The notes beneath the pieces were generated by a model. The model worked only from the letters and a program-made list of their open reading frames with translations. It had not been told where the DNA came from and did not search any database. From sequence record OZ335963.1: a stretch of 64,000 nucleotides of DNA; one strand, 5' to 3'. The position numbers and the translations under genes were made by a program. Below, one piece after another: positions 1-64,000 of the stretch. How positions within the stretch are numbered: the stretch's first letter is position 1; every line of letters starts with the position of its first letter. The stretch comes from a phage.

Positions 1-20
1 AAGTTTTAGTGTAAATTATA

Positions 21-41
21 AAGGGCCGAAGCCCTTTATTA
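21..41 (-). terminator. Stem-loop GGGC-UUCG-GCCC plus U-run immediately downstream of gene 45
   Basis: Plus aaagggccgaagccctttatt; on the minus transcript this is a C(UUCG)G tetraloop hairpin followed by U residues. Same motif recurs at 4722, 8369, 36031. Confidence 0.6.
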
Positions 42-725
42 AAAATCGTGGGTAGAATCAGCTTCAAGAGCTACTACATAATTCGCATGTTCACCTTCAA
101 ATTTAGCAGCACCTTGTTTACCTTTTGCCCAGAGCAGAAGTTTATAATTTCCTGGTTGCATTTTCATATTTGCCATATTGATAATGAAATTAAATGTATT
201 TTCACCATCATAATCACCAAGAGTCAAAGAATATTTAACACGGGTCAAAGCAGAATCTTCTACTTTGTTAAAACCGTTAATTACGATTTTACCTTCTTTT
301 ACTGTGATAGCAATTGTATCAATCTGCAGACCACGAGATACACGCAACAGCTGTTGAAGGTCTTCAGCTTTAATTTCGGTAACAACAGATGCTACCGGGA
401 ATGGAATTGGTTTATTAGGAGCAACTACTGTACTTGGATCGGCTGCTGGCCAAAAAATTGTTGAACGAGCATCAGCAATTTTAATATTTCCATCTTCTGA
501 CTGGGAAATTTCTGCATCGTCATTAACTAGGGACAGAATACCGAGAAAACCGTTCAAATCGTAAATTGCTACATCAAAATCAATGGTGTCAGAAATATTT
601 GCTTCCGCATAAGTTGTACCATTAACTGCGCGAGTCATAATAAATTGACCGGATTTAAGCATAATACCAGAGTTAATAGTAGCGAAATTTTTAAGCAGAG
701 CAGTAGTATCTTTAGACAGTTTCAT
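39..725 (-). CDS. 45: DNA polymerase sliding clamp gp45
   Basis: 228 aa, MKLSKDTTALLKNFATINSGIMLKSGQFIM... matches T4 gp45 in sequence and length as recalled. Confidence 0.95.
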   Translation of the reverse strand: MKLSKDTTALLKNFATINSGIMLKSGQFIMTRAVNGTTYAEANISDTIDFDVAIYDLNGFLGILSLVNDDAEISQSEDGNIKIADARSTIFWPAADPSTVVAPNKPIPFPVASVVTEIKAEDLQQLLRVSRGLQIDTIAITVKEGKIVINGFNKVEDSALTRVKYSLTLGDYDGENTFNFIINMANMKMQPGNYKLLLWAKGKQGAAKFEGEHANYVVALEADSTHDF

Positions 726-780
726 GTAATTTCCTTCAATTCAAATGAGATTTAATTTTATAACTAATTTAATAAAGCAA

Positions 781-1170
781 TTAACGATTAAAATCGGCAG
801 CAATTGTTTCCGCAACAAGTTGAGCAGCAACAATTAGACGTTCATCTGCATTACCGCAATAATCATCTTCAAGGCGTTCACCACATGAAGTCATAATAAA
901 TTTAGCACCAGCATTTAAAGATTCTGTCGTATGTTTGCGCATTAGTTCAATCCATTTATTGCTTACTTCACGATCGATAGCTTCATAATACGCATGACGA
1001 GCAGGTGCAGATTTAATTTTATTCTGAATAACTTCCATCGCGTTATCAGAAAGAGACAAAACCCATGCTCGACGAATTTTATTTTGATTTTGTGGATTTG
1101 ATTCAGAACGCACGTGTTTTGGCTGAATATCTTTTACATCAACAGTATAATTCACAGTAATTTTAGTCAT
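781..1170 (-). CDS. rpbA: RNA polymerase binding protein RpbA
   Basis: 129 aa, position between 45 and 46 and length match T4 RpbA. Confidence 0.8.
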
Positions 1171-1179
1171 AATACACCT

Positions 1180-1368
1180 TTAGTCATAATAATCAGTAAC
1201 AGTCCAAGCTTCATTTCTGTTGGACATTATTTTCGTATATTCTGCTTTAAATGCATTCTTAAGCATAGATTCAGTAACTATATGCTCTTCATTAGAAAAA
1301 TTATTTCTCAGAATATATCGTTTTATTTCAGGAATAGTTAATAGATGCTGTCCAGTTGAATATTCCAT
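1180..1368 (-). CDS. Hypothetical small protein (T4 45.2 position)
   Basis: 62 aa ORF between rpbA and 46; syntenic with T4 45.2. Confidence 0.6.
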   Translation of the reverse strand: MEYSTGQHLLTIPEIKRYILRNNFSNEEHIVTESMLKNAFKAEYTKIMSNRNEAWTVTDYYD

Positions 1369-1385
1369 GTTTTTCCTCCATAGAG

Positions 1386-1412
1386 ATTATACTCTAATAA
1401 ATTAAAGCATAA
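1386..1412 (-). promoter_or_regulatory. Candidate MotA-dependent middle promoter upstream of 45.2/rpbA/45
   Basis: Minus strand reads TTATGCTTTAAT (MotA-box-like TGCTTtA) then about 11 nt then TATAAT; T4 middle promoter architecture. Confidence 0.4.
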
Positions 1413-1423
1413 TCTCTTATAAA

Positions 1424-3106
1424 TTAAACCATTACAGTAAATCGACCAACTTTCTTCATTTGAAGATGTTGACCGTATGCTTGCGGGTCATGGTCTCTAT
1501 GTGAAATAACAAAAACATTAGTATTTTTTAAACTATCTAAAATAGTTGAAATAGCTTTTACGCCTTCAACATCGGTTGCTGAATCAAAAACTTCATCAAG
1601 AATTAATGTGTTTATTTTAACACCTGAAACTTTTTCGGCAATATCACGCCAAGTAAATAAAAGAGCAATATCAATTCGTGCTTTTTCACCTTGACTGAAT
1701 GAAGCATAACTAAAATCTTCACGACCACGGGATTTAATTGTCTCATTAAATTCTTCATCTAATGTAAACACATAATCCGCTTCCATTATTTTAAGATAAT
1801 GGTTAATCTGCTTATTAAATAATGGAATGTACTTTTTAATAATAGCACCTTTAATACCAGAATCTTTGAGCATATCAGTCAAAATTCCTCTGTGGTATTT
1901 TTCCATTACTAAATTAGTTTTTGTCTTAACAATTTTATCAAGTTCTTCTTGAAGCAGTGCTATTTCATCAGCATGGTCAATAAACTCGGATGATGCTTTT
2001 TCTATAGCTGCTTTAACTTTTTTAGCTTTATCTACCGTCGTGATTAGAGATTGCTTTTTATTGCGAATATCATTCGCCAACGTCTGCTGGGTTTTAATAT
2101 TATCTCGGTATTCATCAACGAGAACTTTTAAATTATCACGATGTGTTGAAAGCTGTTCAAACGAATGCGTGCATTCAGAAACTTTATCTTTAATTTTAGA
2201 AACAACTTTATCACCGGAACTTAATTGTGACAAACAGGTTGGACATAATCCACCTTCGTGATACATATTAATGACTTTATTATACGAGTCAATTTTTGAT
2301 TTAATTAAAAATGCTTCTTGACCGATTTTATTAAATGCATCAGTGGGGTCTTCATCCAAAACAATATTAACTAATCTTTCATTAGCTTCTTCTATTTCCG
2401 ATTTTAGCGTTCTAGCTTCTTTTGCCAAATCATCATACATATTCTGCAGACGAGTAAGGTTATCACCGGTTAATTTTTTCTGACGTTCAACGTTATCATT
2501 ATATATTTTAATTTGTTGGATAATACTATCTTTTTTAACATCAAGCACTTGGTTTTGTGAATTTAATTCACGTATTAGTGCTTTATTAAGCTTATCCATT
2601 TCAGCTAATGTTCCTACCTCGAGTAGGTCTTCGACAAGCTTTCTTCTTGCAGGAGTGGATAGGCCCATAAAAGGGGTATATCCAGCCGTGCCGAGTACGA
2701 CGATCTGTTTGAAACTGGCGTATGACATTCCGATAAGCTGTTCAAATTCTGCTTGGAAATCTTTACTGCTGGCAGATTCATTAAGACGTGTACCGTTAAC
2801 GGTGATTTCGAAAACATTCGGTTTTTGTCCTCTTTTGATATAGTACTTTTTCTCATCATATTCCATCCACAGTTCAACTAAAAGTTCTTTCTTATTTGTG
2901 CTGTTTATTAATTGACCTTTCTTTACATCACGAAATGGCTTGCCAAAAAGCCCAAATGTGATGGCTTCTAACATAGTAGACTTACCACCGCCATTTCGTC
3001 CAGTAATAAGAGTTTTTTGAACCTTATCTAGTTGAATGTCAATAGGATTTCCACCTACTGACATTATATTTTGATACCTAACTCGGTTTAGTTTAAAATT
3101 CTTCAC
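1424..3106 (-). CDS. 46: Recombination endonuclease subunit gp46 (Rad50/SbcC-like ATPase)
   Basis: 560 aa; Walker A GRNGGGKST; CPTC zinc-hook motif; coiled-coil middle; T4 gp46 is 560 aa. Confidence 0.92.
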   Translation of the reverse strand: MKNFKLNRVRYQNIMSVGGNPIDIQLDKVQKTLITGRNGGGKSTMLEAITFGLFGKPFRDVKKGQLINSTNKKELLVELWMEYDEKKYYIKRGQKPNVFEITVNGTRLNESASSKDFQAEFEQLIGMSYASFKQIVVLGTAGYTPFMGLSTPARRKLVEDLLEVGTLAEMDKLNKALIRELNSQNQVLDVKKDSIIQQIKIYNDNVERQKKLTGDNLTRLQNMYDDLAKEARTLKSEIEEANERLVNIVLDEDPTDAFNKIGQEAFLIKSKIDSYNKVINMYHEGGLCPTCLSQLSSGDKVVSKIKDKVSECTHSFEQLSTHRDNLKVLVDEYRDNIKTQQTLANDIRNKKQSLITTVDKAKKVKAAIEKASSEFIDHADEIALLQEELDKIVKTKTNLVMEKYHRGILTDMLKDSGIKGAIIKKYIPLFNKQINHYLKIMEADYVFTLDEEFNETIKSRGREDFSYASFSQGEKARIDIALLFTWRDIAEKVSGVKINTLILDEVFDSATDVEGVKAISTILDSLKNTNVFVISHRDHDPQAYGQHLQMKKVGRFTVMV

Positions 3107-3366
3107 AAAAGATTCCTTTTAATGTATCTTTTAGACCATTCTATCATATCATCATAATCTAAAAAGTATTCATCAAATTCAGCCATGCAAACAACACCTT
3201 GTGCTGCCTTTGATGTGATATAAATTATTCCAACATATCTAGAATCTTCTTCGGTGTAATCAATATTTGCTATGAATTCATCGTTAATGTCAAATGTCGA
3301 AAACTTCACAGTATGCATCCTTAATACAAGATACAGCCATATCTTGTAATGATTTAGGTGTGTCAT
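3103..3366 (-). CDS. Hypothetical protein (T4 46.1 position)
   Basis: 87 aa ORF; start overlaps the 3' end of the upstream ORF so the true start may be internal. Confidence 0.45.
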   Translation of the reverse strand: MTHLNHYKIWLYLVLRMHTVKFSTFDINDEFIANIDYTEEDSRYVGIIYITSKAAQGVVCMAEFDEYFLDYDDMIEWSKRYIKRNLL

Positions 3367-3553
3367 TATCTAAAATGTTGAAATTAAAAGATACAGCCCA
3401 ATCAGTGCAGACCGTAACCTTTTTAATACAATTATCTTCAACCTCTAGCGGTTCAAACCAATATTCAATAATTTCTTTATGCCCAATATCATCTTTTACT
3501 TCGCATTCAAAATGCTGACTCATCATAACATTTTTAAATTCATCAAAAGTCAT
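3290..3553 (-). CDS. Hypothetical protein (T4 46.2 position)
   Basis: 87 aa ORF; its ATG overlaps the gp47 stop (ATGA junction). Confidence 0.5.
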   Translation of the reverse strand: MTFDEFKNVMMSQHFECEVKDDIGHKEIIEYWFEPLEVEDNCIKKVTVCTDWAVSFNFNILDNDTPKSLQDMAVSCIKDAYCEVFDI

Positions 3554-4569
3554 TGTGTTGCCTCTACATATAACTGATTTGCATATTGAATAAGTGCTTC
3601 GCGGTCAGAATCAGTGATGTCTGGAATTGCATTAATGTATTCTTCCATCAACATCTGAAGAGATTGAACTTCAACTTCTTCACTATCATCTGACTCGACA
3701 GAGTTATCAATCTTTGACACAACTCGTAATGAATGCACAACTTTTTCTAGTTCAGATTCGAACTTCGTTAGATTTTTGTCTACTTCAGTTACTATAACAC
3801 GCACTGATAGATTTGTAAAATCTTTATAGTCAATTTTTCCCTTAAATGGATACTGAATTCGACGATGCCAGGTGGTGTTGTTTGGAATAAATTCCATTCG
3901 TTCTGTTTCTGTATCAAACATCCAGAACCCGCGAGGGTCATTCTCGTCACCTGCAGTTAGTGTCCATGGTGTCCCAATATATCTGACGTTAGCAGCCTCA
4001 GAGATAGTATGGAAGTGACCAGACCACACCTCTTTATAAGTCTTAAGGAAATCAGGTTCAAGACCATGAGATTTCATTCCTTTATAAAAATAAAATCCAT
4101 TCAGTTCCCAGTGACCAACACAAAAAGAAGCAGATGAAGTTTTGATGTGTTCAAGAATTTCACCAGTATTTTCTTCGCACATCCAAGGAATTAAATCAAT
4201 CAAACATCCGTCAAAATCTACTGTAGTAGGCTTATCATATACTTTAACATTAGGATATTTAGCCAAAAGCTCAGTAGAAGCATTTGGAGTTAAAGTATTT
4301 TTAAAGTGCATATCATGGTTTCCTACAACAGTATGTAGGGTAATACCAGCATCATCAAGCATTTGAACTATTTCACGGGCGAATTCCATAGTTTTATGCG
4401 TGATTGCTTTTCGCACATCAAAAATATCGCCGTATTGAATCCATGTAGTAATTCCATTTTTCTTAGAATATTCTATTGCTTGTTTAATTCCATCCAACTG
4501 AATGGATTGAACCCACTCATCATCGGCTTTAACACCTAAATGCCAATCACCTAAATTTAAAATTTTCAT
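3550..4569 (-). CDS. 47: Recombination nuclease subunit gp47 (Mre11/SbcD-like)
   Basis: 339 aa; N-terminal LGDWHLG phosphoesterase motif; T4 gp47 is 339 aa. Confidence 0.92.
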   Translation of the reverse strand: MKILNLGDWHLGVKADDEWVQSIQLDGIKQAIEYSKKNGITTWIQYGDIFDVRKAITHKTMEFAREIVQMLDDAGITLHTVVGNHDMHFKNTLTPNASTELLAKYPNVKVYDKPTTVDFDGCLIDLIPWMCEENTGEILEHIKTSSASFCVGHWELNGFYFYKGMKSHGLEPDFLKTYKEVWSGHFHTISEAANVRYIGTPWTLTAGDENDPRGFWMFDTETERMEFIPNNTTWHRRIQYPFKGKIDYKDFTNLSVRVIVTEVDKNLTKFESELEKVVHSLRVVSKIDNSVESDDSEEVEVQSLQMLMEEYINAIPDITDSDREALIQYANQLYVEATQ

Positions 4570-4721
4570 ATATCAAGAACCGTCATTGAAATGCAAAATA
4601 AAATTATTGAAATAAATCCATCTGGAGTGCTAAAGAACCCAATCCAACATGCTCTAGTGAATAGATAAAATGCGAGAAAAAGTATCACATATCCAAGAAA
4701 TATCATTATATCAAACTCCGT

Positions 4722-4744
4722 ATAAAGCTAAAGGGCCGAAGCCC
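4722..4744 (-). terminator. UUCG-tetraloop hairpin terminator downstream of a-gt
   Basis: Plus aaagggccgaagccctttatt, identical to the hairpin at 21-41. Confidence 0.55.
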
Positions 4745-4745
4745 T

Positions 4746-5948
4746 TTATTTTGTAATAATGTCAAACTGTTCTTTAAAGCAGAAGCTTGAATCTTGATGC
4801 TGATACAAAAATTCATAAGCTTTTTCGCGTTCACGGTCATAAAGATTTCGGTCAGATGACAGTTCTTTAATACGCTCAAATGTTGATTCCATGTCATTTT
4901 CATCAAACCAAACGATACCGCTATCATGAGAAATTAACGGAGTATTATCAACACGGAATTTTAAATTTTCGCCAGTAGATTTCCAAAATACCGGAATTGT
5001 TCCACACGCACCAAGCTCGAGATGAGTATATTCTAAAGAACGTTGTAGATATTTTTTGTCCAACTTACTCAACTGATAACCAAATCCGGATTTACTCATG
5101 CGTTCAAGCATCTCGCTATTTACATAACGGTCAAGAATTTGCGTTGGCAAATTAGGAGCAATTTTAATTTGGTCTACTTGATGAAGACGATAATATTCGT
5201 ATGGAATTCCTTTTTCTTTAATAGGAATGAACGCTGGAGAACGTTCCAGACCTTCCATAATAGTACTTAGCCCAGCAGGTTTAAGATGTTTTTCGTGAAA
5301 ATCAAACATCTGATAAAAACCTTTCCATGTAGTCGTACGACCAATCCAACGGTTGACATTCATGTTAATTTCAGAAACATCTTTCCAGTAGGTTGATCGA
5401 ACCTTCGCAATATCCATAGGAGGCTGAAAGTTGTATACAGTCGGTGCTTCTTCAATATCGTCAAACAGTGAAACAGTTTCTGGATACCATTCTTTCATCA
5501 GAACTTTATTAAAATCACCATTATCAGAATGACTAAAAATAACATCAGCTCGGCGAACAGTTTCTTCTAATCCCAAATTTCGGCGCAAAGAAAGAGAAGA
5601 ATGGTCATGTTGATAAACTACAACACGAACCGAAGGTTTAATGTTATCAATAATTTTTTTATAGTTATTAATAGTGTCTTCTTCGACTGAAGTAGCAGGA
5701 ACTGAATTGATAATTAGAATATCACAATCATTTACCAGCTTAAGTGTTTTATCGTATTCTTTTGCCAATAAAACCGGAATTGAAAATGATTTATAATCAT
5801 GCGCGCAATTACGGGTAAATGATTTATCTTTAGCATAAACCAAAGTTACTTCATGACCATTTTTAATAAACCAATCACGTTGCTCAAGAGAAAATTTAGT
5901 TACGCCACAACCTTCAAGACCTCGAGCCATAAAAATGCATACTTTCAT
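4746..5948 (-). CDS. a-gt: DNA alpha-glucosyltransferase
   Basis: 400 aa; near-identical to the T4 AGT sequence as recalled (IFMARGLEGCGVTKFSLEQRDWFIKNGHEVTLVYAKDKSFTR...). Confidence 0.93.
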   Translation of the reverse strand: MKVCIFMARGLEGCGVTKFSLEQRDWFIKNGHEVTLVYAKDKSFTRNCAHDYKSFSIPVLLAKEYDKTLKLVNDCDILIINSVPATSVEEDTINNYKKIIDNIKPSVRVVVYQHDHSSLSLRRNLGLEETVRRADVIFSHSDNGDFNKVLMKEWYPETVSLFDDIEEAPTVYNFQPPMDIAKVRSTYWKDVSEINMNVNRWIGRTTTWKGFYQMFDFHEKHLKPAGLSTIMEGLERSPAFIPIKEKGIPYEYYRLHQVDQIKIAPNLPTQILDRYVNSEMLERMSKSGFGYQLSKLDKKYLQRSLEYTHLELGACGTIPVFWKSTGENLKFRVDNTPLISHDSGIVWFDENDMESTFERIKELSSDRNLYDREREKAYEFLYQHQDSSFCFKEQFDIITK

Positions 5949-6001
5949 TTAATATCCTCATTGTTTTGGTTTATTTTACCAAAAATTTATAAAGCAATAT
6001 A

Positions 6002-6015
6002 GGAGCCGAAGCTCC
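6002..6015 (-). terminator. UUCG-tetraloop hairpin (GGAGC-UUCG-GCUCC)
   Basis: Plus ggagccgaagctcc; overlaps the stop codon of the small ORF 6015-6188. Confidence 0.4.
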
Positions 6016-6188
6016 TATCCGCATAATACACCATACAGAGGCTCATTAGAGCTTCTAAATTTTATGCGTTTATGTGTTATAGTTCCTTCTGCTTTAGCTT
6101 TATCATGAGACTCTTTAAAGCGTCTCATCATTTCTACTTTAGAGGAACGAATTTTATTATAATCTATTTCACAAGTCTGGGCGTTCAT
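6015..6188 (-). CDS. Hypothetical small protein, 57 aa (below the ORF-track size cutoff)
   Basis: Hand-translated: MNAQTCEIDYNKIRSSKVEMMRRFKESHDKAKAEGTITHKRIKFRSSNEPLYGVLCG; start follows the upstream stop (TGAAAGATG). Confidence 0.4.
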   Translation of the reverse strand: MNAQTCEIDYNKIRSSKVEMMRRFKESHDKAKAEGTITHKRIKFRSSNEPLYGVLCG

Positions 6189-6191
6189 CTT

Positions 6192-6398
6192 TCACAGTTG
6201 CCACCATTTTTTGACTTGATAGGAATCAACCCACACTTTCATATTAGGGTCTGCTCTTACAATAGGAGGATTAACTTCTTTAATTGAACTATCGTGGTAT
6301 TCTTTTTCAGAAATTTTCACACAAAGATGACCATTCAAAGATTCAGTAAATCCTGCATTAATTTTAAGACGCTTGAATTTTACGTGTGTAAGCATCAA
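6192..6398 (-). CDS. Hypothetical protein, 68 aa
   Basis: ORF in the a-gt to 55 interval; overlaps the upstream ORF by about 35 nt. Confidence 0.45.
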   Translation of the reverse strand: MMLTHVKFKRLKINAGFTESLNGHLCVKISEKEYHDSSIKEVNPPIVRADPNMKVWVDSYQVKKWWQL

Positions 6399-6681
6399 TC
6401 ATATCCTCAATCTGCGATCTAGTAGTCTTCCAAAGAATACTAATGAGTTCATCGTTATATGGCTGTTTTAGAATATCCCGACTTTTCTTGATAGCATATT
6501 CGTATTGAGCAAAATTATTGTTTTCAGCTGCAATCTGAGCGTGCTTATAAAGACGGTTCAGTTCGCGTTTGTTTTTAGACAATAACTTATTTGCTTTTCT
6601 TTCTGCTTCAAGACGGTTCTTTTCTTCAAGAGAAGAAATAAGCTTTTCCACTTCATCATTAATTTCGGGTTTATCAGTCAT
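6364..6681 (-). CDS. Hypothetical protein, 105 aa, basic and coiled-coil-like
   Basis: ORF in the a-gt to 55 interval; charged/helical composition. Confidence 0.5.
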   Translation of the reverse strand: MTDKPEINDEVEKLISSLEEKNRLEAERKANKLLSKNKRELNRLYKHAQIAAENNNFAQYEYAIKKSRDILKQPYNDELISILWKTTRSQIEDMIDAYTRKIQAS

Positions 6682-6682
6682 A

Positions 6683-6901
6683 TTATTTCTCTAATATAAA
6701 ATAAAAATCATCATCTGTTAAATGATACCGATAGTTTAATTCTACACCATTAGATTTAAAAGCGGTATCATACGGATTTTCTGGATCAATATCAATGTCA
6801 AGAGCTAAAACTTCCCTGAGATACATTTTAAGTAAATAGGGAATAGCTTCAACTTCAGGTATTTCTTCCAAGAATCCGGAGAGGTTAATCGTTAGCCTCA
6901 T
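6683..6901 (-). CDS. Hypothetical protein, 72 aa
   Basis: ORF immediately downstream of gene 55 on the minus strand. Confidence 0.5.
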
Positions 6902-7442
6902 ATAAAAAATCCAAACTAGGAGAATCGTCTACAACACTTTTCTTTTCAGCCCCCGGTGTTCTATAGGTTGATTCTTCGTAATGCGTCATTTTATCGTAGA
7001 TGTCTTGAATAAAAGTTTCATCTACTAACGCAACCATATCGTCGTCACGACTGTCATAGACATTGTGAACGAAGTAACTATATTTCTTTGCAACTTCCTT
7101 ACGTTCTTTTTTAATACGCTGGACGAATGCATTAAAACAAGCTTGAGTTATATATGCATGTGGGTTTTTATATTTCGTTTCATCAAAATTATGAAGCCCC
7201 TTAATAGAAGCTTCTATACCATCTGCAATCATTTCTTGTTTCCAAGATTGGGTGTATCCTGAAAAGTTGAAACGTTTAGATAAGCCTTCTGCGATAAGCA
7301 TAATGGCTAATCCGATAGTATCATTCTGACGAACTACTTTATTTGGGTCTTTATTATTTGCTAATTCTGTTTTCCAATCAATAATAGCTTGTAAAAGCTC
7401 TTTATTGTTTACGTAATTATATTTAGGCTTAGTTTCTGACAT
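6885..7442 (-). CDS. 55: Late-transcription sigma factor gp55
   Basis: Matches T4 gp55 ([24 protein letters not shown]...), 185 aa from the ATG at 7442; the track ORF begins 2 codons upstream at a GTG. Confidence 0.93.
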
Positions 7443-7520
7443 TTTCACCTCTTAGCTCAATTCATAGATCTATTATATCATAATATTTGAAGATCTATCT
7501 TAAAGCATAGAGGATATCAG

Positions 7521-7790
7521 TTATCTAAGTAAGCAGTATGCTTGGAATACTTTCTCCATCATCTTTTTAAATTCATGAATATCTATATAATGACTAGTTA
7601 AATCAGCATGATATAAAAAGTCTAAAAACTTTTCATGTGTGCTAACATATTCACTTTCATTTAATTCAGAAACATGGCTTTCCCAATATCCAACACCAGT
7701 CTTATTTGGGAAAAATGAAATTTTCATATATTGGTCAACATAGAAAATTCCATAATTTTCAATAGTAATAGAAATATTAATAAATTTCAT
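7521..7790 (-). CDS. Hypothetical protein, 89 aa
   Basis: ORF in the 55 to nrdH interval. Confidence 0.5.
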   Translation of the reverse strand: MKFINISITIENYGIFYVDQYMKISFFPNKTGVGYWESHVSELNESEYVSTHEKFLDFLYHADLTSHYIDIHEFKKMMEKVFQAYCLLR

Positions 7791-8008
7791 ACATTCATCA
7801 ACTTAGCCGCTTCAAGAGCTGCATCTAGTGAATCAAATTGGTCAACGTATTCAATCAATTCGCCGTAATTAGCGTATAACCACCATTGGCTAAATTCATA
7901 CTCAAGGATGAATCCATTTCCTTCAATTTGAGTTAAACCAATGCCGTTTGTATTTACTTCATATCCAGCAAGACGCAAATCGTTAATAAGAGCTTCGTTC
8001 ATATTCAT
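7787..8008 (-). CDS. Hypothetical protein, 73 aa
   Basis: ORF with 4-nt stop/start overlaps on both sides. Confidence 0.5.
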   Translation of the reverse strand: MNMNEALINDLRLAGYEVNTNGIGLTQIEGNGFILEYEFSQWWLYANYGELIEYVDQFDSLDAALEAAKLMNV

Positions 8009-8331
8009 ACCTTAGCAATTTTCAGGTCAGCAAATTTTTTCTTGCGTTGATTTTTCATACGACGAATAGTTTTATCAGAAATTTCATGCTTTTGATAAGC
8101 TTTAGATTCTACACCAAAAGCTTTAACATCAAATTCTGACAAGATATATTGAACCAACAATTCACGGACAGTATTGCGTCCAATCTTCTGATCATTCTGT
8201 TTCATCATCTGATGAAGCTCTTTTTCCCATTTATCCAAAATTTGAGGAGTTACAATATCGCCTTTTTCTAACAAAGAAACTACTTTATCATATGCGTAAG
8301 AATTGATGGCGTTTTTAATTTGAATAGTCAT
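8005..8331 (-). CDS. Hypothetical protein, 108 aa
   Basis: ORF in the 55 to nrdH interval; basic C-terminus. Confidence 0.5.
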   Translation of the reverse strand: MTIQIKNAINSYAYDKVVSLLEKGDIVTPQILDKWEKELHQMMKQNDQKIGRNTVRELLVQYILSEFDVKAFGVESKAYQKHEISDKTIRRMKNQRKKKFADLKIAKV

Positions 8332-8368
8332 ACATTATCCTCAATTACATTAAAATTTTATTATCCAA

Positions 8369-8388
8369 AAAGGGCCGAAGCCCTTAGC
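8369..8388 (-). terminator. UUCG-tetraloop hairpin terminator
   Basis: Plus aaaagggccgaagccctt adjacent to the stop of ORF 8384-8584. Confidence 0.5.
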
Positions 8389-8584
8389 TAAACTTTTTGG
8401 CACCCTTCCAGCCTTCGTACATCATTGCGGCTGATATTAATATTGCTCCTGCGCATTTTGAATATTTGTGATTCCAAAACCAGTTTAGAAAAACTTCGTC
8501 ATCAATACCTTGGGCTATCATATTTTCAAAGAACTGACGACGAGATTCAGCAATTCGTTGCGATAATTTAGATTCAGGATTCAT
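8384..8584 (-). CDS. Hypothetical protein, 66 aa
   Basis: ORF with stop adjacent to a terminator hairpin. Confidence 0.45.
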   Translation of the reverse strand: MNPESKLSQRIAESRRQFFENMIAQGIDDEVFLNWFWNHKYSKCAGAILISAAMMYEGWKGAKKFS

Positions 8585-8716
8585 TTAAATTTTCCAGTTA
8601 CCATTTTCATCAATAAATTTAATCCAGTCATTTACTGACCACTTGGTCGTATCGCCCTTTGGAGCAACATTTAAAGTGTATAATCCTTGTTTAAAAAGCA
8701 TGCGTTTGATATTCAT
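8585..8716 (-). CDS. Hypothetical small protein, about 43 aa
   Basis: Track ORF 8585-8800 overlaps the upstream gene; an internal ATG at 8716 has a GAGGAAAA RBS and follows the upstream stop. Confidence 0.35.
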   Translation of the reverse strand: MNIKRMLFKQGLYTLNVAPKGDTTKWSVNDWIKFIDENGNWKI

Positions 8717-8723
8717 ATTTTCC

Positions 8724-9018
8724 TCAGCTGTAACGATAGCACTCGTTTGATTTACGCTTAGCAACTCGTTGAGAAGTATTGTAATCAAAATCATCGTCAA
8801 TGTAAACTGATTTTTTCAACTTTCTTACTTCACCACGTAATTGACGATTTAGCTCATCTTTAACTTCTGAATCGATGCCTTTCATTCTACGCCATTTATC
8901 AGAGCGAAAAATGTTTTCAACCATATCTTTATGACTTACACCATCAGGAGCTTTACGCTTTCCGAAATAGTCATAATCACGAACTTTCAAGTCTTTACGA
9001 CGATACGTTTTACCCATG
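8724..9018 (-). CDS. Hypothetical basic protein, about 97 aa
   Basis: Track ORF 8724-9062 begins at a GTG; the first ATG (MGKTYRRKDL...) at 9018 overlaps the stop of ORF 9010-9186 (ATGGGTAA). Confidence 0.45.
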
Positions 9019-9186
9019 GAGTTTAATTTCCTTAGCAACTGAACTAAATACAGCACGGTCACAAATCATCTGTTTATTCCATTTAAGTACAGTATAATGA
9101 ACATCTAGATCATCTACTGCTGTAACAATAACAATATGTCCGTTAACACGATAATACTGATCTCTTTTAATCTCTTTATCAACCAT
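9010..9186 (-). CDS. Hypothetical small protein, 58 aa
   Basis: Hand-translated MVDKEIKRDQYYRVNGHIVIVTAVDDLDVHYTVLKWNKQMICDRAVFSSVAKEIKLHG; fills the gap left by the track. Confidence 0.4.
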   Translation of the reverse strand: MVDKEIKRDQYYRVNGHIVIVTAVDDLDVHYTVLKWNKQMICDRAVFSSVAKEIKLHG

Positions 9187-9325
9187 ATCAAATCCTCAAA
9201 GGCAATTCATATGTTAATAATACCACAGTTTGAACTTCCTGTAACAACTTTGTGAAAATTATTTTAGGGAACGATAAGAAGGGAACGATAGCTTAGAATG
9301 GTAATATACAGAATGTGAGAAAGAA

Positions 9326-9343
9326 AGGCCCAGAGGGCCCGTC
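9326..9343 (-). terminator. Hairpin GGCCC-AGA-GGGCC downstream of nrdH
   Basis: Plus aggcccagagggcccgtc adjacent to the nrdH stop at 9344. Confidence 0.4.
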
Positions 9344-9664
9344 TTAATCTTCTATGATATCTCTATCATATCCAAGTGAAATGAGAGTTTCTTTGAAGTG
9401 TTTAATGTTCTTTTGTCTAGAATCATTAATGAAAATGACTGGATAACGAATGTTAAGAGATGTGAATCCAGCGCGTTTAGCAAGAGATACGATTAAAGGA
9501 CGGTCGTATTCAATCTTACCATTATTAGTGAGGACTTTATAAAATGTATAAGGAGCATTGAGCTCCTTTAAAAGTTTTGTAACAGTATAACATCCTGGAC
9601 AACGTCCTACTTCTTCAGGGATGCCATAAATTTCAATCTTGTTCTTTAAGTTCGAGTTTTGTTC
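9344..9664 (-). CDS. nrdH: Glutaredoxin-like protein NrdH
   Basis: Redoxin active site YGIPEEVGRCPGCY; the track ORF (9344-9796) is 5'-extended, and the true start is probably a non-ATG codon near 9664. Confidence 0.6.
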   Translation of the reverse strand, partial: EQNSNLKNKIEIYGIPEEVGRCPGCYTVTKLLKELNAPYTFYKVLTNNGKIEYDRPLIVSLAKRAGFTSLNIRYPVIFINDSRQKNIKHFKETLISLGYDRDIIED

Positions 9665-9950
9665 CACGAGAAATAATTCCTTGGTAAGCCCAATACGGTG
9701 GGTTAACAGAATCATCACCAGAATTTTCTTCAGGAAAATAAACCTGGATAACAAATCCGGATGCATCAAAGGTAAAATAAACCGTAGGTAATTCACCTAA
9801 CAATTCGGCACGATTATTAATTTCTTCGAGTTCTCTTTCACGTCCGGCCCAAAAACTAGGATTTAGACTACATTCATAGAAATAATAGTCATTACCGAAC
9901 ATATCAAAACCTTTCCAACTCTCTACCACATACCGCTCAAAACTAATCAT
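9633..9950 (-). CDS. Hypothetical protein, 105 aa
   Basis: ORF between nrdG and nrdH; acidic, aromatic-rich. Confidence 0.5.
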   Translation of the reverse strand: MISFERYVVESWKGFDMFGNDYYFYECSLNPSFWAGRERELEEINNRAELLGELPTVYFTFDASGFVIQVYFPEENSGDDSVNPPYWAYQGIISRGTKLELKEQD

Positions 9951-9952
9951 AA

Positions 9953-10168
9953 TTAAGCCTTTTTATCAAGAACAGAATTCAGTTTATTAGTAATTTTGTC
10001 CAAACGTTCATTGAATTCGCTGGAGGATAAACCCTTTTCAGGAGAAATTAAACTAATCAAGAAAAATACAACAGTAAAAGGAATAAGAAAAATAGCTCCA
10101 ACTGCCATAAACAAAAAGAATGTTACGGTTGTAAGAAAATCAGCTAAACCTTTACGAAATTTATACAT
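9953..10168 (-). CDS. Small membrane protein, 71 aa
   Basis: Hydrophobic segment TTVTFFLFMAVGAIFLIPFTVVFFLISLI. Confidence 0.5.
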   Translation of the reverse strand: MYKFRKGLADFLTTVTFFLFMAVGAIFLIPFTVVFFLISLISPEKGLSSSEFNERLDKITNKLNSVLDKKA

Positions 10169-10284
10169 ATTTTAACCCTTAATTGATTAACCAAGCATTG
10201 ATAAGCACTAAACTATATTGTGAATAAAATTCTGGACCAAAATGAAAAATCATATCATTTATAGTGTCCATAATATAATTCAAT

Positions 10285-10755
10285 TTAATCATGTTTCCAC
10301 ACCCCATCGGTATTTGACCAAAGTCGCTGATTATCTGATCCTCGCCACAGCTTTTTGGTCGGAAGATTTTTCTCATACTTCCCATCAATAATAACATCAA
10401 CATATTTAAGCATTTCTAGTTGTTTAATATCTTCAAACTTATATCCTGTCCACAACCAAATGCTTTTATTTGGATAAAGATTTTTTACTGTTTGAACAAT
10501 GCAATGAATAACATCTCGGTTATCAGGATAAAGAGGGTCACCTCCAGTTATAGTTAATCCTTCTATATAATCATTATTCAAACATTCAATTAATTGTTCT
10601 AGTGTTTCACCAGTGAATGGAACGCCATTTCTAGCGTTCCATGTTGATTTATTATAACATCCTTCACATTTATGCAAACAACCTGTAACGAAAAGAACGA
10701 CCCTGCATCCAGGGCCATTCACAAAATCGCAAGGATAAAATCTATCATAATTCAT
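10285..10755 (-). CDS. nrdG: Anaerobic ribonucleotide reductase activating protein (radical SAM)
   Basis: 156 aa; CLHKCEGC (CX3CX2C) radical-SAM cluster motif; directly downstream of nrdD; T4 NrdG is 156 aa. Confidence 0.9.
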   Translation of the reverse strand: MNYDRFYPCDFVNGPGCRVVLFVTGCLHKCEGCYNKSTWNARNGVPFTGETLEQLIECLNNDYIEGLTITGGDPLYPDNRDVIHCIVQTVKNLYPNKSIWLWTGYKFEDIKQLEMLKYVDVIIDGKYEKNLPTKKLWRGSDNQRLWSNTDGVWKHD

Positions 10756-12569
10756 TGGTGTTTAATCCTATGCATGATTTCTTTATTTTTACCGAGATTA
10801 AATCCGCGTTCGTTCGGATTTCCCAAATAACCACAAGTTCTTCTTATTGTGTTCATCTTTTTAGGATCAGTTTCTCCACAAATAGAACAAACAAACCCGT
10901 TTTCAGTAGGAGTCATTTCATGTGTACTTCCGCATGTAAAACATTTATCTACTGGCATATTAACACCAAAATAATCTAAATGTTGTGCAGCATAATCCCA
11001 TACAGCCTCAAGACCTTTTAGGTTATTTTTCATATCAGGAAGTTCAACATAAGAAATGTGACCACCTGTCGCAATGAAATGATATGGTGCTTCTCGAGAA
11101 ATCTTTTCAAACGGAGTAATATTTTCTTCTACTGAAACGTGGAAACTATTAGTGTACCATCCTTTATCAGTAACATCTTTTACACTTCCATATTTCTCAG
11201 TATCAAGTTTACAGAAGCGATAGCACAGGTTTTCAGCAGGTGTAGAATACAAACTAAAAGCAAAACCAGTTCTTTCAGTCCACTGCTTAAGACGAGCATT
11301 CATTTTAGTCAAAATTTCCTGTCCAATATCACGACCGACAAGAATATTCAATTCGTGAATACCAATGTATCCTAGGGACACTGAACTTCTACCGTTTTTA
11401 AATAACTCAATTATGTCGTCATCAGGTTTAAGACGAACCCCGAATGCACCTTCTTGGTAAAGAATAGGAGCAACAGTCGCTTTAACTCCTTTTAAGGAAC
11501 TAATTCTACACATCAAAGCTTCAAAACACAAATCCATTCGTTCATTGAACAATTCGGCAAATTTCTGTTCATTGAATTGTGTTCCAATATAAGAATCTAA
11601 CGCAATACGAGGAAGATTCAGTGTTACAACACCAAGATTATTACGTCCATCAAGAATTTCATTACCAGTCGAATCTTTCCATACGCTTAAGAAACTACGG
11701 CAACCCATTGGAGAAACAGGAATAGATGAACCGGTGATAGCTTTATTGTTCTTAGCTGAAATAATATCAGGATACATTCTTTTGCTTGCACACTCTAAAG
11801 CAAGCTGCTTAATATCATAGTTCGGATCATCTTTATAAAGATTAACACCTTCTTCAACGAACATAACAAGTTTAGGGAAAATAGGAGTTATCCCATCGCG
11901 ACCAAGGCCTTTAATACGATTTTTCAGAATTGCTTTCTGAATCATTCGTTCAGTCCAGTCAGTTCCAGTACCAAATGTAATTGTTACAAAAGGCGTTTGT
12001 CCGTTTGAACTAAAGAGAGTATTTACTTCATATTCATAAGCTTGGAATGCATCGTATACGTCTTTTTCTGTTTTAGATTGGGCATAATTCAATGCATCGG
12101 CGATTTGCCATTTTTCTGCATCCTCAATATGTTTTGCATAGGTGCGTTTAACATAAGGAGAAAGTACTTTATCTACATTCGCAAAAGTCGTTCCGCCATA
12201 TTGATGAGAAGCAACCTGCGCAGTAATTTGTGCCATAATTGCAGTAGCAACGCCGATTGATTTAGGAGTTTCAATCTGCGCATTACCGAGCTTAAATCCG
12301 TTCTCAAGCATTCCTTTTAAATCTACTAAACAGCAATTAGTAAATGGAAGAGCAGGGGAATAATCAATATCGTGGAAATGGATAATTCCGCTTTCATGCG
12401 CTTTCATAATAAAAGACGGGACCATATTTTTGGCAATGTGTTTAGACACAATACCAGCCATAAGGTCCCGTTGAGTTGGAAAAACACGAGAATCTTTATT
12501 AGCATTCTCGTTTAAAAGGTCTTTATTAGTTTTATGAATCAATCCTTCAATTTCTTTTTCAATTGTCAT
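10752..12569 (-). CDS. nrdD: Anaerobic ribonucleoside-triphosphate reductase NrdD, uninterrupted
   Basis: 605 aa continuous ORF with C-terminal glycyl-radical region and Cys-rich zinc site; same length as spliced T4 NrdD. Confidence 0.92.
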   Translation of the reverse strand: MTIEKEIEGLIHKTNKDLLNENANKDSRVFPTQRDLMAGIVSKHIAKNMVPSFIMKAHESGIIHFHDIDYSPALPFTNCCLVDLKGMLENGFKLGNAQIETPKSIGVATAIMAQITAQVASHQYGGTTFANVDKVLSPYVKRTYAKHIEDAEKWQIADALNYAQSKTEKDVYDAFQAYEYEVNTLFSSNGQTPFVTITFGTGTDWTERMIQKAILKNRIKGLGRDGITPIFPKLVMFVEEGVNLYKDDPNYDIKQLALECASKRMYPDIISAKNNKAITGSSIPVSPMGCRSFLSVWKDSTGNEILDGRNNLGVVTLNLPRIALDSYIGTQFNEQKFAELFNERMDLCFEALMCRISSLKGVKATVAPILYQEGAFGVRLKPDDDIIELFKNGRSSVSLGYIGIHELNILVGRDIGQEILTKMNARLKQWTERTGFAFSLYSTPAENLCYRFCKLDTEKYGSVKDVTDKGWYTNSFHVSVEENITPFEKISREAPYHFIATGGHISYVELPDMKNNLKGLEAVWDYAAQHLDYFGVNMPVDKCFTCGSTHEMTPTENGFVCSICGETDPKKMNTIRRTCGYLGNPNERGFNLGKNKEIMHRIKHQ

Positions 12570-13039
12570 TTTAAACTCTTTCTAAGCTGCTTCTTAAATG
12601 AAGCTATTAATTGTGTTTTAGTGTCAGATTCATTATATTCAAATCCTCTTTGAAGCATCTCAGCCATCATTTCCTCTTTTCCTAAACGAGAAAATTCCTT
12701 TGATTTATCTCCAACGAAGTTAGGGTGAATATTATTTTGGGTGTAATCGGATTTTAAATAAGTAAGTAAATTTTCTAACCATTCAAGATAATCAACACCT
12801 TGTCCCTTTAAGCCAGAACGATTAAATTTATGCTTCATTTGACCTTCCGCTGCATTGCAGAGATTACAGAGCAATCCACGTACCTTTCCTGCTTTTGGTC
12901 CATTTAATTCATGGTCATGGTCAAGGTGATTAGCTTGAACATCAGGATTTAGTTCTCGTTGGCAAATTAAGCATTTACCGTTTTGTGCATCATAAAATTT
13001 CTGTTTTTCTTCTTTGTATAATTTGCCAGTCAATAACAT
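12566..13039 (-). CDS. 49: Endonuclease VII (Holliday junction resolvase) gp49
   Basis: 157 aa; Cys-rich N-terminus CLICQ...; T4 gp49 is 157 aa. Confidence 0.9.
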   Translation of the reverse strand: MLLTGKLYKEEKQKFYDAQNGKCLICQRELNPDVQANHLDHDHELNGPKAGKVRGLLCNLCNAAEGQMKHKFNRSGLKGQGVDYLEWLENLLTYLKSDYTQNNIHPNFVGDKSKEFSRLGKEEMMAEMLQRGFEYNESDTKTQLIASFKKQLRKSLK

Positions 13040-13088
13040 AATAAAACCCTTACCTTGAATAGATAAGGGTATTTATTATTTTCAAGTA

Positions 13089-13553
13089 TTAAAATGCTCG
13101 GCCAGAAAAAGAATTTTGAGTTTCAAGCCATTCAATATATTCTGCTGCAGCTTGCATTAAATTTCCTTCATAACCATCATTATTTTCTTGTGCAGCTAAT
13201 TTAGCTAATGCATATGAAATACGTTCACCTTGAAAAGCAGCTTCAGGCTTCCGAATAACTTGATCAACTCGTTCTACAACTTCTTCAATTTCGCCATTTT
13301 CTACTGATTCAGTATTCCACAAGCACCAATAGGCAGTTGGCTTATCGTAGATGTTAATAATCTTTCCATCAGAAAGTTCAATTTCAATAATTCCAGTATC
13401 AGGTTCTATATCATCTTCGCATTCTTTTGCAAGTTCACGAACTTTAAAGACAGTACCTGCACTAAGTTCCGGCCAGTAATTACACAGCTCTTTATCAGCA
13501 CGATTAATTCTAAACCACTTATCTACTACAATCATATCCCATCTCCATATCAA
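13089..13553 (-). CDS. Hypothetical protein, possibly the Pin protease-inhibitor homolog
   Basis: 154 aa ORF next to gene 49, where T4 carries pin (161 aa as recalled); assignment by position only. Confidence 0.35.
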   Translation of the reverse strand: MIWRWDMIVVDKWFRINRADKELCNYWPELSAGTVFKVRELAKECEDDIEPDTGIIEIELSDGKIINIYDKPTAYWCLWNTESVENGEIEEVVERVDQVIRKPEAAFQGERISYALAKLAAQENNDGYEGNLMQAAAEYIEWLETQNSFSGRAF

Positions 13554-13658
13554 TTAAGTCGTTTATCGTTGGTTCATTATATACTGTTTCTTCATCAGTG
13601 TAAACCGGTTCTTCCGGCTCTGGCTCTACTGTTTCCCATCTAGCCGCCCACCAGGGTT

Positions 13659-13979
13659 TTATAGCGTAATCCATTCTCGTATTGTCTGAGTTACTACACG
13701 TTCACGGGGCTCGACTAGTTCAACAGTCGGAACTGCATAATACCAGTCAGAATGGTAAGAACCTGAGCGAGATTCATTTACAGACACATGAACGTTATGT
13801 TTTGGACTAAAATAAACACACTGCCGATATTGGCATTTGCCATCTTGTACCCAATCTTCTATTTCGACAGGTTTAAGATAATCCGAAAAATCGAAATCAT
13901 AATTTTCTGAAAATGCATCATGGTCTTCGATGATTTCACTCAGAACTGCATCAACATCTAATTTATTTTCAATAGTCAT
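13659..13979 (-). CDS. Hypothetical protein, 106 aa
   Basis: ORF in the 49 to nrdC interval. Confidence 0.5.
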   Translation of the reverse strand: MTIENKLDVDAVLSEIIEDHDAFSENYDFDFSDYLKPVEIEDWVQDGKCQYRQCVYFSPKHNVHVSVNESRSGSYHSDWYYAVPTVELVEPRERVVTQTIREWITL

Positions 13980-14284
13980 TTGTCACACCACCAATTCGAT
14001 ACTTCAAAATCAGGTTCACCGTTTTCCCAATACCAAGGACCCACCGGATGCCAATCACCATGCTCATCTTCTTCAAATTCTTCAGATTCAAGCCCAACAT
14101 ATTGCCATTGGACTTCATAAGCGGTATCACCGATTACAACCGTGTTCTCACCATACGGATTAGCCACAACAAAGTCAATACCTTCTGCTTTAGCCAACCA
14201 AACCATGTATTCATAGAGTTTATATTCTAGGTCGTCTTCGGTGCCATCACCTAGAAAAATGGTTTGTTCGTTTAACCCAATCAT
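13976..14284 (-). CDS. Hypothetical protein, 102 aa, Trp-rich acidic
   Basis: ORF in the 49 to nrdC interval. Confidence 0.5.
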   Translation of the reverse strand: MIGLNEQTIFLGDGTEDDLEYKLYEYMVWLAKAEGIDFVVANPYGENTVVIGDTAYEVQWQYVGLESEEFEEDEHGDWHPVGPWYWENGEPDFEVSNWWCDK

Positions 14285-14469
14285 AATTCCACCATAAATT
14301 CAAATAACTGGTCGCGTACACAAGTATCAGTCCAACCCCATTCGTTGGCTTCTTCTTTTAACCAATCCGGGAGATTTGCTAATACGGTTTCTTTACTAGG
14401 GGCAGGAGTATCAAACTCTCTCGCCAACTCTCTTGCGCAGGTTTTATAGGCCATATCAAATTCAGTCAT
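14281..14469 (-). CDS. Hypothetical protein, 62 aa
   Basis: ORF immediately downstream of nrdC with a 4-nt overlap. Confidence 0.45.
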   Translation of the reverse strand: MTEFDMAYKTCARELAREFDTPAPSKETVLANLPDWLKEEANEWGWTDTCVRDQLFEFMVEL

Positions 14470-14729
14470 TTGAAATATGCTCGCAGTTCGTCAAATCCGC
14501 CAATAGAAGTTCCATCAGGAGCAAATACCTGAGGCATCGTCAATCCGATTTGAGTATCACGACCTAGTTTCGTCAGAAGCTCAGCGATTTTCTCATCATC
14601 AAAAACGCCTTTTTCCGGCATAATGTTGATAAATTCAAACGGCTGTTTCTTCACAGTCAAAAGACGTTTTGCATTATCGCAATACACACATTTGTGGATG
14701 TTGCTATCATAACCATATACTTTAAACAT
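14466..14729 (-). CDS. nrdC: Phage thioredoxin NrdC
   Basis: 87 aa; active site CVYC (KCVYCDNAKRLL); matches T4 thioredoxin length and motif. Confidence 0.9.
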   Translation of the reverse strand: MFKVYGYDSNIHKCVYCDNAKRLLTVKKQPFEFINIMPEKGVFDDEKIAELLTKLGRDTQIGLTMPQVFAPDGTSIGGFDELRAYFK

Positions 14730-14819
14730 ATTATTCCTTAATTCCTAGTACTTGTTTAAAAGTCTCGTCGTAATCAAGACTTTGGCCCGTTTGTTCTTTA
14801 TGTTTGTATATAATATCAC

Positions 14820-14972
14820 TTACTTCTGATAGCATATTTTATATGAACGAGTTAAAGCAGATTTAAGCACGCTGTATCTATCAGGAAATTTACCATGTTC
14901 ATTATAATACGCTATTGCTAATTCACGGACTGCCTTTTCAGCAATCTCCATATATTCTTTACGCTTGGTCAT
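14820..14972 (-). CDS. Hypothetical small protein, 50 aa
   Basis: Hand-translated [50 protein letters not shown]; start overlaps the stop of the Zn-ribbon ORF. Confidence 0.35.
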
Positions 14973-15276
14973 TTTCTTCTCGGTCAAATCGGTGTTTGCA
15001 ATGACGACATTTATAACGAAGATTACTAGTCTGCCAATGGACTAATTGAACCTGTTCAGTACCGCATTCAGGACAATTAGGAACGTTTTTAGAAGCCCTT
15101 TCGCGACGTTCAACCATAGCCATAATGGCATCCCAAGCTGGAGGTTTAAAGTCTAAATCATCACAATCATGAATCTTTCCACGCATTTCCAGATCGTCTT
15201 CTTCACCAGCCATAATAATTTTAATTAGACTGGAATTACTTGAAGCTGCGATATCTTCTAATAGACGCTTTTTCAT
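14959..15276 (-). CDS. Zinc-ribbon protein, 105 aa
   Basis: CPECG...(about 17 aa)...CRHCKH four-Cys motif. Confidence 0.5.
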
Positions 15277-16202
15277 TTTAATACCTCAATAGCATTACGT
15301 AAACCATTTGCTTTTGCATTAAGAGCTTTTAACAATTTGGTGTGTTCGGCAATCTGGGCTTCAACTTCAATTAAGCGAGCATTGAGATATTCACGTTCTT
15401 CGCTCAAGTTATCAATCTTTTCTACTTTAGGCTCTTTTACAACTGTCTTATATGTATTAGGGTTCTTCAGTTTAATTAGAATGCGTGAACTGTATAACAT
15501 TGAACCATTATCTTCGGTTTCGTCATACATTTCTACTACGTCCATGATTTTTAGCATCATGCGGAGTTTATAAGACAACGAACGAATAGTTTTGTTGTGC
15601 TTATTAATTTCTTTAGAGTTCATGGTGCCGAGATTACGTGAGTAATAATAAGGAACCTGGATATCAATTGACAATGATGCGTTACCATTACCAGTTGGTT
15701 TGAATACTGCAGTAACCCAATCTTTAACATGAACTTTATTTGTACGGTCATCGCCAGCGGTAAATAGTTTACGAGCATGCTTAAAAAGCATATTCACTTG
15801 GTCATTGAATTGACAAGAGAATTTATCAGCAAATTTAGTTTCAGGAATGGTAGATAGCCAATCAGCCAAATGGGTCTTTTTAACATCGTTAACAATAGTA
15901 AATTCAACCAAATCGGTTATAGATGTCGTAGATTTAATGAAGCTCGGCTTCATAAAGTTTTTAATGTTATCGCGAGCTACAGTAGAAGATAACATACGAG
16001 AACGTTTAAACCATTCAAGCAAATTGCCTAATGAATGAGAATAGGCGTTCTGAGTATCTTTACAGATATGATTTTCCTGGCCAACATATTGAAGGAAATC
16101 ACGAAGAATATTATTGATTACTGCTCTGTGTCCGATATTATAATTACGGTGTTTAGTAATAAGACTGTCAAAATAATCAATATAATGTTTACGAGTTTTC
16201 AT
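15273..16202 (-). CDS. Hypothetical protein, paralog family member A (309 aa), C-terminal coiled coil
   Basis: Shares MKTR N-terminus, FKP..N.SLSI and K.MDVV motifs with ORF 17314-18342; heptad-like C-terminus. Confidence 0.6.
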   Translation of the reverse strand: MKTRKHYIDYFDSLITKHRNYNIGHRAVINNILRDFLQYVGQENHICKDTQNAYSHSLGNLLEWFKRSRMLSSTVARDNIKNFMKPSFIKSTTSITDLVEFTIVNDVKKTHLADWLSTIPETKFADKFSCQFNDQVNMLFKHARKLFTAGDDRTNKVHVKDWVTAVFKPTGNGNASLSIDIQVPYYYSRNLGTMNSKEINKHNKTIRSLSYKLRMMLKIMDVVEMYDETEDNGSMLYSSRILIKLKNPNTYKTVVKEPKVEKIDNLSEEREYLNARLIEVEAQIAEHTKLLKALNAKANGLRNAIEVLK

Positions 16203-16254
16203 GTTCTTCTCACTTGGTTAATGATTTATACTCCGAGCCATCCATGGCTTTAAA

Positions 16255-17256
16255 TTACTTAATTAACTGTAAAGCTTGTTCAAGACGATCCAGGCGATTA
16301 ACAGATTCTTCCCAAATCCTTTTAGCCTGCTCATAATCTTTCTGCGCTTTATTAGAAATTTCTAGAGCTTCTTTATAAGCTTTTTCTAATGCAATAACTT
16401 CTGGACGAATTTCTACCGATTCAGGTGAATCATCAAGATTATCCATTAGTTCCTCAGGGGTAGTTTCTTCTTTAGGAGTATTCACAATTTCCTCACATTT
16501 TTGTTGATAAATTTCTTTATCAGTCGGTGAGTACGCGCACTTTACTTCACGAAGACTAACTACAATTTTGTATCCTTCCCAACCGCACATATTTTTAAAA
16601 GGATAAGTATAAATATTTTCTACTGTTTCCATACAAAGTAGTGCAGTCTCTAATTGACGAGTTATATCGCTAGCGATTGAGAAAAATTTATTAATGTTCT
16701 TTTGATTAGCTTCTGGTGTAAAAAATTCATAATTCACAAAAATAGCTGCTTTATTTTTATCAAGCTCATATTCTTTTATGATAATCATATCAGAAGCCCA
16801 AGGATGGATTTGACGATAATCGCCATAGCATAATTTAGAAGCTGATTTTAGAATTTGCTTCTTGAAAAGTCTAAAATTACTAATCCAACGACGAGTAAAA
16901 ATATTCTCAGGGTCTTCTTTAATATTAAGATGATAAGAATTAACATCACCGAACCAATTGTATCCTACTACATCTTTAGTTCGTTTAATTTCTTTCCCAA
17001 ATTTACTAAGAATATCTTGATTAACTAAATATGAAAGAAGACGAGACCCTTTAAAGGTTTCCTTAATATCATCTTTATATTCGCGACTAGAAATTTTATG
17101 AACTTCATGAATAAATTTGTTGGAAGAAACAATACTTGCATCAGTATTATTGAGCCATTGATTGATAATGGAAATAACACTATTCTGACTAGACATAGGT
17201 TTAACTTTATCATCAATAACACTATTGAACGATTTGATATATTCGTTACGAGTCAT
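16255..17256 (-). CDS. Hypothetical protein, paralog family member B (about 333 aa), C-terminal coiled coil
   Basis: Track ORF 16255-17307 overlaps a promoter; the ATG at 17256 has a GAGGAG RBS. Shares the F(K/R)KQ.LK..S.AS.L motif with member C. Confidence 0.6.
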   Translation of the reverse strand: MTRNEYIKSFNSVIDDKVKPMSSQNSVISIINQWLNNTDASIVSSNKFIHEVHKISSREYKDDIKETFKGSRLLSYLVNQDILSKFGKEIKRTKDVVGYNWFGDVNSYHLNIKEDPENIFTRRWISNFRLFKKQILKSASKLCYGDYRQIHPWASDMIIIKEYELDKNKAAIFVNYEFFTPEANQKNINKFFSIASDITRQLETALLCMETVENIYTYPFKNMCGWEGYKIVVSLREVKCAYSPTDKEIYQQKCEEIVNTPKEETTPEELMDNLDDSPESVEIRPEVIALEKAYKEALEISNKAQKDYEQAKRIWEESVNRLDRLEQALQLIK

Positions 17257-17284
17257 ATTAATCTCCTCAGTAGAAAGTAAGAAC

Positions 17285-17314
17285 ATTATACCACATCCTT
17301 GTGGCAAAGTAAAC
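17285..17314 (-). promoter_or_regulatory. Early-type promoter (GTTTAC -35, TATAAT -10)
   Basis: Plus attata ... gtaaac; on the minus strand GTTTAC, about 18 nt, TATAAT, just upstream of paralog B. Confidence 0.45.
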
Positions 17315-18342
17315 TAGTTTAGTGCATTTAGTGCATTGTTCAGTTTAGAACGTTGCTTCGTGAGATTTTTGACTTTTTCTTGAGCTTTTTCTAGCATCTT
17401 TTCAGCTTCTAACACTTCATTAGTTGCTTTAACGAGTTCATCATCTACTGCCTTGATAGACTTCTCAATCGCATCTGCATGCCATTTTTCAACAGGTTTA
17501 AGACTCGGATTTTCAACAGGAAGAAAATTCGCTTTATTGAATTTCCATGCATCCTTATTACCTGAACTATACATCCAAAATTTAGGATCGTTTGATGAGC
17601 AATTGGATAAATTTAAGTTATAGTTATCTTGTACTTCCTGCTTTTTCTCTTGCGGGATTTCGTCCTTTCTCAAAAAATCATATTTAAATGAAACGATCAT
17701 ATCAAGTTCATATGTTGTTGTGTCTAATTTAAATCGTTCGAAATGCTGTGAAATCTTAGACTGAACAGCAGCAACAACATCCATATACTTAAATGCTTCT
17801 GTCAACTGCGATTTAAGGCATTCGCAAATTGAAAGAGAATTTTTTGTATTAGGTTTAAAGCTAATTCGTGCAGTTCTATTATTTTCTTTTAATGGTCTTA
17901 CTTCCATCTGAAGAGTATAACCATCAAATTTCAGATTCTTTAAATTAATGTCAGAACCTTTTAATCGACTAGCCGTCGACAAAATTTGTTTTAATTGTTT
18001 ACGGAATAGAGCAATAAATCTCCATTCAATACGATAATGATTTGGATTGAAAAATCCAGATGATAAATCGACCTTACTTTGACCAACGCCTTGAACAAAT
18101 AGAGGATTTTTATAATCAATAGTTTTACAGAAATCGGTGAGCTGCTCACGAGCCGTCATTTGTGTAATATACCCCGCTTTACTAAAATTACTCACCCATT
18201 CACTGCTATTTAGATATTTAAAGTGATGAATAGCACGATTAACTTTATCAGGGTCTAAATTATTTTCACACAAAAATGTCATAACATTACGAGTATCGCT
18301 GGCAGTACGAACCATATCTTCAATTTGAGAACGAGTTTTCAT
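17314..18342 (-). CDS. Hypothetical protein, paralog family member C (342 aa), C-terminal coiled coil
   Basis: Motifs shared with members A and B (see above). Confidence 0.6.
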   Translation of the reverse strand: MKTRSQIEDMVRTASDTRNVMTFLCENNLDPDKVNRAIHHFKYLNSSEWVSNFSKAGYITQMTAREQLTDFCKTIDYKNPLFVQGVGQSKVDLSSGFFNPNHYRIEWRFIALFRKQLKQILSTASRLKGSDINLKNLKFDGYTLQMEVRPLKENNRTARISFKPNTKNSLSICECLKSQLTEAFKYMDVVAAVQSKISQHFERFKLDTTTYELDMIVSFKYDFLRKDEIPQEKKQEVQDNYNLNLSNCSSNDPKFWMYSSGNKDAWKFNKANFLPVENPSLKPVEKWHADAIEKSIKAVDDELVKATNEVLEAEKMLEKAQEKVKNLTKQRSKLNNALNALN

Positions 18343-18350
18343 GGTGTTCC

Positions 18351-19241
18351 TTAAGATTTAAGTAAATCAACAATTTTAATTAACTTTTCACGCTCAGATT
18401 TAGCTTTACTACTCAATCCAGATAGTCTGAAAATTTCATCATCATATTGTTGAATAGAAATATTCAGCTCTTCAATTTGCTTATTAAAATAATCAATTTG
18501 TTCAGAATGTTTTTCATTACTACTAATTGGTACAGGTTTCGTAGGTAATGTAGTTGAACTGGATTCATCCGGGCGGTAAATTAAAATACAACTTGAACCA
18601 ATAGGGCATTTTGCACCAGATGAATATTCTAATGTTCCAGATTCTTTTAAAACTTCAAAAGCTAAACAGAGATGATGCCCCATATTAACATAATCTGTGG
18701 AGCGAGCTCTGATGTAATAATCATCGCCACGAATACTAAATTTAAAGCATTTAAGGTCTTCCGTATTATTGGTCTTAAAAATCATTTGTTTATCTAGACC
18801 TTTAGCTAATCGAGCGCCTAATGCTAATAATCGTCGTTGATTTTCCCACAAATCCGCAATCATTTGATCGAATGATAATTTCGGCATTAGTCGACCATAA
18901 AGGTCATATCCTTTATTATAATTACGAAGGATTTCACTCGCGTTAATACGAGACAATGCTCCAATTTTATTAAGAGCTTTCATAATGCGATTAGATAAAC
19001 TCATTCCAGACCCATTTGTTCGCTGTAAATGTTTTTCTAATCCAAATCCAATATCAACTTTAAACTTATCTAAAATTTCTGCATGAACATCTCTGTCGAT
19101 AACATTCAAATCCAAAGTTGGGTTAAATCTATGAAAAAATTTATCTGGCTCTGCACTGCGAAATACAGTCCATTCATTCATCATTTTTTTATTAACTAAA
19201 GATTTAATTACTGCATTGACATTATTAATTACTACTGACAT
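18351..19241 (-). CDS. Hypothetical protein, paralog family member D (about 296 aa), C-terminal coiled coil
   Basis: Track ORF 18351-19256 starts at TTG; the ATG at 19241 has a GAGGAAAA RBS. Weaker similarity (NQRRLLALGARLAKG region). Confidence 0.5.
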   Translation of the reverse strand: MSVVINNVNAVIKSLVNKKMMNEWTVFRSAEPDKFFHRFNPTLDLNVIDRDVHAEILDKFKVDIGFGLEKHLQRTNGSGMSLSNRIMKALNKIGALSRINASEILRNYNKGYDLYGRLMPKLSFDQMIADLWENQRRLLALGARLAKGLDKQMIFKTNNTEDLKCFKFSIRGDDYYIRARSTDYVNMGHHLCLAFEVLKESGTLEYSSGAKCPIGSSCILIYRPDESSSTTLPTKPVPISSNEKHSEQIDYFNKQIEELNISIQQYDDEIFRLSGLSSKAKSEREKLIKIVDLLKS

Positions 19242-19252
19242 ATTTTCCTCAC

Positions 19253-19660
19253 TCAATCAATTTCAATTTTACTAAATATACAGAATAAGATGGAACAGAC
19301 TATATAAGCACCACACACAGATTGAACTAATACCATTCCAAAGAACCAAACAATATTATCAAACAATGTCTGTTTTACGTCGAAAGGACGTAAACTTACA
19401 GTAATATTATCACCTTTTTCTATTGAAGAATACATCTCTGGGGAAATATATTCACTAAATCTATAACCGTCTTTGAGTTCATATACGGCAATAAACGATA
19501 AACTAGACCCTTTTCCTTGTGTTCCTGTAATGGTATTAACTACAGTAACATCATAATCTTTATAATGCATATAATCATTAATTGCGTAATAACCATATGC
19601 AACTACTACACATAAACAACATATCAATAAATTCAATCTTCTAATTATCAACCGTTTCAT
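19253..19660 (-). CDS. Membrane protein, 135 aa
   Basis: N-terminal and C-terminal hydrophobic helices (LLICCLCVVVAYGYYAI; VWFFGMVLVQSVCGAYIVCSILFCIF). Confidence 0.55.
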   Translation of the reverse strand: MKRLIIRRLNLLICCLCVVVAYGYYAINDYMHYKDYDVTVVNTITGTQGKGSSLSFIAVYELKDGYRFSEYISPEMYSSIEKGDNITVSLRPFDVKQTLFDNIVWFFGMVLVQSVCGAYIVCSILFCIFSKIEID

Positions 19661-19715
19661 AATAATCTCAATTAAAAGGGCTTAGAACCATTATACCATC
19701 CTTGGTATAAAGCGG

Positions 19716-20243
19716 TTATGCGAGTACCGTCTTTAACCGTTCTTCAAACTTCCGAAGAGTATTTTGGCGTTCAGCTCTTTGCTTTTTGTAAGTTTCAATA
19801 CGCTCTGAAATGAGAGAGTATCGTTCATTTACTGATTCTTTCATAAAATCAGGAATTTCACGAGAAGCTTTAATCTCGTCAAATTTATCAATAACAGCTT
19901 GCTCTTCAGCAATTAAGTTATCATACATTAAAATATCTTTCTTGATGAACTCAATATCTTCTTGAGTTACACGAGATAATTTAGATGCTTTATCCTTTTT
20001 GTACTGTTCGTTAGTATCACGAGACCAGTGTAATGTACGATTTTTATTCGTATTTTTGTAAATTTCTACAATACCGATCTCATCAATAATAACGATCCAA
20101 TTCCAACGGGATTTGTAAATTTGTCCTCCATCAACAGTGATTTCACCTCCGATTGAGATGTCATTAAAGAACTTGCTTTGTGCTTCAGATTTAAATTTAC
20201 CATCATTGTAATTTACCAAGTTGAAAATATCTTTAGCGTTCAT
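19716..20243 (-). CDS. Hypothetical protein, 175 aa
   Basis: ORF with charged helical C-terminus. Confidence 0.55.
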   Translation of the reverse strand: MNAKDIFNLVNYNDGKFKSEAQSKFFNDISIGGEITVDGGQIYKSRWNWIVIIDEIGIVEIYKNTNKNRTLHWSRDTNEQYKKDKASKLSRVTQEDIEFIKKDILMYDNLIAEEQAVIDKFDEIKASREIPDFMKESVNERYSLISERIETYKKQRAERQNTLRKFEERLKTVLA

Positions 20244-20271
20244 TTTCTGTTCCTCCGTAGTTGATAGAGTA

Positions 20272-20301
20272 ATAATACCACAGAGGAACAGTCTTGTAAA
20301 C
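20272..20301 (-). promoter_or_regulatory. Early-type promoter upstream of ORF 19716-20243
   Basis: Minus strand GTTTACA, spacer, TGGTATTAT (extended -10). Confidence 0.4.
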
Positions 20302-20303
20302 CA

Positions 20304-20618
20304 CTAAAAGAAACTTCTTTCACAATTTTTTCCACTGAACCATGCACTTACCGCTTTCTTAGTCTCAGGAGCAGTGTTATCCATAAACCATTCAAAGGCA
20401 GCCTTTTTATGATTCTGGAGGGCTTCTCGGGCTTTAATCTGTTCACGGTCTATTAACACTAACATATGAGCCTTTCTTGTCACCATGGGCTTCTTATGAT
20501 TTTTTGAATACTCCCAATCATTTGTCCATCGCATTGTCGTTGCGAACTGAAATACTGCTTCTTTAATTTTAGTTTCGTAAATTTCACGAGCCTTTGAGTA
20601 TAACATCACTACCTCCAT
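20304..20618 (-). CDS. Hypothetical protein, 104 aa
   Basis: ORF; basic, Trp-containing. Confidence 0.5.
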   Translation of the reverse strand: MEVVMLYSKAREIYETKIKEAVFQFATTMRWTNDWEYSKNHKKPMVTRKAHMLVLIDREQIKAREALQNHKKAAFEWFMDNTAPETKKAVSAWFSGKNCERSFF

Positions 20619-20707
20619 TCACCAGTTTAATTCTAGTCATCTTTTTAATGGCAGTCCATATAATCTATTTCTGAACTGCCTTTTTGTCATAGAAGTCCTC
20701 TTATGAA

Positions 20708-21676
20708 TTATTTCAGAAGAGTAACCTCAGCGATTTCTTCCCAACCGTTTTTGTCGGTCATAATAAAGTCAGCAAGATAAAGAGCAGTACGCAGTGAAAC
20801 ATTGCGTAAACGATTAACATTAACTTTCATCCATGATAATGCTTTATAAGTTTCTTCATCAGAAAGACCGCGCTTTTGCATCATGTCAGTTGAAAGAATA
20901 ACATCTTCAACCCTGACCATAATTTCTTCATTAGTATGAACACCCAAATCCAAATAAACCGAGCGGGACACTAATGCTTGTAAATGTGGAGCAAGTTTAG
21001 TACCACGGTCTAATTCGCGGTCAATGTCAACGTTTGTGATAAAAACAATCGTTCCTTTAAATTCAAACTCACGCTCAATGCCTTTTTCTTCTAAGTAAGA
21101 AGACGCAGTGCTCCAGCAGACTTTACGGGTCTCTCCAGTGTCCAGAGCAGCTTTTAGAAGATTAAGAATGTCCATATCAGAGAAAACATCCACATCATCA
21201 ATCAAAAGGACAGAATTCTCTTCACGATTATTCCAAAGCTGTTCATAAAGACCAATACCAGAGATTTTACCATTAATGCTTTTATATTCAATGTATCCAA
21301 TATCATTTGCTTTATTCAAAGCTTTATCTAAAGAATACGTTTTACCAATACCTGCTGCGCCAGAGATAATTAATGAACGAATATTTCCATTAATAATACC
21401 ATTCGTCATCATTCCCATAACATTAAATCTTTTATTAATGCGGGTTTTCATATCTTCATACGATTCTTTAACTTCTTCAACTTTTACACCATCATATGAA
21501 ATATCTGATTTGTAAACCCAAACACCGCGACGTTTACCGTCAATTTCAACAAAAACTTTACCATCTCCTTGTGCATCTACCGGAGCATTATCTGGGAACC
21601 ATTCGCCTAAGAGCTCAAAAGTTCCAGAGATTTCTTTACCGAAGTAGATACCCTTATTGATAGTTACAGTTTTCAT
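20708..21676 (-). CDS. P-loop ATPase, AAA+-like (about 322 aa)
   Basis: Walker A SGAAGIGKT, Walker B VLLIDDVD, sensor-like FITN; ATG at 21676 with GGAGAA RBS (track ORF extends to 21694). Confidence 0.6.
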   Translation of the reverse strand: MKTVTINKGIYFGKEISGTFELLGEWFPDNAPVDAQGDGKVFVEIDGKRRGVWVYKSDISYDGVKVEEVKESYEDMKTRINKRFNVMGMMTNGIINGNIRSLIISGAAGIGKTYSLDKALNKANDIGYIEYKSINGKISGIGLYEQLWNNREENSVLLIDDVDVFSDMDILNLLKAALDTGETRKVCWSTASSYLEEKGIEREFEFKGTIVFITNVDIDRELDRGTKLAPHLQALVSRSVYLDLGVHTNEEIMVRVEDVILSTDMMQKRGLSDEETYKALSWMKVNVNRLRNVSLRTALYLADFIMTDKNGWEEIAEVTLLK

Positions 21677-21722
21677 TTTATTCTCCAATTTCACATTTGT
21701 TTTGATAGGGTAATAGTATCAC

Positions 21723-21752
21723 ACTACTACCCTACTGTAAACAATTTATTTT
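21723..21752 (-). promoter_or_regulatory. Early-type promoter upstream of the ATPase gene
   Basis: Minus strand GTTTACA, spacer, TACTAT. Confidence 0.4.
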
Positions 21753-22009
21753 AGTGTTTGCCAAATTTTTACTGCTTCGCGACGAGATACTTCTACAGCT
21801 CCAAGTTCTACGGCTTTTTGACGTCGGCGAGCATGTAAGTCATAATGTTTAATGCGTTTATCTTGAAACCAAGAACGTTTCATTCCTATTGCTTCTGCCA
21901 TTTCATGGAGCTCTTCAATATCTCCATCAGTGAACATATGACAATTTTTAGTTAGATGACCGCGAAGTTTCCATCCATGATTCATTAAAACATCTACGTA
22001 AACTGTCAT
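21746..22009 (-). CDS. Small protein, DUF4031-like (87 aa)
   Basis: MTVYVD...HMFTDGDIEELHEMAEAIG...HYDL...AVELGAVEV pattern resembles DUF4031 as recalled. Confidence 0.4.
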   Translation of the reverse strand: MTVYVDVLMNHGWKLRGHLTKNCHMFTDGDIEELHEMAEAIGMKRSWFQDKRIKHYDLHARRRQKAVELGAVEVSRREAVKIWQTLK

Positions 22010-22155
22010 TGATTCTGCTCCAAATATGTTTCTATAATTTTCTGAGCGAGATAAACTGCGTTATCTTCAGTTGCGTCTTCTAAGAAATTTTCAAAATAAG
22101 CTGAAATTTCTTCTGTGTCAATCAACTTTTTTACTTCAATTAACGTAGTTTTCAT
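22006..22155 (-). CDS. Hypothetical small protein, 49 aa
   Basis: Track ORF 22006-22323 runs through a terminator hairpin and a promoter; the plausible gene starts at ATG 22155 (MKTTLIEVKKLIDTEE...). Confidence 0.35.
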   Translation of the reverse strand: MKTTLIEVKKLIDTEEISAYFENFLEDATEDNAVYLAQKIIETYLEQNQ

Positions 22156-22189
22156 TTTATTCCCCAAATCCGTATCAGTTGATAGTTGT

Positions 22190-22219
22190 ATAGTACCATA
22201 AAGCTTTATGCTTGTAAAC
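22190..22219 (-). promoter_or_regulatory. Early-type promoter
   Basis: Minus strand GTTTACA, spacer, TACTAT. Confidence 0.4.
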
Positions 22220-22241
22220 CGTTTTGTGAAAAAATTTTTGA

Positions 22242-22259
22242 AATAAAAAAGGGAGCCCG
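22242..22259 (-). terminator. UUCG-tetraloop hairpin terminator downstream of the nucleotidyltransferase gene
   Basis: Plus gggagcccgaaggctccc flanked by A/T runs; sits just past the stop at 22271. Confidence 0.55.
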
Positions 22260-22270
22260 AAGGCTCCCTA

Positions 22271-23281
22271 TCATTTATAATAACTTCGGTGGTTTTCAAG
22301 ATAAACCCTCTCAAGGAAGTCATCCCAGAAACCCATGTCTACTTTTTGCTGCATACCGTTCTTAGAAGCTTCAATAGATGCTGCTTCTACTTGATCGACC
22401 ACATCTTCCAAAAACTCTTGAACAGTTTTAAATGGATGTTTACCCAACTTCACGTCGAGAATAAATGGAGCGTCTTGAAGTGGATAGACTAAGTCACCAG
22501 TTTTGTAAATTTCCAATAGTTGGAGTCCGCCACGACAAGCATGACTTAGAGCTTTCCAGTCAATGCCCTCATTCGCTTCAGCCTTACGAGCGCGTTCGCC
22601 GTATTCAGCATCTAATTTGTTCAGTGACTGCTTAAGCTCGATAAGAGAAAGCGTTGTCTGATATTTACGGCCCAACACAGTGTAGAACGTTTGTGGGCCT
22701 GTTTTCTCATGATTATGGAATACCCATTCACAGAATTCGTTCTCTGGAAGACGATGCTTAATATCTTCAACTTTAGTTCGACGCTGCTTAATGGAACCGT
22801 CTTCTTGGTAATCAACCCATTGCTCAGGGATTTGATTAACTACTTTCAATACATCACGCAATGCGGCCAAACGAGAACCCTTGACACCATATTTAGAAGC
22901 TTGCTTGCGGACATATCCTAAATAAGATTTCATGTTAGTTGTATAAAAACGAGAACGATTGTCTTGAATAAATTTCCATACATCAGGCAAATCAGATTTA
23001 ACTACCAGTTCAGGTGGAGTGTGAAGCATATCTAATGCTACGGTTTCACCATCTACTGCTAATTTAAAGAAATATTTAAGACTGTATAGTTCATGGTCAA
23101 TATCATCTTTAGTGTTTTTAGATGATGTGTTGTTGGTATTTTTACTCATATGCTCTTTAACATTTCCGATAAGAATATCACGAGCAGGAGGAACAAAGAT
23201 TTCTTTAAAATCTACATCAGATTCTGGTGTAGAAGTTCCATAAAGATGACTACCGAAATAGCTTTTCATTACTGTTTTCAT
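22271..23281 (-). CDS. Pol-beta-superfamily nucleotidyltransferase (336 aa)
   Basis: N-terminal YFGSHLYGTSTPESDVDF (GS...[DE]h[DE]h) nucleotidyltransferase signature; AAGGA RBS. Confidence 0.5.
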   Translation of the reverse strand: MKTVMKSYFGSHLYGTSTPESDVDFKEIFVPPARDILIGNVKEHMSKNTNNTSSKNTKDDIDHELYSLKYFFKLAVDGETVALDMLHTPPELVVKSDLPDVWKFIQDNRSRFYTTNMKSYLGYVRKQASKYGVKGSRLAALRDVLKVVNQIPEQWVDYQEDGSIKQRRTKVEDIKHRLPENEFCEWVFHNHEKTGPQTFYTVLGRKYQTTLSLIELKQSLNKLDAEYGERARKAEANEGIDWKALSHACRGGLQLLEIYKTGDLVYPLQDAPFILDVKLGKHPFKTVQEFLEDVVDQVEAASIEASKNGMQQKVDMGFWDDFLERVYLENHRSYYK

Positions 23282-23724
23282 TTAACATCCTTAAATTCTA
23301 TCATAGGGCAGATTTTAGATTTACTAGCTTTAAGGTATTCAACGATTACACTATTAGGATGTTCAATACCGTTTTCTTCGTCTTGTTGACGCTTCCACGC
23401 TCTATCATACCTGACTCCTTCCCATAAACCTGAAATCTTAGCTACAATATATGCTATACCTACTGCAATAACGACAATCGTAGCAAATATCAGTACACCA
23501 AATACGGTTCCGCCTGCGTGTAGAAGCCAGAATCCTGTAACACCAAATTGACTTAAAATAGCTTGTCCTACCACCCAACTACCTAATAGCCCCGATGTGC
23601 AAATAACACCGATAACTAAGAACGTCCACGCCATTTTCCAGAAATATTTACACAAAGAATTCGGACGCTGCCAGTAAAAGAAATCATGCATACGAACGTG
23701 CCAAGAGTTTTCATTAATAATCAT
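23278..23724 (-). CDS. Membrane protein, 148 aa (3 predicted TM helices)
   Basis: Hydrophobic segments WTFLVIGVICTSGLLGSWVV, GFWLLHAGGTVFGVLIFATIVVIAVGIAYIVA; stop overlaps the NTase start. Confidence 0.55.
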   Translation of the reverse strand: MIINENSWHVRMHDFFYWQRPNSLCKYFWKMAWTFLVIGVICTSGLLGSWVVGQAILSQFGVTGFWLLHAGGTVFGVLIFATIVVIAVGIAYIVAKISGLWEGVRYDRAWKRQQDEENGIEHPNSVIVEYLKASKSKICPMIEFKDVK

Positions 23725-23726
23725 AA

Positions 23727-24248
23727 TTATCCTTTCATTGAAGGTGTAACAGTTGTTAAATACTTAATCATAGCTTCAGCTTCTGATTTTGATAATGAAA
23801 TTTCTCCATTGTTTTGACGAATAGAAATAAAATCCGGATGATGGTCACCACCAGCTTTTAAAATACACATATAAGTATCAGTTTCATCTTCAATATCTGA
23901 AATGATTGAAGCAGTTCCACATGAATGTGGTTTTTGATAAATCAATACAGCTTTTCTTCCACCGTTTGACTGTTCATAAACTTTTAACACATCAAACAAA
24001 TCACTTCTTTTATCAATAGCTAAGATGTTGTTTTCATCTTCAATGTTAAATCCTTCGGATACTTCATAAAGTGTCACCCATAAATCACCAATATCAATAA
24101 CAGCGTTCACTTTTCCATGACTTTCAAGAGCATTACAAATTTTCTTGATTTCATCATAACTCATTTTAATAATATCATCTCCTTGAATAAAGAAGATGTC
24201 ATTTTTAAATTCAACACGAATTAAACCACTTCCACTTGAAATAAACAT
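23727..24248 (-). CDS. Hypothetical protein, 173 aa (paralog of 24255-24821)
   Basis: C-terminus SKSEAEAMIKYLTTVTPSM resembles TKDEAIALKTYLDSVIPTM of the upstream ORF. Confidence 0.5.
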   Translation of the reverse strand: MFISSGSGLIRVEFKNDIFFIQGDDIIKMSYDEIKKICNALESHGKVNAVIDIGDLWVTLYEVSEGFNIEDENNILAIDKRSDLFDVLKVYEQSNGGRKAVLIYQKPHSCGTASIISDIEDETDTYMCILKAGGDHHPDFISIRQNNGEISLSKSEAEAMIKYLTTVTPSMKG

Positions 24249-24254
24249 ATTTCC

Positions 24255-24821
24255 TCACTTTGAAATCATAGTTGGAATGACAGAATCAAGATAAGTCTTT
24301 AGCGCAATAGCTTCGTCTTTGGTAAATGTGACAATATGCGATCGAAAATCGTCAATTTGACGAATAGTTAAGACATCTCCATCTTCATAGCATTTTGACA
24401 CATTTAAAACAGTTTCATCATTTTGATCGCACTGATCGCAAGCGTTAGTAATAATAGCATTGCAATTTTTGAGCCATTTTAAACTATGTTTTCTTTCATT
24501 AGAATAATAAAAATATTTAATGTAAGTTATAAAATTATCCCAATTATTAATTGATAAGCACATTGACTCACTTTTAATATTAAATCCTGGGCATGAAGAA
24601 TAAAAATGAATTTTGTGCTCATCATTGATGCTTACTATTTTATCAGTATAAGGATATTCAATTTGGGTTAAATGAATGATTTCACTAGGCATAAAATACA
24701 GCATATCGTCTTCTTGTGTCAAACGATACATGTTATTTACTTTTTCTATAGCCAATTCACCAAAAAGCGGACTAACTTCTAATACTAATCGTTTCATATT
24801 GATTCTCTTCGACTCACTCAC
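24255..24821 (-). CDS. Hypothetical Cys-rich protein, 188 aa (paralog of 23727-24248)
   Basis: Starts at GTG in the track, ATG 8 codons in; Cys-rich segment NACDQCDQ. Confidence 0.5.
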   Translation of the reverse strand: MSESKRINMKRLVLEVSPLFGELAIEKVNNMYRLTQEDDMLYFMPSEIIHLTQIEYPYTDKIVSINDEHKIHFYSSCPGFNIKSESMCLSINNWDNFITYIKYFYYSNERKHSLKWLKNCNAIITNACDQCDQNDETVLNVSKCYEDGDVLTIRQIDDFRSHIVTFTKDEAIALKTYLDSVIPTMISK

Positions 24822-24956
24822 AATTACATACTCCTTTGAATAATATCAATAATGTTGTTCACCAGATTATAAGTAAACATTGGATAATTATATTGAATCA
24901 TCACATACACAACAAACAAAACTTTCATTCTCTTCTCCTTGGCAGTTGACAAGATT

Positions 24957-24986
24957 ACTATATCATAACCTTGCCAACTTGTAAAC
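24957..24986 (-). promoter_or_regulatory. Early-type promoter upstream of the 188-aa/173-aa/membrane/NTase gene string
   Basis: Minus strand GTTTACA, spacer, TATAGT. Confidence 0.4.
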
Positions 24987-25151
24987 CATTAAATGACGTT
25001 TTCAATAAAATTCTGAAGCTTTGTGTGAGCATCAACCATGATTTTCATTTCTTCCTTTGCGAAAGCTGTACCTCTTTCTCGAGCAGAATACTCATAGTCA
25101 GAAACTGCATTAGCATATTCTTCAATTAGCTTCATTAAAAACATCTGCTTT

Positions 25152-25346
25152 TCAGTTTTCATTATTCCACCTAATCATTTCAAGATATTGAACTAACTTA
25201 GCTTTGGATTTATCCAAATCTCTTTTAGCTGCTTCTATACCGTCGTATGAATATCCTTCACAATGCTCAACTGCCAATTGGTATGAATCTATTTCAATAT
25301 CACGTGCTAATTTGATGATTTTTTCAAACTGTTCGCGTGTTAGCAT
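25152..25346 (-). CDS. Hypothetical protein, 64 aa
   Basis: Track ORF; my reading of the displayed sequence near 25197-25202 gives an in-frame stop, so there is a 1-nt discrepancy I could not resolve. Confidence 0.35.
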   Translation of the reverse strand: MLTREQFEKIIKLARDIEIDSYQLAVEHCEGYSYDGIEAAKRDLDKSKAKLVQYLEMIRWNNEN

Positions 25347-25348
25347 AC

Positions 25349-25567
25349 TTAAACTCTCGTATTATGATTGATAATTTCATCAAGAAACATGTCTAAAGCT
25401 TCTACAGCATTATCAACTTTAGCTTCAAGTTCTTCAATGCCTGACGAAGCAAAGTTAATGCGTTCCTCATCTGCTTTGCGAATTAAAGCTACCAATTCTT
25501 TAAATTTATCTGCTTGTTCAATGCTAATCATTATTCCACCACGTATGAAAGAGAGAATATTGCACAC
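25349..25567 (-). CDS. Hypothetical protein, 72 aa
   Basis: ORF downstream of rI.1; acidic helical. Confidence 0.45.
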
Positions 25568-25764
25568 GCCATATGAGTTGCAGCTTCATCACACATATCA
25601 TAACGTTTCTTAAGAAGTTCTACAAGTTCTTCACTAGTAACTTCATCCATGTCGACGAAAAAATCACCATTAATGATGACGTAGATATTTCCTTCTTGAT
25701 TGAGTGCTTCAATTTTCATGATGTTCTCCTCTTTATCCGATAGTTGTATAGTATCACAGCTCAA
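25531..25764 (-). CDS. Hypothetical protein, 77 aa
   Basis: ORF; overlaps the next ORF, so start or stop assignment is uncertain. Confidence 0.4.
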
Positions 25765-25777
25765 ATGGAAAGTAAAC
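25748..25777 (-). promoter_or_regulatory. Early-type promoter
   Basis: Minus strand GTTTAC, spacer, TACTAT. Confidence 0.4.
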
Positions 25778-25793
25778 CGGTAAAATGAAAAAA

Positions 25794-25809
25794 GTCTCCC
25801 GAAGGAGAC
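25794..25809 (-). terminator. UUCG-tetraloop hairpin downstream of rI.1
   Basis: Plus gtctcccgaaggagac. Confidence 0.45.
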
Positions 25810-25814
25810 TAATG

Positions 25815-26201
25815 TTATTCGAGGGAAAGAAGATATTTGCTCTGGTAAAACATCCCAGTAATATCATCTATCGTGCTTTGAATGGCTGGAGGCATTTCTT
25901 TATAAATGCTGTTAGATTGGTCTAGTATGTGATCAATCATTTTAATTGTGTCGGTAGGAAGTTTACTAGCATCTGGAATTGAAGGTGTGTATTTTCTACC
26001 AGAATACCCCAAATATTGCTCACCAAATTTATCAATCAAATCTGGCAACTCAGAGAAAATAAAATCGTATGCTTTGTGTCTAGCATAACTTTTAGTTTCA
26101 AAATGCGCAGAATGAAAATAAGCTTGTGCAGCCATTAATAAACCTAAGTATTCATCTGCCTTTGAAGGTTTTCCACTTTGTGAAAAGTCGCTGAATTTCA
26201 T
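25815..26201 (-). CDS. Hypothetical protein at T4 rI.1 position (128 aa)
   Basis: ORF immediately adjacent to rI; named by synteny only. Confidence 0.55.
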
Positions 26202-26491
26202 TCAGTCTCCAATTTAATGTTCATAATTCTAGCGTATGATTGTGCCATCTCCGCGCCTCGCTCTATACATTCAAAATCGGAAGAGCACGGGTCATTTTTA
26301 TAAGTCGTTCGCATAAAACTATAGAACTGTTCAGATGATTCTACGCTTTTATTTTCAAAAAGCATATAAACGTGTCTAATACCAGATTCCATAAATTTAT
26401 CAAAATGAGGATCGACATTCGCTTCAATTGGTGGAGACAAAGCAAACGCTAATCCTAGCATGGCAAATAGTGCCGTTGCTTTTAAGGCCAT
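26198..26491 (-). CDS. rI: Lysis-inhibition regulator rI (antiholin)
   Basis: 97 aa; MALKATALFAMLGL... signal-anchor N-terminus; matches T4 RI as recalled. Confidence 0.88.
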   Translation of the reverse strand: MALKATALFAMLGLAFALSPPIEANVDPHFDKFMESGIRHVYMLFENKSVESSEQFYSFMRTTYKNDPCSSDFECIERGAEMAQSYARIMNIKLETE

Positions 26492-26503
26492 AAAGGCCTC
26501 CTA

Positions 26504-26716
26504 TCATTTTTGTCCTGTATTTACTTTATGCCGATGCACGGCCTTAACTTTATCAAGGTATTTTTCAAAATTTCGCAATCTAGTATAGTCTGCCGGAGAT
26601 TGGTTGAGTGATACTTCTCGACGCAAAGCTGAAATGATATTTCCAACTTCCCTACGAATTTCATCTAATTGAAGAACAGTAAGATTGCGAAGTTGCTTTT
26701 CAGTTAATTGTAGCAT
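26504..26716 (-). CDS. Hypothetical protein at T4 rI.-1 position (70 aa)
   Basis: ORF between tk and rI. Confidence 0.5.
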
Positions 26717-26758
26717 ATATACCCCTTTAGTTAGATAAACCTATTTATAACTTTTGCA

Positions 26759-27340
26759 CTAACCGAGCTTTTTAGTTAATTCATTCCAATGTTTTCTACA
26801 CAAAGAAACATAAATTTCATCACCAATACAGATTTGATTACCTTCTTTAACTGGCGTTCCATCTTCCATTAATCGAGCTGTCATAATAGCTTTTTTACCA
26901 CAATGACAAACTGCTTTTAGTTCAATAAGTTTATCTGCAATCGCCAAAAGTTCTTTAGAACCTTCAAATAATTTTCCAGCGAAATCAGTCCTTAGCCCAT
27001 AAGCCATAACAGGAACATTATATGTATCAACAATTCGGCTTAATTGATGCACCTGTTCAGTTTTTAAAAACTGGGCTTCATCTACAAATACACAATGAAT
27101 ATCTTTTTGTGCTTCAGCCCATTTATAGAACTCAAAAATATCCATATCATCCGTAATAATATTCGCTTCCTGTTTAATTCCAATGCGAGAAACGACTTCA
27201 CAGACAGAATCACGAGTATCAATAGCAGGCTTAAGAACTAATACACTCATTCCGCGTTCTTTATAATTATGCGCAGCAGTCAAAAGAGAAGCAGATTTTC
27301 CAGCATTCATTGCTGCATAAGTAAAAATTAAACTCGCCAT
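26759..27340 (-). CDS. tk: Thymidine kinase
   Basis: 193 aa; P-loop AMNAGKS; C-terminal CHCG...C zinc motif; matches T4 Tk. Confidence 0.93.
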   Translation of the reverse strand: MASLIFTYAAMNAGKSASLLTAAHNYKERGMSVLVLKPAIDTRDSVCEVVSRIGIKQEANIITDDMDIFEFYKWAEAQKDIHCVFVDEAQFLKTEQVHQLSRIVDTYNVPVMAYGLRTDFAGKLFEGSKELLAIADKLIELKAVCHCGKKAIMTARLMEDGTPVKEGNQICIGDEIYVSLCRKHWNELTKKLG

Positions 27341-27349
27341 ATCACCTTC

Positions 27350-27535
27350 TTAAAGCGTATTCACATAAGCTATTAATTCGTTTTCTTTCTTATCAAACCG
27401 ATCAGCAAATTCTTCTTGCTGATCGGGAGATAGCGGGCCATATTCATCATAAAAGGTGTTTGCTTCTGTATGCTCATCTAGAAGTTCATGGATAAGCTCA
27501 AACAATTTATCTTTTTGTTCTTTACTCAGACTCAT
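27350..27535 (-). CDS. Hypothetical acidic protein, 61 aa
   Basis: ORF immediately after tk. Confidence 0.5.
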   Translation of the reverse strand: MSLSKEQKDKLFELIHELLDEHTEANTFYDEYGPLSPDQQEEFADRFDKKENELIAYVNTL

Positions 27536-27705
27536 ATATTAATTTCCAGGAGTTTTAAAATAATTCGCTTTTGCTTAAATATTTCCACAGTTAAATGATC
27601 AGTATCTTTTTGACCGATTCCAATGGCAAAACCTTTATTAACAGCGAGTTCAATTAAATTATCAAGTTCACGTAACACTTCATATTGTAGCTCAGAACTA
27701 TTCAT
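27532..27705 (-). CDS. Hypothetical small protein, 57 aa
   Basis: Hand-translated MNSSELQYEVLRELDNLIELAVNKGFAIGIGQKDTDHLTVEIFKQKRIILKLLEINI; ATGA overlaps on both sides. Confidence 0.4.
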   Translation of the reverse strand: MNSSELQYEVLRELDNLIELAVNKGFAIGIGQKDTDHLTVEIFKQKRIILKLLEINI

Positions 27706-27929
27706 TTCGGTTTACCTTCTTTAACGAAATCAGGATAAGGATAAAATCCTGAATAAAATCCTTCACCTTTATGATTGATACATCCTTTATTAGAACAATA
27801 GCACCAATAATCGAAATCACAAGCCATTTCATCATTACATAAAGCAAAAACAACCGGCCATTCGCACTTTTCGCAGTGGGCATTTTTAAGAATACTAGTT
27901 TGACTCATAACCATGTAACCTTTAAGCAA
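27702..27929 (-). CDS. Cys-rich small protein, 75 aa
   Basis: Nine Cys including CEKCEW and CYCSNKGC; possible metal-binding. Confidence 0.5.
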   Translation of the reverse strand: MLKGYMVMSQTSILKNAHCEKCEWPVVFALCNDEMACDFDYWCYCSNKGCINHKGEGFYSGFYPYPDFVKEGKPK

Positions 27930-28117
27930 TATTCTTCTACGTGCTGTTTACGACCTTTCTTATCAATAAAGGTATATTCAACGAATGTTCCAATATAATC
28001 TTTATCTACATCATGCGGACTATTAATTGGGCATTTAGTACGGCAAATGCGTTCCCATTGACGAATAATTTCCACTTTGTTTTTAGGATCAAACGGATGC
28101 GGGTAATGTACTTTCAT
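27905..28117 (-). CDS. Hypothetical protein, 70 aa
   Basis: ORF; Cys/His-containing. Confidence 0.45.
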   Translation of the reverse strand: MKVHYPHPFDPKNKVEIIRQWERICRTKCPINSPHDVDKDYIGTFVEYTFIDKKGRKQHVEEYCLKVTWL

Positions 28118-28568
28118 AATCCACCACTATTAAATCAATATCAGGAGTAAACATGTCGATTAATTTAGAAACCTTATCCCAATCACCGCCAGCAATACCA
28201 CAACCTATGCGTGGAATGTAAATTACTGGTTTAAACAAAAGGGTTTCTGCCTGTTGATTTAATTCTATCATACAGTTTACTAAAGCACCATAATCAAGAT
28301 TAGGACCCGGTTCGTATTGCGTATACAGGTTATAGCATATACCAAATCCCGTAGGACTATGTTTAAAAACAATAGACATATCGCCTAATTTATCGCGAGA
28401 ACCGTACTCGGTAGTGGTTTTATCTATTTCTAAAATTTTGGGATAGGCTCTTGCTAATTGACCTGCTACACCAGAGCCCATTGTGTGGAAGCAATTGCAC
28501 CCGTGCGCAATAATATTACCTTGAAGAAATAGGGCGACAATATCGCCCTTGATATATTTTACAATCAT
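28089..28568 (-). CDS. Macro-domain protein (ADP-ribose binding/processing), 159 aa
   Basis: IKGDIV...HGCNCFHTMGSGVAGQL and IYIPRIGCGIAGG match the two glycine-rich macro-domain loops. Confidence 0.5.
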   Translation of the reverse strand: MIVKYIKGDIVALFLQGNIIAHGCNCFHTMGSGVAGQLARAYPKILEIDKTTTEYGSRDKLGDMSIVFKHSPTGFGICYNLYTQYEPGPNLDYGALVNCMIELNQQAETLLFKPVIYIPRIGCGIAGGDWDKVSKLIDMFTPDIDLIVVDYESTLPASV

Positions 28569-28912
28569 CTAGTACTCAATCCTCGATTATAAGAATCTAC
28601 TAAACGGTCAACCATTGAATGACAAGCGGCTTTATCTTTCTCCTCCGCAACTGAACATTCTAAGGTATTCCACTTTTTAGCATATCGTTTTAACAATGTA
28701 TCATTTTTATATCTGCTTGATTTATCTCTTTCTCCGTCTTTATATGCATATATTAATTTCTGTGCAAATTCAGCTTGGCATGCTTTATTTTTCCCGCAAT
28801 AATCCGCGGCAGTACGGTTTACATACTCTCTAATTTCAGTATATGATGTATCTGCTGATGCAGAAGCAGAAAATGAAATTAATCCTATACATAAAACCAA
28901 AATTTTAGTCAT
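28565..28912 (-). CDS. Secreted/periplasmic protein, 115 aa
   Basis: N-terminal signal peptide MTKILVLCIGLISFSASASA; four Cys in the mature part. Confidence 0.5.
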   Translation of the reverse strand: MTKILVLCIGLISFSASASADTSYTEIREYVNRTAADYCGKNKACQAEFAQKLIYAYKDGERDKSSRYKNDTLLKRYAKKWNTLECSVAEEKDKAACHSMVDRLVDSYNRGLSTR

Positions 28913-29450
28913 TTACTATTTCCAAAAGTTTATTATTTTTAAGGTAGTTAGCCTTTTCTAGGACTTCAGAAGCATATTTAGAACCTGCTTTAACATTCCA
29001 TCCCGAATTATAAGAGGATATTGCTTTTCTTATATCGCCCTTATGTATATTTAACCAATAAGAAAGTTCAATGTACGCCCAGGAAGCTGAATTGGACCGT
29101 TTATTCAACATTCTTTTTATTTCAGCATCGGTCATATTATAACCAAGTTCCTTAACTCTTGCTCGCATGGTTGGCAAATAATTTTGGAACATTCCATAGG
29201 CATGATGCTTTGGTTTAGATTTTAAATTAACTCCGGCAGAGCTTTCTTGCCATAAAATAGCAGCCATTATATGACCTAATCCGCTCTTGTGGATGTTTTT
29301 GTGTGTTTTATATTTTCCATCCTTAGAAAATTGTTCCCCGAATTGATATGCGTAACGCATGTTATCGAGTTGGACATTACTGAAAGTATGCTCGGAGCTA
29401 TGTGCCATCATTGAAATGGCCAATAGACCAGCGAGTAGTGCTTTTCTCAT
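28905..29450 (-). CDS. Secreted lytic-transglycosylase-like (SLT domain) protein, 181 aa
   Basis: Signal peptide MRKALLAGLLAISMMAHS; SLT-like motifs ILWQESS, AYGMFQ, SSYNSGWN. Confidence 0.55.
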   Translation of the reverse strand: MRKALLAGLLAISMMAHSSEHTFSNVQLDNMRYAYQFGEQFSKDGKYKTHKNIHKSGLGHIMAAILWQESSAGVNLKSKPKHHAYGMFQNYLPTMRARVKELGYNMTDAEIKRMLNKRSNSASWAYIELSYWLNIHKGDIRKAISSYNSGWNVKAGSKYASEVLEKANYLKNNKLLEIVND

Positions 29451-29457
29451 GCTTACC

Positions 29458-29919
29458 TCATTGAGTTTTAATTACTGCTTTAGAAGCCTTTCCTGGTAAA
29501 CGACGACTGTTGATAATTGCCATCCTGCATTGAAGCGACGGGTCTTTGAACTTCGCATTAGGTTTACAAACTGTAAATCCAAGCCAAAGATTTCCATCTG
29601 TGATTTCTAAACGTCCAGGACGATATTCAACCCCATCAATAAAATCCTCGTCAATGTCAGGACGTGGAGGCATACTCAGGAATTCATTAACTTCTAAAAC
29701 ATGGTCTTTTATTTTATGGAATAATTCAAAAACATATGTCTCATCAATCTCCCGTTGAATTGCACGATCAAGAAGATGCTGAGAATATTTTAGATGAAAC
29801 GATGAGACTCCTGCTGCTTTTGATGCCTCACGAATCTCATTGTTAATTTGACGAAACTCCGACTCAAAGTGACGACGGAGCTTATTTCGACGGATAAAAA
29901 CTTCTGTGTTGATAGTCAT
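29458..29919 (-). CDS. regB: Sequence-specific endoribonuclease RegB
   Basis: 153 aa; length and position match T4 RegB; sequence recognised from memory. Confidence 0.8.
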   Translation of the reverse strand: MTINTEVFIRRNKLRRHFESEFRQINNEIREASKAAGVSSFHLKYSQHLLDRAIQREIDETYVFELFHKIKDHVLEVNEFLSMPPRPDIDEDFIDGVEYRPGRLEITDGNLWLGFTVCKPNAKFKDPSLQCRMAIINSRRLPGKASKAVIKTQ

Positions 29920-29947
29920 GTTATTCTCCTCTTAACTGATAGAAAAA

Positions 29948-29976
29948 TTATACCACAGTCAAGAGGAAAAGTAAAC
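29948..29976 (-). promoter_or_regulatory. Early promoter upstream of regB
   Basis: Minus strand GTTTAC, spacer, TGGTATAAT. Confidence 0.45.
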
Positions 29977-29978
29977 AG

Positions 29979-30257
29979 TTATTCTTTAAATCTAATCAAT
30001 TTATTCATAGACTTTGAAACTTCTGCACGGACCTCATGTAGGTTTTTAAGCTGTTCAAGACGTTGCTCATAGTAAGCAATTTCATCTTCTTCAAGACAGT
30101 CCTGTGAGTCTTCTTTAAGATAACGTGCATAGTCCTGGAAAGCTTTACGGACTACTTCCTGGAAGTCATCAAGACTTTGAATTTTCTTAGGAGCAACAGA
30201 TACACGACGAGGGGCAGTATAATACTCATAACCAAACCCTGCGCTTAATTGAGCCAT
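29979..30257 (-). CDS. Hypothetical protein, about 92 aa
   Basis: Track ORF 29979-30299; the ATG at 30257 overlaps the upstream stop. Confidence 0.45.
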
Positions 30258-30523
30258 TAGTATTTTTCCTCTGGTTGAAACACAGCACGACAAGCCCACA
30301 TACTGGCTTCTTTGAGTTTCGTTTTAGCAATAGTTAACTGATCGAGGCTTTCAGCATAATTCTTCGTGAATTCACAGTCTTCACAATTATCTAGTGCTTC
30401 CCAGAATTCATCATATAAAGCATCAAAGATAAGTCCTAAACGAACTTCAGCATCTTTGATAGCATTCACTTTACTGATTTTATCGTCAGTATGTGGCTTA
30501 TAACCTTTAATGTCTTCAATCAT
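30257..30523 (-). CDS. Hypothetical protein, 88 aa; by map order this may be the T4 vs.4 (Acb2) position
   Basis: Position only (second ORF past regB toward ipII); sequence not verifiable from memory. Confidence 0.3.
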
Positions 30524-30737
30524 ATTTTACTTCCTCACCTGTTCCCAAATCATATTCAACTAAACGAATAGGTTCATGAATGCCATATCCTTGAACAGAA
30601 ATTTCTGTCGTAGGATAAATTCCATTAATATCACCCATGGTCCACGCTTCATTAAATTGCTGTTCGCCTGAATTACTAAACCACTCGGCGAAAGCATTTA
30701 ACACATCTTTAGAACCTTCAATAATTATCTTTGCCAT
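30516..30737 (-). CDS. Hypothetical protein, 73 aa
   Basis: ORF between the 88-aa ORF and the GrcA-like gene. Confidence 0.45.
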   Translation of the reverse strand: MAKIIIEGSKDVLNAFAEWFSNSGEQQFNEAWTMGDINGIYPTTEISVQGYGIHEPIRLVEYDLGTGEEVKYD

Positions 30738-31099
30738 TACAAGCTCTCAGTAAAGGTACGAGCGATAACGTCGCGCTGCTGTTCCGGAGTCAGAGAGTTA
30801 AAGCGAACTGCATAACCGGATACACGGATGGTCAGCTGCGGATATTTTTCCGGATGCTTAACTGCATCTTCCAGAGTTTCACGACGCAGAACGTTAACGT
30901 TCAGGTGTTGACCACCTTCAATTTTAACTGTAGGCTGTGGTTCAATTTCAATTTCACGGGTGTGCAAACCGTAGAAAATTTCTGGGTCTACAAAAGAGTC
31001 CTCTTTAAAGGTTTTAGAAACAATAATTCGTGCTTGAATACCATCTTCAAAATAAATAGTACCTTTATGTGTGCCTTCAAGAATTTGATATGCTTTCAT
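30737..31099 (-). CDS. Autonomous glycyl-radical cofactor (GrcA/YfiD-like), about 120 aa
   Basis: C-terminal ...[60 protein letters not shown] carries the RVSGY glycyl-radical motif; ATG at 31099 with GAGAGG RBS. Confidence 0.8.
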
Positions 31100-31107
31100 A
31101 TAACCTC

Positions 31108-31434
31108 TCAATTAGAAAATAAATTTATCCAAGATTGCTCTTTAATTAAAAATGGCTCAGAATCATATGCCATTAAACTTTGGGTGATTAGTCCTTTAAA
31201 AGGTCCATCAATAAATTCCATGGTAAAATATGGAATTTTATTCATTAATCTTGCATTAGGAGCAGTGCACAAAACTCTGCATCCTTTGAATACGCCTTTT
31301 TGTAATTTGTACTGCTTAGGATAAAATTCGCTCAAGACGTTGTTATTTGCCAAAATTTCAAAATGATTCACCAACTTATTTTTAATAGTTTTTGGCGAAA
31401 AATAAAGATATTCGAAAAGTTGCGTATCTGTCAT
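31108..31434 (-). CDS. Hypothetical protein, about 108 aa
   Basis: Track ORF 31108-31488 has a 5' extension; probable start [10 protein letters not shown]. Confidence 0.45.
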
Positions 31435-32024
31435 CATTGCATTCCAATTACGAAAAACTGCGGACGAGTAATACCACCAATGCGGCATTTACTATTGCAG
31501 CAGTGTTGCACAGTTTCAATATGAATATCATAAATTTTATCCATATCAGGAGATTTAACAGGCTCATCGATTATATACAAAATTCGAGAAAGCGATAAAC
31601 CTCTGAACTTGCTACCTCTATTACCAACAAAACTACGGACAGAATCGGTAAATAAGCGGAATCGAATATCATCGCTAGAATAACGAGAAAATTCTTTTTT
31701 AATGTGGCCCGCAGAAATTTTAGCGTAAGCTGAAGTATTAGAAAGAACAATAACTGTTCCACCGTCATACAACCAATTAGCGGCAAAATTAGTTACTGCA
31801 GTTGATTTACCGGATTGACGTCCACCATCTAGTCGAAGTGTACAGTATTCTTTAAATAAATGTGGCGAATCAGGTACATAAAATCCACTATTACAAATTT
31901 CTTCTACTCTAGCATCAGAATGGTGTGTAAAAGCATTCATCAGGGATAGATAAGGACCAGTTAAAAATGTTCTCATTTTATTCTCTCTAAATTTGGGCCA
32001 TTCCATGGCGCATGAATTATCCAT
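31434..32024 (-). CDS. Small P-loop NTPase (180-196 aa)
   Basis: Walker A GGRQSGKST and Walker-B-like ILYIIDEP; best RBS precedes the internal ATG at 31976. Confidence 0.5.
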   Translation of the reverse strand: MDNSCAMEWPKFRENKMRTFLTGPYLSLMNAFTHHSDARVEEICNSGFYVPDSPHLFKEYCTLRLDGGRQSGKSTAVTNFAANWLYDGGTVIVLSNTSAYAKISAGHIKKEFSRYSSDDIRFRLFTDSVRSFVGNRGSKFRGLSLSRILYIIDEPVKSPDMDKIYDIHIETVQHCCNSKCRIGGITRPQFFVIGMQ

Positions 32025-32215
32025 TTCTGTATTTACCCATTACCGCACTTGGGCTCGACCTTATTACAGGTTGGCGGGAATCCCTCATAGAATCATGAGG
32101 TCCAGGTTGTTCCCATGTTATTTGAATGTAAATATTTTTGCCGTAATACTATACCAGTGTGGCTTCATTAAAATTTTTTCATTGAGTCATTTTACCTCTC
32201 CAAGTAATTATGAAT

Positions 32216-32245
32216 ATACTATCACAATTTTAGGAGAAAGTAAAC
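32216..32245 (-). promoter_or_regulatory. Early promoter upstream of ipII
   Basis: Minus strand GTTTAC, spacer, TAGTAT. Confidence 0.4.
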
Positions 32246-32247
32246 TG

Positions 32248-32550
32248 CTATTTACCTTTAATTACTTTAGCTGCTTCGATAGCCGCTTGCTGAAGGTCGT
32301 CCATAGACATACCGAATTTAGAAGCAAAGTTATCAATTTTCTTTTCGACAGCATTCAAAGGCTTGGCCTGTTTACCTTCATTAGCGCCAGGAAGAGCGAG
32401 AATACGCTCTTTGTCAATATAAAGGCTTACAAGTTTCTTACGGTCTTTATCGGACAAATCATGAAATGAATGAGCCTTTTTATTTATAGCGGCTTCTAAT
32501 TTACTCGCAGTTACGCGGGCTTCAGTGATAAATTCTTGATAGGTTTTCAT
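32248..32550 (-). CDS. ipII: Internal protein II (head-packaged, injected)
   Basis: 100 aa; N-terminal capsid-targeting leader MKTYQEFITEA; position next to ipIII and e. Confidence 0.85.
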   Translation of the reverse strand: MKTYQEFITEARVTASKLEAAINKKAHSFHDLSDKDRKKLVSLYIDKERILALPGANEGKQAKPLNAVEKKIDNFASKFGMSMDDLQQAAIEAAKVIKGK

Positions 32551-32571
32551 ATGTTTCCTTTAAATGTAAAT

Positions 32572-32589
32572 AGGCCTAAGTATCGGCCT
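32572..32589 (-). terminator. Hairpin between ipIII and ipII
   Basis: Plus aggcctaagtatcggcct inverted repeat. Confidence 0.3.
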
Positions 32590-32591
32590 TA

Positions 32592-33167
32592 TTAATTACC
32601 ACGGGCTGCATTAGCAACGGCATAAGCATACTGAACATTAGCGTCTTTAAACGTACCTTTAGAGGTATCTATTTCTGCCTTAAAGCCGCCTTTAGCCATA
32701 ACATCGGCGAATTCTTTACGGAAAGCCATTGCATCAAGACCTTTCCATGTTGATTTGTGCTTGGCGAATTCAAGACCAGCGTAGTTGACAGCTTTAGCCA
32801 ATTTATTATCAATGACCCATTTACCGGCTTTAGGCACAAACTTCGGACCTTTTTGTTTAGAGAACAGTTTTAAATTCCAGCGACGAAGATCACTATCGGC
32901 TTTAACAAAAGCTGCGTCTAAGTTACTAGCAACAACATCTTCAATATGAGCAAATTTAAGTCCGTCAACTTCAATATTTAGATCGTTACGCCAGCGAAGT
33001 CCTTCCCAAGCGAAAGCTTTAAAATCAGAAGCTTTTGTGGCTAGATATCGTTCAAGCGGAGCAGTTTTAGGGTCAAAGCCGTTTCCTCGGTAAGTCCACT
33101 CATCTTTATTAATGCCTTTGGCCTTTTCCGCAGAAGCTTCAGCGATAAATTCTTTATACGTTTTCAT
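32592..33167 (-). CDS. ipIII: Internal protein III
   Basis: 191 aa; leader MKTYKEFIAEA; Lys/Ala-rich basic protein. Confidence 0.85.
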   Translation of the reverse strand: MKTYKEFIAEASAEKAKGINKDEWTYRGNGFDPKTAPLERYLATKASDFKAFAWEGLRWRNDLNIEVDGLKFAHIEDVVASNLDAAFVKADSDLRRWNLKLFSKQKGPKFVPKAGKWVIDNKLAKAVNYAGLEFAKHKSTWKGLDAMAFRKEFADVMAKGGFKAEIDTSKGTFKDANVQYAYAVANAARGN

Positions 33168-33204
33168 GTGTTTCCTTTAAATATTTTAATTAGTAACTGT
33201 GAAT

Positions 33205-33234
33205 ATACTATCACAGTTCTAGAAGAAAGTAAAC
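33205..33234 (-). promoter_or_regulatory. Early promoter upstream of ipIII
   Basis: Minus strand GTTTAC, spacer, TAGTAT. Confidence 0.4.
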
Positions 33235-33238
33235 AACT

Positions 33239-33769
<531 letters not shown>

Positions 33770-34225
33770 TTAAAAGAGGTTGTTCATTATTCGGTAAAGT
33801 GAAGGACCCATCACATATTGCCACTGGGTACGAGGAATAAGAGCAAAAGCATCCATCTCTGGAATCATAACGCCATCTTTATTTTCAAAATAAGACCCAC
33901 AATGGCAATTTCTAAACATCTCATGCTCTACTGGAATCGTATAATAAAATAACTGCAAGTCTTTATTACTAGAATATTTAAATACACCTAGGTCTTCTAA
34001 AAGGTCTGGATTATAATTGTTAAAGCCAGTCTCTTCTAAACATTCTCTTCGTGCTGCATCTAGTGCGCTTAAATCAGAATTTTCTACACGGCCCTTTGGA
34101 ATATCCCAGCGATGGGCCATCATTCCAGACTTACGAGAACCAGTAACTCGTCCCATAAATAAATCTTTATCTTCTGTCATAAAGATAATACCAGCTGATA
34201 ATGTTTTCATTTTAATTTCCTGCAT
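33770..34225 (-). CDS. nudE: Nudix hydrolase NudE
   Basis: 151 aa; Nudix box GRVENSDLSALDAARRECLEETGF. Confidence 0.88.
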   Translation of the reverse strand: MQEIKMKTLSAGIIFMTEDKDLFMGRVTGSRKSGMMAHRWDIPKGRVENSDLSALDAARRECLEETGFNNYNPDLLEDLGVFKYSSNKDLQLFYYTIPVEHEMFRNCHCGSYFENKDGVMIPEMDAFALIPRTQWQYVMGPSLYRIMNNLF

Positions 34226-34575
34226 TCAGTGATAAAGTTATTTAAATTTTGAGTATATTTCTTTTCATCAAAAATCTTTTGTTGTCTGCGTAGCCGCCAT
34301 GGCATTTCAATGAACGTGTACCATATCCCAGATAATATTGCTGCTGTCAAAATATTAACAAGTATGGTTAAAAGAATCCAATCTTCTATTCTGTCCATTG
34401 GATTTTTTATGAAAAAGTAAAATACGAATGATGTCACAGGAAGACTAATAATATACCACAGAATCATAATTTTATCTGTGAACCAATCAGCGTTCGTTAA
34501 CTTAGCGCGACCGTTATGAATACACACGAATTTATCGTCTGTTATAATAGATGGCTTAACTGGTTGATATCCCAT
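34207..34575 (-). CDS. Membrane protein, paralog 1 of 3 (C-terminal ...FITECRKLK)
   Basis: Two hydrophobic helices; ATG at 34575 (MGYQP...) has an AGGGAG RBS. Confidence 0.5.
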   Translation of the reverse strand: MGYQPVKPSIITDDKFVCIHNGRAKLTNADWFTDKIMILWYIISLPVTSFVFYFFIKNPMDRIEDWILLTILVNILTAAILSGIWYTFIEMPWRLRRQQKIFDEKKYTQNLNNFITECRKLK

Positions 34576-34602
34576 TCTAAACTCCCTAATCAGCAAATTT
34601 TC

Positions 34603-34698
34603 ATATCTTCGGAACAGCCATTCCAGTCAACTCCATCAACTGAAATGCCATCGTCCCCATCATCTAAATCATACCAGCGAGTTTTTAAAATCATTTGA
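34603..34698 (-). CDS. Hypothetical micro-ORF, 31 aa
   Basis: Hand-translated MILKTRWYDLDDGDDGISVDGVDWNGCSEDMKIC; sits between paralogs 1 and 2. Confidence 0.2.
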
Positions 34699-35053
34699 TT
34701 TTCCTGCAATCATTCACGAATTCTTTCATTGATTCATTTTCAATATAAGACATGTAGTTATTATATTCTTTTAATTGTATTTTGTAATCCTTTTTTCTTT
34801 GCCAATTTATTTTAAAATTATCATAATGAAAAAATAGCATGGTACCAAAGAATGAAAATAATGAAATCGCTATAGTAAAACGAAGTTCACTCCAAACATC
34901 TGTTATAATTGCTGAACTATCGATGTTTAAAATAATACAGTCAATCATTAATCCAATAAGACTACCCGCAAGAGCTACAGCCAACGCCACAGCAAAAATT
35001 AAAAATGACTCAGAAAAAGAATATTTGACTTTATTTAGTTTTGGCTTTTGCAT
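34691..35053 (-). CDS. Membrane protein, paralog 2 of 3 (C-terminal ...FVNDCRKIK)
   Basis: Two hydrophobic helices; C-terminal motif shared with 34207-34575. Confidence 0.5.
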   Translation of the reverse strand: MQKPKLNKVKYSFSESFLIFAVALAVALAGSLIGLMIDCIILNIDSSAIITDVWSELRFTIAISLFSFFGTMLFFHYDNFKINWQRKKDYKIQLKEYNNYMSYIENESMKEFVNDCRKIK

Positions 35054-35448
35054 CGTGATTCCTTAACAAATTTCATAATTTCATTAAATTCATACATATT
35101 TAGTTTAAGCTGGTGTTCCTTTTTAATCTTTTTACACTGAGCTTTCCATTCACGTACACGTTTACGATAATGTCTTCCTTGATACCAATATCCTACCCAA
35201 TTTACAGGTACTAATAAAAATGGAACTACTAATGGAAGAATTAATACTAACAGAAATATTATGCCAGATTCAATATCAGTCATAAAGTCTATAACCATTC
35301 CAACAATCAATAGAATTACAAATGATATAGCTGTCACAGGACCTATTAATACATCAGTAGGAATTATCTGACGCTTTAGTTCATACTTCACAGGTTTACT
35401 TGGAAGGTATAGTGATGGCTTTGACATATTCTCTACATTCCTTAACAA
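35035..35448 (-). CDS. Membrane protein, paralog 3 of 3 (C-terminal ...FVKESRCKSQN)
   Basis: Two hydrophobic helices followed by a basic stretch; similar architecture. Confidence 0.45.
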   Translation of the reverse strand: MLRNVENMSKPSLYLPSKPVKYELKRQIIPTDVLIGPVTAISFVILLIVGMVIDFMTDIESGIIFLLVLILPLVVPFLLVPVNWVGYWYQGRHYRKRVREWKAQCKKIKKEHQLKLNMYEFNEIMKFVKESRCKSQN

Positions 35449-36010
35449 ATTTTTCTAATAATAAATCGCTTTCAAAATTAGGATTTTCCACGAATTTATC
35501 AAAAAGATCATCAACAATAGTTAAGATATTCTTTTTACTAAGAATACGCTTATTTTCATATTTTGTTTCAGAGTCAACTATAAGAGTAAAGAAATATTTC
35601 TTTCCCTGAAATTTTACCGTAGTATCAATATAAAATAAATTTGACTTTTGTAAATTACGTTTAAACCATGCGTCACTTAAACTATAAACGCCAAGATAAT
35701 CATAATCGTCATTTAAATAACAAACTGTCCATTCAGGAGAAATGAAATCAGTAAATTCAACATCAAAATCACATGTCAATGAATGAATTGATTCAATACT
35801 TTTAATGAGTATTCCAGGACGTATTAAAGACTTTTTACCTCTAGAAAATCTTCCGGAAAGGCTTTCATCAGTTTCATATGAAGACTCCCAATAGTAATTA
35901 CGTCCTTCTGCCATGCGTTTAAGAGCATTTAGTAATTGGTCTGGAACATCAACCTGTCTTTGGAACTCTTCAAACATTGAATTGAAATCACTTTGCATTT
36001 TCATTTTCAT
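35396..36010 (-). CDS. Hypothetical protein, 204 aa
   Basis: ORF; no motif recognised. Confidence 0.5.
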   Translation of the reverse strand: MKMKMQSDFNSMFEEFQRQVDVPDQLLNALKRMAEGRNYYWESSYETDESLSGRFSRGKKSLIRPGILIKSIESIHSLTCDFDVEFTDFISPEWTVCYLNDDYDYLGVYSLSDAWFKRNLQKSNLFYIDTTVKFQGKKYFFTLIVDSETKYENKRILSKKNILTIVDDLFDKFVENPNFESDLLLEKFVKECREYVKAITIPSK

Positions 36011-36030
36011 TCCTATTTACTCCAAGTATA

Positions 36031-36050
36031 AGGGGCCGAAGCCCCTTATC
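36031..36050 (-). terminator. UUCG-tetraloop hairpin terminator
   Basis: Plus aaggggccgaagcccctta. Confidence 0.5.
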
Positions 36051-36051
36051 A

Positions 36052-36645
36052 TTATTTCAGAGAATTAATGTATTCCTGAACATCGGCAGAGGTAGTTTCA
36101 ACCCCAGAAATATTACCGTTAAAGGTTTCAACTCGAGCAAGGGTATCTTCAATATCAACCTTAGTCAGTGCTGCAATTTCAACTACATCATCAGCAGTAC
36201 TAATTCCAAGGGCATTTGCTGCACGAGTTTCACGGATATATTCCAATTTAACCGCAAGTTCTTGACGAGCATCATCTAACTCAACTACTTTCTTGGCGAT
36301 TTCAATTCGCATTTCAGCATAACCGTCAGCCTTAGTAGTCAACTGCTCAGCTGTTCGACGATATAGTAAACCGAGTTTAGCATGCATTGTTACATCTTGG
36401 CCTTCGGAAAGAAGTTTACGAATTTCACGCTCTTTTGATTCGGCCTGTCGATTCTTTTCGATAACAAGTTCACGAATACGTTTTTCTTCGTTAATAGATT
36501 TAACAGAAGCAGTTTTTAGATCTTTAATTTTATCAAGTAGTTTTGCTGCTGCAGCAGTATACTGTTCTTCGACAGATAGATTTTTAGCCATAGCAGAACC
36601 AAGTTTAGTGCGAATAAACTCAACAATTTTCTTCAGTGTGTTCAT
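36052..36645 (-). CDS. Coiled-coil protein, 197 aa (possibly PspA/IM30-like)
   Basis: Almost entirely helical heptad-like sequence; the PspA resemblance is architectural only. Confidence 0.4.
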
Positions 36646-36719
36646 AGTATTTCCTTAGGTTGATTAAGATTTAAAATCCGTAAAAGTAGTATTATACTCT
36701 ATCATCAAGTTACAGGCTC

Positions 36720-36749
36720 ATAATATCTCAATCATGAGCCTATGTAAAC
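36720..36749 (-). promoter_or_regulatory. Early-type promoter
   Basis: Minus strand GTTTACA, 17 nt, TATTAT; overlaps the inverted repeat GGCTCATGA...TATGAGCC. Confidence 0.4.
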
Positions 36750-37013
36750 TTATTTCATATTATTGAAATATTCTTCTGCAATTTCGTCGTTATCGTGGTA
36801 AACTTTAGAAGACAGTTTAACATAACCTTCAGCAGTGAACATATTAATCACAACCTTTACAGTATACCACTGTCCGTCTTCATTACCCATTACTGCGTAA
36901 GTTTCAAACATCGGATGATCAGGACCGATAACTTTAATATCATTCACTGTACGACCGAAATCTTCTGAAACGCATTTCATAAAGAAGTTGAACAGTTCGC
37001 CGTAATTATCCAT
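36750..37013 (-). CDS. Hypothetical protein, about 87 aa
   Basis: Track ORF 36750-37067 overlaps a promoter; the ATG at 37013 has a GGAGAA RBS. Confidence 0.45.
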   Translation of the reverse strand: MDNYGELFNFFMKCVSEDFGRTVNDIKVIGPDHPMFETYAVMGNEDGQWYTVKVVINMFTAEGYVKLSSKVYHDNDEIAEEYFNNMK

Positions 37014-37057
37014 TTCATTCTCCAAGTTGTTTTTCTGTATCAGTAGTTGATAGTTGT

Positions 37058-37087
37058 ATAGTACCATGGAAGAACAGGGATGTAAAC
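37058..37087 (-). promoter_or_regulatory. Early-type promoter
   Basis: Minus strand GTTTACA, 17 nt, TACTAT. Confidence 0.45.
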
Positions 37088-37218
37088 AGTTTTGTGAAAA
37101 AATTTTTAAAAAGTTTTAGGGAATTCTAGGGCAGGGAGGGGCAATTAAAGGATAGGATAATATATTATAAAGGGTAGAAACTAAATGATGCCTAGAGAGG
37201 TCCAGAAAGGTCTAGATA

Positions 37219-37245
37219 CCAAAAAGCCCTATCATTTAGATAGGG
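37219..37245 (-). terminator. Hairpin plus U-run downstream of ORF 37254-37817
   Basis: Minus strand CCCTATC-TAAAT-GATAGGG followed by CTTTTTGG. Confidence 0.45.
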
Positions 37246-37253
37246 ATTTAAAA

Positions 37254-37817
37254 TTATTTACCTAGTTTAGTTATTATAGCTTCGGCAGCAGCTTTTAGCT
37301 TAGATGCGGTGTTAATACGATTTTTAATTTCAGTATACGCATCGCCAAGAACATCAAGGCTATCAGAATAAACACTTACACTATTGCGTTCGCTATTTGA
37401 AATAGAACCTTTAGTTTTACGATCAAAATCGGTGTACACGTCTTGAAGATCACGGGCTGCCTTCTTTGCATCATCCAATGCGTCAAGAGCTTTATTTAAA
37501 GCATTAACATATTTTTTAGTGTCAAACATATTCTTAGAAATTTTAACAGGTGCACGTTCAGGAGTAGCTAATGCAGATTTAGGAACCTGAGCGCCAGATG
37601 CCAGTTTCTTAGAAATTTTGAAAAATGCTTTATTGAATTTATTTTCTTGACTCATCGTAAAAGAACTATTATCGATGTTATACATTTCAATAGCTTTAGC
37701 TTTCCACTTAAGAAAATCGCCGCGGTCTTTTGGGTCTAATTGGAAGAATACTTTAGTAAGATCTGCTTCAGATGGTAATTTTGCTGCTTCGGTTAAAAAT
37801 TCGGCATAGGTTTTCAT
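37254..37817 (-). CDS. Candidate internal (head-packaged) protein with capsid-targeting leader, 187 aa
   Basis: N-terminus MKTYAEFLTEAAK matches the ipII/ipIII leader MKTY.EF..EA; Lys/Ala-rich like ipIII. Confidence 0.55.
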   Translation of the reverse strand: MKTYAEFLTEAAKLPSEADLTKVFFQLDPKDRGDFLKWKAKAIEMYNIDNSSFTMSQENKFNKAFFKISKKLASGAQVPKSALATPERAPVKISKNMFDTKKYVNALNKALDALDDAKKAARDLQDVYTDFDRKTKGSISNSERNSVSVYSDSLDVLGDAYTEIKNRINTASKLKAAAEAIITKLGK

Positions 37818-37904
37818 TTAAAATCCTTGAAATAATTTATCGGTTGGTTATTAATTATTTATTACTTTGTTATTATCCGTAACAGCATTCTATATGTGAT
37901 TCAA

Positions 37905-37934
37905 ACTAAAAAGCCCCAACCTTTTGGTCGGGGC
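37905..37934 (-). terminator. Rho-independent terminator (copy 1 of a repeated hairpin)
   Basis: Minus strand GCCCCGACC-AAAA-GGTTGGGGC followed by TTTTTAG; near-identical to 38465-38493. Confidence 0.6.
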
Positions 37935-37942
37935 TAAGAATG

Positions 37943-38416
37943 TTATTTGATTTGTTTAGCAGACCAAATGCGGTCTTTAATAATTTTTTGGATGTCTTCA
38001 ACATACTCAAGAGAGTGAACATGTGGATTATCTTTGAAACTATAAGCACGGGCTAACTTTTGGCCTTCGGTTTTGATTACTAAAAGCTCTTTAAGGATAG
38101 CTTCATATTTAGCAATAATTCCTTTAACGATATTTTTTTCTTGTGCCGCTTTAGGATCTGCTTTAGGAGCAGGTTTACCCGAAGCCTTTGCAAAAGCAGC
38201 GCCAGTAGCAACTAGACTTTTCCAGGCCATACTAACTGCATTTCCCGTAAATCCTTCTGCTTTCATGTCGCGAGCAAATTGGAATCGTGATTCGTCAGAA
38301 GCATCTTTATAGGAATATTTACCCGCTGCAATGGCTGCTTTTGCGACAGCTTGAATTTCGGTGCTAGATGCTTCATTTAACACCGCTTCATTTAAAAATT
38401 GAGCATATGATTTCAT
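37943..38416 (-). CDS. Candidate internal (head-packaged) protein with capsid-targeting leader, 157 aa
   Basis: N-terminus MKSYAQFLNEAVL; flanked by repeated terminators; preceded by a TATAAATA late-promoter motif. Confidence 0.55.
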   Translation of the reverse strand: MKSYAQFLNEAVLNEASSTEIQAVAKAAIAAGKYSYKDASDESRFQFARDMKAEGFTGNAVSMAWKSLVATGAAFAKASGKPAPKADPKAAQEKNIVKGIIAKYEAILKELLVIKTEGQKLARAYSFKDNPHVHSLEYVEDIQKIIKDRIWSAKQIK

Positions 38417-38456
38417 CTTATTTCCTGTTTTAATTCGTGGATTTAATATACTACTG

Positions 38457-38464
38457 TATTTATA
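38457..38464 (-). promoter_or_regulatory. Late promoter motif TATAAATA upstream of ORF 37943-38416
   Basis: Plus tatttata equals minus TATAAATA, about 40 nt upstream of the ATG. Confidence 0.45.
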
Positions 38465-38493
38465 CTAAAAAGCCCCAACCTTTCGGTCGGGGC
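38465..38493 (-). terminator. Rho-independent terminator ending the tRNA/stable-RNA operon (copy 2)
   Basis: Minus strand GCCCCGACC-GAAA-GGTTGGGGC followed by TTTTTAG. Confidence 0.6.
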
Positions 38494-38497
38494 TAAG

Positions 38498-38810
38498 CCT
38501 TGCGGCAACCTTGTCGGGGTTCCACCTGCTAAGGCAAGTGTTTGTACGAAACGCCGGGATTTGAACCCGGTTATTAAGTAGTTGACGCTACTCAATATTT
38601 TTAAAAGGCCATATCTCGACCATATCCGAACGTTCCGTCAAAAACGCTACTCGGCTTACGGCAAAGATATTTCCTCGAATCGATAATTCTGTGCGCCGTT
38701 TCAGCTGTGATGTAAGGGGGCATTAACAGATCGTAAAGATTTGTTAATGCCAGTCCTTACCCAGGGAACATCAGTCCGACGACTTACCGGTAGCGACCCG
38801 GTTTCTTGTT
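38498..38810 (-). ncRNA. Candidate stable RNA region downstream of tRNA-Arg (T4 species 1/2 RNA-like)
   Basis: No ORF; several strong hairpins (GGCATTAACA...TGTTAATGCC) and a tRNA-like T-arm CCGGGTTCAAATCCCGG; exact ends not determined. Confidence 0.3.
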
Positions 38811-38886
38811 TGGTCGAGGCAGTAGGGATCGAACCTACGACCTAGGACTTAGAAGGTCCTTGCTCTTCCTTCTGAGCTATGCCTCG
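38811..38886 (-). tRNA. tRNA-Arg (anticodon UCU)
   Basis: Hand-folded cloverleaf; anticodon loop CTTCTAA; T-loop GGTTCGATC; CCA encoded. Confidence 0.85.
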
Positions 38887-38890
38887 TATT

Positions 38891-38965
38891 TGGCGGACAT
38901 GCATGGATTCGAACCATGGACCAATTGATTAACAGTCAACTGCTCTACCACTGAGCTACACATCC
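38891..38965 (-). tRNA. tRNA-Asn (anticodon GUU)
   Basis: Hand-folded cloverleaf GGATGTG...; anticodon loop CTGTTAA; T-loop GGTTCGAATCC; CCA encoded. Confidence 0.7.
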
Positions 38966-38969
38966 AAAT

Positions 38970-39056
38970 TGGTGGGGAGTGATGGAGTCGAACCACCCGA
39001 GTCGCAATGACAATGGATTTACAGTCCACACCGCTACCTCTACGGGATAACTCCCC
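38970..39056 (-). tRNA. tRNA-Tyr (anticodon GUA), long variable arm
   Basis: Anticodon loop CTGTAAA; long variable arm as in bacterial tRNA-Tyr; CCA encoded; D-arm is atypical. Confidence 0.55.
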
Positions 39057-39069
39057 TTAATTCTTAATT

Positions 39070-39144
39070 TGGTGGCCCTGGGTGGAATTGAACCACCATC
39101 TGGCGATTATGAGTCGCTTGCTTGAACCTTCCAGCTACAGGGCC
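39070..39144 (-). tRNA. tRNA-Ile (anticodon CAU; Met/Ile not distinguishable from sequence)
   Basis: Anticodon loop CTCATAA; Ile assigned by analogy with T4 tRNA-Ile. Confidence 0.75.
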
Positions 39145-39145
39145 T

Positions 39146-39221
39146 TGGTGCTGATTGACGGAATCGAACCGCCGACATCCTCATTACAAGTGAGGTGCTC
39201 TACCTACTGAGCTAAATCAGC
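39146..39221 (-). tRNA. tRNA-Thr (anticodon UGU)
   Basis: Cloverleaf GCTGATT...; anticodon loop CTTGTAA; CCA encoded. Confidence 0.85.
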
Positions 39222-39226
39222 AAAAC

Positions 39227-39316
39227 TGGCGGAGGCGATAGGATTTGAACCTATGAGTCGCCGGAGCGACTGCCGGTTTTCAAGACCGGTGCATTAAACC
39301 ACTCTGCCACGCCTCC
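39227..39316 (-). tRNA. tRNA-Ser (anticodon UGA), long variable arm
   Basis: Cloverleaf GGAGGCG...; anticodon loop CTTGAAA; CCA encoded. Confidence 0.85.
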
Positions 39317-39318
39317 AG

Positions 39319-39392
39319 TCTCCGCGGCAGGATTTGAACCTGCGACATTCTGCTCCCAAAGCAGACGCTCTACCAAACTGAGCTACACGGAG
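39319..39392 (-). tRNA. tRNA-Pro (anticodon UGG), CCA not encoded
   Basis: Cloverleaf CTCCGTG...; anticodon loop TTTGGGA; abuts tRNA-Ser as in the T4 Pro-Ser dimeric precursor. Confidence 0.85.
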
Positions 39393-39402
39393 TAAATTAA
39401 AT

Positions 39403-39476
<74 letters not shown>

Positions 39477-39481
39477 AAATT

Positions 39482-39568
39482 TGGTGCGAGAAGTGGGACT
39501 CGAACCCACAAGGAAATCATTCCGCAGCATTTTAAGTGCTGTGCCTTTACCAATTTGACCATTCTCGC
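39482..39568 (-). tRNA. tRNA-Leu (anticodon UAA), long variable arm
   Basis: Cloverleaf GCGAGAA...; anticodon loop CTTAAAA. Confidence 0.85.
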
Positions 39569-39569
39569 G

Positions 39570-39642
39570 CTGGGAATAAAGGACTCGAACCTTTGCATCT
39601 AGCAGTCAAAGTGCTATGCCTTACCAACTTGGCTAATTCCCA
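39570..39642 (-). tRNA. tRNA-Gln (anticodon UUG), CCA not encoded
   Basis: Cloverleaf TGGGAAT...; anticodon loop CTTTGAC; first tRNA of the cluster. Confidence 0.85.
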
Positions 39643-39728
39643 ATTATTAACAAAGGCTCTCAAACAAGAACCCTTGATGATAGAGGGTATTAATCAGTGC
39701 GATATGAGTTAATAATAACAAATAATTC

Positions 39729-40244
39729 TTAAAGCAAATTAAACATTTTAACGGTCGGTAAAACAATTTCTTCTTCGATATAAGCAAATTCTACATGTTC
39801 AACTACACGCAAGAAATCATATTCGCAGTATTCAGAAGCATGACCAAGAATATCAATGAGGCCTTCAGATATCTTATTACCATTCACAAAGAATAAGTCA
39901 AATACGCGTTCTTCATCTTCTTCGGATTTATTACCAAGGTCAACTTCTATATCAAAGACCTTTTTAATGAATTCTGGATAAAGTTGGTCTGAGAACAGTC
40001 CTTCAACCAAATATTCATATATAAAAAGCTCTTGCTCGCTGAATAAACCATTGCCGCAATAACGGTCAGCTTTGGTGCTAGAATGACGGCTCTTAAACTT
40101 CTTCAAAAGATATTTAAATTGTTGGAGCTCATGCTCTTCTACGCCAAACAGTGTTTTAGTTTTATAGTTGTCACCATCATTTTCATAGGTAGTGACATCA
40201 ATTACGTAACCCTTAGGAATTGTGCTGCCTAAACGAATATACAT
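39729..40244 (-). CDS. Hypothetical acidic protein, 171 aa
   Basis: ORF between the tRNA cluster and ipI. Confidence 0.5.
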   Translation of the reverse strand: MYIRLGSTIPKGYVIDVTTYENDGDNYKTKTLFGVEEHELQQFKYLLKKFKSRHSSTKADRYCGNGLFSEQELFIYEYLVEGLFSDQLYPEFIKKVFDIEVDLGNKSEEDEERVFDLFFVNGNKISEGLIDILGHASEYCEYDFLRVVEHVEFAYIEEEIVLPTVKMFNLL

Positions 40245-40540
40245 TTGCTCACCATATTAATGTAAGTATATTTAATACATTCAAGACCCAAAGGATTCTT
40301 GAAAATATCATATTCAAGAGGACCTTTTTCTGTTTCAATAAAGAAATCAAAATTTACTGTATTAAATTTACGGTCTTCCTTTACTAATTTAACCTGTGAA
40401 GACGAACGGTCAATGTAAACCTTTTCAACTTCAAAACACGTTAAAATGTCATAATCATCAATCAAGGCTTTAGCTGCTTCTTGATCATATTTATATCCAT
40501 TTTCAATGGATGATACTTTCGCATAAAGAATCATTATCAA
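40229..40540 (-). CDS. Hypothetical protein, 103 aa
   Basis: ORF. Confidence 0.45.
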   Translation of the reverse strand: MIMILYAKVSSIENGYKYDQEAAKALIDDYDILTCFEVEKVYIDRSSSQVKLVKEDRKFNTVNFDFFIETEKGPLEYDIFKNPLGLECIKYTYINMVSKCIFV

Positions 40541-40956
40541 CCTTCATCAATAATAGTATGCGTATTGGCATTTACAATTTGCCACCAATCAAAGCGATTG
40601 GAACCATACATCGGTTTGTTTTCATTTTCTTTGATGATGTCACGGAGTTCATCTTCAGTGGCGGCTTTCGCGATTAAATCAGCATATCCACCACGAGGAT
40701 AATAATTATCACCTGCAAAAAGTAAAAAGTTTGGTTTAATGTTATTGAACTCTTCAAGAGTAATAACTTTTCCTGACGGTTGAACAATCTCTACATATTT
40801 ATATCCCAATTTTTGAGCCGCATCTACTGCTTCAAGCAAAGTATCATGAGCCCATCCAATTTGACAACCTGGCTTTTCAGATGGATTAGCCTGATAATCC
40901 GCATACACTTTATACATTCTATTCACCTTTAGAAATTTTATCCATAACAATAGCAA
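40537..40956 (-). CDS. Hypothetical protein, 126-139 aa
   Basis: ORF; probable start at the internal MYKVYADY. Confidence 0.5.
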   Translation of the reverse strand: MLLLWIKFLKVNRMYKVYADYQANPSEKPGCQIGWAHDTLLEAVDAAQKLGYKYVEIVQPSGKVITLEEFNNIKPNFLLFAGDNYYPRGGYADLIAKAATEDELRDIIKENENKPMYGSNRFDWWQIVNANTHTIIDEG

Positions 40957-41104
40957 TTAAACCAATTAAAAATGCTACTACAAGTGAAAACACATTTTCT
41001 GCTGTAGTCAATAATCCGCATATAAATCCAACAAACATTGAAAAACTAAAAGCGGAAGCAGAAATTGCAATAGCAACATTTCGAATTAATTCACAACGTT
41101 TCAT
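40919..41104 (-). CDS. Small membrane protein, 61 aa
   Basis: Two hydrophobic helices; follows a promoter and a GAGGAG RBS. Confidence 0.5.
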   Translation of the reverse strand: MKRCELIRNVAIAISASAFSFSMFVGFICGLLTTAENVFSLVVAFLIGLIAIVMDKISKGE

Positions 41105-41133
41105 TTTATTCTCCTCGGTAGTTGATAGGGTAA

Positions 41134-41162
41134 TAGTATCACAACTAAAACCCTATGTAAAC
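41134..41162 (-). promoter_or_regulatory. Early promoter
   Basis: Minus strand GTTTACA, 17 nt, TGATACTAT. Confidence 0.45.
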
Positions 41163-41180
41163 AACTTTGTGAAATATTTA

Positions 41181-41468
41181 TTACAAAAGATTTTTAGCAA
41201 TAATCTTGAGATGTGCCGCAGAAATGTGTTTAGCTTTAAACAACGCAGTTTCTTCAGCAGGAGAGATAATGATTGTAGCACCATCCTTTTTAGCAGACCA
41301 CCCATCACCTAGGTAAACAGTACCTTTGATTTCTTCGCCATCAACCAGACTAATCATTGGTTTACCTTCTCGTCCTTTATTTGCTTTAATAACTTCAGAA
41401 GTAAGAGTAGCTTCGGTAATAGTAGAAACTGGGGTAGTTGTAGAAGTAAATTCTTTAAATGTTTTCAT
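41181..41468 (-). CDS. ipI: Internal protein I (injected anti-restriction protein)
   Basis: 95 aa; leader MKTFKEFTSTTTPVSTITE (19 aa); matches the T4 IPI precursor length. Confidence 0.8.
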   Translation of the reverse strand: MKTFKEFTSTTTPVSTITEATLTSEVIKANKGREGKPMISLVDGEEIKGTVYLGDGWSAKKDGATIIISPAEETALFKAKHISAAHLKIIAKNLL

Positions 41469-41489
41469 TTTATTTTCCTAATTAATTTT

Positions 41490-41528
41490 GATGAGATAAT
41501 GGTATCACAACTAAAACCCTGTGTAAAC
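41490..41528 (-). promoter_or_regulatory. Early promoter upstream of ipI
   Basis: Minus strand GTTTACA, spacer, TACCAT; region near-identical to 41829-41858. Confidence 0.4.
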
Positions 41529-41540
41529 AGCTTTGTGAAA

Positions 41541-41798
41541 TTATTTTAAATCTTCTAATCGTTTCTTCATCTTAGAACCGTTCTTAGCGATTTCGCCTGC
41601 ATCAGAGCATAATGCTAAAAGAGCTTTAACTTTAGTTTGGTCTCCTTTAAAAGATGAAGGATCGACTGCAGCAGCAAGTTCTTTAATACGAGAGAAAAGA
41701 CGCTCAGCTTCAGCTAAAGCCATTCCAAGCTTTACTTCCATACCGTGGGAAGATTCAGTAATAGTAGTTTTTGTAGCAAACTCTTTGAAAGTTTTCAT
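41541..41798 (-). CDS. Candidate additional internal protein with capsid-targeting leader, 85 aa
   Basis: N-terminus MKTFKEFATKTTITE parallels the ipI leader; own duplicated promoter and RBS region. Confidence 0.55.
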   Translation of the reverse strand: MKTFKEFATKTTITESSHGMEVKLGMALAEAERLFSRIKELAAAVDPSSFKGDQTKVKALLALCSDAGEIAKNGSKMKKRLEDLK

Positions 41799-41828
41799 TT
41801 TATTTTCCTAATTAATTTTGATGAGATA

Positions 41829-41858
41829 ATAGTATCACTACCTCATCAGCATGTAAAC
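41829..41858 (-). promoter_or_regulatory. Early promoter upstream of the 85-aa IP-like gene
   Basis: Minus strand GTTTACA, spacer, TACTAT. Confidence 0.4.
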
Positions 41859-41870
41859 AACTTTGTGAAA

Positions 41871-42567
<697 letters not shown>

Positions 42568-42568
<1 letters not shown>

Positions 42569-43293
42569 TATAGTACCTTTAGTGTATTTTTAATTTTAGA
42601 AAAAAGTTCTTCAAGAGAACCATCGTTTGTAATTACTAAATCGCCATCACGAATTGGCAATCCAGCTTCTGTAATATGAGTATCATTGGATTTTTGACCA
42701 GGACGAACTACATGAATTACTGTAGCACCCATCGCCCTAGCCGCATCCATTTCATGATCTTGACGAGTATCAGGAACGATATAATAATCATAGCCTGAGT
42801 TAAATTTATCAAGATAATCTAAAGCAAATAATTTTACCCAATACATGCGGTCGAAGTTATTAACAATCAAATCCGTACCTAGGGCTTGCATCAGACGACG
42901 GACTGACCATTGATCTTCAATATTATTTATAACATCAGCAATCTTGTTAAATGCTACGAAAGTAACTGATTCTTTTCCTTCGTCATCAAAAACAAACACG
43001 CCTTTAATTGGGCTTTTACTATTAAGATAGCAAAATGCTTGTTCCATAATCGTAATTACTTCTAATTTAGTCAGATTTAAATTAGTCTCACGATCATAGT
43101 CAATTCCTTCAAACTCTTTACGAGTTAAGCAAGGATAGTCAGTGTTTGCAGCAAACACGCCCCATGCATAAGCCAATGCATCTTTAATAGGACCAGCAAG
43201 TTGATATTTAGCTGCAGAATAATTATTCATGATAAAATCTGCAGTAGTATCTTTTCCACTACGCTTTACACCACTTAAAAAGATTAGTTTCAT
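42568..43293 (-). CDS. 1: Deoxynucleoside monophosphate kinase gp1
   Basis: 241 aa; P-loop GVKRSGKDT; T4 gp1 is 241 aa. Confidence 0.92.
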
Positions 43294-43342
43294 ATGTTTC
43301 TCCTCAAATTTAGTTAAGATTATAACACATGAAACTGAAGCA

Positions 43343-43873
43343 TTAAACTTCTGCTATAATTTTACCATCTTTTTCTACTTGAAAATACGTATAAGGAATC
43401 GTTGCTGTACATACTAAAGCTGGATCTGAATCTTCTGTGTAGCTAAATTCTACTTCAGACAGGTCAGAAACCCAGGGCTTATAAAAATTTATTGACATCA
43501 CGATTTCAGTTTTACTATTATCTAAAATGTAAAGCGTAATGTATTCAGGACCTGTTTTTTGGGCAGTATTTTCACCTGTAAGATAGTTACTAGTTCCTAG
43601 CATCCATTCATACATTCCTATCCACGACTTAAGCTCTTCATCAACTATAAATCTCACGATGAGTGGATCGTACTCAAATGTAACTCCTGGACGCTGTGCT
43701 CGGCCTAGTCCAAACGGCCCAGTCACGGTATCAGTAACAGGTATTCTAATTCCTGGAATAGGAACTGACTGAGCATTTAAAGTAAAAGCAGATGTAGTAT
43801 TACTATGCGGTATTGATACTACAAAGTTAGTTGTATTTGCTTGGTTAAAAATTTGTTGCAGAGCTTGTGACAT
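43343..43873 (-). CDS. 3: Tail tube terminator / sheath stabiliser gp3
   Basis: 176 aa from MSQALQQIFNQ...; the track ORF (to 43954) carries a 27-codon 5' extension. Confidence 0.85.
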   Translation of the reverse strand: MSQALQQIFNQANTTNFVVSIPHSNTTSAFTLNAQSVPIPGIRIPVTDTVTGPFGLGRAQRPGVTFEYDPLIVRFIVDEELKSWIGMYEWMLGTSNYLTGENTAQKTGPEYITLYILDNSKTEIVMSINFYKPWVSDLSEVEFSYTEDSDPALVCTATIPYTYFQVEKDGKIIAEV

Positions 43874-43979
43874 ATATTCCTCATAATGCTTTATAAATGT
43901 TGGTGGTATAATGGGTCTAAGTCCCTTCCATTCAATTCCAATTAGAACAAACAATAGAAAAGAATGGAAGATAATAGAA

Positions 43980-44804
43980 TTAGATATTTGACCAGACTTT
44001 GTTTGCAGAGAAACGTTTTCCTTTTGAAACGAACTGCTGAAGTGGCATTAACACAACGTTCGCCCAGTCTTTCGGGGCGATTTCAACAAGGCTACCCATA
44101 ATATTACCAGGTATATATGCCTTAATCATTTGGTCTGCACCCCTAAATCCTTTCACTTGACTCCAATCAATTTTTAATTTTGTTTTATTAGTAATAGTAG
44201 GTGTATTTGAATATTGCTTTAAAAGCTCTTCTAGAAATTGCTGACGAGCTTTAGGTGGAATATAGTGCAAGTTCAATCCGTACATTAAATTATGTTTACC
44301 TAAACCAAGATAAATTATCAAAGGAAATTTATCCCAGTAAGGAAGAGTTTCCTTGTGTTTAGCATCATAAGCAAAAGCATATATTCGTCCCGGCTGCGGG
44401 CGAACAACTTTATGTCCTTTTACTTGCTTAATAGTTTCAGCAAACCACTTTCTGGTTTTATTATTAATTGCTGCGCCTTCATTACGAATTTTATCACGCA
44501 ATGTTTGCCTGAATGAATTTATCATAAGCAGTTGTCTTTCTTGCTTATTGAGTTTATTCATTGGTTTTGATTCAAGCTTTTGAATCTTTTCAGCTGTTTT
44601 AATTCCTGAAGCATATTTTGACATTGCCGAAGTAAACGTAGAGTATTTGATTCCTCTTTCTTCAGCAAATTGCTTTCCTGTCATTCCTTTTGCTTTGGCC
44701 TTTCTGTATTCAAGACCTATCTGAATCCATTTCTTTTCGTTTAATGATTGCTTAACCTTTGGAACTTGGGGAGTGCTTTCATTAATTATTTGAAAAATAG
44801 CCAT
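43980..44804 (-). CDS. 2: DNA end-protector protein gp2
   Basis: 274 aa; position and length match T4 gp2. Confidence 0.88.
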
Positions 44805-45256
44805 TATGCCCCCTTAAAGCCAAGAGCTCGTAATCCATCTTCTGTTAGAATTCTAAATTTTATTCCACGCTTTTCAGCTAAAGCTTGTGCTGCTTTCCAT
44901 TTGTCAGTATTAACGGAATATGTATAAATTTCATTCATAAATCTTTTCTTCGCTGCAGTTGTTAGATGTGACGGTTTAACTGGTGGTTGTGTTTCTTTTT
45001 TAGGTTTTATTTCAATAAAAAATTCTTGTCCAGAAGAATCTTTCATCCAAATATCCATGAAGTATCTACGTTTTTTCCCTTCTGCATTACAAAAATAAGG
45101 AATTACTGCTGTTTCACTACCCCATGCAATAATTTCTGGATTTTTATCTAACCATTCAAAAAAGAATTTTTCCCAATTTGATCTATACGTAATTTTTTTA
45201 GGGTCACCTCTATATTTTGATATATTTTTAGGAACCCATTTTCCAGAATATGCCAT
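44804..45256 (-). CDS. 4: Head completion protein gp4
   Basis: 150 aa; position and length match T4 gp4. Confidence 0.88.
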
Positions 45257-45267
45257 TGGATTCTCCT

Positions 45268-45275
45268 TATAAATA
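45268..45275 (+). promoter_or_regulatory. Late promoter TATAAATA for gene 53
   Basis: Plus tataaata about 29 nt upstream of the gene 53 ATG, with AGGAGG RBS. Confidence 0.55.
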
Positions 45276-45282
45276 GATAATA

Positions 45283-45290
45283 TATTTATA
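45283..45290 (-). promoter_or_regulatory. Late promoter TATAAATA for gene 4
   Basis: Plus tatttata; followed on the minus strand by an AAGGAG RBS and the gene 4 ATG. Confidence 0.5.
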
Positions 45291-45303
45291 AACAGGAGGG
45301 CCC

Positions 45304-45894
45304 ATGCTCTTTACATTTTTTGATCCGATTGAATATGCGGCCAAAACGGTGAATAAAAACGCGCCGACTATTCCTATGACAGATATTTTTAGAAACTATA
45401 AAGACTATTTCAAACGTGCTCTTGCAGGATACCGCTTACGCACTTATTATATTAAAGGTTCACCACGCCCGGAAGAATTAGCAAATGCTATATATGGAAA
45501 TCCGCAGTTGTATTGGGTTTTATTGATGTGTAATGATAATTATGATCCGTATTATGGATGGATTACTTCGCAAGAAGCTGCTTATCAAGCATCTATACAA
45601 AAATACAAAAACGTAGGTGGAGACCAAATAGTATATCATGTGAATGAGAACGGTGAAAAATTTTATAATTTAATATCATACGATGATAATCCATATGTTT
45701 GGTATGACAAAGGTGATAAAGCTAGAAAATATCCTCAATATGAAGGAGCACTTGCCGCGGTCGATACGTATGAAGCTGCTGTTCTTGAAAATGAAAAACT
45801 TCGTCAAATAAAAATAATAGCAAAATCAGACATCAATTCATTTATGAACGACCTTATACGTATAATGGAGAAATCTTATGGAAATGATAAGTAA
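45304..45894 (+). CDS. 53: Baseplate wedge protein gp53
   Basis: 196 aa; position and length match T4 gp53. Confidence 0.9.
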   Translation: MLFTFFDPIEYAAKTVNKNAPTIPMTDIFRNYKDYFKRALAGYRLRTYYIKGSPRPEELANAIYGNPQLYWVLLMCNDNYDPYYGWITSQEAAYQASIQKYKNVGGDQIVYHVNENGEKFYNLISYDDNPYVWYDKGDKARKYPQYEGALAAVDTYEAAVLENEKLRQIKIIAKSDINSFMNDLIRIMEKSYGNDK

Positions 45895-47608
45895 TAACCT
45901 TAATTGGTTTGTTGGTGTTGTTGAAGATAGAATGGACCCATTAAAATTAGGTCGTGTTCGTGTTCGTGTAGTTGGTCTGCATCCACCTCAAAGAGCGCAA
46001 GGCGACGTAATGGGTATTCCAACTGATAAATTACCATGGATGTCAGTTATTCAACCTATAACTTCTGCAGCAATGTCTGGAATTGGAGGCTCCGTTACTG
46101 GTCCAGTAGAAGGAACTAGAGTTTATGGTCATTTTTTAGACAAATGGAAAACTAACGGAATTGTTCTTGGCACATATGGCGGAATAGTTCGCGAAAAACC
46201 TAATAGACTTGAAGGATTTTCTGACCCAACTGGACAGTATCCTAGACGTCTAGGAAATGATACTAACGTATTAAACCAAGGAGGAGAAGTAGGATATGAT
46301 TCGTCTTCTAATATTATCCAAGATAGCAATCTAGACACTGCGATAAATCCTGATGATAGACCATTATCAGAAATTCCAACTGATGATAATCCAAATATGT
46401 CAATGGCTGAAATGCTTCGCCGTGATGAAGGATTAAGACTAAAAGTTTATTGGGATACAGAAGGATATCCGACAATTGGTATTGGTCATCTTATCATGAA
46501 GCAGCCAGTTCGTGATATGACCCAAATTAATAAAGTTTTATCAAAACAAGTTGGTCGCGAAATTACTGGAAATCCAGGTTCTATTACAATGGAAGAAGCG
46601 GTAACTTTATTTGAGCGTGATTTGGCTGATATGCAACGTGACATTAAATCACATTCTAAAGTTGGCCCAGTTTGGCAAGCAGTTAATCGTTCTCGTCAAA
46701 TGGCATTAGAAAATATGGCATTTCAGATGGGCGTTGGTGGTGTAGCTAAATTTAACACAATGTTAACTGCTATGTTAGCCGGAGATTGGGAAAAAGCATA
46801 TAAAGCTGGTCGTGATTCATTGTGGTATCAACAAACAAAAGGCCGTGCATCTCGTGTTACCATGATTATTCTTACAGGGAATTTGGAATCATACGGTATT
46901 GAAGTGAAAACACCGGCTAGGTCTTTGTCTGCAATGGCTGCTGCTGCTGTAGCAAAGTCTTCTGATCCAGCTGACCCTCCTATTCCGAATGATTCGAGAA
47001 TTTTATTTAAAGAACCTGTTTCTTCATATAAAGGTGAATATCCGTATGTTCATACAATGGAAACTGAAAGCGGTCATATTCAGGAATTTGATGATACCCC
47101 CGGGCAAGAACGATACAGATTAGTTCATCCGACTGGAACATATGAGGAAGTATCACCTTCAGGAAGAAGAACAAGAAAAACTGTTGATAATTTGTATGAT
47201 ATAACAAATGCTGATGGTAATTTTTTGGTAGCTGGCGATAAAAAGACTAACGTCGGTGGGTCAGAAATTTATTACAACATGGATAATCGTCTCCACCAAA
47301 TAGATGGAAGCAATACAATATTTGTGCGTGGAGATGAAACTAAGACAGTTGAAGGTAATGGAACTATCCTAGTAAAAGGCAATGTTACTATTGTAGTTGA
47401 AGGTAATGCTGACATTACAGTTAAAGGAGATGCTACCACTTTAGTTGAAGGAAATCAGACTAATACAGTAAATGGAAATCTTTCTTGGAAAGTTGCTGGG
47501 ACAGTTGATTGGGACGTTGGTGGTGATTGGACAGAAAAAATGGCATCTATGAGTTCTATTTCATCTGGTCAATACACAATTGATGGATCGAGGATTGACA
47601 TTGGCTAA
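45878..47608 (+). CDS. 5: Baseplate hub and tail lysozyme gp5
   Basis: 576 aa; N-terminal OB-fold region, central lysozyme domain (EMLRRDEGLRLKVYWDTEGYPTIGIGHLI), C-terminal VxGxxxxxV beta-helix repeats. Confidence 0.95.
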   Translation: MEMISNNLNWFVGVVEDRMDPLKLGRVRVRVVGLHPPQRAQGDVMGIPTDKLPWMSVIQPITSAAMSGIGGSVTGPVEGTRVYGHFLDKWKTNGIVLGTYGGIVREKPNRLEGFSDPTGQYPRRLGNDTNVLNQGGEVGYDSSSNIIQDSNLDTAINPDDRPLSEIPTDDNPNMSMAEMLRRDEGLRLKVYWDTEGYPTIGIGHLIMKQPVRDMTQINKVLSKQVGREITGNPGSITMEEAVTLFERDLADMQRDIKSHSKVGPVWQAVNRSRQMALENMAFQMGVGGVAKFNTMLTAMLAGDWEKAYKAGRDSLWYQQTKGRASRVTMIILTGNLESYGIEVKTPARSLSAMAAAAVAKSSDPADPPIPNDSRILFKEPVSSYKGEYPYVHTMETESGHIQEFDDTPGQERYRLVHPTGTYEEVSPSGRRTRKTVDNLYDITNADGNFLVAGDKKTNVGGSEIYYNMDNRLHQIDGSNTIFVRGDETKTVEGNGTILVKGNVTIVVEGNADITVKGDATTLVEGNQTNTVNGNLSWKVAGTVDWDVGGDWTEKMASMSSISSGQYTIDGSRIDIG

Positions 47609-48137
47609 TATACTTCCAATGAGCGCTGATTTAGGAGAATCCATGGAAGGTTCTTCTATCGACGTCACCTTTACCGCTCAATTAGAAACAGGTGAAACGT
47701 TAGTATCTATAAATATAACTAGTTACGAAGAAACTCCTGGGGTTTTAGTAGAAGAAAATCGTTTATATGGAACGTATGAATCTGTATTTGGATTTGGAAA
47801 TGACGCATTGAAATATCGTTTAGATGATGAATTTAAAACTGCTGCTTCATGGGAAGACCTTCCAACTGATTCTAATACTCAGTTATATCTATGGAAAGCT
47901 CCTCAAAACCTCCAGAAGATATTCACTTATGAAGTAACATTAATATATGACTACCAAGAACAAAGTGAATCTGGAGGTTCTGGCAGTAATTCTAGGTCAT
48001 CTTCTGATACTACTGAACCAACCGATCCTCCAACTCCAATAAGAAAAACTCTTGTTAAAAATTACACAAAAACTATAGTTGGAAATTGGAGTCGTTGGGC
48101 TGATAAATTAAGAAGCTACGTATATGAGAGGCAATAA
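47580..48137 (+). CDS. Hypothetical protein at T4 5.1 position
   Basis: 185 aa ORF between 5 and 5.4. Confidence 0.6.
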
Positions 48138-48430
48138 TGTCAGGATTAAGTTATGATAAGTGTGTTACTGCTGGCCATGCTTCATGGCCTCCAACGGTTG
48201 TGAATGCTACACAAAGTAAAGTATTCACTGGAGGAATTGCTGTTCTCGTAGCAGGTGATCCAATTACAGAACATACAGAAATTAAAAAGCCATATGAAAC
48301 ACATGGCGGAGTGACACAACCTAGAACTTCTAAGGTATATGTCACTGGAAAGAAAGCTGTTCAAATGGCTGATCCAATATCATGCGGTGATACTGTGGCT
48401 CAGGCATCATCTAAAGTATTCATTAAATAG
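48137..48430 (+). CDS. 5.4: PAAR-repeat spike-tip protein gp5.4
   Basis: 97 aa; Gly-rich PAAR-like repeats; T4 gp5.4 is 97 aa. Confidence 0.85.
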
Positions 48431-48438
48431 GATTTAAA

Positions 48439-50421
48439 ATGGCAAATACCCCTGTAAATTATCAATTAACACGAACAGCAAATGCTATTCCCGAGATATT
48501 CGTCGGGGGTACATTTGCTGAAATAAAACAAAACCTCATTGAATGGCTTAATGGCCAAAATGAATTTTTGGATTATGATTTTGAAGGTTCAAGATTAAAC
48601 GTTCTGTGTGACCTTTTAGCTTATAATACGTTGTACATTCAGCAGTTTGGTAATGCTGCCTTGTATGAAAGCTTTATGCGTACTGCTAATTTGCGTAGTT
48701 CAGTAGTTCAAGCTGCACAAGATAATGGATATTTACCTACTTCAAAATCAGCTGCTCAAACTGAAATTATGTTAACTTGCACAGACGCATTGAATAGAAA
48801 TTACATTACTATTCCTCGCGGTACTCGTTTTTTAGCATATGCAAAAGATACTTCTGTTAATCCTTATAACTTTGTCTCTACCGAAGATGTTATTGCTATT
48901 CGTGATAAAAATAACCAATATTTTCCACGATTAAAATTGGCTCAGGGACGTATAGTAAGAACTGAAATCATTTATGATAAATTAACACCGATTATCATTT
49001 ATGACAAAAATATAGATAGAAACCAAGTTAAACTATACGTTGATGGAGCAGAATGGATTAACTGGACAAGAAAGTCAATGGTTCATGCTGGTTCTACATC
49101 AACAATTTACTACATGCGTGAAACTATTGATGGAAATACTGAATTTTATTTTGGTGAAGGTGAGATTTCCGTTAATGCGGCAGAAGGAGCATTGACCGCT
49201 AATTATATTGGAGGTCTTAAACCTACCCAGAACTCTACGATTGTTATTGAGTACATCAGTACTAACGGTGCAGATGCGAATGGCGCAGTCGGATTTTCAT
49301 ATGCAGATACATTAACAAATATAACTGTCATCAATATTAATGAAAATCCAAACGACGACCCAGATTTCGTTGGAGCAGACGGCGGTGGTGACCCAGAAGA
49401 TATTGAGCGTATTCGCGAATTGGGTACTATTAAACGCGAAACCCAACAACGCTGCGTAACTGCGACTGATTATGATACATTCGTTTCAGAGAGATTTGGT
49501 TCTATTATTCAAGCAGTTCAAACTTTCACTGATTCTACAAAACCCGGTTATGCATTTATTGCTGCTAAACCTAAATCAGGTCTGTATTTAACTACTGTAC
49601 AGCGTGAAGATATTAAAAATTATCTCAAAGACTATAATTTAGCTCCTATTACACCATCAATTATTTCTCCTAATTACCTTTTTATTAAGACTAATTTAAA
49701 AGTCACATATGCTTTAAATAAGCTGCAAGAATCCGAACAGTGGCTCGAAGGTCAAATAATTGATAAAATTGATCGTTATTATACCGAAGATGTAGAAATT
49801 TTTAACTCATCTTTCGCTAAATCTAAGATGTTGACATATGTAGATGATGCAGATCATTCTATCATTGGCTCATCAGCGACAATTCAAATTGTTCGTGAAG
49901 TACAAAACTTCTATAAAACGCCTGAAGCAGGTATTAAATACAATAATCAAATAAAAGACCGTTCTATGGAATCTAATACGTTTTCATTTAATTCTGGACG
50001 AAAGGTTGTAAATCCTGATACTGGTTTAGAAGAAGATGTATTATATGATGTTCGCATAGTATCAACAGACCGAAATTCTAAAGGAATTGGTAAAGTTATT
50101 ATTGGTCCATTTGCTTCTGGCGATGTTACAGAAAATAAAAACATTCGTCCATATACAGGCAACGATTTTAATAAATTAGCAAATTCTAGTGGACGCGACA
50201 AATACTATGTTATCGGTGAAATAAATTATCCAGCTGATATGATTTATTGGAATATCGCTAAAATTAATTTAACATCCGATAAATTTGAGGTTCAGACTAT
50301 TGAACTATATTCTGACCCAATAGACGATGTTATTTTCACACGTGATGGTTCACTGATTGTATTTGAAAATGATTTACGCCCGCAATACTTAACTATCGAT
50401 TTGGAGCCTATATCACAATGA
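48439..50421 (+). CDS. 6: Baseplate wedge protein gp6
   Basis: 660 aa; position and length match T4 gp6. Confidence 0.92.
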   Translation: MANTPVNYQLTRTANAIPEIFVGGTFAEIKQNLIEWLNGQNEFLDYDFEGSRLNVLCDLLAYNTLYIQQFGNAALYESFMRTANLRSSVVQAAQDNGYLPTSKSAAQTEIMLTCTDALNRNYITIPRGTRFLAYAKDTSVNPYNFVSTEDVIAIRDKNNQYFPRLKLAQGRIVRTEIIYDKLTPIIIYDKNIDRNQVKLYVDGAEWINWTRKSMVHAGSTSTIYYMRETIDGNTEFYFGEGEISVNAAEGALTANYIGGLKPTQNSTIVIEYISTNGADANGAVGFSYADTLTNITVININENPNDDPDFVGADGGGDPEDIERIRELGTIKRETQQRCVTATDYDTFVSERFGSIIQAVQTFTDSTKPGYAFIAAKPKSGLYLTTVQREDIKNYLKDYNLAPITPSIISPNYLFIKTNLKVTYALNKLQESEQWLEGQIIDKIDRYYTEDVEIFNSSFAKSKMLTYVDDADHSIIGSSATIQIVREVQNFYKTPEAGIKYNNQIKDRSMESNTFSFNSGRKVVNPDTGLEEDVLYDVRIVSTDRNSKGIGKVIIGPFASGDVTENKNIRPYTGNDFNKLANSSGRDKYYVIGEINYPADMIYWNIAKINLTSDKFEVQTIELYSDPIDDVIFTRDGSLIVFENDLRPQYLTIDLEPISQ

Positions 50422-53400
50422 CAGTAAAAGCACCTTCAGTCACTAGTCTCAGAATTTCCAAGTTATCCGCAAATCAGGTGCAAGTACGCTGGGATGACGT
50501 TGGTGCTAATTTCTACTATTTTGTAGAAATCGCTGAGACAAAAACAAACTCGGGGGAAAATCTCCCGAGCAATCAATACCGATGGATTAACTTAGGATAT
50601 ACTGCAAATAACAGCTTCTTTTTTGATAATGCTAATCCATTGACATCGTACATTATTAGAGTAGCTACAGCTGCACAGGATTTTGAGCAGTCTGATTGGA
50701 TTTATACCGAAGAGTTTGAAACTTTTGCTACAAACGCTTATACATTTCAAAACATGATTGAAATGCAATTAGCTAATAAATTCATTCAGGAAAAATTTAC
50801 TCTTAATAATTCTGACTATGTTAATTTTAATAATGATACTATAATGGCTGCATTGATGAATGAATCATTCCAATTCAGCCCATCATATGCTGATGTTTCA
50901 TCAATAAGTAATTTTATTATTGGTGAAAATGAGTATCATGAAATACAAGGTTCTATTCAGCAAGTATGTAAGGATATTAATCGAGTTTATTTGATGGAAT
51001 CAGAAGGGATTCTATATCTTTTTGAGCGTTATCAACCTGTAGTTAAAGTATCCAATGATAAAGGTCAAACCTGGAAAGCTGTAAAGCTCTTCAATGACCG
51101 TGTAGGATATCCTTTATCTAAGACTGTATATTACCAATCTGCGAGCACAACATACGTTCTAGGATACGACAAGATTTTCTATGGCCGCAAATCTACTGAT
51201 GTTAGATGGTCAGCTGATGATGTTAGATTTAGTTCACAGGATATAACATTTGCTAAACTTGGTGATCAACTTCATTTGGGATTTGATGTTGAAATCTTTG
51301 GTACTTATGCTACATTACCTGCAAACGTGTATCGTATAGCTGAAGCTATTACTTGCACCGATGATTACATTTACGTTGTCGCCAGAGACAAAGTTAGATA
51401 CATAAAAACAAGCAATGCACCTATAGATTCTGACCCATTATCTCCAACATATTCGGAAAGGCTTTTTGAACCTGATACAATGACTATAACTGGAAATCCT
51501 AAAGCAGTATGCTATAAAATGGATTCTATCGGTGATAAAGTTTTTGCTCTTATTATTGGTGAAGTTGAAACATTAAATGCTAATCCTAGAACATCAAAAA
51601 TAATTGATTCTGCTGATAAAGGAATATATGTTTTAAATCATGGCACAAAAACGTGGAAAAGAGTTTTTGGCAATACTGAAGAAGAAAGAAGACGTATTCA
51701 ACCCGGGTATGCGAATATGTCAACTGATGGTAAATTAGTTTCGCTATCTTCAAGTAATTTTAAATTTTTAAGTGATAATATTGTTAATGACCCTGAAACT
51801 GCAGCAAAATATCAGTTAATTGGTGCCGTTAAATATGAATTTCCTCGTGAATGGTTAGCTGATAAGCATTATCATATGATGGCATTTATAGCAGATGAAA
51901 AATCTGATTGGGAAACTTTTACTCCTCAGCCAATGAAATATTATGCAGAACCATTCTTTAACTGGTCTAAAAAATCTAACACACGGTGTTGGATAAACAA
52001 CTCTGATAGAGCTGTAGTAGTTTATGCTGATTTAAAATACACTAAAGTTATTGAAAATTTTCCAGAAACATCTCCAGACAGATTAGTTCATGAATACTGG
52101 GATGACGGCGATTGCACTATAGTAATGCCAAACGTTAAATTCACTGGATTTAAAAAATATGCGTCTGGGATGCTTTTTTATAAATCCTCCGGTGAAATAA
52201 TTTCTTATTATGATTTTAACTATCGAGTGAGAGACACGGTTGAAATAATTTGGAAGCCAACTGGAATATTTTTAAAAGCATTTTTACAAAACCAAGAGCG
52301 TGAAACTCCTTGGTCACCAGAAGAAGAGCATGGATTAGCTGACCCTGATTTAAGACCATTAATTGGCACAATGATGCCTGATTCTTATTTACTACAAGAT
52401 TCGAATTTTGAGGCATTTTGCGAAGCATATATTCAGTATCTTTCTGATGGATATGGAACTCAGTATAACAATTTACGAAATTTAATTCGTAACAAATATC
52501 CACGAGAAGAGCATGCATGGGAATATTTGTGGTCAGAGATATATAAAAGAAACATTTATTTAAATGCTGACAAACGTGATGCTGTTACAAGATTTTTCGA
52601 ATCACGTAGCTATGATTTTTATTCTACTAAAGGAATTGAAGCATCATACAAATTTCTTTTTAAAGTTCTTTATAATGAAGAAGTTGAAATTGAAATTGAA
52701 TCTGGGGCTGGTACTGAATATGATATAATCGTTCAATCTGATTCTTTGACCGAAGACTTAGTAGGACAAACGATTTATACAGCTACAGGAAGATGTAATG
52801 TTACTTATATAGAAAGAAGCTATTCTAATGGTAAATTGCAATGGACCGTAACTATTCATAATCTTTTGGGAAGATTAATTGCCGGTCAAGAAGTTAAAGC
52901 AGAAAGACTCCCTAGTTTCGAAGGCGAAATTATTCGCGGGGTTAAAGGAAAGGATTTGCTTCAAAATAATATAGACTATATTAATAGAAGTAGATCATAT
53001 TATGTAATGAAAATTAAATCCAATTTACCTTCTTCCCGCTGGAAATCTGACGTTATTCGTTTTGTTCATCCAGTAGGATTTGGATTTATAGCAATTACTC
53101 TTTTAACAATGTTTATTAATGTTGGTTTAACTCTTAAACATACAGAGACTATAATTAATAAATACAAAAACTACAAATGGGATTCTGGATTGCCTACTGA
53201 ATATGCTGATAGAGTAGCTAAATTAACTCCAACTGGTGAAATTGAACATGATTCAGTAACAGGAGAAGCAATTTATGAACCTGGCCCAATGGCTGGTGTA
53301 GAATATCCTCTTCCTGATGACTATAATGCTGAAAATAACAATTCAATATTTCAAGGTCAATTGCCGTCTGAACGACGCAAATTAATGAGTCCTTTATTTG

Positions 53401-53516
53401 ATGCATCTGGAACAACATTTGCACAATTTAGAGATTTAGTTAATAAACGTCTAAAAGATAATATAGGAAATCCAAGAGACCCTGAAAATCCAACACAGGT
53501 TAAAATAGATGAATGA
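50418..53516 (+). CDS. 7: Baseplate wedge protein gp7
   Basis: 1032 aa; position and length match T4 gp7. Confidence 0.92.
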   Translation: MTVKAPSVTSLRISKLSANQVQVRWDDVGANFYYFVEIAETKTNSGENLPSNQYRWINLGYTANNSFFFDNANPLTSYIIRVATAAQDFEQSDWIYTEEFETFATNAYTFQNMIEMQLANKFIQEKFTLNNSDYVNFNNDTIMAALMNESFQFSPSYADVSSISNFIIGENEYHEIQGSIQQVCKDINRVYLMESEGILYLFERYQPVVKVSNDKGQTWKAVKLFNDRVGYPLSKTVYYQSASTTYVLGYDKIFYGRKSTDVRWSADDVRFSSQDITFAKLGDQLHLGFDVEIFGTYATLPANVYRIAEAITCTDDYIYVVARDKVRYIKTSNAPIDSDPLSPTYSERLFEPDTMTITGNPKAVCYKMDSIGDKVFALIIGEVETLNANPRTSKIIDSADKGIYVLNHGTKTWKRVFGNTEEERRRIQPGYANMSTDGKLVSLSSSNFKFLSDNIVNDPETAAKYQLIGAVKYEFPREWLADKHYHMMAFIADEKSDWETFTPQPMKYYAEPFFNWSKKSNTRCWINNSDRAVVVYADLKYTKVIENFPETSPDRLVHEYWDDGDCTIVMPNVKFTGFKKYASGMLFYKSSGEIISYYDFNYRVRDTVEIIWKPTGIFLKAFLQNQERETPWSPEEEHGLADPDLRPLIGTMMPDSYLLQDSNFEAFCEAYIQYLSDGYGTQYNNLRNLIRNKYPREEHAWEYLWSEIYKRNIYLNADKRDAVTRFFESRSYDFYSTKGIEASYKFLFKVLYNEEVEIEIESGAGTEYDIIVQSDSLTEDLVGQTIYTATGRCNVTYIERSYSNGKLQWTVTIHNLLGRLIAGQEVKAERLPSFEGEIIRGVKGKDLLQNNIDYINRSRSYYVMKIKSNLPSSRWKSDVIRFVHPVGFGFIAITLLTMFINVGLTLKHTETIINKYKNYKWDSGLPTEYADRVAKLTPTGEIEHDSVTGEAIYEPGPMAGVEYPLPDDYNAENNNSIFQGQLPSERRKLMSPLFDASGTTFAQFRDLVNKRLKDNIGNPRDPENPTQVKIDE

Positions 53517-54513
53517 TTCAAGTGTTATCTATCGTGCGATAGTTACTTCAAAATTTAGAACAGAAAAAATGTTGAATTTTTATAATTCAATTGGAAGTGG
53601 TCCAGATAAAAACACTATCTTTATCACATTTGGAAGATCAGAACCGTGGTCATCAAATGAAAATGAGGTGGGCTTTGCTCCACCTTATCCAACTGATTCT
53701 GTATTGGGTGTAACTGACATGTGGACTCATATGATGGGAACTGTAAAGGTTCTTCCATCTATGCTTGATGCAGTTATTCCTCGTAGAGATTGGGGAGATA
53801 CTAGATATCCGGATCCATACACATTTAGAATTAACGATATTGTAGTGTGTAACTCAGCTCCTTACAATGCTACCGAATCAGGCGCAGGCTGGTTAGTATA
53901 TCGTTGTTTAGATGTTCCTGATACAGGAATGTGCTCAATTGAGTCTTTAACTAATAAGGATGAATGCCTTAAGTTAGGTGGAAAATGGACTCCTTCTGTT
54001 AGGTCAATGACTCCTCCTGAAGGTCGAGGAGACGCGGAAGGAACAATCGAACCCGGAGACGGATATGTTTGGGAATATCTTTTTGAGATTCCGCCTGATG
54101 TATCTATAAATAGATGCACGAATGAGTATATCGTGGTTCCTTGGCCTGAGGAATTAAAAGAAGACCCGGCTAGATGGGGTTATGAAGATAATCTCACTTG
54201 GCAACAAGATGATTTCGGATTAATTTATCGCGTTAAGGCAAACACTATACGTTTTAAAGCATATTTAGATTCAGTTTATTTTCCGGAAGCTGCATTGCCT
54301 GGAAATAAAGGATTTAGACAAATATCAATAATCACGAATCCTCTTGAAGCTAAAGCTAATCCAAATGACCCAAACGTTAAAGCTGAAAAGGATTATTATG
54401 ATCCGGAAGATTTAATGAGGCATTCGGGCGAAATGATTTATATGGAAAATAGGCCACCTATTATCATGGCAATGGATCAAACAGAAGAAATCAATATTCT
54501 GTTTACATTTTAA
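53509..54513 (+). CDS. 8: Baseplate wedge protein gp8
   Basis: 334 aa; position and length match T4 gp8. Confidence 0.92.
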   Translation: MNDSSVIYRAIVTSKFRTEKMLNFYNSIGSGPDKNTIFITFGRSEPWSSNENEVGFAPPYPTDSVLGVTDMWTHMMGTVKVLPSMLDAVIPRRDWGDTRYPDPYTFRINDIVVCNSAPYNATESGAGWLVYRCLDVPDTGMCSIESLTNKDECLKLGGKWTPSVRSMTPPEGRGDAEGTIEPGDGYVWEYLFEIPPDVSINRCTNEYIVVPWPEELKEDPARWGYEDNLTWQQDDFGLIYRVKANTIRFKAYLDSVYFPEAALPGNKGFRQISIITNPLEAKANPNDPNVKAEKDYYDPEDLMRHSGEMIYMENRPPIIMAMDQTEEINILFTF

Positions 54514-54516
54514 CTT

Positions 54517-54540
54517 AAGGGAGCCCATGGGCTCCCTTTT
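54517..54540 (+). terminator. Rho-independent terminator after gene 8
   Basis: Palindrome gggagcccatgggctccc followed by ttttt. Confidence 0.6.
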
Positions 54541-54550
54541 TCTTTATAAA

Positions 54551-54558
54551 TACTATAA
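54551..54558 (+). promoter_or_regulatory. Late promoter TATAAATA for gene 9
   Basis: tataaata about 19 nt upstream of the gene 9 ATG, with AAGGAAA RBS. Confidence 0.55.
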
Positions 54559-54576
54559 ACTCATAAGGAAACCGCT

Positions 54577-55443
54577 ATGTTCATTCAAGAACCAAAGAAA
54601 TTGATTGATACCGGCGAAATTGGTAACGCTTCTACTGGTGATATCTTATTCGACGGTGGTAATAAAATTAATAGTGATTTTAACGCAATTTATAATGCGT
54701 TTGGCGATCAGCGCAAAATGGCAGTAGCAAATGGCACTGGAGCAAATGGCCAAATTATCCATGCTACTGGATATTATCAAAAGCACTCTATAGCAGAGTA
54801 CGCAACTCCAGTAAAAGTTGGCACTAGACATGATATTGATACCTCTACTGTTGGTGTTAAAGTTATCATTGAAAGAGGAGAACTCGGTGACTGTGTTGAA
54901 TTTATTAACTCAAATGGATCAATATCAGTTACTAATCCTTTAACGATTCAAGCTATTGATTCAATTAAAGGCGTTTCAGGTAATTTGGTAGTAACTAGCC
55001 CATATAGTAAAGTAACTTTGCGCTGTATTTCATCTGATAATTCTACGTCAGTTTGGAATTATTCTATTGAAAGTATGTTTGGCCAAAAGGAATCACCGGC
55101 CGAAGGTACATGGAATATTTCTACGTCTGGATCAGTTGACATTCCGCTATTTCATCGTACTGAATATAACATGGCTAAATTGTTAGTTACATGCCAATCA
55201 GTAGATGGAAGAAAAATTAAAACAGCAGAAATAAATATTCTTGTAGATACTGTTAATTCAGAGGTCATTTCTTCTGAATATGCTGTCATGCGAGTTGGGA
55301 ATGAAACCGAAGAAGACGAAATCGCTAATATTGCATTTAGTATTAAAACAAATTATGTAACAGCGACTATAAGTTCTTCAACTGTCGGTATGAGAGCAGC
55401 AGTTAAAGTTATCGCTACGCAGAAAATCGGGGTGGCTCAATAA
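54577..55443 (+). CDS. 9: Baseplate protein gp9 (long tail fiber socket)
   Basis: 288 aa; position and length match T4 gp9. Confidence 0.92.
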   Translation: MFIQEPKKLIDTGEIGNASTGDILFDGGNKINSDFNAIYNAFGDQRKMAVANGTGANGQIIHATGYYQKHSIAEYATPVKVGTRHDIDTSTVGVKVIIERGELGDCVEFINSNGSISVTNPLTIQAIDSIKGVSGNLVVTSPYSKVTLRCISSDNSTSVWNYSIESMFGQKESPAEGTWNISTSGSVDIPLFHRTEYNMAKLLVTCQSVDGRKIKTAEINILVDTVNSEVISSEYAVMRVGNETEEDEIANIAFSIKTNYVTATISSSTVGMRAAVKVIATQKIGVAQ

Positions 55444-57248
55444 TGAAACAAAATATTAATATCGGTAATGTTGTTGATGATGGTACCGGTGACTACCTGC
55501 GTAAAGGTGGTATAAAAATAAATGAAAACTTTGATGAACTTTATTATGAACTTGGTGATGGAGATGTTCCATATTCAGCCGGTGCCTGGAAAACTTATAA
55601 TGCTTCATCTGGACAAACACTAACGGCAGAATGGGGAAAATCATATGCCATTAATACTTCGTCTGGAAGAGTAACTCTACAACTTCCTAAAGGAACTGTT
55701 AATGATTACAACAAGGTAATTAGAGCTAGAGACGTATTCGCTACATGGAACATCAATCCAGTTACTTTAGTAGCTGCTTCCGGAGATACAATTAAAGGGT
55801 CGTCATCATCGGTTGAAATTAATGTTCAATTTAGTGATTTAGAGTTAGTTTATTGCGCTCCAGGACGTTGGGAATATGTCAAAAACAAACAAATTGACAA
55901 AATTGTTAGTTCAGATATTAGTAATGTAGCTCGCAAAGAATTTTTAGTTGAAGTTCAAGGACAAACTGACTTTTTAGATGTTTTCAATGGAACTAGTTAT
56001 AATGTCAATAACATCAGAGTAAAACATCGTGGTAACGAATTGTATTACGGCGATGTATTTAGCGAAAACAGTGACTTTGGCTCTCCGGGCGAAAATGAAG
56101 GCGAATTAGTTCCTCTTGATGGATTTAATATTAGGCTAAGACAGCCATGTAATATTGGTGACACCGTTCAAATTGAAACATTTATGGATGGTGTATCACA
56201 ATGGAGAAGTTCATATACAAGACGCCAAATAAAAGTACTAGATTCAAAACTAACATCAAAGACTTCTTTAGAAGGAAGCATTTATGTTACTGATTTATCG
56301 ACGATGAAATCAATTCCATTTTCCGCTTTTGGATTAATTCCTGGTGAACCTATTAATCCTAACTCTCTTGAGGTTCGTTTTAATGGAATTTTACAGCAAC
56401 AAGCTGGAACAGCTGGATATCCTCTGTTTTTGTGTGAAGGCGCTAGTTCAGATACACAAGAAGGTTGTATATCTCTTGGTGGTGAATGGAAAGAATCAAA
56501 CACAGATTATTCTATAGAATATGAAGATGGAAAACCTACCAGTCTTTTATTTGATAGAAAATTTGAATCAGGTGATATAATCGTTATAACGTGGTTCAAT
56601 AATGATTTAGGAACTCTTTTAGAAAAAGATGACATCATTGAATTGACTGATGACCGTTATGTTAGTAAAGGATCATCTACTGAAGTTACTGGTGATGTAG
56701 CCTTAACGGATTTTGATAAAATCGGTTGGCCAAATGTTGAAAAAGTTGATTCTTATACTAGAACGTATAATTCAATATCATCTATTTTCGATAGCATTTA
56801 TCCTGTAGGTTCAATTTATGAAAATGCTATAAATCCAAATAATCCGGCGACTTATATGGGGTTTGGTTCATGGAAATTATTTGGTAAAGGACAGGTTTTA
56901 GTAGGATGGAATGATGATGTTACGGATCCAAACTTTGCTTTAAACAATAATGATTTAGATTCTAGCGGAAATCCTTCACATACTGCCGGTGGAACAGTTG
57001 GAACAACAACAGTGACACTTGAGAATGCAAATCTTCCTGCAACTAAAACCGACGAAAGAGTTTTAATTGAAGACGAAAATGGATCAGTTATTATTGGAGG
57101 TTGCCAATATGACCCAGATGAAACTGGTCCTATATATACAAAATATCGTGAAGACTATGCAACAACAAACTCTTCACATACTCCTCCTGCTAATATTAGT
57201 AATATTCAACCGTCTATTACTGTATACCGTTGGATAAGGATTGCATAA
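55443..57248 (+). CDS. 10: Baseplate wedge protein gp10
   Basis: 601 aa (T4 602); stop overlaps the gp11 start. Confidence 0.92.
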
Positions 57249-57907
57249 TGAGTTTACTTAATAATAAAGCGGGAGTTATTTCCCGCTTAGCAGATTTTCT
57301 TGGTTTTAGAACTAAGAAAAATGATATTTCGGTTATGAATAATCAGCCAGTAGGCGCTGTAACAATTTCACAAATAGCAAAAGGTTTTTATGACCCAAAT
57401 GTAGAATCTGCTATCAATGATGTTAGAAATATGGCAGAGCAACAGGTTGGAGCTGTATTAGTTAATATAAGCGGCGTATCTCCTACTGGCGTGCAACAAA
57501 CAGACTATTGGTCATTTGAAGGAACCGTTACTGATACTTCAGCCAAACCAGGTGATCCAGTTATTGTTAACATGTTTGGTATTCCAGTTAAAGCTACTAA
57601 TGGAATGACTTCAATCGAATTCACTAGTGCCGTTAGAATAGCTCTACAGGAAATGGTTGTAAAATTTATTGCAATTGATTCATTTGAAGACCATCCTACC
57701 ATAGGAAATAAAATACAAGTTAAGTATTTAGATAACCAAGAACATATCTTAGAACAATACTCTGATAAAGGAATTACTTTCAAACAGGAAATAATTTCTC
57801 CTTCTAAACCTGGGTACGGAACTTGGCAATTATTAGGTGCGCAAACTGTTACGCTAGATAGTCACACACAACCTACAGTATTTTATTATTTTGAGAGAAT
57901 AGCATGA
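57248..57907 (+). CDS. 11: Baseplate protein gp11 (short tail fiber attachment)
   Basis: 219 aa from [20 protein letters not shown]; the track ORF has a 6-codon upstream extension. Confidence 0.92.
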
Positions 57908-59454
57908 GTAACAATACATATCAGCACGTATCAAATGAATCAAAATATGTTAAATTCGATCCTACTGGATCGAATTTTCCTGACACTGTTACGACAGTGC
58001 AGTCTGCATTATCAAAAATAAGTAATATCGGCGTAAATGGTATTCCTGATGCAACTATGGAAGTTAAAGGAATAGCAATGATTGCGTCAGAGCAAGAAGT
58101 TTTAGATGGAACTAATAATTCTAAAATCGTTACACCAGCTACATTAGCAACAAGATTATTGTATCCAAATGCTACTGAAACTAAGTATGGTTTAACGCGC
58201 TATTCAACAAATGAAGAAACATTAGAAGGCTCAGATAATAATTCATCAATAACGCCACAAAAACTGAAATACCATACTGACGATGTGTTCCAAAATAGAT
58301 ATTCGTCTGAGTCATCAAACGGGGTTATTAAAATATCATCTACACCTGCAGCTTTGGCCGGCGTAGATGATACTACGGCAATGACTCCATTAAAAACCCA
58401 AAAACTTGCAATAAAATTAATTTCACAAATAGCTCCTTCAGAAGACACTGCAACAGAATCGGTGAGAGGAGTAGTTCAATTATCTACTGTTGCACAAACT
58501 CGTCAAGGAACTCTCCGCGAAGGATATGCAATTTCCCCATATACCTTTATGAATTCTGTTGCAACAGATGAATATAGGGGTGTTATACGTTTAGGAACAC
58601 AAACTGAAATTAATAATAATTTAGGGGGTGTTGCAGTAACAGGTGAAACACTAAATGGTCGAGGAGCTACCGGTTCTATGCGTGGAGTAGTTAAATTAAC
58701 GACGCAAGCCGGTATTGCCCCTGAAGGTGATAGTTCTGGAGCATTAGCATGGAACGCAGATGTAATTAATACTCGTGGTGGACAAACTATTAATGGTTCT
58801 TTAAATTTAGACCATCTTACAGCAAACGGAATTTGGTCGCGTGGTGGAATGTGGAAAAATGGCGATCAACCTGTTGCCACTGAAAGATATGCGTCCGAAA
58901 GAATTCCAGTTGGGACTATTATGATGTTTGCAGGTGATTCAGCACCTCCAGGTTGGTCTATGTGTCACGGTGGAACCGTGTCAGGTGACCAATTTCCTGA
59001 TTATAGAAACGTAGTTGGAACAAGATTTGGTGGTGATTGGAATAATCCTGGTATTCCTGATATGCGAGGTCTTTTCGTCAGAGGGGCCGGCACAGGCGGT
59101 CATATTTTAAATCAACGAGGACAAGATGGTTATGGAAAGGATAGACTTGGCGTAGGATGTGACGGAATGCATGTTGGCGGTGTTCAAGCACAACAAATGT
59201 CATACCATAAACACGCCGGTGGTTGGGGGGAATATAACAGAAGTGAAGGCCCATTTGGCGCGTCTGTTTATCAAGGATATCTTGGAACTAGAAAATATTC
59301 CGACTGGGATAATTCTTCATACTTCACTAATGATGGATTTGAATTAGGTGGACCGAGAGATGCCCTTGGTACACTTAATCGTGAAGGATTAATTGGTTAT
59401 GAAACTAGACCATGGAATATATCATTAAACTATATTATTAAAGTTCATTACTAA
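57904..59454 (+). CDS. 12: Short tail fiber gp12, variant C-terminal region
   Basis: 516 aa (T4 527); N-terminal two-thirds close to T4 gp12, C-terminal third diverges. Confidence 0.9.
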
Positions 59455-59463
59455 GGATTACAA

Positions 59464-60921
59464 ATGATTGAATTAAAAGAGTTACCTTTTGTTGATAGCG
59501 TTCCTGACGAAGGTCAGGAACGTATTTCATGGATTAAAAATGGTGAAGAAATATTAGGAGCTAGTACTAAGTATGGAAATGATGGATCAATGAATAGACC
59601 AATTGTTTCCGTGTTTAAAAACGTCGAAGTTCTTGATGAAAATGTGGGAATTCTTAAAACTGCCATTGAAACATCACAGAAAGATATTAAAACAATTCAA
59701 GGAGTTTTAGATGTATCAGGAGATATAGAAGCACTATCGCAGATCAGTGTTAATAAAAATGACATATCGAATTTAAAGACACTTACTAGTGAACACACTG
59801 ATATATTAACTGGAACTAATAATACAGTTGACAAAATTATTGCTGATATAGGTCCATTTAATAATGAAGAAAACTCTGTTTATAGAACAATTAGAAATGA
59901 TTTACTGTGGATTAAACAGGAATTAGGACAATATTCTGGCCAAGACATTAACGGTCTTCCTGTTGTTGGTAATGCTAGCACAGGAATGAAACACAGAATA
60001 ATAACAAATAGCACATTATTATCTTCACAAGGCATTCGTTTAAGCGAATTAGAAAATAAATTTACTGAATCTGACGTAGGATCATTAACTGTTGAAGTTG
60101 GTAAATTACGTGATGAACTTGGTAATAAACCGGTAGATTTTGGACCAAATATTTATAATAGATTAAACGCTATAGATGATAAACAAACTTTAATAAATTC
60201 TGATATAGCAGAAATTAAATCTTCTATTGGATACCCAGAAAATGTTTCTATAATAACAGAAATTAATAATAACAAAAGTAGCATTGAAGCTATTAATAAT
60301 GAATTAAATCAGAGTGAAGGTGTTAAACAACGCTTAACGGCTATTGAAACTTCTATCGGTTCAGATGATATTCCTTCTAGTATTAAAGGAAAAATTAAAA
60401 ATCACACAACTTCTATTGAATCTTTAAACGGAATTGTTGGTGAAAACACTTCGTCTGGTTTAAGAGCGAATGTTTCGTGGTTAAATCAAATTGTTGGAAC
60501 TGACTCCAGTGGAGGACAACCGTCTCCTTCTGGATCTCTATTAAATAAAGTTTCAGTGCTTGAAGGAGAAGTTTCAGTTTTAAACAATAATGTTCAAAAT
60601 ATACAAGTTGAAATAGGAAATAATAGAACAGGAATTAAAGGTCAAGTTATTGAACTTACTTCACTTATAAATGGAAATAATCCTGACGGATCAACTGTTG
60701 AAGAACGAGGATTAACTAATTCTGTAAAAACGAATGAAACCAACATTGCGGCAGTCACACATGAAGTAAATACAGCTAAAGACAATATATCCTCTTTACA
60801 GAGCAGCGTTCAAGCTCTACAAGAAGCAGGTTATATTCCTGAAGCTCCAAAAGATGGCCAAGCTTACGTTCGTAAAGACGGCGAATGGGTATTACTTTCT
60901 ACCTTTTTATCACCAGCATAA
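59464..60921 (+). CDS. wac: Fibritin (whisker) Wac
   Basis: 485 aa; coiled-coil repeats and C-terminal foldon [27 protein letters not shown]. Confidence 0.95.
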
Positions 60922-60945
60922 CATGGGGCCGCAAGGCCCCAAAGG
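60922..60945 (+). terminator. Hairpin after wac
   Basis: ggggccgcaaggcccc (GCAA tetraloop); the U-run is weak. Confidence 0.4.
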
Positions 60946-60952
60946 ATTTTAA

Positions 60953-62654
<1,702 letters not shown>

Positions 62655-62695
62655 TAAATATTATAAACTAATTAAAGCCCAGATTAGGAGAAATC

Positions 62696-64000
<1,305 letters not shown>

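Follow-up and report, generated by a model that had tools for sequence, protein, structure and literature searches.

Background

The T4 gene nrdC.5 restores infection of cells carrying dsr1, and its expression from a plasmid alone suffices for this effect (PMC9391042). Dsr1, the defence protein overcome by T4 NrdC.5, is a SIR2-domain NADase that depletes NAD+ (PMC9391042), and it senses infection through a TPR domain, to which a structural protein of the phage binds (preprint PMC12803255). The genes of this family were deleted in evolved T4 clones and are thus dispensable in laboratory hosts (PMC9391042). NrdC.5 belongs to a small set of counter-defence proteins of T4 for which the target, but neither the mechanism nor the family context, is known, and NrdC.3, NrdC.4 and NrdC.6 of T4 are all annotated as hypothetical proteins. 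The SIR2-NADase DSR2 is reported to be triggered by the phage tail tube protein and inhibited by DSAD1. According to published structures, DSAD1 reportedly inhibits DSR2 by occupying its sensor region.

Assignment of the four genes

The sequence analyzed here (the window) is a stretch of 64,000 nucleotides from sequence record OZ335963.1; its source phage is a Tequatrovirus with a nucleotide identity of approx. 95% to pSs-1 and UGKSEcP2. An earlier note on this DNA had described four consecutive minus-strand genes, and four such ORFs were found at positions 15273-19241 (designated A to D; Table 1). The protein lengths given in that note, 296 to 333 aa, are slightly off at the top, as C has 342 aa. 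Judged by sequence and synteny, A, B, C and D are the orthologues of T4 nrdC.3, nrdC.4, nrdC.5 and nrdC.6, respectively. The earlier note had suggested checking whether T4 nrdC.x genes are homologs and had named an established T4 annotation as evidence against its reading; the four genes are nrdC.3 to nrdC.6 themselves and not merely homologues, and this point thus partly counts against that reading.

B, C and D show 88% identity to T4 NrdC.4 (annotated with 333 aa), 92.2% identity to T4 NrdC.5 (over residues 1-333) and 96% identity to T4 NrdC.6, respectively, and the gene order nrdC.4 - nrdC.5 - nrdC.6 is identical in the window and in T4. Both A and B fall into one PHROG (phrog_1435; E = 4e-114 and E = 6e-164, respectively, each covering profile positions 1-334). 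C matches Pfam DUF7235 (PF23882; E = 8e-125, 416.8 bits with a cut-off of 30, profile positions 1-307) as well as phrog_2351, and D matches phrog_2257 over its full length (E = 3e-150); PF26899 is a precomputed domain on all 105 D homologues. Alternative upstream starts of B (ATG 17286 and TTG 17307) would yield a longer protein, and an alternative TTG start of D at 19256 would yield 301 aa.

Table 1. Positions of the four genes and of features within and between them (all on the minus strand)
Feature	Position	Strand	Details
A, nrdC.3 orthologue	15273..16202	-	309 aa; ORF; named from ime09 and T4 annotations; non-T4 allele class
A, C-terminal heptad helix, last 49 aa	15276..15422	-	heptad contrast 0.57, p = 0.0025
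B, nrdC.4 orthologue	16255..17256	-	333 aa from ATG 17256, the start used by T4
B, C-terminal heptad helix, last 49 aa, end ...RLEQALQLIK	16258..16404	-	heptad contrast 0.60, p < 0.0005
Sigma-70-like promoter match (TTTACT, 17-bp spacer, TATAAT, with TG), C/B junction	17285..17313	-	consensus scan only, weak
C, nrdC.5 orthologue	17314..18342	-	342 aa
C, predicted long C-terminal helix, residues ~284-342	17317..17493	-	AlphaFold2; heptad contrast 0.76, p < 0.0005
Best-conserved family core block, in C residues ~105-127	17962..18030	-	F..LFRKQLKQILSTASRL
D, nrdC.6 orthologue	18351..19241	-	296 aa from ATG; most diverged member
D, predicted C-terminal helical hairpin/coiled coil, residues ~246-296	18354..18506	-	AlphaFold2; heptad contrast 0.66, p = 0.0005

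Homology among A, B and C

The motifs from which paralogy had originally been proposed are present in the sequences. MKTR starts both A and C (B begins with MTRNEY), FKP..N.SLSI is represented by FKPTGNGNASLSI in A and FKPNTKNSLSI in C, K.MDVV occurs as KIMDVV in A and KYMDVV in C, and F(K/R)KQ.LK..S.AS.L corresponds to FKKQILKSASKL in B and FRKQLKQILSTASRL in C, with the common core KQIL..AS[KR]L. One possible explanation for these motifs could be that unrelated AT-rich ORFs of the phage match by chance, or that the ORFs are not real genes; in line with this, only A and B were linked by BLASTP (25% identity over 226 aa, E = 1e-5), with no significant similarity in the other pairwise comparisons. 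However, profile-profile comparisons with hhalign, run on small family alignments, linked A to B (97.5% probability, E = 9e-12), A to C (92-94%, E = 2e-7 to 7e-7) and B to C (60-94%, E = 1.5e-7 to 9e-5); a single-copy protein of the Klebsiella phage Clarke_MM3 (J) also matched C (E = 3e-10). Negative controls were clean, with P of at least 0.04 for reversed templates and probabilities <1% for an unrelated neighbouring gene family. With profile E-values of 1e-7 to 1e-12, ORFs conserved in >650 phage genomes and dN/dS values of 0.04-0.35, indicative of purifying selection on proteins, the chance-match or non-gene reading is refuted, and we assign it a negligible probability.

After removal of the coiled coil, hhalign still gave E-values of 9e-12 for A-B, 4e-5 for B-C, 5e-4 for A-C and 1e-4 for B-J. 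By these profile comparisons, A, B and C are homologous, with collinear similarity that extends beyond the coiled coil, and the shared motifs reflect true paralogy.

Proposed common architecture

A MAFFT alignment of 22 sequences from six groups was collinear and showed four shared blocks. The best-conserved block, F..LFRKQLKQILSTASRL in C, has its equivalents in A (FNDQVNMLFKHARKL), B (FRLFKKQILKSASKL) and D (LWENQRRLLALGARL); it is collinear in the hhalign alignments as well as in the MAFFT alignment, and is predicted to form a two-helix segment in the AlphaFold2 models of C and D. Overall, a common plan may be read from these data, consisting of (i) a poorly conserved, N-terminal helical part, (ii) a helix with a K-x-G/S-x-L-S...A...L-x-N-F motif, (iii) a two-helix segment F..F...N...LLA..xRL..G, (iv) a small beta-beta-alpha-beta-beta unit, (v) a disordered and indel-rich linker, and (vi) a P-[VI]-E..H motif and, after it, a heptad helix of 45 to 60 residues that reaches the C-terminus (KL..A...LK).

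Each protein had been described as ending in a heptad-like helix, and the heptad contrast, computed on the last 49 residues, was above that of shuffles (shuffle mean 0.22) in all four proteins (0.57-0.76; p <= 0.0025), with long terminal helices also present in the C and D models. The terminal helix of C is preceded by KPVEKWH and ends with ...KLNNALNALN, the terminal helices of D are preceded by PVP..SNEKH and end with ...KLIKIVDLLKS, and an aligned tail block of A and B is present in the MAFFT alignment. The signature KL..A...LK closes the heptad-periodic helix in all four proteins.

Much of the strength of the strong E-values stems from the C-terminal tail, which may in principle be a shuffled module. 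The proteins P0167 and P0056 are examples of tail fusions; PF26897 is a precomputed domain on P0056, in which NrdC.3 forms the C-terminal half.

Position of D relative to A, B and C

D had been regarded as the more diverged member, which agrees with our results: direct C-D similarity by hhalign was weak (E = 8e-4 to 3e-3, 9-24% probability, 58-64 collinear columns, from thin alignments), and A-D and B-D were at noise level. These values would also fit a reading in which only A, B and C are homologous, while D is unrelated and shares with them just a C-terminal coiled coil that arose by convergence or recombination; D has separate families in Pfam (PF26899) and PHROGs (phrog_2257), and tail modules can join other N-termini, as in P0167. 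However, the K2 profile, derived from the single-copy genes of Kanagawavirus and PM2 (Mosugukvirus), matched both D (95.7%, E = 8e-9) and C (96.9%, E = 2e-10). Core-only comparisons, from which the coiled coil was excluded, still linked D to K2 (E = 3e-5; LLALGARL..G....FKT) and C to D (E = 8e-4), with P of at least 0.04 in reversed controls, and the C-D match is collinear and falls within the two blocks through which A, B and C are linked to each other. Moreover, when an HMM built from the foreign K2 sequences only was searched against the 92 window ORFs of >=80 aa, D (5.5e-8), C (2.5e-5) and B (0.024) were the top three, followed by a match at 0.5.

The AlphaFold2 models of C (mean pLDDT 66.6, i.e., moderate confidence; helix 284-341 with pLDDT 81-91) and D (pLDDT 76.5, pTM 0.65; helices 246-272 and 278-295) have an identical order of predicted secondary-structure elements. 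Both models have three significant BFVD neighbours in common, i.e., Cronus (4e-4 for D and 4e-7 for C), Mineola (7e-4 and 2e-6) and Merlin (5e-4 and 4e-4), and the D model has IME523 and PM2 as significant Foldseek neighbours (3e-7 each). Gene position, length and the terminal ...LLK signature are likewise the same. We thus consider an unrelated D improbable; the profiles and models suggest that D belongs to the family through the intermediate K2, on the basis of thin alignments of 3-18 sequences and at a far more remote position than A, B and C.

Divergence, copy number and exchange

Between genera, amino acid identity within the family is 24-52%, as compared to 78-89% for flanking genes. Within Tequatrovirus, dN/dS was 0.17-0.35 for A, B and C as compared to 0-0.14 for flanking genes, which supports the rapid divergence proposed in the earlier note; D showed values of 0.04-0.15, and this strong conservation within the genus makes D less like an arms-race gene. 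Overall, these sequence data characterize the family as one fast-evolving superfamily that is apparently restricted to T-even-type phages.

The distant relatives Kanagawavirus, Mosugukvirus and a Klebsiella T4-like phage each have a single copy. Its slot is the same in all of them, with the nrdC.9/nrdC.10 block on its upstream side and the nrdC.2-nrdC genes following it directly (nrdC.8 has no annotation in the single-copy genera). The E. coli-infecting Gaprivervirus, Dhakavirus and Mosigvirus have three copies, of which one is D-type, one is C-type and the third is either A-type or B-type. Tequatrovirus, with four copies, is the only genus with both A-type and B-type genes; gene content is also in flux in other phages, where a C::A fusion occurs as well as a B that is truncated. 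A is 88-97% identical to its counterparts in many Tequatroviruses; as it is approx. 80% identical to a Mosigvirus gene but 62% identical to T4 NrdC.3, its sequence points to an exchange of the A allele between lineages. While the divergence part of the proposed tandem duplication with rapid divergence thus holds, a simple duplication in place does not fully account for the shared A-type/B-type slot or for the A allele.

Possible function of the array

Host-interaction or anti-defence functions had been suggested for all four genes. For C, an anti-defence role against Dsr1 is experimentally backed by orthology (92% identity) to T4 nrdC.5, the experiment having been performed with the T4 allele (PMC9391042); for A, B and D, we infer an anti-defence function. 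As in the earlier note, no enzymatic motif was recognized: we found neither an enzymatic domain nor a related solved structure for the family. A match of A residues 30-86 to the N-terminal SAM-like domain of tyrosine recombinases was rejected (Pfam 13.6 bits with a cut-off of 22.3; NCBIfam XerC/XerD 13-18 bits with cut-offs near 300; match in 1 of 22 family members).

In T4, these genes belong to an early region. A sigma-70 consensus scan of the region did not yield more total matches than shuffled sequences; the match at the C/B junction is a possible internal promoter, which would favor the 333-aa start of B.

The explanation that we favor, and consider fairly probable, is that the nrdC.3-nrdC.6 block encodes one superfamily of four non-enzymatic, early binders, in which C is the anti-Dsr1 protein NrdC.5 and A, B and D have diverged towards other host factors. 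Made early in infection, these proteins would oligomerize through the C-terminal coiled coil, and the variable globular part would bind an immune sensor of the host and block it ahead of the appearance of the trigger. NrdC.5 would probably target Dsr1 at its TPR sensor or its SIR2 domain, and the paralogues A, B and D may have diverged to neutralize other host factors. As the TPR sensor of Dsr1 binds a phage structural protein, an inhibitor that acts by pre-emptive binding is plausible, with DSAD1 and DSR2 as an analogous pair.

The proteins could instead have a general role in host takeover or phage physiology, as scaffolds or adaptors on host or phage machinery, with an indirect rescue by NrdC.5, e.g., by altering when the Dsr1 trigger appears or how much of it is present, or by altering NAD+ metabolism. 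Our literature search found no report of a physical NrdC.5-Dsr1 interaction and no binding data for NrdC.5, so the rescue could be indirect, and the strong conservation of D within Tequatrovirus also fits a general role. Moreover, with single-copy homologues in several T4-like genera, and with predicted structural relatives that may reach phages of Acinetobacter, Aeromonas and Erwinia, the family is more widely distributed than one would expect if it inhibited a single defence gene of E. coli. On the other hand, plasmid-borne nrdC.5 alone restores plating on dsr1+ cells, and laboratory hosts can be infected without the genes, which were deleted in evolved T4 clones (PMC9391042 for both); the extreme divergence between genera, the allele classes and the varying copy number are typical of host-range or counter-defence loci. 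We thus regard a general role as rather unlikely and retain the interpretation as early binders.

A bolder and tentative extension is that the family forms a modular inhibitor array, in which one ancestral scaffold (variable sensor-binding head, flexible linker and oligomerizing coiled coil) occurs across T4-like phages, was duplicated and swapped between genera in E. coli phages, and gave rise to paralogues and allele classes that would each neutralize a different immune sensor, Dsr1 being the first identified. If so, array composition would help to set host range.

Relation to known systems

The individual genes are long-annotated T4 genes, the locus is no new kind of system, and the anti-defence role of one member is already published; the superfamily link is new relative to Pfam and PHROGs and, together with the expansion from one to three to four copies, represents a modest addition to known genes. 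The shared architecture of three neighbours, along with the growth from one to four copies, the allele classes and the exchange, lends itself to concrete and cheap experiments.

C belongs to the same length class as T4 NrdC.5 (DUF7235, PF23882; phrog_2351; Srikant, Guegler & Laub, eLife 2022, PMC9391042) and is likewise flanked by nrdC.4 and nrdC.6; nothing substantive sets the two apart, as they differ by substitutions of a few percent and by indels in the linker, and anti-Dsr1 activity is known from the T4 allele. A, on the other hand, represents a second allele class as compared to T4 NrdC.3 (phrog_1435), and in the annotated T4 reference NrdC.6 (phrog_2257; PF26899), the tail is frameshifted and truncated, while D is intact in the window. 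The single-copy syntenic genes of IME523 (QEA10564.1; Enterobacter), PEi20 (gp089; Edwardsiella), PM2 (gp092; Pectobacterium) and Clarke_MM3 (CDS0213; Klebsiella) occupy the same slot and encode proteins of 309-337 aa with the same blocks and terminal coiled coil and with profile matches to both C and D; they differ in being one copy rather than an array and in showing 13-27% identity to the window proteins. DSAD1 of SPbeta-like phages, a small non-enzymatic protein acting on the SIR2-NADase DSR2, is a proposed functional analogue that differs in host (Bacillus), defence protein (DSR2, not Dsr1) and architecture; the likeness is functional only, and we claim no homology. Finally, the databases treat NrdC.3/NrdC.4, NrdC.5 and NrdC.6 as three separate families, which are linked here as one superfamily, and a single clan could unite DUF7235, PF26897 and PF26899 with PHROGs 1435, 2351 and 2257.

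Gene identity and locus organization

For the four consecutive minus-strand genes, designated A to D (see table), the earlier note had raised the question of homology to T4 nrdC.x genes. In the annotations of phages ime09 and T4, they are nrdC.3, nrdC.4, nrdC.5 and nrdC.6, flanked by nrdC/nrdC.1/nrdC.2 and by nrdC.7-nrdC.11. Given these gene names and the identity of the encoded proteins to those of T4 (62% for A, 88% for B, 92% for C and 96% for D), the relationship goes beyond homology, i.e., A to D are those T4 genes themselves. The region 15273-19256 matched a total of 657 phage records and showed 95-96% nucleotide identity to many Tequatrovirus genomes.

Features of the array and of its surroundings in the window.
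Feature	Position	Strand	Description
Two small ORFs	13976-14469	minus	102 aa and 62 aa, between 49.2 and nrdC
A (nrdC.3)	15273-16202	minus	ORF, 309 aa
A residues 30-86	15945-16115		Weak similarity to the N-terminal SAM-like domain of tyrosine recombinases
B (nrdC.4)	16255-17256	minus	ORF, 333 aa from the ATG of the T4 annotation; longer readings from 17286 and 17307 possible
C (nrdC.5)	17314-18342	minus	ORF, 342 aa
D (nrdC.6)	18351-19241	minus	ORF, 296 aa; 301 aa from a TTG at 19256
Sigma-70-like promoter match	17285-17313	minus	TTTACT, 17-bp spacer, TG-TATAAT; exactly at the nrdC.5/nrdC.4 junction
Terminator-like hairpin	17289-17306		Overlaps the promoter match
Counterpart of fusion protein P0056	~17520-17910 joined to 15273-15800		NrdC.5 middle and NrdC.3 C-terminal half
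tRNA cluster	38811-39642	minus	Ten tRNAs: Arg-TCT, Asn, Tyr, Met, Thr, Ser, Pro, Gly, Leu, Gln

The window has a G+C content of approx. 35%, and its first 45 kb are mostly transcribed from the minus strand. As sigma-70 and terminator matches were no more frequent than in shuffled sequences, the scan lends no independent support to "early" transcription of the region. No RNA family was recognised by Rfam between 13 and 22 kb. A G+C peak at 38-40 kb is due to the tRNA cluster; the T4 reference carries eight tRNAs, two fewer than the window.

Paralogy of the four genes

All motifs quoted in the earlier note were present in the four genes, and its observation of four tandem paralogs was confirmed, with profile-profile comparison providing the support for paralogy. 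Pairwise BLASTP supported the A-B relationship alone (25% identity over 226 aa; E=1e-5), and a phmmer matrix of orthologues gathered from other genera yielded four orthology groups. Comparisons of profiles from small family alignments linked A to B (probability 97%, E=9e-12, 210 columns), A to C (92-94%, E=2e-7 to 7e-7, 120-237 columns) and B to C (60-94%, E=1.5e-7 to 9e-5, 126-249 columns). Direct comparison of C and D gave E=8e-4 to 3e-3 over approx. 60 collinear columns, while A-D and B-D comparisons were at noise level.

The bridge from D to the family was provided by the single-copy genes of more distant T4-like phages. One gene occupies the same slot in Enterobacter phage IME523 and Edwardsiella phage PEi20 (both Kanagawavirus), in Pectobacterium phage PM2 (Mosugukvirus) and in Klebsiella phage Clarke_MM3. 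A profile of the Kanagawavirus and PM2 genes (K2) matched both D (probability 95.7%, E=8e-9, 170 columns) and C (96.9%, E=2e-10, 226 columns), and the Clarke_MM3 protein (J) matched C (E=3e-10). When an HMM built from K2 only, i.e., containing no window sequence, was searched against the 92 window ORFs of at least 80 aa, D ranked first (5.5e-8), followed by C (2.5e-5) and B (0.024); the next ORF scored 0.5. The Pfam DUF7235 model, which is matched by C, also matched the single-copy Klebsiella (45.1 bits) and Kanagawavirus (30.7 bits; cut-off 30) proteins, in the tail only.

Because coiled coils inflate such scores, the comparisons were rerun without the C-terminal helices and with reversed templates. 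The links became weaker yet were retained (D-K2 3e-5, B-C 4e-5, B-J 1e-4, A-C 5e-4, C-D 8e-4 and C-K2 1e-3), and reversed templates gave P>=0.04 in every case. An unrelated neighbouring 256-aa family of Kanagawavirus and Klebsiella phages showed <1% probability against every group. NrdC.8 (175 aa), which also has a helical C-terminus, was ruled out as a fifth member (hhalign probability <=1% against every family).

A MAFFT alignment of 22 sequences from six groups was collinear and contained four common blocks, i.e., ..K.[GS].LS...A...L.NFGK; F..[QE]F..N...LLA...RL..G; a helix with L..AL..M[DE].V; and P[VI]E..H followed by heptads, with KL..A...LK as the extreme C-terminus. In each of the four window proteins, heptad periodicity was significant over the final 49 residues (p<=0.0025).

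Predicted structures

The elements in the models of D (pLDDT 76.5, pTM 0.65) and C (pLDDT 66.6, pTM 0.50; core residues 57-226 mostly at pLDDT 70-90) follow one another in the same order. N-terminal helices lead into a two-helix segment (C 105-127, D 124-145); next comes a strand-strand-helix-strand-strand unit (C 144-219, D 166-222), and a disordered linker then connects to the long terminal helix (C 284-341; in D, 246-272 and 278-295). Beyond its own orthologues, the D model matched BFVD entries from IME523 and PM2 (both 3e-7) in Foldseek searches, as well as entries from three Acinetobacter phages, Yersinia phage fHe-Yen9-01, Erwinia phage Cronus (4e-4), Citrobacter phage Merlin (5e-4) and Klebsiella phage Mineola (7e-4). 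The C model had only four significant matches, among them three entries also found with D: Cronus (4e-7), Mineola (2e-6) and Merlin (4e-4). Judging from these models, a common fold for C and D appears well supported, though not proven. Sub-threshold BFVD matches of the C model to tail-completion, tail-terminator and head-tail-connector proteins (E 0.006-0.08, probability 0.4-0.84) were not significant; they are intriguing because DSR-type defence sensors recognise virion proteins.

Domains and breadth of the family

For the four proteins, Pfam, NCBIfam and PHROGs yielded nothing beyond families of unknown function. Sub-threshold matches to Phage_int_SAM_1/XerCD (in A), Cas6b_C, AAA_23 and coiled-coil models were rejected, as all were far under cut-offs and did not recur among members; the SAM-like match in A (NCBIfam PRK00283 E=0.0015, XerD 0.012, Pfam Phage_int_SAM_1 0.085) was seen in only 1 of the 22 family members. 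When the C profile was run exhaustively with HMMER against 1.84 billion representative proteins, 13 matches were returned, all of them T-even relatives or fragments; there was thus no relative outside this group and no bridge from C to the other three proteins. A related-locus search of IMG/VR found five close Tequatrovirus loci and nothing else. As far as sequence databases indicate, the family is narrow.

Copy number, alleles and divergence

Among the lineages compared, copy number grows with closeness to T4, from a single gene in Kanagawavirus, Mosugukvirus and the Klebsiella phage to three in Gaprivervirus and Dhakavirus (D, C and B-type) and in Mosigvirus (D, C and A-type), and four in Tequatrovirus (D, C, B and A). 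As the three-copy genera carry either an A-type or a B-type gene, A and B look like alternative occupants of a single slot that later came to lie side by side.

Within Tequatrovirus, nrdC.3 occurs as two allele classes, as seen on comparison of window gene A with loci L008, L002, L005 and L014 (T4). The window type shows 88-97% identity among many phages, while the type found in T4, T2, T6, RB27 and RB55 shares only 62-64% identity with it. With 78-82% identity, the Mosigvirus gene is nearer to the window type than the T4 allele is. That A is approx. 80% identical to its Mosigvirus counterpart and only 62% to the T4/T2/T6 allele, while C and D show only 24-31% identity between Tequatrovirus and Mosigvirus, is an argument that lineages have exchanged genes and that duplication in place was not the only process.

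Between genera, identity was 24-27% for C, 31-50% for D and 45-52% for B, as compared to 83-89% for gp49, 82-87% for NrdC, 78-79% for NrdC.10 and 78-84% for NrdC.11 in the flanks. Within Tequatrovirus, dN/dS was 0.23-0.35 for A, 0.19-0.23 for B, 0.17-0.20 for C and 0.04-0.15 for D, as compared to 0-0.14 for conserved neighbours. These values indicate that A to D are real, selected proteins, and point clearly to relaxed or diversifying pressure on A to C.

Natural variants and mosaicism

Array gene content differs among close relatives, as seen in two variants. P0056, a metagenomic (ENA) protein of 299 aa, joins the NrdC.5 middle in frame to the NrdC.3 C-terminal half in a natural fusion from which nrdC.4 is deleted, and in locus L004 (IMGVR_UViG_2974742932_000001) nrdC.4 is covered over only 53%.

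T4 nrdC.6 (NC_000866.4; L014 4008-4894) is annotated with 275 aa; compared with D, a frameshift after residue ~259 displaces the conserved coiled-coil tail, which is still encoded in another frame with 97% identity. The frameshift stems either from an error in sequencing or from mutation of a laboratory strain. P0058, the 378-aa NrdC.6 homologue of Shigella phage Sf25, contains an internal 82-residue tandem duplication (IRAHSTDYVNMG...NKQIEEL repeated), which may be real or an assembly artefact. P0167 (173 aa, from an 803-bp ENA contig) joins 120 unrelated N-terminal residues, encoded nowhere in the window, to the last 52 residues of window NrdC.5 (100% identity), reflecting either tail-module shuffling or chimeric assembly.

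The two small ORFs upstream of nrdC are without counterpart in five compared Tequatrovirus loci and show 82-93% identity to Gaprivervirus and Dhakavirus genes, a further sign of intergenus mosaicism here.

Function and comparison with known systems

Among the literature searched, a single paper provides functional data on the four genes (Srikant, Guegler and Laub, eLife 2022, PMC9391042). An evolved T4 clone with a deletion failed to infect ECOR17 or MG1655 carrying ECOR17 dsr1, and infection was regained by expression of nrdC.5 alone; Dsr1 is a SIR2-domain, NAD+-depleting defence protein. With 92% identity to T4 NrdC.5 and the same locus, the product of gene C very likely counteracts Dsr1 as well. 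The earlier suggestion of host-interaction or anti-defence functions thus holds for one member (NrdC.5, PMC9391042), and we infer it for A, B and D. NrdC.5 may act through direct binding, oligomerised by its coiled coil, with the variable head setting the target; A, B and D would then be aimed at other targets. The main alternative to direct binding is a broader role of the family, with the Dsr1 effect, i.e., the rescue by nrdC.5, arising indirectly.

According to a 2026 preprint (PMC12803255), Dsr1 senses major capsid proteins of phages through a TPR domain with homology to the one in Avs7. The related DSR2 is, according to published abstracts, counteracted by the phage protein DSAD1.

The genes nrdC.3-nrdC.6 have long been annotated in T4, one of them with a published function (PMC9391042). 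Current family databases distribute their products over three or four families treated as unrelated (DUF7235, PF26897 and PF26899, the latter two seen as precomputed domains on homologues; PHROGs phrog_1435 for both A and B, phrog_2351 for C and phrog_2257 for D). In our partial coverage of the literature, we found no paper stating the following points, which represent the modest addition made here: the superfamily link, the common architecture, the expansion from one to three to four copies, and the pattern of alleles and exchange.

Follow-up and report, generated by a model that had tools for sequence, protein, structure and literature searches.

A mobD.2–nrdC.11 segment of a T4-like phage encoding a predicted RlaP-family nucleotidyltransferase with a possible role in RNA repair

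Introduction

In bacteriophage T4, tRNAs cut by anticodon nucleases are healed and sealed by PseT (Pnkp) and RnlA, and the nuclease RloC was thought to defeat this phage repair through nucleotide excision. A partner proposed for this pathway is RlaP, which would restore the missing nucleotide before ligation. As related in later papers, the name of the RlaP family (PF10127) goes back to Burroughs and Aravind (2016) and derives from an association with RNA ligase and RNA-repair genes, which the Pfam definition does not require. The characterized members of PF10127, the Pseudomonas enzymes PfRlaP and PaRlaP, add 1 to 2 NMPs to the 3'-OH of RNA in vitro and favour a mimic of cleaved tRNA, restoring aminoacylation to a tRNA that lacks one nucleotide of the anticodon loop; they work on RNA only, and on neither DNA nor protein (PMC12776372). 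The T4 protein NrdC.11 has been termed a nucleotidyltransferase from 2006 on and was recognized as an RlaP in 2025, when it was placed in RlaP cluster 5, whereas bacterial RlaP belongs to cluster 1a (Carruthers, Fatma and Huang, bioRxiv 2025, PMC12776372). The nrdC.11 gene is dispensable in the laboratory, since viable genome-reduced T4 mutants have lost an nrdC.11-mobD.3 fragment. Many database records mislabel NrdC.11 as 'thioredoxin'. A further described system that pairs a nucleotidyltransferase with a membrane effector is Hailong, in which the oligo-dA product of HalB (PDB 9dbh, 217 residues) is bound by the HalA channel. Here we describe an nrdC.11 locus in a phage genome and compare it with these systems.

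Gene content of the mobD.2–nrdC.11 segment

The window analysed is the whole stretch of 64,000 nucleotides of phage sequence record OZ335963.1. The phage is T4-like (Tequatrovirus), and the locus is the mobD.2–mobD.1–(mobD.1 paralog)–(membrane protein)–nrdC.11 segment of its variable nrdC-tk region. DNA identity to Tequatrovirus SA20RB is 97% across the locus, 692 phage records match it, and the gene order agrees with the T4 annotation. The following features were located:

25748-25778, minus strand: second early-type promoter, upstream of the unit (early-promoter motif), 3' of a terminator at 25810-25793
24957-24987, minus strand: T4-early-type sigma-70 promoter, GGTTTAC-N17-TATAGT with a TG-extended -10
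24824-24928, minus strand: mobD.2, 34 aa, AAGGAG Shine-Dalgarno sequence and ATG start (phrog_3515, E 6.5e-22)
24255-24821, minus strand: mobD.1 orthologue, 188 aa, GTG start, Pfam domains T4_y05I_N and T4_y05I_C (phrog_1502)
23727-24248, minus strand: diverged tandem mobD.1 paralog, 173 aa, both T4_y05I Pfam domains, absent from T4
23278-23724, minus strand: small membrane protein, 148 aa (phrog_944, E 3.5e-43), absent from T4
22271-23281, minus strand: nrdC.11, RlaP-family Pol-beta nucleotidyltransferase (predicted), 336 aa
22240-22269, minus strand: intrinsic terminator directly after the nrdC.11 stop codon, stem at 22269-22250 and T-tract at approximately 22249-22240

The four open reading frames of the initial annotation were recovered unchanged, all on the minus strand. 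The gaps between the 188-aa, 173-aa, 148-aa and 336-aa genes are 6, 2, and -4 nt, respectively, the last being an ATGA overlap, and a Shine-Dalgarno-like sequence stands before each gene, so the description of these genes as co-directional and tightly coupled holds. The count of four genes after the promoter does not, because mobD.2, which is annotated in both T4 and SA20RB, had been overlooked between the promoter and the 188-aa gene; the coupled genes are therefore five, and their open reading frames would be translationally coupled. Searches of the four larger proteins against the NCBIfam and PADLOC models gave no match, and no Rfam RNA family was found at positions 21500-26000. The cluster consists of named T4 genes that are already catalogued. 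The features described from the sequence thus exist, yet they amount to an ordinary finding, because both the mobD.2–mobD.1–nrdC.11 cluster and its predicted RlaP nucleotidyltransferase were already known.

The 188-aa protein is 88% identical to T4 MobD.1 and contains T4_y05I_N (PF24449, E 6e-41) and T4_y05I_C (PF24448, E 5.9e-23); the same 2 domains were found in the 173-aa protein (E 6.3e-34 and 3.1e-23). By BLASTP the 2 proteins share 26% identity (E 8e-9), and they have in common the C-terminal motif KxEAxAxxxYLxxVxPxM, in agreement with the paralogy and shared C-terminus that had been proposed for them. T4 has a single copy of mobD.1, whereas the tandem duplicate seen here is limited to a subset of Tequatrovirus-type phages: the 173-aa paralog occurs in 479 phage records, almost all of this type, and in only 13 clusters of a set of 5.8 billion proteins. 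Cys-rich is a weak label for the 188-aa protein: of its 6 cysteines, C120 is invariant in the paralog alignment and C144, which aligns with position 142, nearly so.

Transcription signals

The promoter that the initial annotation placed at about 24957-24986 is confirmed as a T4-early-type match at 24985-24957 on the minus strand (TTTACA-17-TATAGT plus TG), which scored 10/12, with TG, in the consensus scan and lies within the single 60-nt gap between genes at this locus. The T4-early-type pattern GGTTTAC-N16-18-TAnnnT has 6 matches in the window, every one on the minus strand, against a chance expectation of 0.61 ± 0.76, and none of 100 shuffles reached 6 occurrences. The hairpin terminator also exists and is strong, but its stem lies about 10 nt from the proposed coordinates (22242-22259). 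It consists of 8 base pairs (6 of them G-C) with a TTCG loop followed by a T6 tract, and the RNA fold of positions 22235-22285, which include the hairpin, has a dG of -17.7 kcal/mol (z -3.5). SA20RB carries an annotated terminator at the homologous position and an annotated promoter at the site homologous to 25748-25778. Since the terminator scan found no strong terminator between that upstream promoter and position 22269, the upstream promoter can, as judged from these signals, read via mobD.5-mobD.2a into the nrdC.11 unit and use the same terminator. The features of a T4 early transcription unit are thus present: a GTTTAC-type -35 with an extended -10, a downstream intrinsic terminator, and co-oriented genes. 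The unit would be read early by the host RNA polymerase from the GGTTTAC-type promoter, a timing that we infer from the promoter sequence, with probable additional transcription from the upstream promoter, and transcripts would end at the hairpin. The MobD.1-type proteins and the membrane protein would then be products of co-transcribed accessory genes that are separable from the enzyme.

NrdC.11 is a predicted RlaP-family nucleotidyltransferase

The 336-aa protein is 98% identical to T4 NrdC.11 (NP_049709; T4 coordinates 55435-56445) over all 336 residues, and its gene occupies the same position upstream of nrdC.10. The Pol-beta nucleotidyltransferase signature noticed in the initial annotation is present as G10-S11...D22-x-D24 and is conserved in an alignment of 116 homologues reaching down to approximately 25% identity, with invariant G10, D22 and D62 and with S11 and D24 conserved to at least 90%. 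A profile search, which had been suggested as a check on this signature, matched residues 6-134 only to Pfam RlaP (E 7.9e-11), with a score of 42.6 bits that exceeds the curated cut-off of 23, and nearly all NrdC.11 homologues listed have a precomputed PF10127 match. In the AF2 model of NrdC.11 (pLDDT 89.3) an N-terminal nucleotidyltransferase domain is followed by a helical C-terminal domain and a long terminal helix; D22 and D24 lie at the start of the strand formed by residues 23-30, and D62 is inside the strand formed by residues 61-67. This predicted architecture may correspond to that of the PfRlaP crystal structure, in which, by its published description (PMC12776372), a nucleotidyltransferase domain at the N-terminus is followed by a helical C-terminal domain with a terminal helix. 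Bacterial RlaP shares with NrdC.11 the PF10127 family and the 3 catalytic aspartates. NrdC.11 differs from bacterial RlaP in that its Pfam match is confined to the residues given above, in that the gene stands outside an rtcB/rtcA operon and its activity is predicted, and in an additional beta-rich insertion of the phage clade (about residues 150-210 in the model), which could alter the substrate. When the PDB was searched by sequence, neither NrdC.11 by itself nor a profile of 7 sequences retrieved a meaningful match, and no PfRlaP structure was found in the PDB copy searched. Taken together, these data identify NrdC.11 as a predicted RlaP-family nucleotidyltransferase of the Pol-beta fold.

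The proposal that the locus serves RNA repair or counter-defence fits the enzyme as a prediction, because action on RNA 3' ends in RNA repair is predicted for the RlaP family and has been demonstrated in vitro for its bacterial members; as a joint function of four genes it is unsupported, given the gene arrangements of T4, a deletion variant and distant phages described below. We consider it probable, though by no means certain, that the locus as a whole is best explained as an early T4-like mobD.2–nrdC.11 unit whose RlaP enzyme acts in RNA repair. In such a scheme, anticodon-loop damage in which a host nuclease of the RloC type has also removed a nucleotide could become resealable, and the kinase-phosphatase and RNA ligases of the phage, whose genes lie elsewhere in the genome, would seal it into a usable tRNA. 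The T4 PseT and RnlA genes lie approximately 50 to 80 kb from nrdC.11, outside the window, and no genetic or biochemical link between them and NrdC.11 has been reported. The value of the analysis is one of annotation: NrdC.11 is already in the RlaP family, whose biochemistry points to the restoration of lost nucleotides on damaged tRNAs, and if NrdC.11 acts in this way during infection, the classic PseT/RnlA pathway would extend to nucleases such as RloC. This idea is testable and has already been published by others.

Genomic association with RNA-repair genes is seen only in some distant NrdC.11 members and not in this unit, in or beside which there is no RNA ligase or kinase. In marine contigs a PF09414 RNA ligase is encoded approximately 0.6 kb upstream of an NrdC.11-clade gene, the NrdC.11 homologue of a Sinorhizobium phage is flanked by RNA ligases, and an HD phosphohydrolase gene overlaps the start of one further homologue. 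Rnl1, Rnl2 or Pnk homologues were found within 7 kb of NrdC.11 in 4 of 86 loci, a linkage that among T4-like phages does not exceed the chance level.

Conservation of the gene arrangement

In T4, homologous DNA starts with nrdC.11 and includes the terminator and the promoter after it, but the gene before nrdC.11 is the HNH homing endonuclease gene mobD, which stands in place of the mobD.1 paralog and the membrane protein gene. A further difference from T4 is that two genes are inserted between nrdC.11 and nrdC.10 in this phage. In one related phage a natural deletion fuses mobD.3 directly to nrdC.11, and in another mobD is inserted between the membrane protein gene and nrdC.11. Most phages in which NrdC.11 is at most 53% identical lack all upstream genes; at this distance a gene of the membrane family was found upstream only in some Acinetobacter-type loci and 2 others. 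Synteny across T4-like genomes, proposed as a check on the unit, is kept in most loci in which NrdC.11 is at least 63% identical and broken in T4, the deletion variant and distant phages. On these results, the four genes do not constitute an obligate module. Gene identities and synteny, like family membership, catalytic-residue conservation and the transcription signals, are shown directly, whereas we infer the RNA substrate and counter-defence role of NrdC.11.

Alternative readings of the locus

An RNA substrate is not the only one conceivable for this fold. NrdC.11 might have no RNA-repair role and instead nucleotidylate some other acceptor, be it protein, small molecule or nucleotide, or it might produce or degrade an oligonucleotide signal, for instance as a decoy that counters a signal-guarded, Hailong-type host defence. 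The beta-rich insertion is peculiar to the phage clade, accessory regions of this kind also hold counter-defence genes, such as those for NAD-salvage enzymes in Aeromonas phage Aes012, and HalB, the protein whose solved structure is closest, synthesizes DNA oligomers instead of repairing RNA. However, the 16% identity to HalB, over 127 residues, is ordinary similarity within a common fold, the sequence puts NrdC.11 in PF10127 and not in those other families, the PADLOC models gave no match, and the RNA specificity of the characterized PF10127 members (PMC12776372) also argues against this reading, which we regard as unlikely. The enzyme could alternatively be the downstream passenger of a regulatory cassette in which MobD.1 and its paralog are DNA-binding transcription factors for host or phage genes. 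Both domains indeed bear the Pfam name 'y05I-like putative transcription factor', the gene before the membrane gene in Klebsiella and Enterobacter-type phages encodes a stand-alone C-domain protein, and an HTH_37 protein takes the position of the C-domain protein in Pakpunavirus. A DNA-binding fold is nevertheless not verifiable in the MobD.1 AF2 model (11-sequence alignment), whose pLDDT is only 40, the conserved C-domain seems to consist of beta strands and then a single helix, unlike a helix-turn-helix, and we found no literature on MobD.1 function; we regard this reading as very unlikely.

It is also conceivable, if distinctly unlikely, that the RlaP enzyme belongs to a functional module with the phrog_944 membrane protein and the y05I_C-domain protein, in which the membrane protein recruits or regulates RNA-end repair at the inner membrane, or senses a membrane-linked host toxin. 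The order y05I_C protein, membrane protein, 0 to 3 small genes and NrdC.11 persists in most loci whose NrdC.11 is at least 63% identical, in a region that is otherwise plastic, and the start/stop overlap is retained where NrdC.11 identity is at least 76%. Outside these phages, the genes immediately after the membrane homologue of Pseudomonas Pakpunavirus encode an Rnl1-type RNA ligase (PF09511, E 2.9e-9) and then an AAA_33 kinase, and the membrane homologue of Aeromonas phage 44RR2 has a PF09414 RNA ligase two small genes downstream. Against such a module, T4 keeps NrdC.11 without the membrane gene, the natural deletion mentioned above spares only nrdC.11, and the membrane gene is absent nearby in most phages with a more distant NrdC.11. 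Moreover, no recognizable RNA-repair neighbour was seen beside the membrane-family members of ICP1, Aeromonas phage 65, an Erwinia jumbo phage and 3 metagenomic contigs, and no enzyme fusion was apparent among the best 150 of 536 representatives. A Hailong-like pair of nucleotidyltransferase and membrane effector was rejected, since in many phages one gene is present and the other is not: T4, the deletion variant and most distant phages have NrdC.11 but not the membrane gene, and Pakpunavirus, ICP1 and other loci examined have a membrane-family gene but not NrdC.11. There is likewise no evidence that HalA resembles the phage membrane protein. An RlaP enzyme acting in RNA repair, encoded together with separable accessory genes, is the reading that we retain as probable.

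The phrog_944 membrane family

A hydropathy scan of the 148-aa protein detected hydrophobic segments at residues 31-49, 62-80 and 82-100, which, with the ATGA overlap, bears out the prediction of a three-TM protein whose stop codon overlaps the next start. The motifs SWH...LCxYFW and KAxKxKxCPxIxF, N- and C-terminal and of cytoplasmic type, are conserved and flank a hypervariable hydrophobic core; the present allele, at 95% identity or more, was found in only 8 of 1073 phage records. This family of small membrane proteins is widespread in phages (536 representative clusters), and its contexts were sampled by tblastn and look-ups of representatives. In this sample RNA-repair genes were neighbours in only 2 of approximately 9 lineages outside Tevenvirinae, and a general tie of the family to RNA repair was rejected. 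That the phrog_944 protein and the upstream y05I_C-domain protein are an unrecognized partner of phage RNA-repair enzymes, with the hypervariable core reflecting an arms race with a membrane-linked host factor, is a long shot. The idea arises from the position of phrog_944 immediately upstream of RlaP in T-even-type phages, immediately upstream of the Rnl1-type ligase and kinase in Pseudomonas Pakpunaviruses and at a distance of two genes from the PF09414 ligase in Aeromonas Biquartaviruses. The adjacency of the membrane family to RNA ligases in these 2 other phage lineages is a weak lead.

Organization and transcription signals of the nrdC.11 cluster

In the variable nrdC-tk region of this T4-like phage genome (OZ335963.1), the whole unit from promoter to terminator spans window positions 22240-24987 on the minus strand and contains 5 successive ORFs separated, in transcription order, by 2, 6, 2, and -4 nt.

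Features of the nrdC.11 cluster, in transcription order
24985-24957, minus strand: promoter, TTTACA-17-TATAGT with a TG extension (consensus scan)
24928-24824, minus strand: 34-aa ORF (MobD.2), with a Shine-Dalgarno-like sequence
24821-24255, minus strand: 188-aa ORF (MobD.1), with a Shine-Dalgarno-like sequence
24248-23727, minus strand: 173-aa ORF (mobD.1 paralog), with a Shine-Dalgarno-like sequence
23724-23278, minus strand: 148-aa ORF (membrane protein), with a Shine-Dalgarno-like sequence
23281-22271, minus strand: 336-aa ORF (NrdC.11), with a Shine-Dalgarno-like sequence
22269-22250, minus strand: terminator stem of 8 pairs with a TTCG loop, then TTTTTTATTT

The initial annotation had described a four-gene early operon, and this observation was borne out as a whole with small corrections: the 34-aa ORF also belongs to the unit, and the terminator hairpin is present with its stem about 10 nt from the position first assigned. 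The 51-nt RNA containing this terminator folds with a ΔG of -17.7 kcal/mol (z -3.5). The promoter is the top-scoring minus-strand match in the region in the consensus scan, which by itself is without significance (36 sites, with 25.7 ± 4.9 in shuffled sequence). More telling is the T4-early-type pattern GGTTTAC-N16-18-TAnnnT, found 6 times in the 64-kb window (expected 0.61), always on the minus strand, a count reached in none of 100 shuffles. The 6 sites include the cluster promoter, the next one downstream (22220-22190), and one upstream (25778-25748). Because the terminator scan detected no comparable terminator between that at 25810-25793 and that of nrdC.11, transcripts from the upstream promoter running through mobD.5-mobD.2a should also reach nrdC.11.

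The cluster and the enzyme assignment are already known. The cluster DNA is 97% identical to that of Tequatrovirus SA20RB and matched 692 phage records. The 34-aa ORF was identified as MobD.2 by annotation comparison and a phrog match, the 188-aa protein is MobD.1 (88% identical to T4), and the 336-aa protein, which shares 329 of its 336 residues with the T4 protein, is NrdC.11. The proposed paralogy of the 188-aa and 173-aa proteins was confirmed, since they share 26% identity (E 8e-9) and both contain the T4_y05I_N and T4_y05I_C Pfam domains, the 173-aa protein being a diverged paralog. Its distribution is narrow, with 479 phage records, nearly all at least 90% identical, and only 13 clusters in the large protein set. 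One of these clusters, P0251 (179 aa), is MobD.1-like in its N-terminal two-thirds and paralog-like in its C-terminal third, and looks like a recombinant fusing the two tandem copies.

NrdC.11 is a nucleotidyltransferase of the RlaP family

The nucleotidyltransferase signature seen in the 336-aa protein was upheld by profile search: NrdC.11 matches Pfam RlaP (PF10127) with 42.6 bits (cut-off 23), the alignment covering residues 6-134 only. Across 116 homologues (25-99% identity), G10, D22, D62, K243, H247, and R250 are invariant, and S11 and D24, which complete the catalytic G-S, D-x-D and D62 set, are nearly so. AlphaFold gave a confident model (pLDDT 89.3, pTM 0.72) in which an N-terminal alpha/beta domain is followed by a beta-rich insertion (approximately residues 150-210), then by a helical domain and a long helix at the C-terminus. 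The insertion, five-stranded in the AF2 model and placed between the nucleotidyltransferase and helical domains, is a trait of the phage NrdC.11 clade. Sequence searches of the PDB detected no related sequence, and Foldseek matches of the model to the PDB were largely to the same families, at weak E-values; in the viral structure library, 33 entries matched with E ≤ 0.001, and many of these are phage or giant-virus proteins named as nucleotidyltransferases. In Acinetobacter phage fHyAci03 (L005:3492-4523), the homologue is annotated as ORFs of 144 and 191 aa; the gene may be interrupted there, or the split may come from a sequencing error.

A nucleotidyltransferase COG was assigned to nrdC.11 orthologues in 2006 (PMC1524935). 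The name RlaP was given later from the association with RNA ligases, and the family was predicted to put back nucleotides removed by RloC-like nucleases before ligation (PMC7824862). In a December 2025 preprint, 2 Pseudomonas RlaPs extended RNA 3'-OH ends by one or two NMPs, did not use DNA or protein as substrates, preferred Mn2+, favoured the 5' half of a cleaved-tRNA mimic, and partly restored aminoacylation of a tRNA with one nucleotide missing from its anticodon loop; T4 NrdC.11 was explicitly assigned to RlaP cluster 5 (PMC12776372). The nrdC.11-mobD.3 fragment of T4 is dispensable under laboratory conditions (PMC9825161). The RNA-repair role suggested in the initial annotation is right for the enzyme as a predicted, already published, function.

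Gene order is kept within one subfamily

That annotation had suggested that the four genes may be a counter-defence or RNA-repair module. We analyzed 86 loci with NrdC.11 homologues (29-100% identity), using each window protein as query in iterative searches of the ORFs. When NrdC.11 was at least 63% identical, a gene of phrog_944, the family of the 148-aa membrane protein, lay upstream in most loci; it overlapped the nrdC.11 start in most loci with at least 76% identity and otherwise lay 0.4-1.8 kb away. A MobD.1-family gene usually occurred 5' of it; the closest phages have this gene at full length, and in most others it encodes the C-domain only (65-107 aa). In Acinetobacter phages (NrdC.11 51-54%), the membrane gene and nrdC.10 are still nearby, and in the other loci of at most 53% (Aeromonas, Vibrio, Sinorhizobium, jumbo-phage, and metagenomic contigs) a membrane-family gene was within 7 kb in only two. 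Gene order is therefore kept within one subfamily and is not obligatory. NrdC.11 also persists alone, as T4 and a deletion variant (L010) show. Together with the distant loci, these 2 phages leave a four-gene functional unit unsupported. Homologues of T4 Rnl1, Rnl2, or Pnk were within 7 kb of nrdC.11 in 4 of the 86 loci, no more than by chance; a PF09414 ligase lies 0.6 kb upstream of one distant homologue, and in phage phiM19 the homologue is flanked by ligases on both sides.

Repair-type genes also lie close to distant NrdC.11-like RlaP genes on two metagenomic/bacterial contigs (L106:5001-6760 and L108:4471-5993), on one as a tandem paralog pair with YjbR and zf-CHCC genes upstream, and on the other with the gene start overlapped by an upstream HD-domain phosphohydrolase gene. 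In Aeromonas phage Aes012 (L004:1130-7954), NrdC.11 is flanked by an NMN adenylyltransferase/NUDIX gene and a nicotinamide phosphoribosyltransferase gene, which is an NAD-salvage, counter-defence-type neighbourhood.

The 5' flank of nrdC.11 is a rearrangement hot spot

Comparison of the window with T4 by blastn gave 3 homologous blocks. In place of window 23283-24229, which holds the mobD.1 paralog and the membrane gene, T4 has the mobD HNH homing-endonuclease gene (56447-57257), with breakpoints adjoining the nrdC.11 start and approximately 25 nt beyond the mobD.1 stop. Two related phages show other arrangements: L014 carries a mobD homologue between its membrane gene and nrdC.11, and L010 has a deletion that brings mobD.3 directly up to nrdC.11. 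The region 5' of nrdC.11 is therefore a hot spot of rearrangement, and nrdC.11 is retained in every rearranged variant.

T4 also lacks window 21689-22146, between nrdC.11 and nrdC.10, where an ORF of approximately 49 aa (phrog_6888) overlaps the gene of an 87-aa DUF4031 protein. This pair occurs in 8 other loci at differing distances from nrdC.11, which suggests a mobile cassette. NrdC.10 (window 20708-21694) is a 328-aa P-loop/AAA-type ATPase (phrog_1250), called "helicase loader" in some records; its early-type promoter is that at 22220-22190 or one directly upstream of the gene (21741-21713), and it lies downstream of nrdC.11 in approximately 40 of the 86 loci, Acinetobacter phages included.

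The membrane protein is hypervariable and belongs to a large family

The 148-aa protein has 3 hydrophobic segments, as initially proposed, its stop overlaps the nrdC.11 start, and it matches phrog_944 (E 3.5e-43). Conservation is confined to approximately 30 N-terminal and 25 C-terminal residues (M-x-I-x3-S-W-H, L-C-x-Y-F-W, and K-A-x-K-x-K-x-C-P-x-I-x-F), divergence being concentrated in the hydrophobic core. The window allele was found at 95% identity or more in only 8 of 1073 phage records, the remainder being below 60%, while the flanking genes are over 90% identical in those phages; the gene is hypervariable among otherwise near-identical Tequatroviruses. The family comprises 536 representative clusters, and the best 150 listed are nearly all stand-alone proteins of approximately 100-200 aa with no apparent enzyme fusion.

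Outside the T-even type, two contexts stand out. In Pseudomonas Pakpunavirus EPA1 (L088:2729-4764), an HTH_37 protein gene precedes phrog_944, and directly after phrog_944 come genes for an Rnl1-type RNA ligase (PF09511) and an AAA_33 P-loop kinase; the set looks like an RNA-repair cassette that has escaped annotation. In Aeromonas phage 44RR2.8t.2 (L090:4001-5945), 2 small genes separate the phrog_944 homologue from a downstream RNA ligase gene, whose 366-aa "hypothetical protein" product has PHA02142 OB-fold and RNA_ligase (PF09414) domains. No recognisable repair gene was found near phrog_944 in ICP1, Aeromonas phage 65, an Erwinia jumbo phage, and 3 informative metagenomic contexts, and we regard the link with RNA-repair genes as a lead, not a result. 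The EPA1 cassette adjoins ribose-phosphate pyrophosphokinase and nicotinamide phosphoribosyltransferase genes.

Annotation errors were widespread among the matched database records: the name "thioredoxin" is often given to NrdC.11 orthologues, one of which is entered as "putative HNH homing endonuclease", and T4 MobD.4 and its relatives carry the label [quoted passage not shown].

Follow-up and report, generated by a model that had tools for sequence, protein, structure and literature searches.

The segment described here, part of a 64,000-nucleotide window of phage DNA (OZ335963.1), very probably comprises three consecutive, translationally coupled T4-like early genes: one for a macro-domain protein that acts against DarTG2 (Tk.4), one for an exported transglycosylase (Vs.1) and, between them, one for an exported-looking four-helix protein (Vs). 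They are the catalogued T4 early genes tk.4, vs and vs.1, and nothing about the locus is unusual except the conserved export signal of Vs, which is unexplained. What this analysis established directly is the identity of the genes, together with their folds, motifs and degree of conservation. Three overlapping minus-strand ORFs lie at 28089-29450, where a first-pass annotation of the same DNA had placed them, and the motifs quoted there were all confirmed; the Cys-containing protein of 115 residues that it had left unidentified is T4 Vs, with 100% identity. The genome is that of a Tequatrovirus, ~98% identical at the nucleotide level to ESh36 and PP01, and the region is likewise ~98% identical in many Tequatrovirus genomes, where it is annotated tk.4, vs, vs.1 and regB. 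At the protein level, identity to T4 was 100% for Vs, 99.4% for Vs.1, 99.3% for RegB and 56.6% for Tk.4, and the PHROG matches were to phrog_335 for Tk.4 (E=1e-71) and phrog_1256 for Vs (E=1.7e-39), with E=5.6e-69 for Vs.1. The gene tk.4 is flanked by vs and by tk.3 (DUF7202), a synteny shared with T4 and PP01. Transcription runs in the order vs.1, vs, tk.4; Shine-Dalgarno sequences and gene overlaps were read from the sequence, with successive overlaps of 8 nt (ATGACTAA) and 4 nt (ATGA).

Table 1. Features of the tk.4-vs-vs.1 segment and its surroundings (positions in the window).
Feature	Position	Strand	Description
tk.4 (adfM)	28089..28568	-	159 aa, stand-alone macro-domain protein; Pfam Macro, phrog_335, DarG models
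Patch divergent from T4	28090..28500		sharply bounded; coincides with the body of tk.4
Tk.4 loop 2	28179..28214	-	P119-R-I-G-C-G-I-A-G-G-D-W130
Tk.4 Gln84 codon	28317..28319	-	position of the catalytic Lys in DarG (K80) and TARG1 (K84)
Tk.4 loop 1	28461..28505	-	ADP-ribose-binding GxG loop and conserved Asn; H22-G-C-N25-C...M30-G-S-G-V-A-G36
GC-rich hairpin, then U-rich tract	28531..28549	-	conserved 5' end of tk.4, just past the vs stop codon
vs	28565..28912	-	115 aa, annotated valyl-tRNA synthetase modifier; 100% identical to T4 Vs
Vs residues 1-20	28853..28912	-	MTKILVLCIGLISFSASASA; predicted Sec signal peptide, predicted cut after Ala20
vs.1	28905..29450	-	181 aa, predicted secreted SLT-type lytic transglycosylase
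Vs.1 SLT domain	28989..29270	-	residues 61-154; Pfam SLT; E-S, G-M-F-Q and S-Y-N-x-G motifs
Vs.1 Glu69 codon	29244..29246	-	predicted catalytic acid in W-Q-E-S-S; codon read from sequence
Vs.1 residues 1-18	29397..29450	-	MRKALLAGLLAISMMAHS; predicted signal peptide, candidate cleavage after Ser18
Sigma-70-like promoter (context)	29947..29975	-	upstream of regB; TTTACT-17-TATAAT, extended TG, 10/12 matches

As a consensus match only, the promoter-like site could drive regB-vs.1-vs-tk.4; promoter-like matches in the region were in total not above those in shuffled sequence. The hairpin at the start of tk.4 is a terminator-like match with an RNA fold of –14.3 kcal/mol (z=–2.18). A functional module made up of the macro domain and the secreted proteins was considered and rejected, because the phage spread of the genes differs (2794, 796 and 2085 phage records for tk.4, vs and vs.1) and because another gene, phrog_4957, intervenes between tk.4 and vs in distant relatives, across which only the vs.1-vs pairing is kept. 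What tk.4, vs and vs.1 share is their adjacency within one long unit of early transcription, not a demonstrated functional module.

Both Vs and Vs.1 had been read as signal-peptide proteins, and their N-termini do show what is expected of a Sec signal peptide: positive charge in the n-region, an h-region of at least 10 hydrophobic residues without charge, and small residues at –3 and –1. These predictions come from a crude heuristic of our own, together with conservation in homologue alignments; the heuristic passed 7 of 138 ORFs (at least 60 aa), among them Vs and Vs.1 along with RI, a known signal-anchor protein of T4, and Tk.4 also passed as a borderline false positive. In Vs, the signal-like character is kept while the sequence varies, and the –1 residue, Ala20, is invariant in 13/13 homologues. 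Relatives with 27-28% identity keep the signal-like N-terminus, one of them with a lipobox (LSGC), as does an Acinetobacter phage member. For T4 Vs a lipoprotein reading (Cys8) was rejected, as LVLC is no lipobox and Cys8 is not conserved. The AlphaFold model is a four-helix bundle over residues 21-115, mostly at pLDDT >90, with the signal region at pLDDT <50. Of the four conserved Cys, the first, second and fourth do not vary at all, whereas the third in order shifts slightly in the two most distant members; the vs.1-vs stop/start overlap is likewise kept across distances, out to Acinetobacter phages. Judged by its sequence, the annotated 13-kDa Vs would be exported as a four-helix protein of ~11 kDa, held by two disulfides, and its gene follows directly on vs.1. 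A PDB sequence search with Vs returned nothing meaningful (best E 0.5), PADLOC and NCBIfam gave no credible match, and a literature search for its signal peptide or localisation found nothing relevant. An HMMER profile search with the Vs alignment against 1.84 billion representatives returned 8 proteins, all Vs homologues or fragments from T4-like phages, so that there are no bacterial relatives from which to borrow a function.

The conserved signal peptide, the four Cys and the pairing with vs.1 fit poorly with binding to a cytoplasmic synthetase, the role in which Vs is annotated. Vs homologues carry PF26829 ('ValRS_modifier'), and this long-standing annotation of the T4 protein, as far as the citations in PMC8076793 go, rests on classical work (Müller & Marchin 1975, 1977). 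On minimal medium the T4 vs knockout grows poorly, as might be expected if Vs had a part in translation. The size of the factor purified from infected cells, ~10 kDa, is a further point for the annotation; if that size is right, it fits the predicted processed Vs of 11.0 kDa, which counts against a purely cytoplasmic protein. We put it close to an even chance that Vs is indeed cytoplasmic and binds the host valyl-tRNA synthetase as annotated, with a hydrophobic N-terminus that is nonfunctional for export or exports the protein only in part. Apart from the signal, which persists in the most distant relatives, the near-invariant Cys and the overlap with the gene for a secreted enzyme at all these distances, further points outside the alignments weigh against this: full-length Vs with a His tag did not stay soluble when made in the cytoplasm of E. 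coli (PMC8076793), and the 1986 sequence record has 'ORF 60.9' only, the vs label being a later addition. More tentatively, we entertain a joint reading in which Vs is an exported, disulfide-stapled periplasmic partner of Vs.1 with a mistaken ValRS label and, at the same time, the T4-type AdfM encoded by tk.4 has a chemistry unlike that of DarG and PhiKZ AdfM. Under this joint reading Vs may regulate, inhibit or partner the secreted Vs.1, and the ValRS label would be a misassignment or reflect association in extracts or via a minor unprocessed pool. T4 Spackle (Sp), a small helical early protein with a signal peptide, inhibits the gp5 lysozyme in the periplasm and, as a periplasmic protein that targets a muralytic enzyme, offers an analogy for such a role of Vs toward Vs.1.

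For Tk.4, a macro fold had been proposed from two glycine-rich motifs, MGSGVAG (residues 30-36) and IGCGIAGG (121-128), and the profile and PDB sequence searches bore this out. Pfam Macro (PF01661) matched at E=3.4e-8 over 116 of the 118 positions of the profile, scoring 33.9 bits where 22 are required; as for the SLT profile in Vs.1, the score is above the cut-off and well beyond chance. PDB sequence matches were to BT1257 (1.2e-9), yeast Poa1p (1.5e-9) and the Mtb DarG macrodomain (3.5e-5), with further matches to SCO6735 and TARG1, and the DarG models of PADLOC (1.6e-7) and NCBIfam (3.7e-7) matched within positions 2-145, in their macrodomain part only. Both macro-domain ADP-ribose loops are present, and they are invariant or nearly so in 120 homologues. 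In loop 1, which aligns with N22 and MGKGIA of DarG, H22, G23, N25 and C26 are found in 118/120 (the other two have gaps) and G33 and A35 in 120/120; in loop 2, whose aligned counterparts are PRIGCGLAGGKW in BT1257 and SCO6735 and PRIGCGLDRLQW in TARG1, P119 and W130 are found in 120/120 and G122 and G124 in 119/120. In the favoured explanation, Tk.4 is a cytoplasmic protein that consists of a macro domain alone, of the ALC1/TARG1/DarG-like class.

The first-pass annotation had suggested that such a protein could reverse host ADP-ribosylation. This agrees with findings in T4, where tk.4 was the single significant match with DarTG2 and a clean knockout rendered the phage DarTG2-sensitive, the gene being renamed adfM, for anti-DarT factor Macrodomain (bioRxiv 10.1101/2025.11.20.689424). 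T4 Tk.4 is needed for resistance to the DarTG2 toxin-antitoxin defence, and its mechanism may be to take off the ADP-ribose that DarT2 puts onto thymidines of phage DNA; the allele studied here would likewise have hydrolase chemistry. Compared to DarG of M. tuberculosis and T. aquaticus (PDB 5m3i and 5m31, against which the DarG sequences in our alignment were checked), Tk.4 has a homologous macrodomain with the loop-1 Asn and the GxG...GG.W loop 2, and T4 Tk.4 likewise opposes DarT2 in vivo. It is nevertheless no DarG orthologue (NF048014 / PADLOC PDLC02990), a candidate assignment that we rejected on three defining features. Whereas DarG has ~330-340 aa, the 159 aa of Tk.4 end without the C-terminal DarT-binding domain, and the equivalog score was 29.7 bits against 250 (NCBIfam NF048014), over model positions 2-142 of 338 only. 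The catalytic lysine (K80 in Mtb/Taq DarG) is replaced by Gln84, which is found in 120/120 Tk.4-family proteins within an invariant N-x-Y-T-Q motif; the corresponding stretch in the alignment is NFPTKK in DarG and LITKK in TARG1. A darT toxin gene was looked for next to tk.4 and none was found, the neighbours being vs and tk.3.

The same name has been given to PhiKZ gp104 'AdfM', a lone macrodomain likewise encoded by a phage and about as large, which counters DarT2 and strips ADP-ribose off DarT2-modified DNA in vitro (PMC13309987). Unlike Tk.4, PhiKZ AdfM keeps the catalytic Lys, in an FPTK motif of the DarG type; its identity to Tk.4 is ~21%, and BLASTP aligns just 33 residues of the two. 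By sequence, the two AdfM-named proteins, of PhiKZ and T4, belong to different, unrelated macrodomain subfamilies; therefore the activity of the PhiKZ protein is not simply transferable to Tk.4. Since the T4-type AdfM is without the catalytic lysine of DarG, DarG-like hydrolysis in T4 stays a proposal, and under the joint reading given above this protein would act against DarT2 through another chemistry than DarG and PhiKZ AdfM.

The invariant Gln at this position also bears on the substrate. In its N-terminal half, Tk.4 matches Poa1p, an ADP-ribose-1''-phosphate phosphatase, best and with a shared H-x-C-N-C, so that a small-molecule substrate is possible, and in RefSeq the T4 protein is labelled a phosphatase, with mention of an A1pp motif (PMC1524935). 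Tk.4 might then handle small ADP-ribose derivatives, as an ADP-ribose-1''-phosphate phosphatase or O-acetyl-ADP-ribose deacetylase, or just bind ADP-ribose, with an indirect protection against DarTG2. We regard this as unlikely, given that tk.4 was the sole significant match with DarTG2 and its clean knockout sensitises T4, that PADLOC and NCBIfam both place Tk.4 nearest to DarG, and that Tk.4 conserves the Asn of loop 1, a residue of the type that was mutated in the active PhiKZ AdfM.

We further analyzed Vs.1, which had been described as a lytic-transglycosylase-like enzyme distinct from endolysin e and the gp5 lysozyme. The Pfam SLT profile (PF01464) matched at E=4.8e-5 with 23.4 bits against a cut-off of 21.3, a marginal score that is also called marginal in PMC1524935. 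Within the motifs ILWQESS (residues 65-71), AYGMFQ (84-89) and SSYNSGWN (145-152) lie E69-S70, G86-M-F88-Q89 and S146-Y147-N148-x-G150, of which E69, G86, F88, Q89, Y147, N148 and G150 are invariant in 30 Vs.1 homologues, Glu69 in 30/30 and down to 41% identity. The AlphaFold model (pLDDT 88.5) has a lysozyme-like GH23 fold, its top structural matches are mostly lytic transglycosylases, and the signal region forms a separate low-confidence N-terminal helix; a signal-like N-terminus is found in 30/30 aligned homologues. With Slt70, MltC and MltE of E. coli and MltF and Slt of P. aeruginosa, Vs.1 has in common the GH23 fold, a predicted targeting to the periplasm and the motifs E-S (catalytic), G-x-x-Q and Y-N-x-G, and it differs from these family-1 lytic transglycosylases in being a minimal single domain of ~163 mature residues, without lipid anchor, superhelical domain or LysM. 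The distinction from the other T4 enzymes also held: Vs.1 is an SLT-type protein by Pfam and motifs, and the phage gene that encodes it is an early one, which sets it apart from endolysin e, a GH24 enzyme without a signal peptide, and from the gp5 lysozyme of the virion. A PDB sequence search with Vs.1 returned nothing meaningful (best E 0.84), PADLOC and NCBIfam gave no credible match, and a literature search for experiments on Vs.1 found no activity or phenotype. Vs.1 would be a Sec-exported periplasmic family-1 lytic transglycosylase or GH23-type muramidase, with Glu69 as the predicted catalytic acid cutting the MurNAc-GlcNAc bond of host peptidoglycan; both its export and its muralytic activity are predicted. 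That it instead binds peptidoglycan without any catalytic activity, or truly hydrolyses it as a goose-type lysozyme does, is improbable, in view of family-1 motifs that are invariant or nearly so and of the structural matches to lytic transglycosylases; a loss of activity, in particular, is hard to square with a Glu69 that never varies.

Within a region nearly identical to T4, tk.4 stands out. In sliding windows of 60 nt, the divergent patch is only 38-75% identical to T4, compared to 93-100% for vs, vs.1 and regB and 93-95% for most of tk.3 on its flanks. T4 Tk.4, that is AdfM, agrees with the protein here in its locus between tk.3 and vs, in phrog_335, in its length class and in the family-invariant residues HGCNC, MGxGxA, NxYTQ and PxIGxGIAGGDW, and differs from it in that only 56.6% of the protein is identical and that the anti-DarTG2 phenotype is known for the T4 allele only. 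The allele of this phage was probably swapped in through recombination, with all family-invariant residues intact. As a hypervariable cassette, tk.4 shows the pattern that an arms race would be expected to leave in a counter-defence gene. Three ADP-ribosyltransferases are encoded by T4-like phages, and Tk.4 might chiefly reverse or tune ADP-ribosylation or RNAylation by the phage's own Alt, ModA and ModB. Although macro domains in 41% of myoviruses (PMC9503650) could be taken in the same sense, this is very unlikely, as the sole tk.4 phenotype reported is DarTG2-specific, no link of tk.4 to alt or mod appeared in this analysis, and a sharply divergent allele better suits an arms race with a host factor than housekeeping.

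The macro and SLT readings of the first-pass annotation were right, but the genes were already catalogued in T4 and both predictions had been in print since 2006 (PMC1524935); with the adfM function of tk.4 reported in 2025, the finding is mostly rediscovery. The AdfM name is now on two macrodomain subfamilies, which matters for reading the mechanism in T4. As for Vs, a 50-year-old textbook assignment to ValRS stands on an ORF that looks exported family-wide and whose constant partner is the gene of a secreted murein enzyme, and settling where Vs is located would either correct the T4 annotation or reveal an unusual localisation.

The window belongs to the genome of a T4-like phage: over 27500-30500, the Tequatrovirus genomes that match best, among them Shigella phage ESh36 and Escherichia phage PP01, show 97.7-98.3% identity, and 440 records match at 95-99%. 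Judged by synteny and by the annotation of PP01 and T4, the three ORFs under study are vs.1, vs and tk.4, which are flanked by regB on one side and tk.3 (DUF7202) on the other; transcription runs from regB through vs.1, vs and tk.4 to tk.3. The stop of vs.1 overlaps the start of vs in ATGACTAA and the stop of vs overlaps the start of tk.4 in ATGA, and each start has a Shine-Dalgarno-like sequence of its own. The closest strong sigma-70-like site, upstream of regB, is a consensus match of a kind not in excess in the region. The first-pass annotation of this regB-flanked trio is confirmed in what it observed and supported in how it read it, but all that it had proposed is already known for T4. 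Protein identity to T4 is 100% for Vs, 99.4% for Vs.1 and 99.3% for RegB, and only 56.6% for Tk.4.

Features of the vs.1-vs-tk.4 locus and its surroundings
Feature	Position	Strand	Description
Cys-rich protein	27702-27929		75 aa; extra ORF between tk and tk.3; Pfam Phage_zn_bind 4.3e-29
tk.4	28089-28568	minus	ORF, 159 aa
vs	28565-28912	minus	ORF, 115 aa
vs.1	28905-29450	minus	ORF, 181 aa
regB	29458-29919		Pfam REGB_T4 1.4e-68
vs.4 homologue	30257-30523	minus	88 aa; Pfam Acb2_Tad1_hairpin 1.3e-19
vs.6 homologue	30737-31111	minus	glycyl-radical domain; Pfam Gly_radical 2.8e-18
tRNA cluster	38811-39642	minus	10 genes: Arg, Asn, Tyr, Met(CAT), Thr, Ser, Pro, Gly, Leu, Gln

The initial reading of Tk.4 as a macro-domain protein is solid, with a Pfam Macro match above the gathering score (E=3.4e-8), a match to phrog_335 (E=1e-71) and PDB sequence matches to BT1257 (1.2e-9), yeast Poa1p (1.5e-9), SCO6735, the M. 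tuberculosis DarG macrodomain (3.5e-5) and human TARG1 (0.01). DarG, the macrodomain antitoxin of the DarTG2 defence system, is the best PADLOC and NCBIfam match for Tk.4 here and for T4 Tk.4 alike, with a match confined to the model's N-terminal macrodomain and a score far below the equivalog cut-off. The A1pp/macro match of tk.4 dates back to 2006 (PMC1524935). The suggestion that a phage macro domain could reverse host ADP-ribosylation agrees with genetics since reported for T4: tk.4 was the sole gene required on a DarTG2-expressing host in a transposon screen, and a clean knockout was sensitised to DarTG2, upon which the gene was renamed adfM (bioRxiv 10.1101/2025.11.20.689424).

In an alignment of Tk.4 homologues with DarG sequences taken from the PDB, the DarG catalytic lysine (K80, NFPTKK) aligns with Gln84 of Tk.4, within an N-x-Y-T-Q motif that is invariant in 120/120 family members. 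The TARG1 catalytic lysine (K84) aligns with Gln84 as well, the TARG1 sequence having been checked against the PDB in its C-terminal part only. The other published 'AdfM', PhiKZ gp104 (22518-23006 of PhiKZ sequence L003), biochemically de-ADP-ribosylates DarT2-modified DNA (PMC13309987). It carries the DarG-type FPTK catalytic lysine, whereas T4-type Tk.4 has YTQ, and the two share ~21% identity; they belong to different macrodomain subfamilies. With Gln84 in place of the catalytic lysine and so little identity to the assayed protein, it is thus by inference that we assign a hydrolase mechanism to T4-type Tk.4. By analogy with Poa1p, Tk.4 could instead act on a small-molecule substrate and, as a lesser point, T4-type AdfM may well have to work by chemistry other than that of DarG.

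In a sliding nucleotide comparison, identity to T4 was 93-100% in vs, vs.1 and regB and 93-95% across most of tk.3, and fell to 38-75% at ~28090-28500, the body of tk.4; the first ~40 codons, and the residues they encode, are nearly unchanged. Since the divergent body lies between near-identical flanks, we conclude that this is a different tk.4 allele, acquired by recombination. It is common in the phage collection, where 271 records hold a copy at least 95% identical; the remaining matches are mostly below 60% identical (2371 records), a band that includes the T4 allele. Public data also hold a graded allele series, at 82, 76, 65 and 58% protein identity. A terminator-like, GC-rich 8-bp hairpin at 28531-28549 (minus strand; -14.3 kcal/mol, z=-2.18), followed by UAUUUCUU, lies inside the conserved tk.4 5' end, directly past the vs stop codon, and might be the reason for the nucleotide-level conservation there.

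The tk-to-tk.3 interval (27350-27929) is unlike that of T4, lacking tk.1 and holding extra small ORFs as in PP01. The vs.4 homologue is, judging by its domain, the Acb2-type cyclic-nucleotide sponge against CBASS, so that two counter-defence genes, tk.4 and vs.4, bracket regB, vs.1 and vs. By its domain, the vs.6 homologue is GrcA-like, a spare part for enzymes of the pyruvate formate-lyase or NrdD type. Downstream of vs.8, at ~32100-32500, synteny with T4 is lost, with the denV region left unmatched and the alignment reduced to short pieces of the T4 ipII and ipIII/e intergenic regions. The match to PP01 likewise ends at 32119, apart from an 86-nt piece beyond; in PP01, ipIV and ip10 come after vs.8, which suggests a variable internal-protein cassette. 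The tRNA cluster accounts for a local GC peak of 0.433. T4 has 8 tRNA genes, relative to which the Asn and Tyr genes are presumably extra.

Vs.1, described at first as SLT-like, scores just above threshold with Pfam SLT. Its family-1 lytic-transglycosylase motifs (E69-S, G86-M-F88-Q89 and Y147-N148-x-G150) are invariant or nearly so in 30 homologues, down to 41% identity, and its AlphaFold model (pLDDT 88.5) matches MltD and Slt in Foldseek, which supports the predicted SLT-type enzyme. We also agree in setting it apart from endolysin e and the gp5 lysozyme. A signal-peptide-like N-terminus is present in all homologues. Relatives occur in 2085 phage records, including, outside T4-like phages, Ackermannviridae (Cba120) and smaller ~85-89 kb phages of Salmonella, Erwinia and Escherichia. 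A literature search found no experiments on the role of Vs.1.

Grouping tk.4, vs and vs.1 as one unit was rejected, as their phyletic distributions differ and every indication places Tk.4 in the cytoplasm. Two distant metagenomic T4-like contigs, in which another gene lies between vs and tk.4, retain the vs.1-vs pair with its stop/start overlap, and so does Acinetobacter phage AB-Navy71, whose 108-aa ORF following vs.1 belongs to the Vs family (hhalign 97.8%, E=1.1e-12) and has a signal peptide and four Cys. In Cba120, which is not T4-like, the end of the Vs.1 homologue (orf114) is overlapped by orf113 (2070-2708 of Cba120 sequence L008), which encodes an unrelated 213-aa protein with no signal peptide, so the pairing is absent there. 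Only vs.1 and vs behave as a conserved pair and, T4-like genomes being syntenic as a rule, even this counts as no more than moderate evidence.

The '115-aa Cys-containing protein' of the first-pass annotation is T4 Vs, annotated as a valyl-tRNA synthetase (ValRS) modifier; a 1986 sequence record names its ORF merely 'ORF 60.9'. By our own signal-peptide heuristic, its N-terminal 20 residues comprise Lys3 and an uncharged hydrophobic core, ending in ASA|D. This region varies in sequence and keeps its character, with the -1 Ala invariant in 13/13 homologues, and the two most distant relatives retain a signal-like N-terminus even at 27-28% identity, one of them with a lipoprotein lipobox, LSGC. 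The heuristic also passed its positive control, the lysis-inhibition gene rI (26198-26491, minus strand), with its known signal-anchor-like N-terminus, and ORFs at 9953-10168, 19253-19660 and 40919-41104. Four cysteines (C39, C45, C86 and C97) are conserved family-wide and invariant in the 13 closer homologues, the third having moved by a few positions in the two most distant members. The AlphaFold model is a confident four-helix bundle at 21-115, with 1-20 disordered; its Cys pairs, which would sit at the H1/H2 and H3/H4 turns, could form two disulfides. No informative structural match was found for this fold, and among 1.84 billion representatives the family counts just 8. Mature Vs would be 11.0 kDa; full-length His-tagged Vs proved insoluble in the cytoplasm of E. 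coli (PMC8076793). A T4 vs knockout grows poorly on minimal medium.

These features suit an exported protein better than one that binds ValRS in the cytoplasm. They stand in unexplained conflict with the annotation and do not amount to a refutation of it. We regard it as possible, if somewhat short of probable, that 'Vs' acts in the periplasm as a partner of Vs.1 and that its ValRS label is in need of re-examination.

Follow-up and report, generated by a model that had tools for sequence, protein, structure and literature searches.

Has a T4-type phage recently captured a piece of a host enzyme, and what purpose would such a piece serve? The question is raised by an open reading frame on the minus strand of record OZ335963.1 (30737..31099; all coordinates refer to the window, i.e., the whole stretch of 64,000 nucleotides that was analysed). 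A preliminary description of this frame regarded the C-terminal half of its product as nearly the same as Escherichia coli GrcA and the N-terminal half as different. It proposed the recent capture of a host domain, which might rescue oxygen-damaged NrdD or the pyruvate formate-lyase (PFL) of the host.

Gene identity and genomic context

The window represents a T4-type (Tequatrovirus) genome. In the list of open reading frames of OZ335963.1, the frame encodes 120 amino acids followed by a TAA stop; it is read from an ATG at 31099 to the stop codon at 30737-30739. This ATG was preferred over an upstream TTG at 31111 because of the position of a Shine-Dalgarno-like GAGAGG (31104-31109, minus strand), which lies 4 nt 5' of the ATG. 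The length of 120 residues agrees with the annotation of phage genomes in GenBank. The gene shares the following nucleotide identities with its counterparts: 100% (phage KNP1) and 97.8% (T4). The latter is annotated as 'autonomous glycyl radical cofactor' or vs.6. As in T4, JS09, and PYps14T, the gene is placed between vs.7 (upstream) and vs.5 (downstream; 30516..30737, minus strand) in the e-denV-vs-regB-tk early region, and its neighbours match PHROG 2049 and PHROG 1986. The ATG of vs.5 (30735-30737) overlaps the stop codon of vs.6 as TAATG. A scan for promoters and terminators around vs.6 returned no more matches than were obtained in shuffled sequences. Full-length vs.6 was found in 745 phage records. 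Judged by identity and position, the frame at 30737..31099 is the already characterised T4-type gene vs.6, the product of which is known as Y06I.

The sole Pfam domain of the protein is Gly_radical (residues 61-101, profile positions 66-106 of 106, E = 2.6e-18), while PHROG 1209 matches residues 1-120 (E = 1.4e-62). The best relatives of solved structure are the NMR structure of GrcA (6owr; E = 8e-42) and residues 697-759 of PFL (1h16). Alignments to both place the predicted radical glycine at Gly95 in the motif RVSGY (codon at 30815..30817, minus strand), the equivalent of G102 in GrcA and G734 in PflB. The best-scoring NCBIfam model is TIGR04365 (spare_glycyl), which aligns to residues 20-120 with 153.4 bits, under the cut-off of 170, while E. 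coli GrcA reaches 233.9. This shortfall is explained by the divergence of the phage-type N-terminal half. The protein displays the features of the GrcA type, namely, a small (class of about 14 kDa) stand-alone glycyl-radical domain with a PFL-type RVSGY.

Annotation of this family is uneven. PHROG 1209 is labelled 'unknown function' despite biochemistry published in 2001, and this label could be corrected. The names used in GenBank include 'hypothetical protein', 'pyruvate formate-lyase', 'glycerol dehydratase radical', and even 'tail sheath monomer'.

Two halves of different origin

BLASTP alignment of vs.6 with E. coli GrcA gave 74/100 identical residues overall. Residues 61-120 (EGGQH...TESL) were identical to residues 68-127 of GrcA at 60/60 positions. 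The peptide quoted in the preliminary description is thus exact, and the C-terminus is in no way diverged from that of the host protein. The identity extends to DNA. Namely, nucleotides 179-363 of the gene (30737-30921) are 98.9% identical to grcA in 5426/5426 complete E. coli genomes. The longest exact run comprises 175 nt (30747..30921, minus strand; nt 200-374 of E. coli grcA) and includes the glycyl-radical domain from E61. It begins abruptly two bases before codon E61, with bases 30920-30921 at the end of codon 60 already inside the run. The only two mismatches in the C-terminal half are located in the last three codons. Beyond the stop codon of vs.6 the sequence is unrelated to the host locus, as are the flanks. 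The C-terminal half shares 178/180 nucleotides with E. coli and 167/180 with the nearest genus other than Escherichia in our set. The GC content rises within the gene from 0.33 in the N-terminal to 0.49 in the C-terminal half. A nucleotide comparison with host grcA had been proposed for dating the transfer; besides the exact run, it gave a dS of 0.046 between the C-terminal half and E. coli, for this phage as well as for T4. Read from these alignments, the C-terminal half of vs.6 is recently host-derived.

The phage-type half (30922..31099, minus strand) covers the first 60 codons, except for the final two bases of codon 60. This AT-rich half is a distant homologue of the N-terminal region of GrcA: about 14/39 residues (~36%) are identical between residues 22-60 of vs.6 and residues 28-67 of GrcA in the BLASTP alignment. 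Its nucleotide identities are ~50% to E. coli, 87-97% to T4 and JS09, and 73% to Klebsiella phages. Between T4 and JS09, a dN of 0.055 at a dS of 0.49 indicates that this half is under purifying selection among phages. Since the GrcA profile aligns to residues 20-120, the N-terminal half is a diverged homologue and not a different module. The earlier view of this half as 'different' holds with regard to its low identity, but it is still a GrcA homologue. In identity matrices, the N-terminal halves group by phage lineage (72-99% among phages and 47-54% to hosts), whereas the C-terminal halves group by host. The whole of vs.6 would then be an old grcA homologue whose C-terminal half was overwritten, which speaks against capture onto an unrelated N-terminus. 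Of the proposed recent capture of a host domain, the recent host origin of the C-terminal DNA stands; the joining of a foreign domain to an unrelated N-terminus does not.

The last three codons and the stop codon form a variable tail (30737..30746, minus strand). When 13 phage copies were compared with E. coli codon by codon, host, ancestral-phage, and derived states were found intermingled in the last four codons, stop included. The mosaic, seen in the phage of the window, T4, PYps14T, JS09, and L095-L100, varies between close Tequatroviruses. The same tail doubles as the translation-initiation region of vs.5.

A second, probably independent replacement in Klebsiella phages

Within vs.6 of the Jiaodaviruses KP179 and KPV15, the GC content steps from 0.35 to 0.54-0.56. 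A pattern scan yielded 32 loci from metagenome contigs, most of these loci being bacterial (GrcA N-terminus, upstream GC 0.54); one of these 32 loci was 99.9% identical to ung-grcA-srmB of K. pneumoniae and represents a donor contig. L180 is a 166-kb phage contig, and the IMG/VR locus L121 is Klebsiella phage KPV15. The C-terminal halves of E. coli and K. pneumoniae grcA differ at 21 sites, which were used as a diagnostic set. The phage of the window, T4, and JS09 agree with E. coli at 21/21 and with K. pneumoniae at 0/21 of these sites; the respective numbers for KPV15 and L180 are 1/21 and 19/21. Over nt 1-157 of the C-terminal half, L180 is identical to K. pneumoniae grcA (157/157). The 3' junction lies at about nt 158 in Klebsiella phages, where it is followed by a shared phage-type tail, and at about nt 170-175 in T4-like phages. 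These different junctions suggest that the E. coli and the Klebsiella patches were acquired in separate events.

Near-identical Jiaodaviruses differ in the C-terminal patch alone. L180 and KP179 are 98.9% identical in the N-terminal half and 93.0% in the C-terminal half, while KP179 and PKO111 display a higher dS in the C-terminal half (0.65) than in the N-terminal half (0.24). This points to more than one replacement event inside this genus. Donors of the C-terminal halves of KP179 and PKO111 were not found among the sequences compared; the best match was K. pneumoniae (146/157 and 143/157), with Klebsiella sp. MAGs, Raoultella, and a Klebsiella 'plasmid' being poorer donors. The use of K. 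aerogenes NCTC10006 grcA (L208) in this comparison was limited by a 1-nt frameshift in the gene. A 1-nt frameshift is also present in KPV15 (L121, about 420..430); the intact metagenomic relative L180 suggests that the latter is a sequencing error.

The two versions are easily told apart in searches of phage records. With the E. coli C-terminal half as the query, 377 records were at least 99% identical, 266 were 95-99% identical, and 107, from Klebsiella phages, were 80-90% identical. The corresponding numbers for the K. pneumoniae query were 2, 112, and 527, the last group being E. coli phages. Together with the diagnostic sites and junctions, these counts indicate that the C-terminal half of vs.6 underwent homologous replacement from host to phage at least twice, independently, as far as can be deduced from sequence comparison.

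Age and distribution of the family

Homologues of vs.6 were detected by tblastn in 1589 phage records. They occur in several genera of the Straboviridae, in T5-like Demerecviridae, and in Vibrio phages, and throughout consist of a variable N-terminal half and a C-terminal half starting at EGGQH. In most of these genera, identity between the C-terminal DNA and enterobacterial grcA amounts to only 63-84%, including cases in which the proteins agree at 60/60 positions; comparison with any of 81 host grcA genes gave 114-164/180 nucleotides and exact runs of at most 53 nt. The E. coli-type patch is carried by Tequatrovirus and Mosigvirus only. Other phages of E. coli are free of it and have more diverged C-terminal halves: 124/180 (Krischvirus JSE) and 124-132/180 (T5-like phages). 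This distribution argues for an ancient origin of vs.6 as a full-length grcA homologue in T4-like and T5-like phages.

The copy in Klebsiella phage 150040 (Slopekvirus; L085) illustrates how protein and DNA may disagree. Its C-terminal half is identical to E. coli GrcA at 60/60 residues and at only 149/180 nucleotides, with dN = 0 and a saturated dS of about 1.9. Protein identity alone is, therefore, no proof of recent transfer, and this copy serves as a caution in that respect.

A third host-specific patch was not revealed among 80 IMG/VR loci compared with 80 host species, a set without Aeromonas, Vibrio, Morganella, and others. Within one genus, the Slopekvirus-like IMG/VR loci L111 and L112 and the copy L085 carry either the Klebsiella-type ETLLDAVEH or the E. 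coli-type ETLEDAVKH, and both residue types sit on phage-type codons. Either host patches, short or of older date, or convergent adaptation to the host may account for this. The 19-kb IMG/VR contig L123 contains a grcA-like gene in DNA of uniform GC content (0.47) sharing 164/180 nucleotides with grcA of Yersinia artesiana. Either bacterial DNA or a copy carried by a prophage was probably classified as viral in this case.

Direction, timing, and proposed mechanism of the replacement

The patch has the GC content and the codon choice of the host inside phage genes of 33-36% GC, while host genes are uniform in composition and diverge with host taxonomy (the C-terminal half of E. coli grcA shares 178/180 nucleotides with Escherichia sp. 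and 167/180 with Citrobacter). Both features argue for transfer from host to phage. T4 and JS09 are identical at 578/776 positions in the flanks and the N-terminal half and at 168/170 positions in the patch (Fisher p = 6e-17), so that the patch is younger than the split between Tequatrovirus and Mosigvirus. It spans exactly the stretch over which phage and host genes were already alignable. This confinement and the lack of a patch in the more diverged E. coli phages both fit homology-dependent replacement. Taken together, replacement of this segment of vs.6 by host DNA appears to be recurrent.

Could the identity instead be the remnant of one ancient capture of grcA, preserved with no recent transfer by extreme conservation of the C-terminal half, synonymous sites included? 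The protein encoded by this half is indeed almost invariant across phage and bacterial homologues, and grcA varies little over the 5426 E. coli genomes. Slopekvirus, however, encodes the same 60 amino acids with saturated synonymous divergence, for which reason selection on synonymous sites was rejected (dS about 1.9 at dN 0). The Klebsiella phages follow K. pneumoniae at 19/21 diagnostic sites, which are mostly synonymous, and T4 and JS09 show 2 differences in 170 nt of the patch at an N-terminal dS of 0.49. A single ancient capture is, therefore, extremely improbable. Nor do we give any credence to host contamination or to a chimeric assembly of this phage genome. The unusual GC step is all that would recommend it; the same junctions recur in 745 full-length phage records, submitted by many laboratories, and in IMG/VR contigs, on which grounds an assembly chimera was rejected, the frame is read through without a break, and the phage genes on either side keep the T4 order.

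A different matter is the number of transfers. A few discrete events, one from E. coli and one or two from Klebsiella, may have been spread by recombination between phages with no ongoing exchange with the host. The internal variants of JS09 (T81, A135) match no allele among 5426 E. coli genomes, which agrees with such a scenario and precludes direct allele tracking of ongoing conversion in E. coli phages. The E. coli patch is retained in Tequatroviruses whose isolation host was Yersinia or Salmonella; replacement is, therefore, not fast. The 266 phage records that are just 95-99% identical to the E. coli C-terminal half show drift after acquisition. Yet, the patch contains 0-2 internal differences across two genera in surroundings that are about 25% diverged. 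The contrast between the halves of L180 and KP179 (98.9% versus 93%) and the excess of C-terminal over N-terminal dS between KP179 and PKO111 also weigh against a few discrete events, the latter implying more than one event in one genus. We consider this scenario possible, but less likely than not. The boldest reading is that a strictly lytic, host-DNA-degrading phage keeps the working half of vs.6 matched to its current host by repeated homologous marker rescue, with the phage copy evolving in concert with the host gene. Our belief in it and our doubts are about evenly balanced.

Marker rescue from homologous plasmid inserts is established for T4. The 5' junction of the patch lies at the edge of alignable homology, with less than about 10 nt of shared sequence upstream, which makes a simple double crossover awkward. 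We infer a route by strand assimilation: a single-stranded fragment of degraded host DNA would be assimilated by the recombination system of the phage, and its non-homologous tails would then be trimmed. Once a first patch was in place, repeats would be greatly facilitated by the near-perfect homology, and concerted evolution with host grcA could follow. A description of nucleotide-level, host-specific patches in vs.6 was not found in the searchable literature, the coverage of which is incomplete.

Predicted function

In PMC8683613 and PMC13450708, two spare-part proteins are named as validated, namely, YfiD/GrcA of E. coli and Y06I of T4. As related there from Wagner et al. 2001, the activating enzyme of PFL installs a glycyl radical on YfiD and Y06I, and oxygen-cleaved PFL is restored; this work (BBRC 285:456) was done in vitro, on the T4 protein. 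The radical sites are G102 in GrcA and G734 in PflB, and G102 passes the radical to C419 of PflB (PMC12338860). The protein encoded in the window is 119/120 identical to T4 Y06I and 49/61 (80%) identical to the C-terminus of PflB (residues 700-760). The rescue of host PFL suggested in the preliminary description is, therefore, not new, but corresponds to the biochemistry reported for a nearly identical protein.

By analogy, host PflA would put the radical on Gly95 of the vs.6 protein. The latter would dock on a PflB molecule whose C-terminal radical domain had been removed by oxygen and would supply the missing domain, so that pyruvate could still be split to acetyl-CoA and formate. These steps are those reported for T4 Y06I, one residue away from the protein of this phage. 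An own copy of the gene may keep up the anaerobic or microaerobic supply of acetyl-CoA and formate after host shut-off. The literature searched contained no in-vivo phenotype of a vs.6 mutant. In summary, vs.6 is very probably a spare part for PFL, an ancient grcA homologue the C-terminal half of which has been recurrently replaced from the host by homologous recombination.

The other suggested role, that of a spare glycyl-radical domain for phage NrdD activated by NrdG, is highly improbable. Both nrdD (10752..12569, minus strand) and nrdG (10285..10755, minus strand) are present in the window, as had been stated, but they are ~18 kb away from vs.6 and not adjacent to it. NrdD and vs.6 both match Pfam Gly_radical, and PMC8683613 speculates that other glycyl-radical enzymes may have spare parts, too. 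In Aeromonas phage 65.2, the homologue (L093, 224..586) is located directly between nrdG and a thioredoxin gene, which is the sole hint from gene context that ties the vs.6 family to ribonucleotide reduction. However, BLASTP of vs.6 against NrdD of the window gave an E of 2.6, and the radical regions were not aligned. The C-terminus of NrdD reads ...CFTCG...CSICG...RRTCGYLG, with a Cys-rich segment ahead of the radical site RRTCGYLG; this segment is missing from vs.6, the C-terminal half of which is devoid of cysteine. Sequence comparison thus lends the rescue of NrdD no support: vs.6 resembles the C-terminus of PflB at 80% and that of GrcA, in its own C-terminal half, at 100% identity, and this half follows host grcA and nothing encoded by the phage.

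The nrdD gene of the window is one uninterrupted open reading frame of 605 codons' worth of protein (605 aa), and Rfam searches identified no group I intron in the 64 kb. The nrdD gene of T4 carries an intron, which this strain appears to lack. A cluster of 10 tRNA genes is located at 38811..39642 on the minus strand (Arg, Asn, Tyr, Met with a CAT anticodon, Thr, Ser, Pro, Gly, Leu, and Gln). These are two more than the eight tRNA genes of T4.

Comparison with known systems

Both the gene and its mechanism of action are already known, and the gene is annotated accordingly in hundreds of phage genomes. They belong to textbook-level glycyl-radical enzymology, to which the preliminary finding as worded adds nothing new. 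The patch is of greater interest, being a clean, datable, and tractable case of host-to-phage replacement inside one frame of a virulent phage. Two versions specific to their hosts exist and hundreds of genomes have been sequenced, and the patch may merit a short study. The gene also offers a natural assay of how often T-even phages rescue sequence from a degraded chromosome.

The closest known system is T4 Y06I (vs.6) itself, with the same gene, the same neighbours (vs.7 and vs.5), and the same host-identical C-terminal half. The differences are T47 here versus A47 in T4, 8 nucleotide substitutions, and another combination of host-type and phage-type states over the last three codons. E. coli GrcA is likewise a small stand-alone glycyl-radical domain with the RVSGY glycine, shares 175 nt with vs.6, and is reported to have the same activity on O2-cleaved PFL as T4 Y06I. 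Unlike GrcA, vs.6 has 60 N-terminal residues of ~36% identity and is 7 residues shorter; it is located in an AT-rich run of phage early genes, whereas grcA lies between ung and eamB. The C-terminal domain of PflB (1h16, 697-759), with 49/61 identical residues, is the part that the spare part replaces. In contrast to PflB, vs.6 has neither the catalytic barrel nor Cys418/Cys419 and would act only in trans on damaged PflB.

With regard to the replacement, a parallel is psbA of cyanophages, in which intragenic recombination between host and phage has reportedly occurred. There, too, a metabolic gene of a T4-like lytic phage is said to combine host-type patches and a GC discontinuity in one reading frame. 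The patch in vs.6 differs in that it is virtually identical to the host allele of today (no differences in 157-175 nt), stops sharply where homology ends, and exists in two host-specific versions (E. coli and K. pneumoniae) in sister genera.
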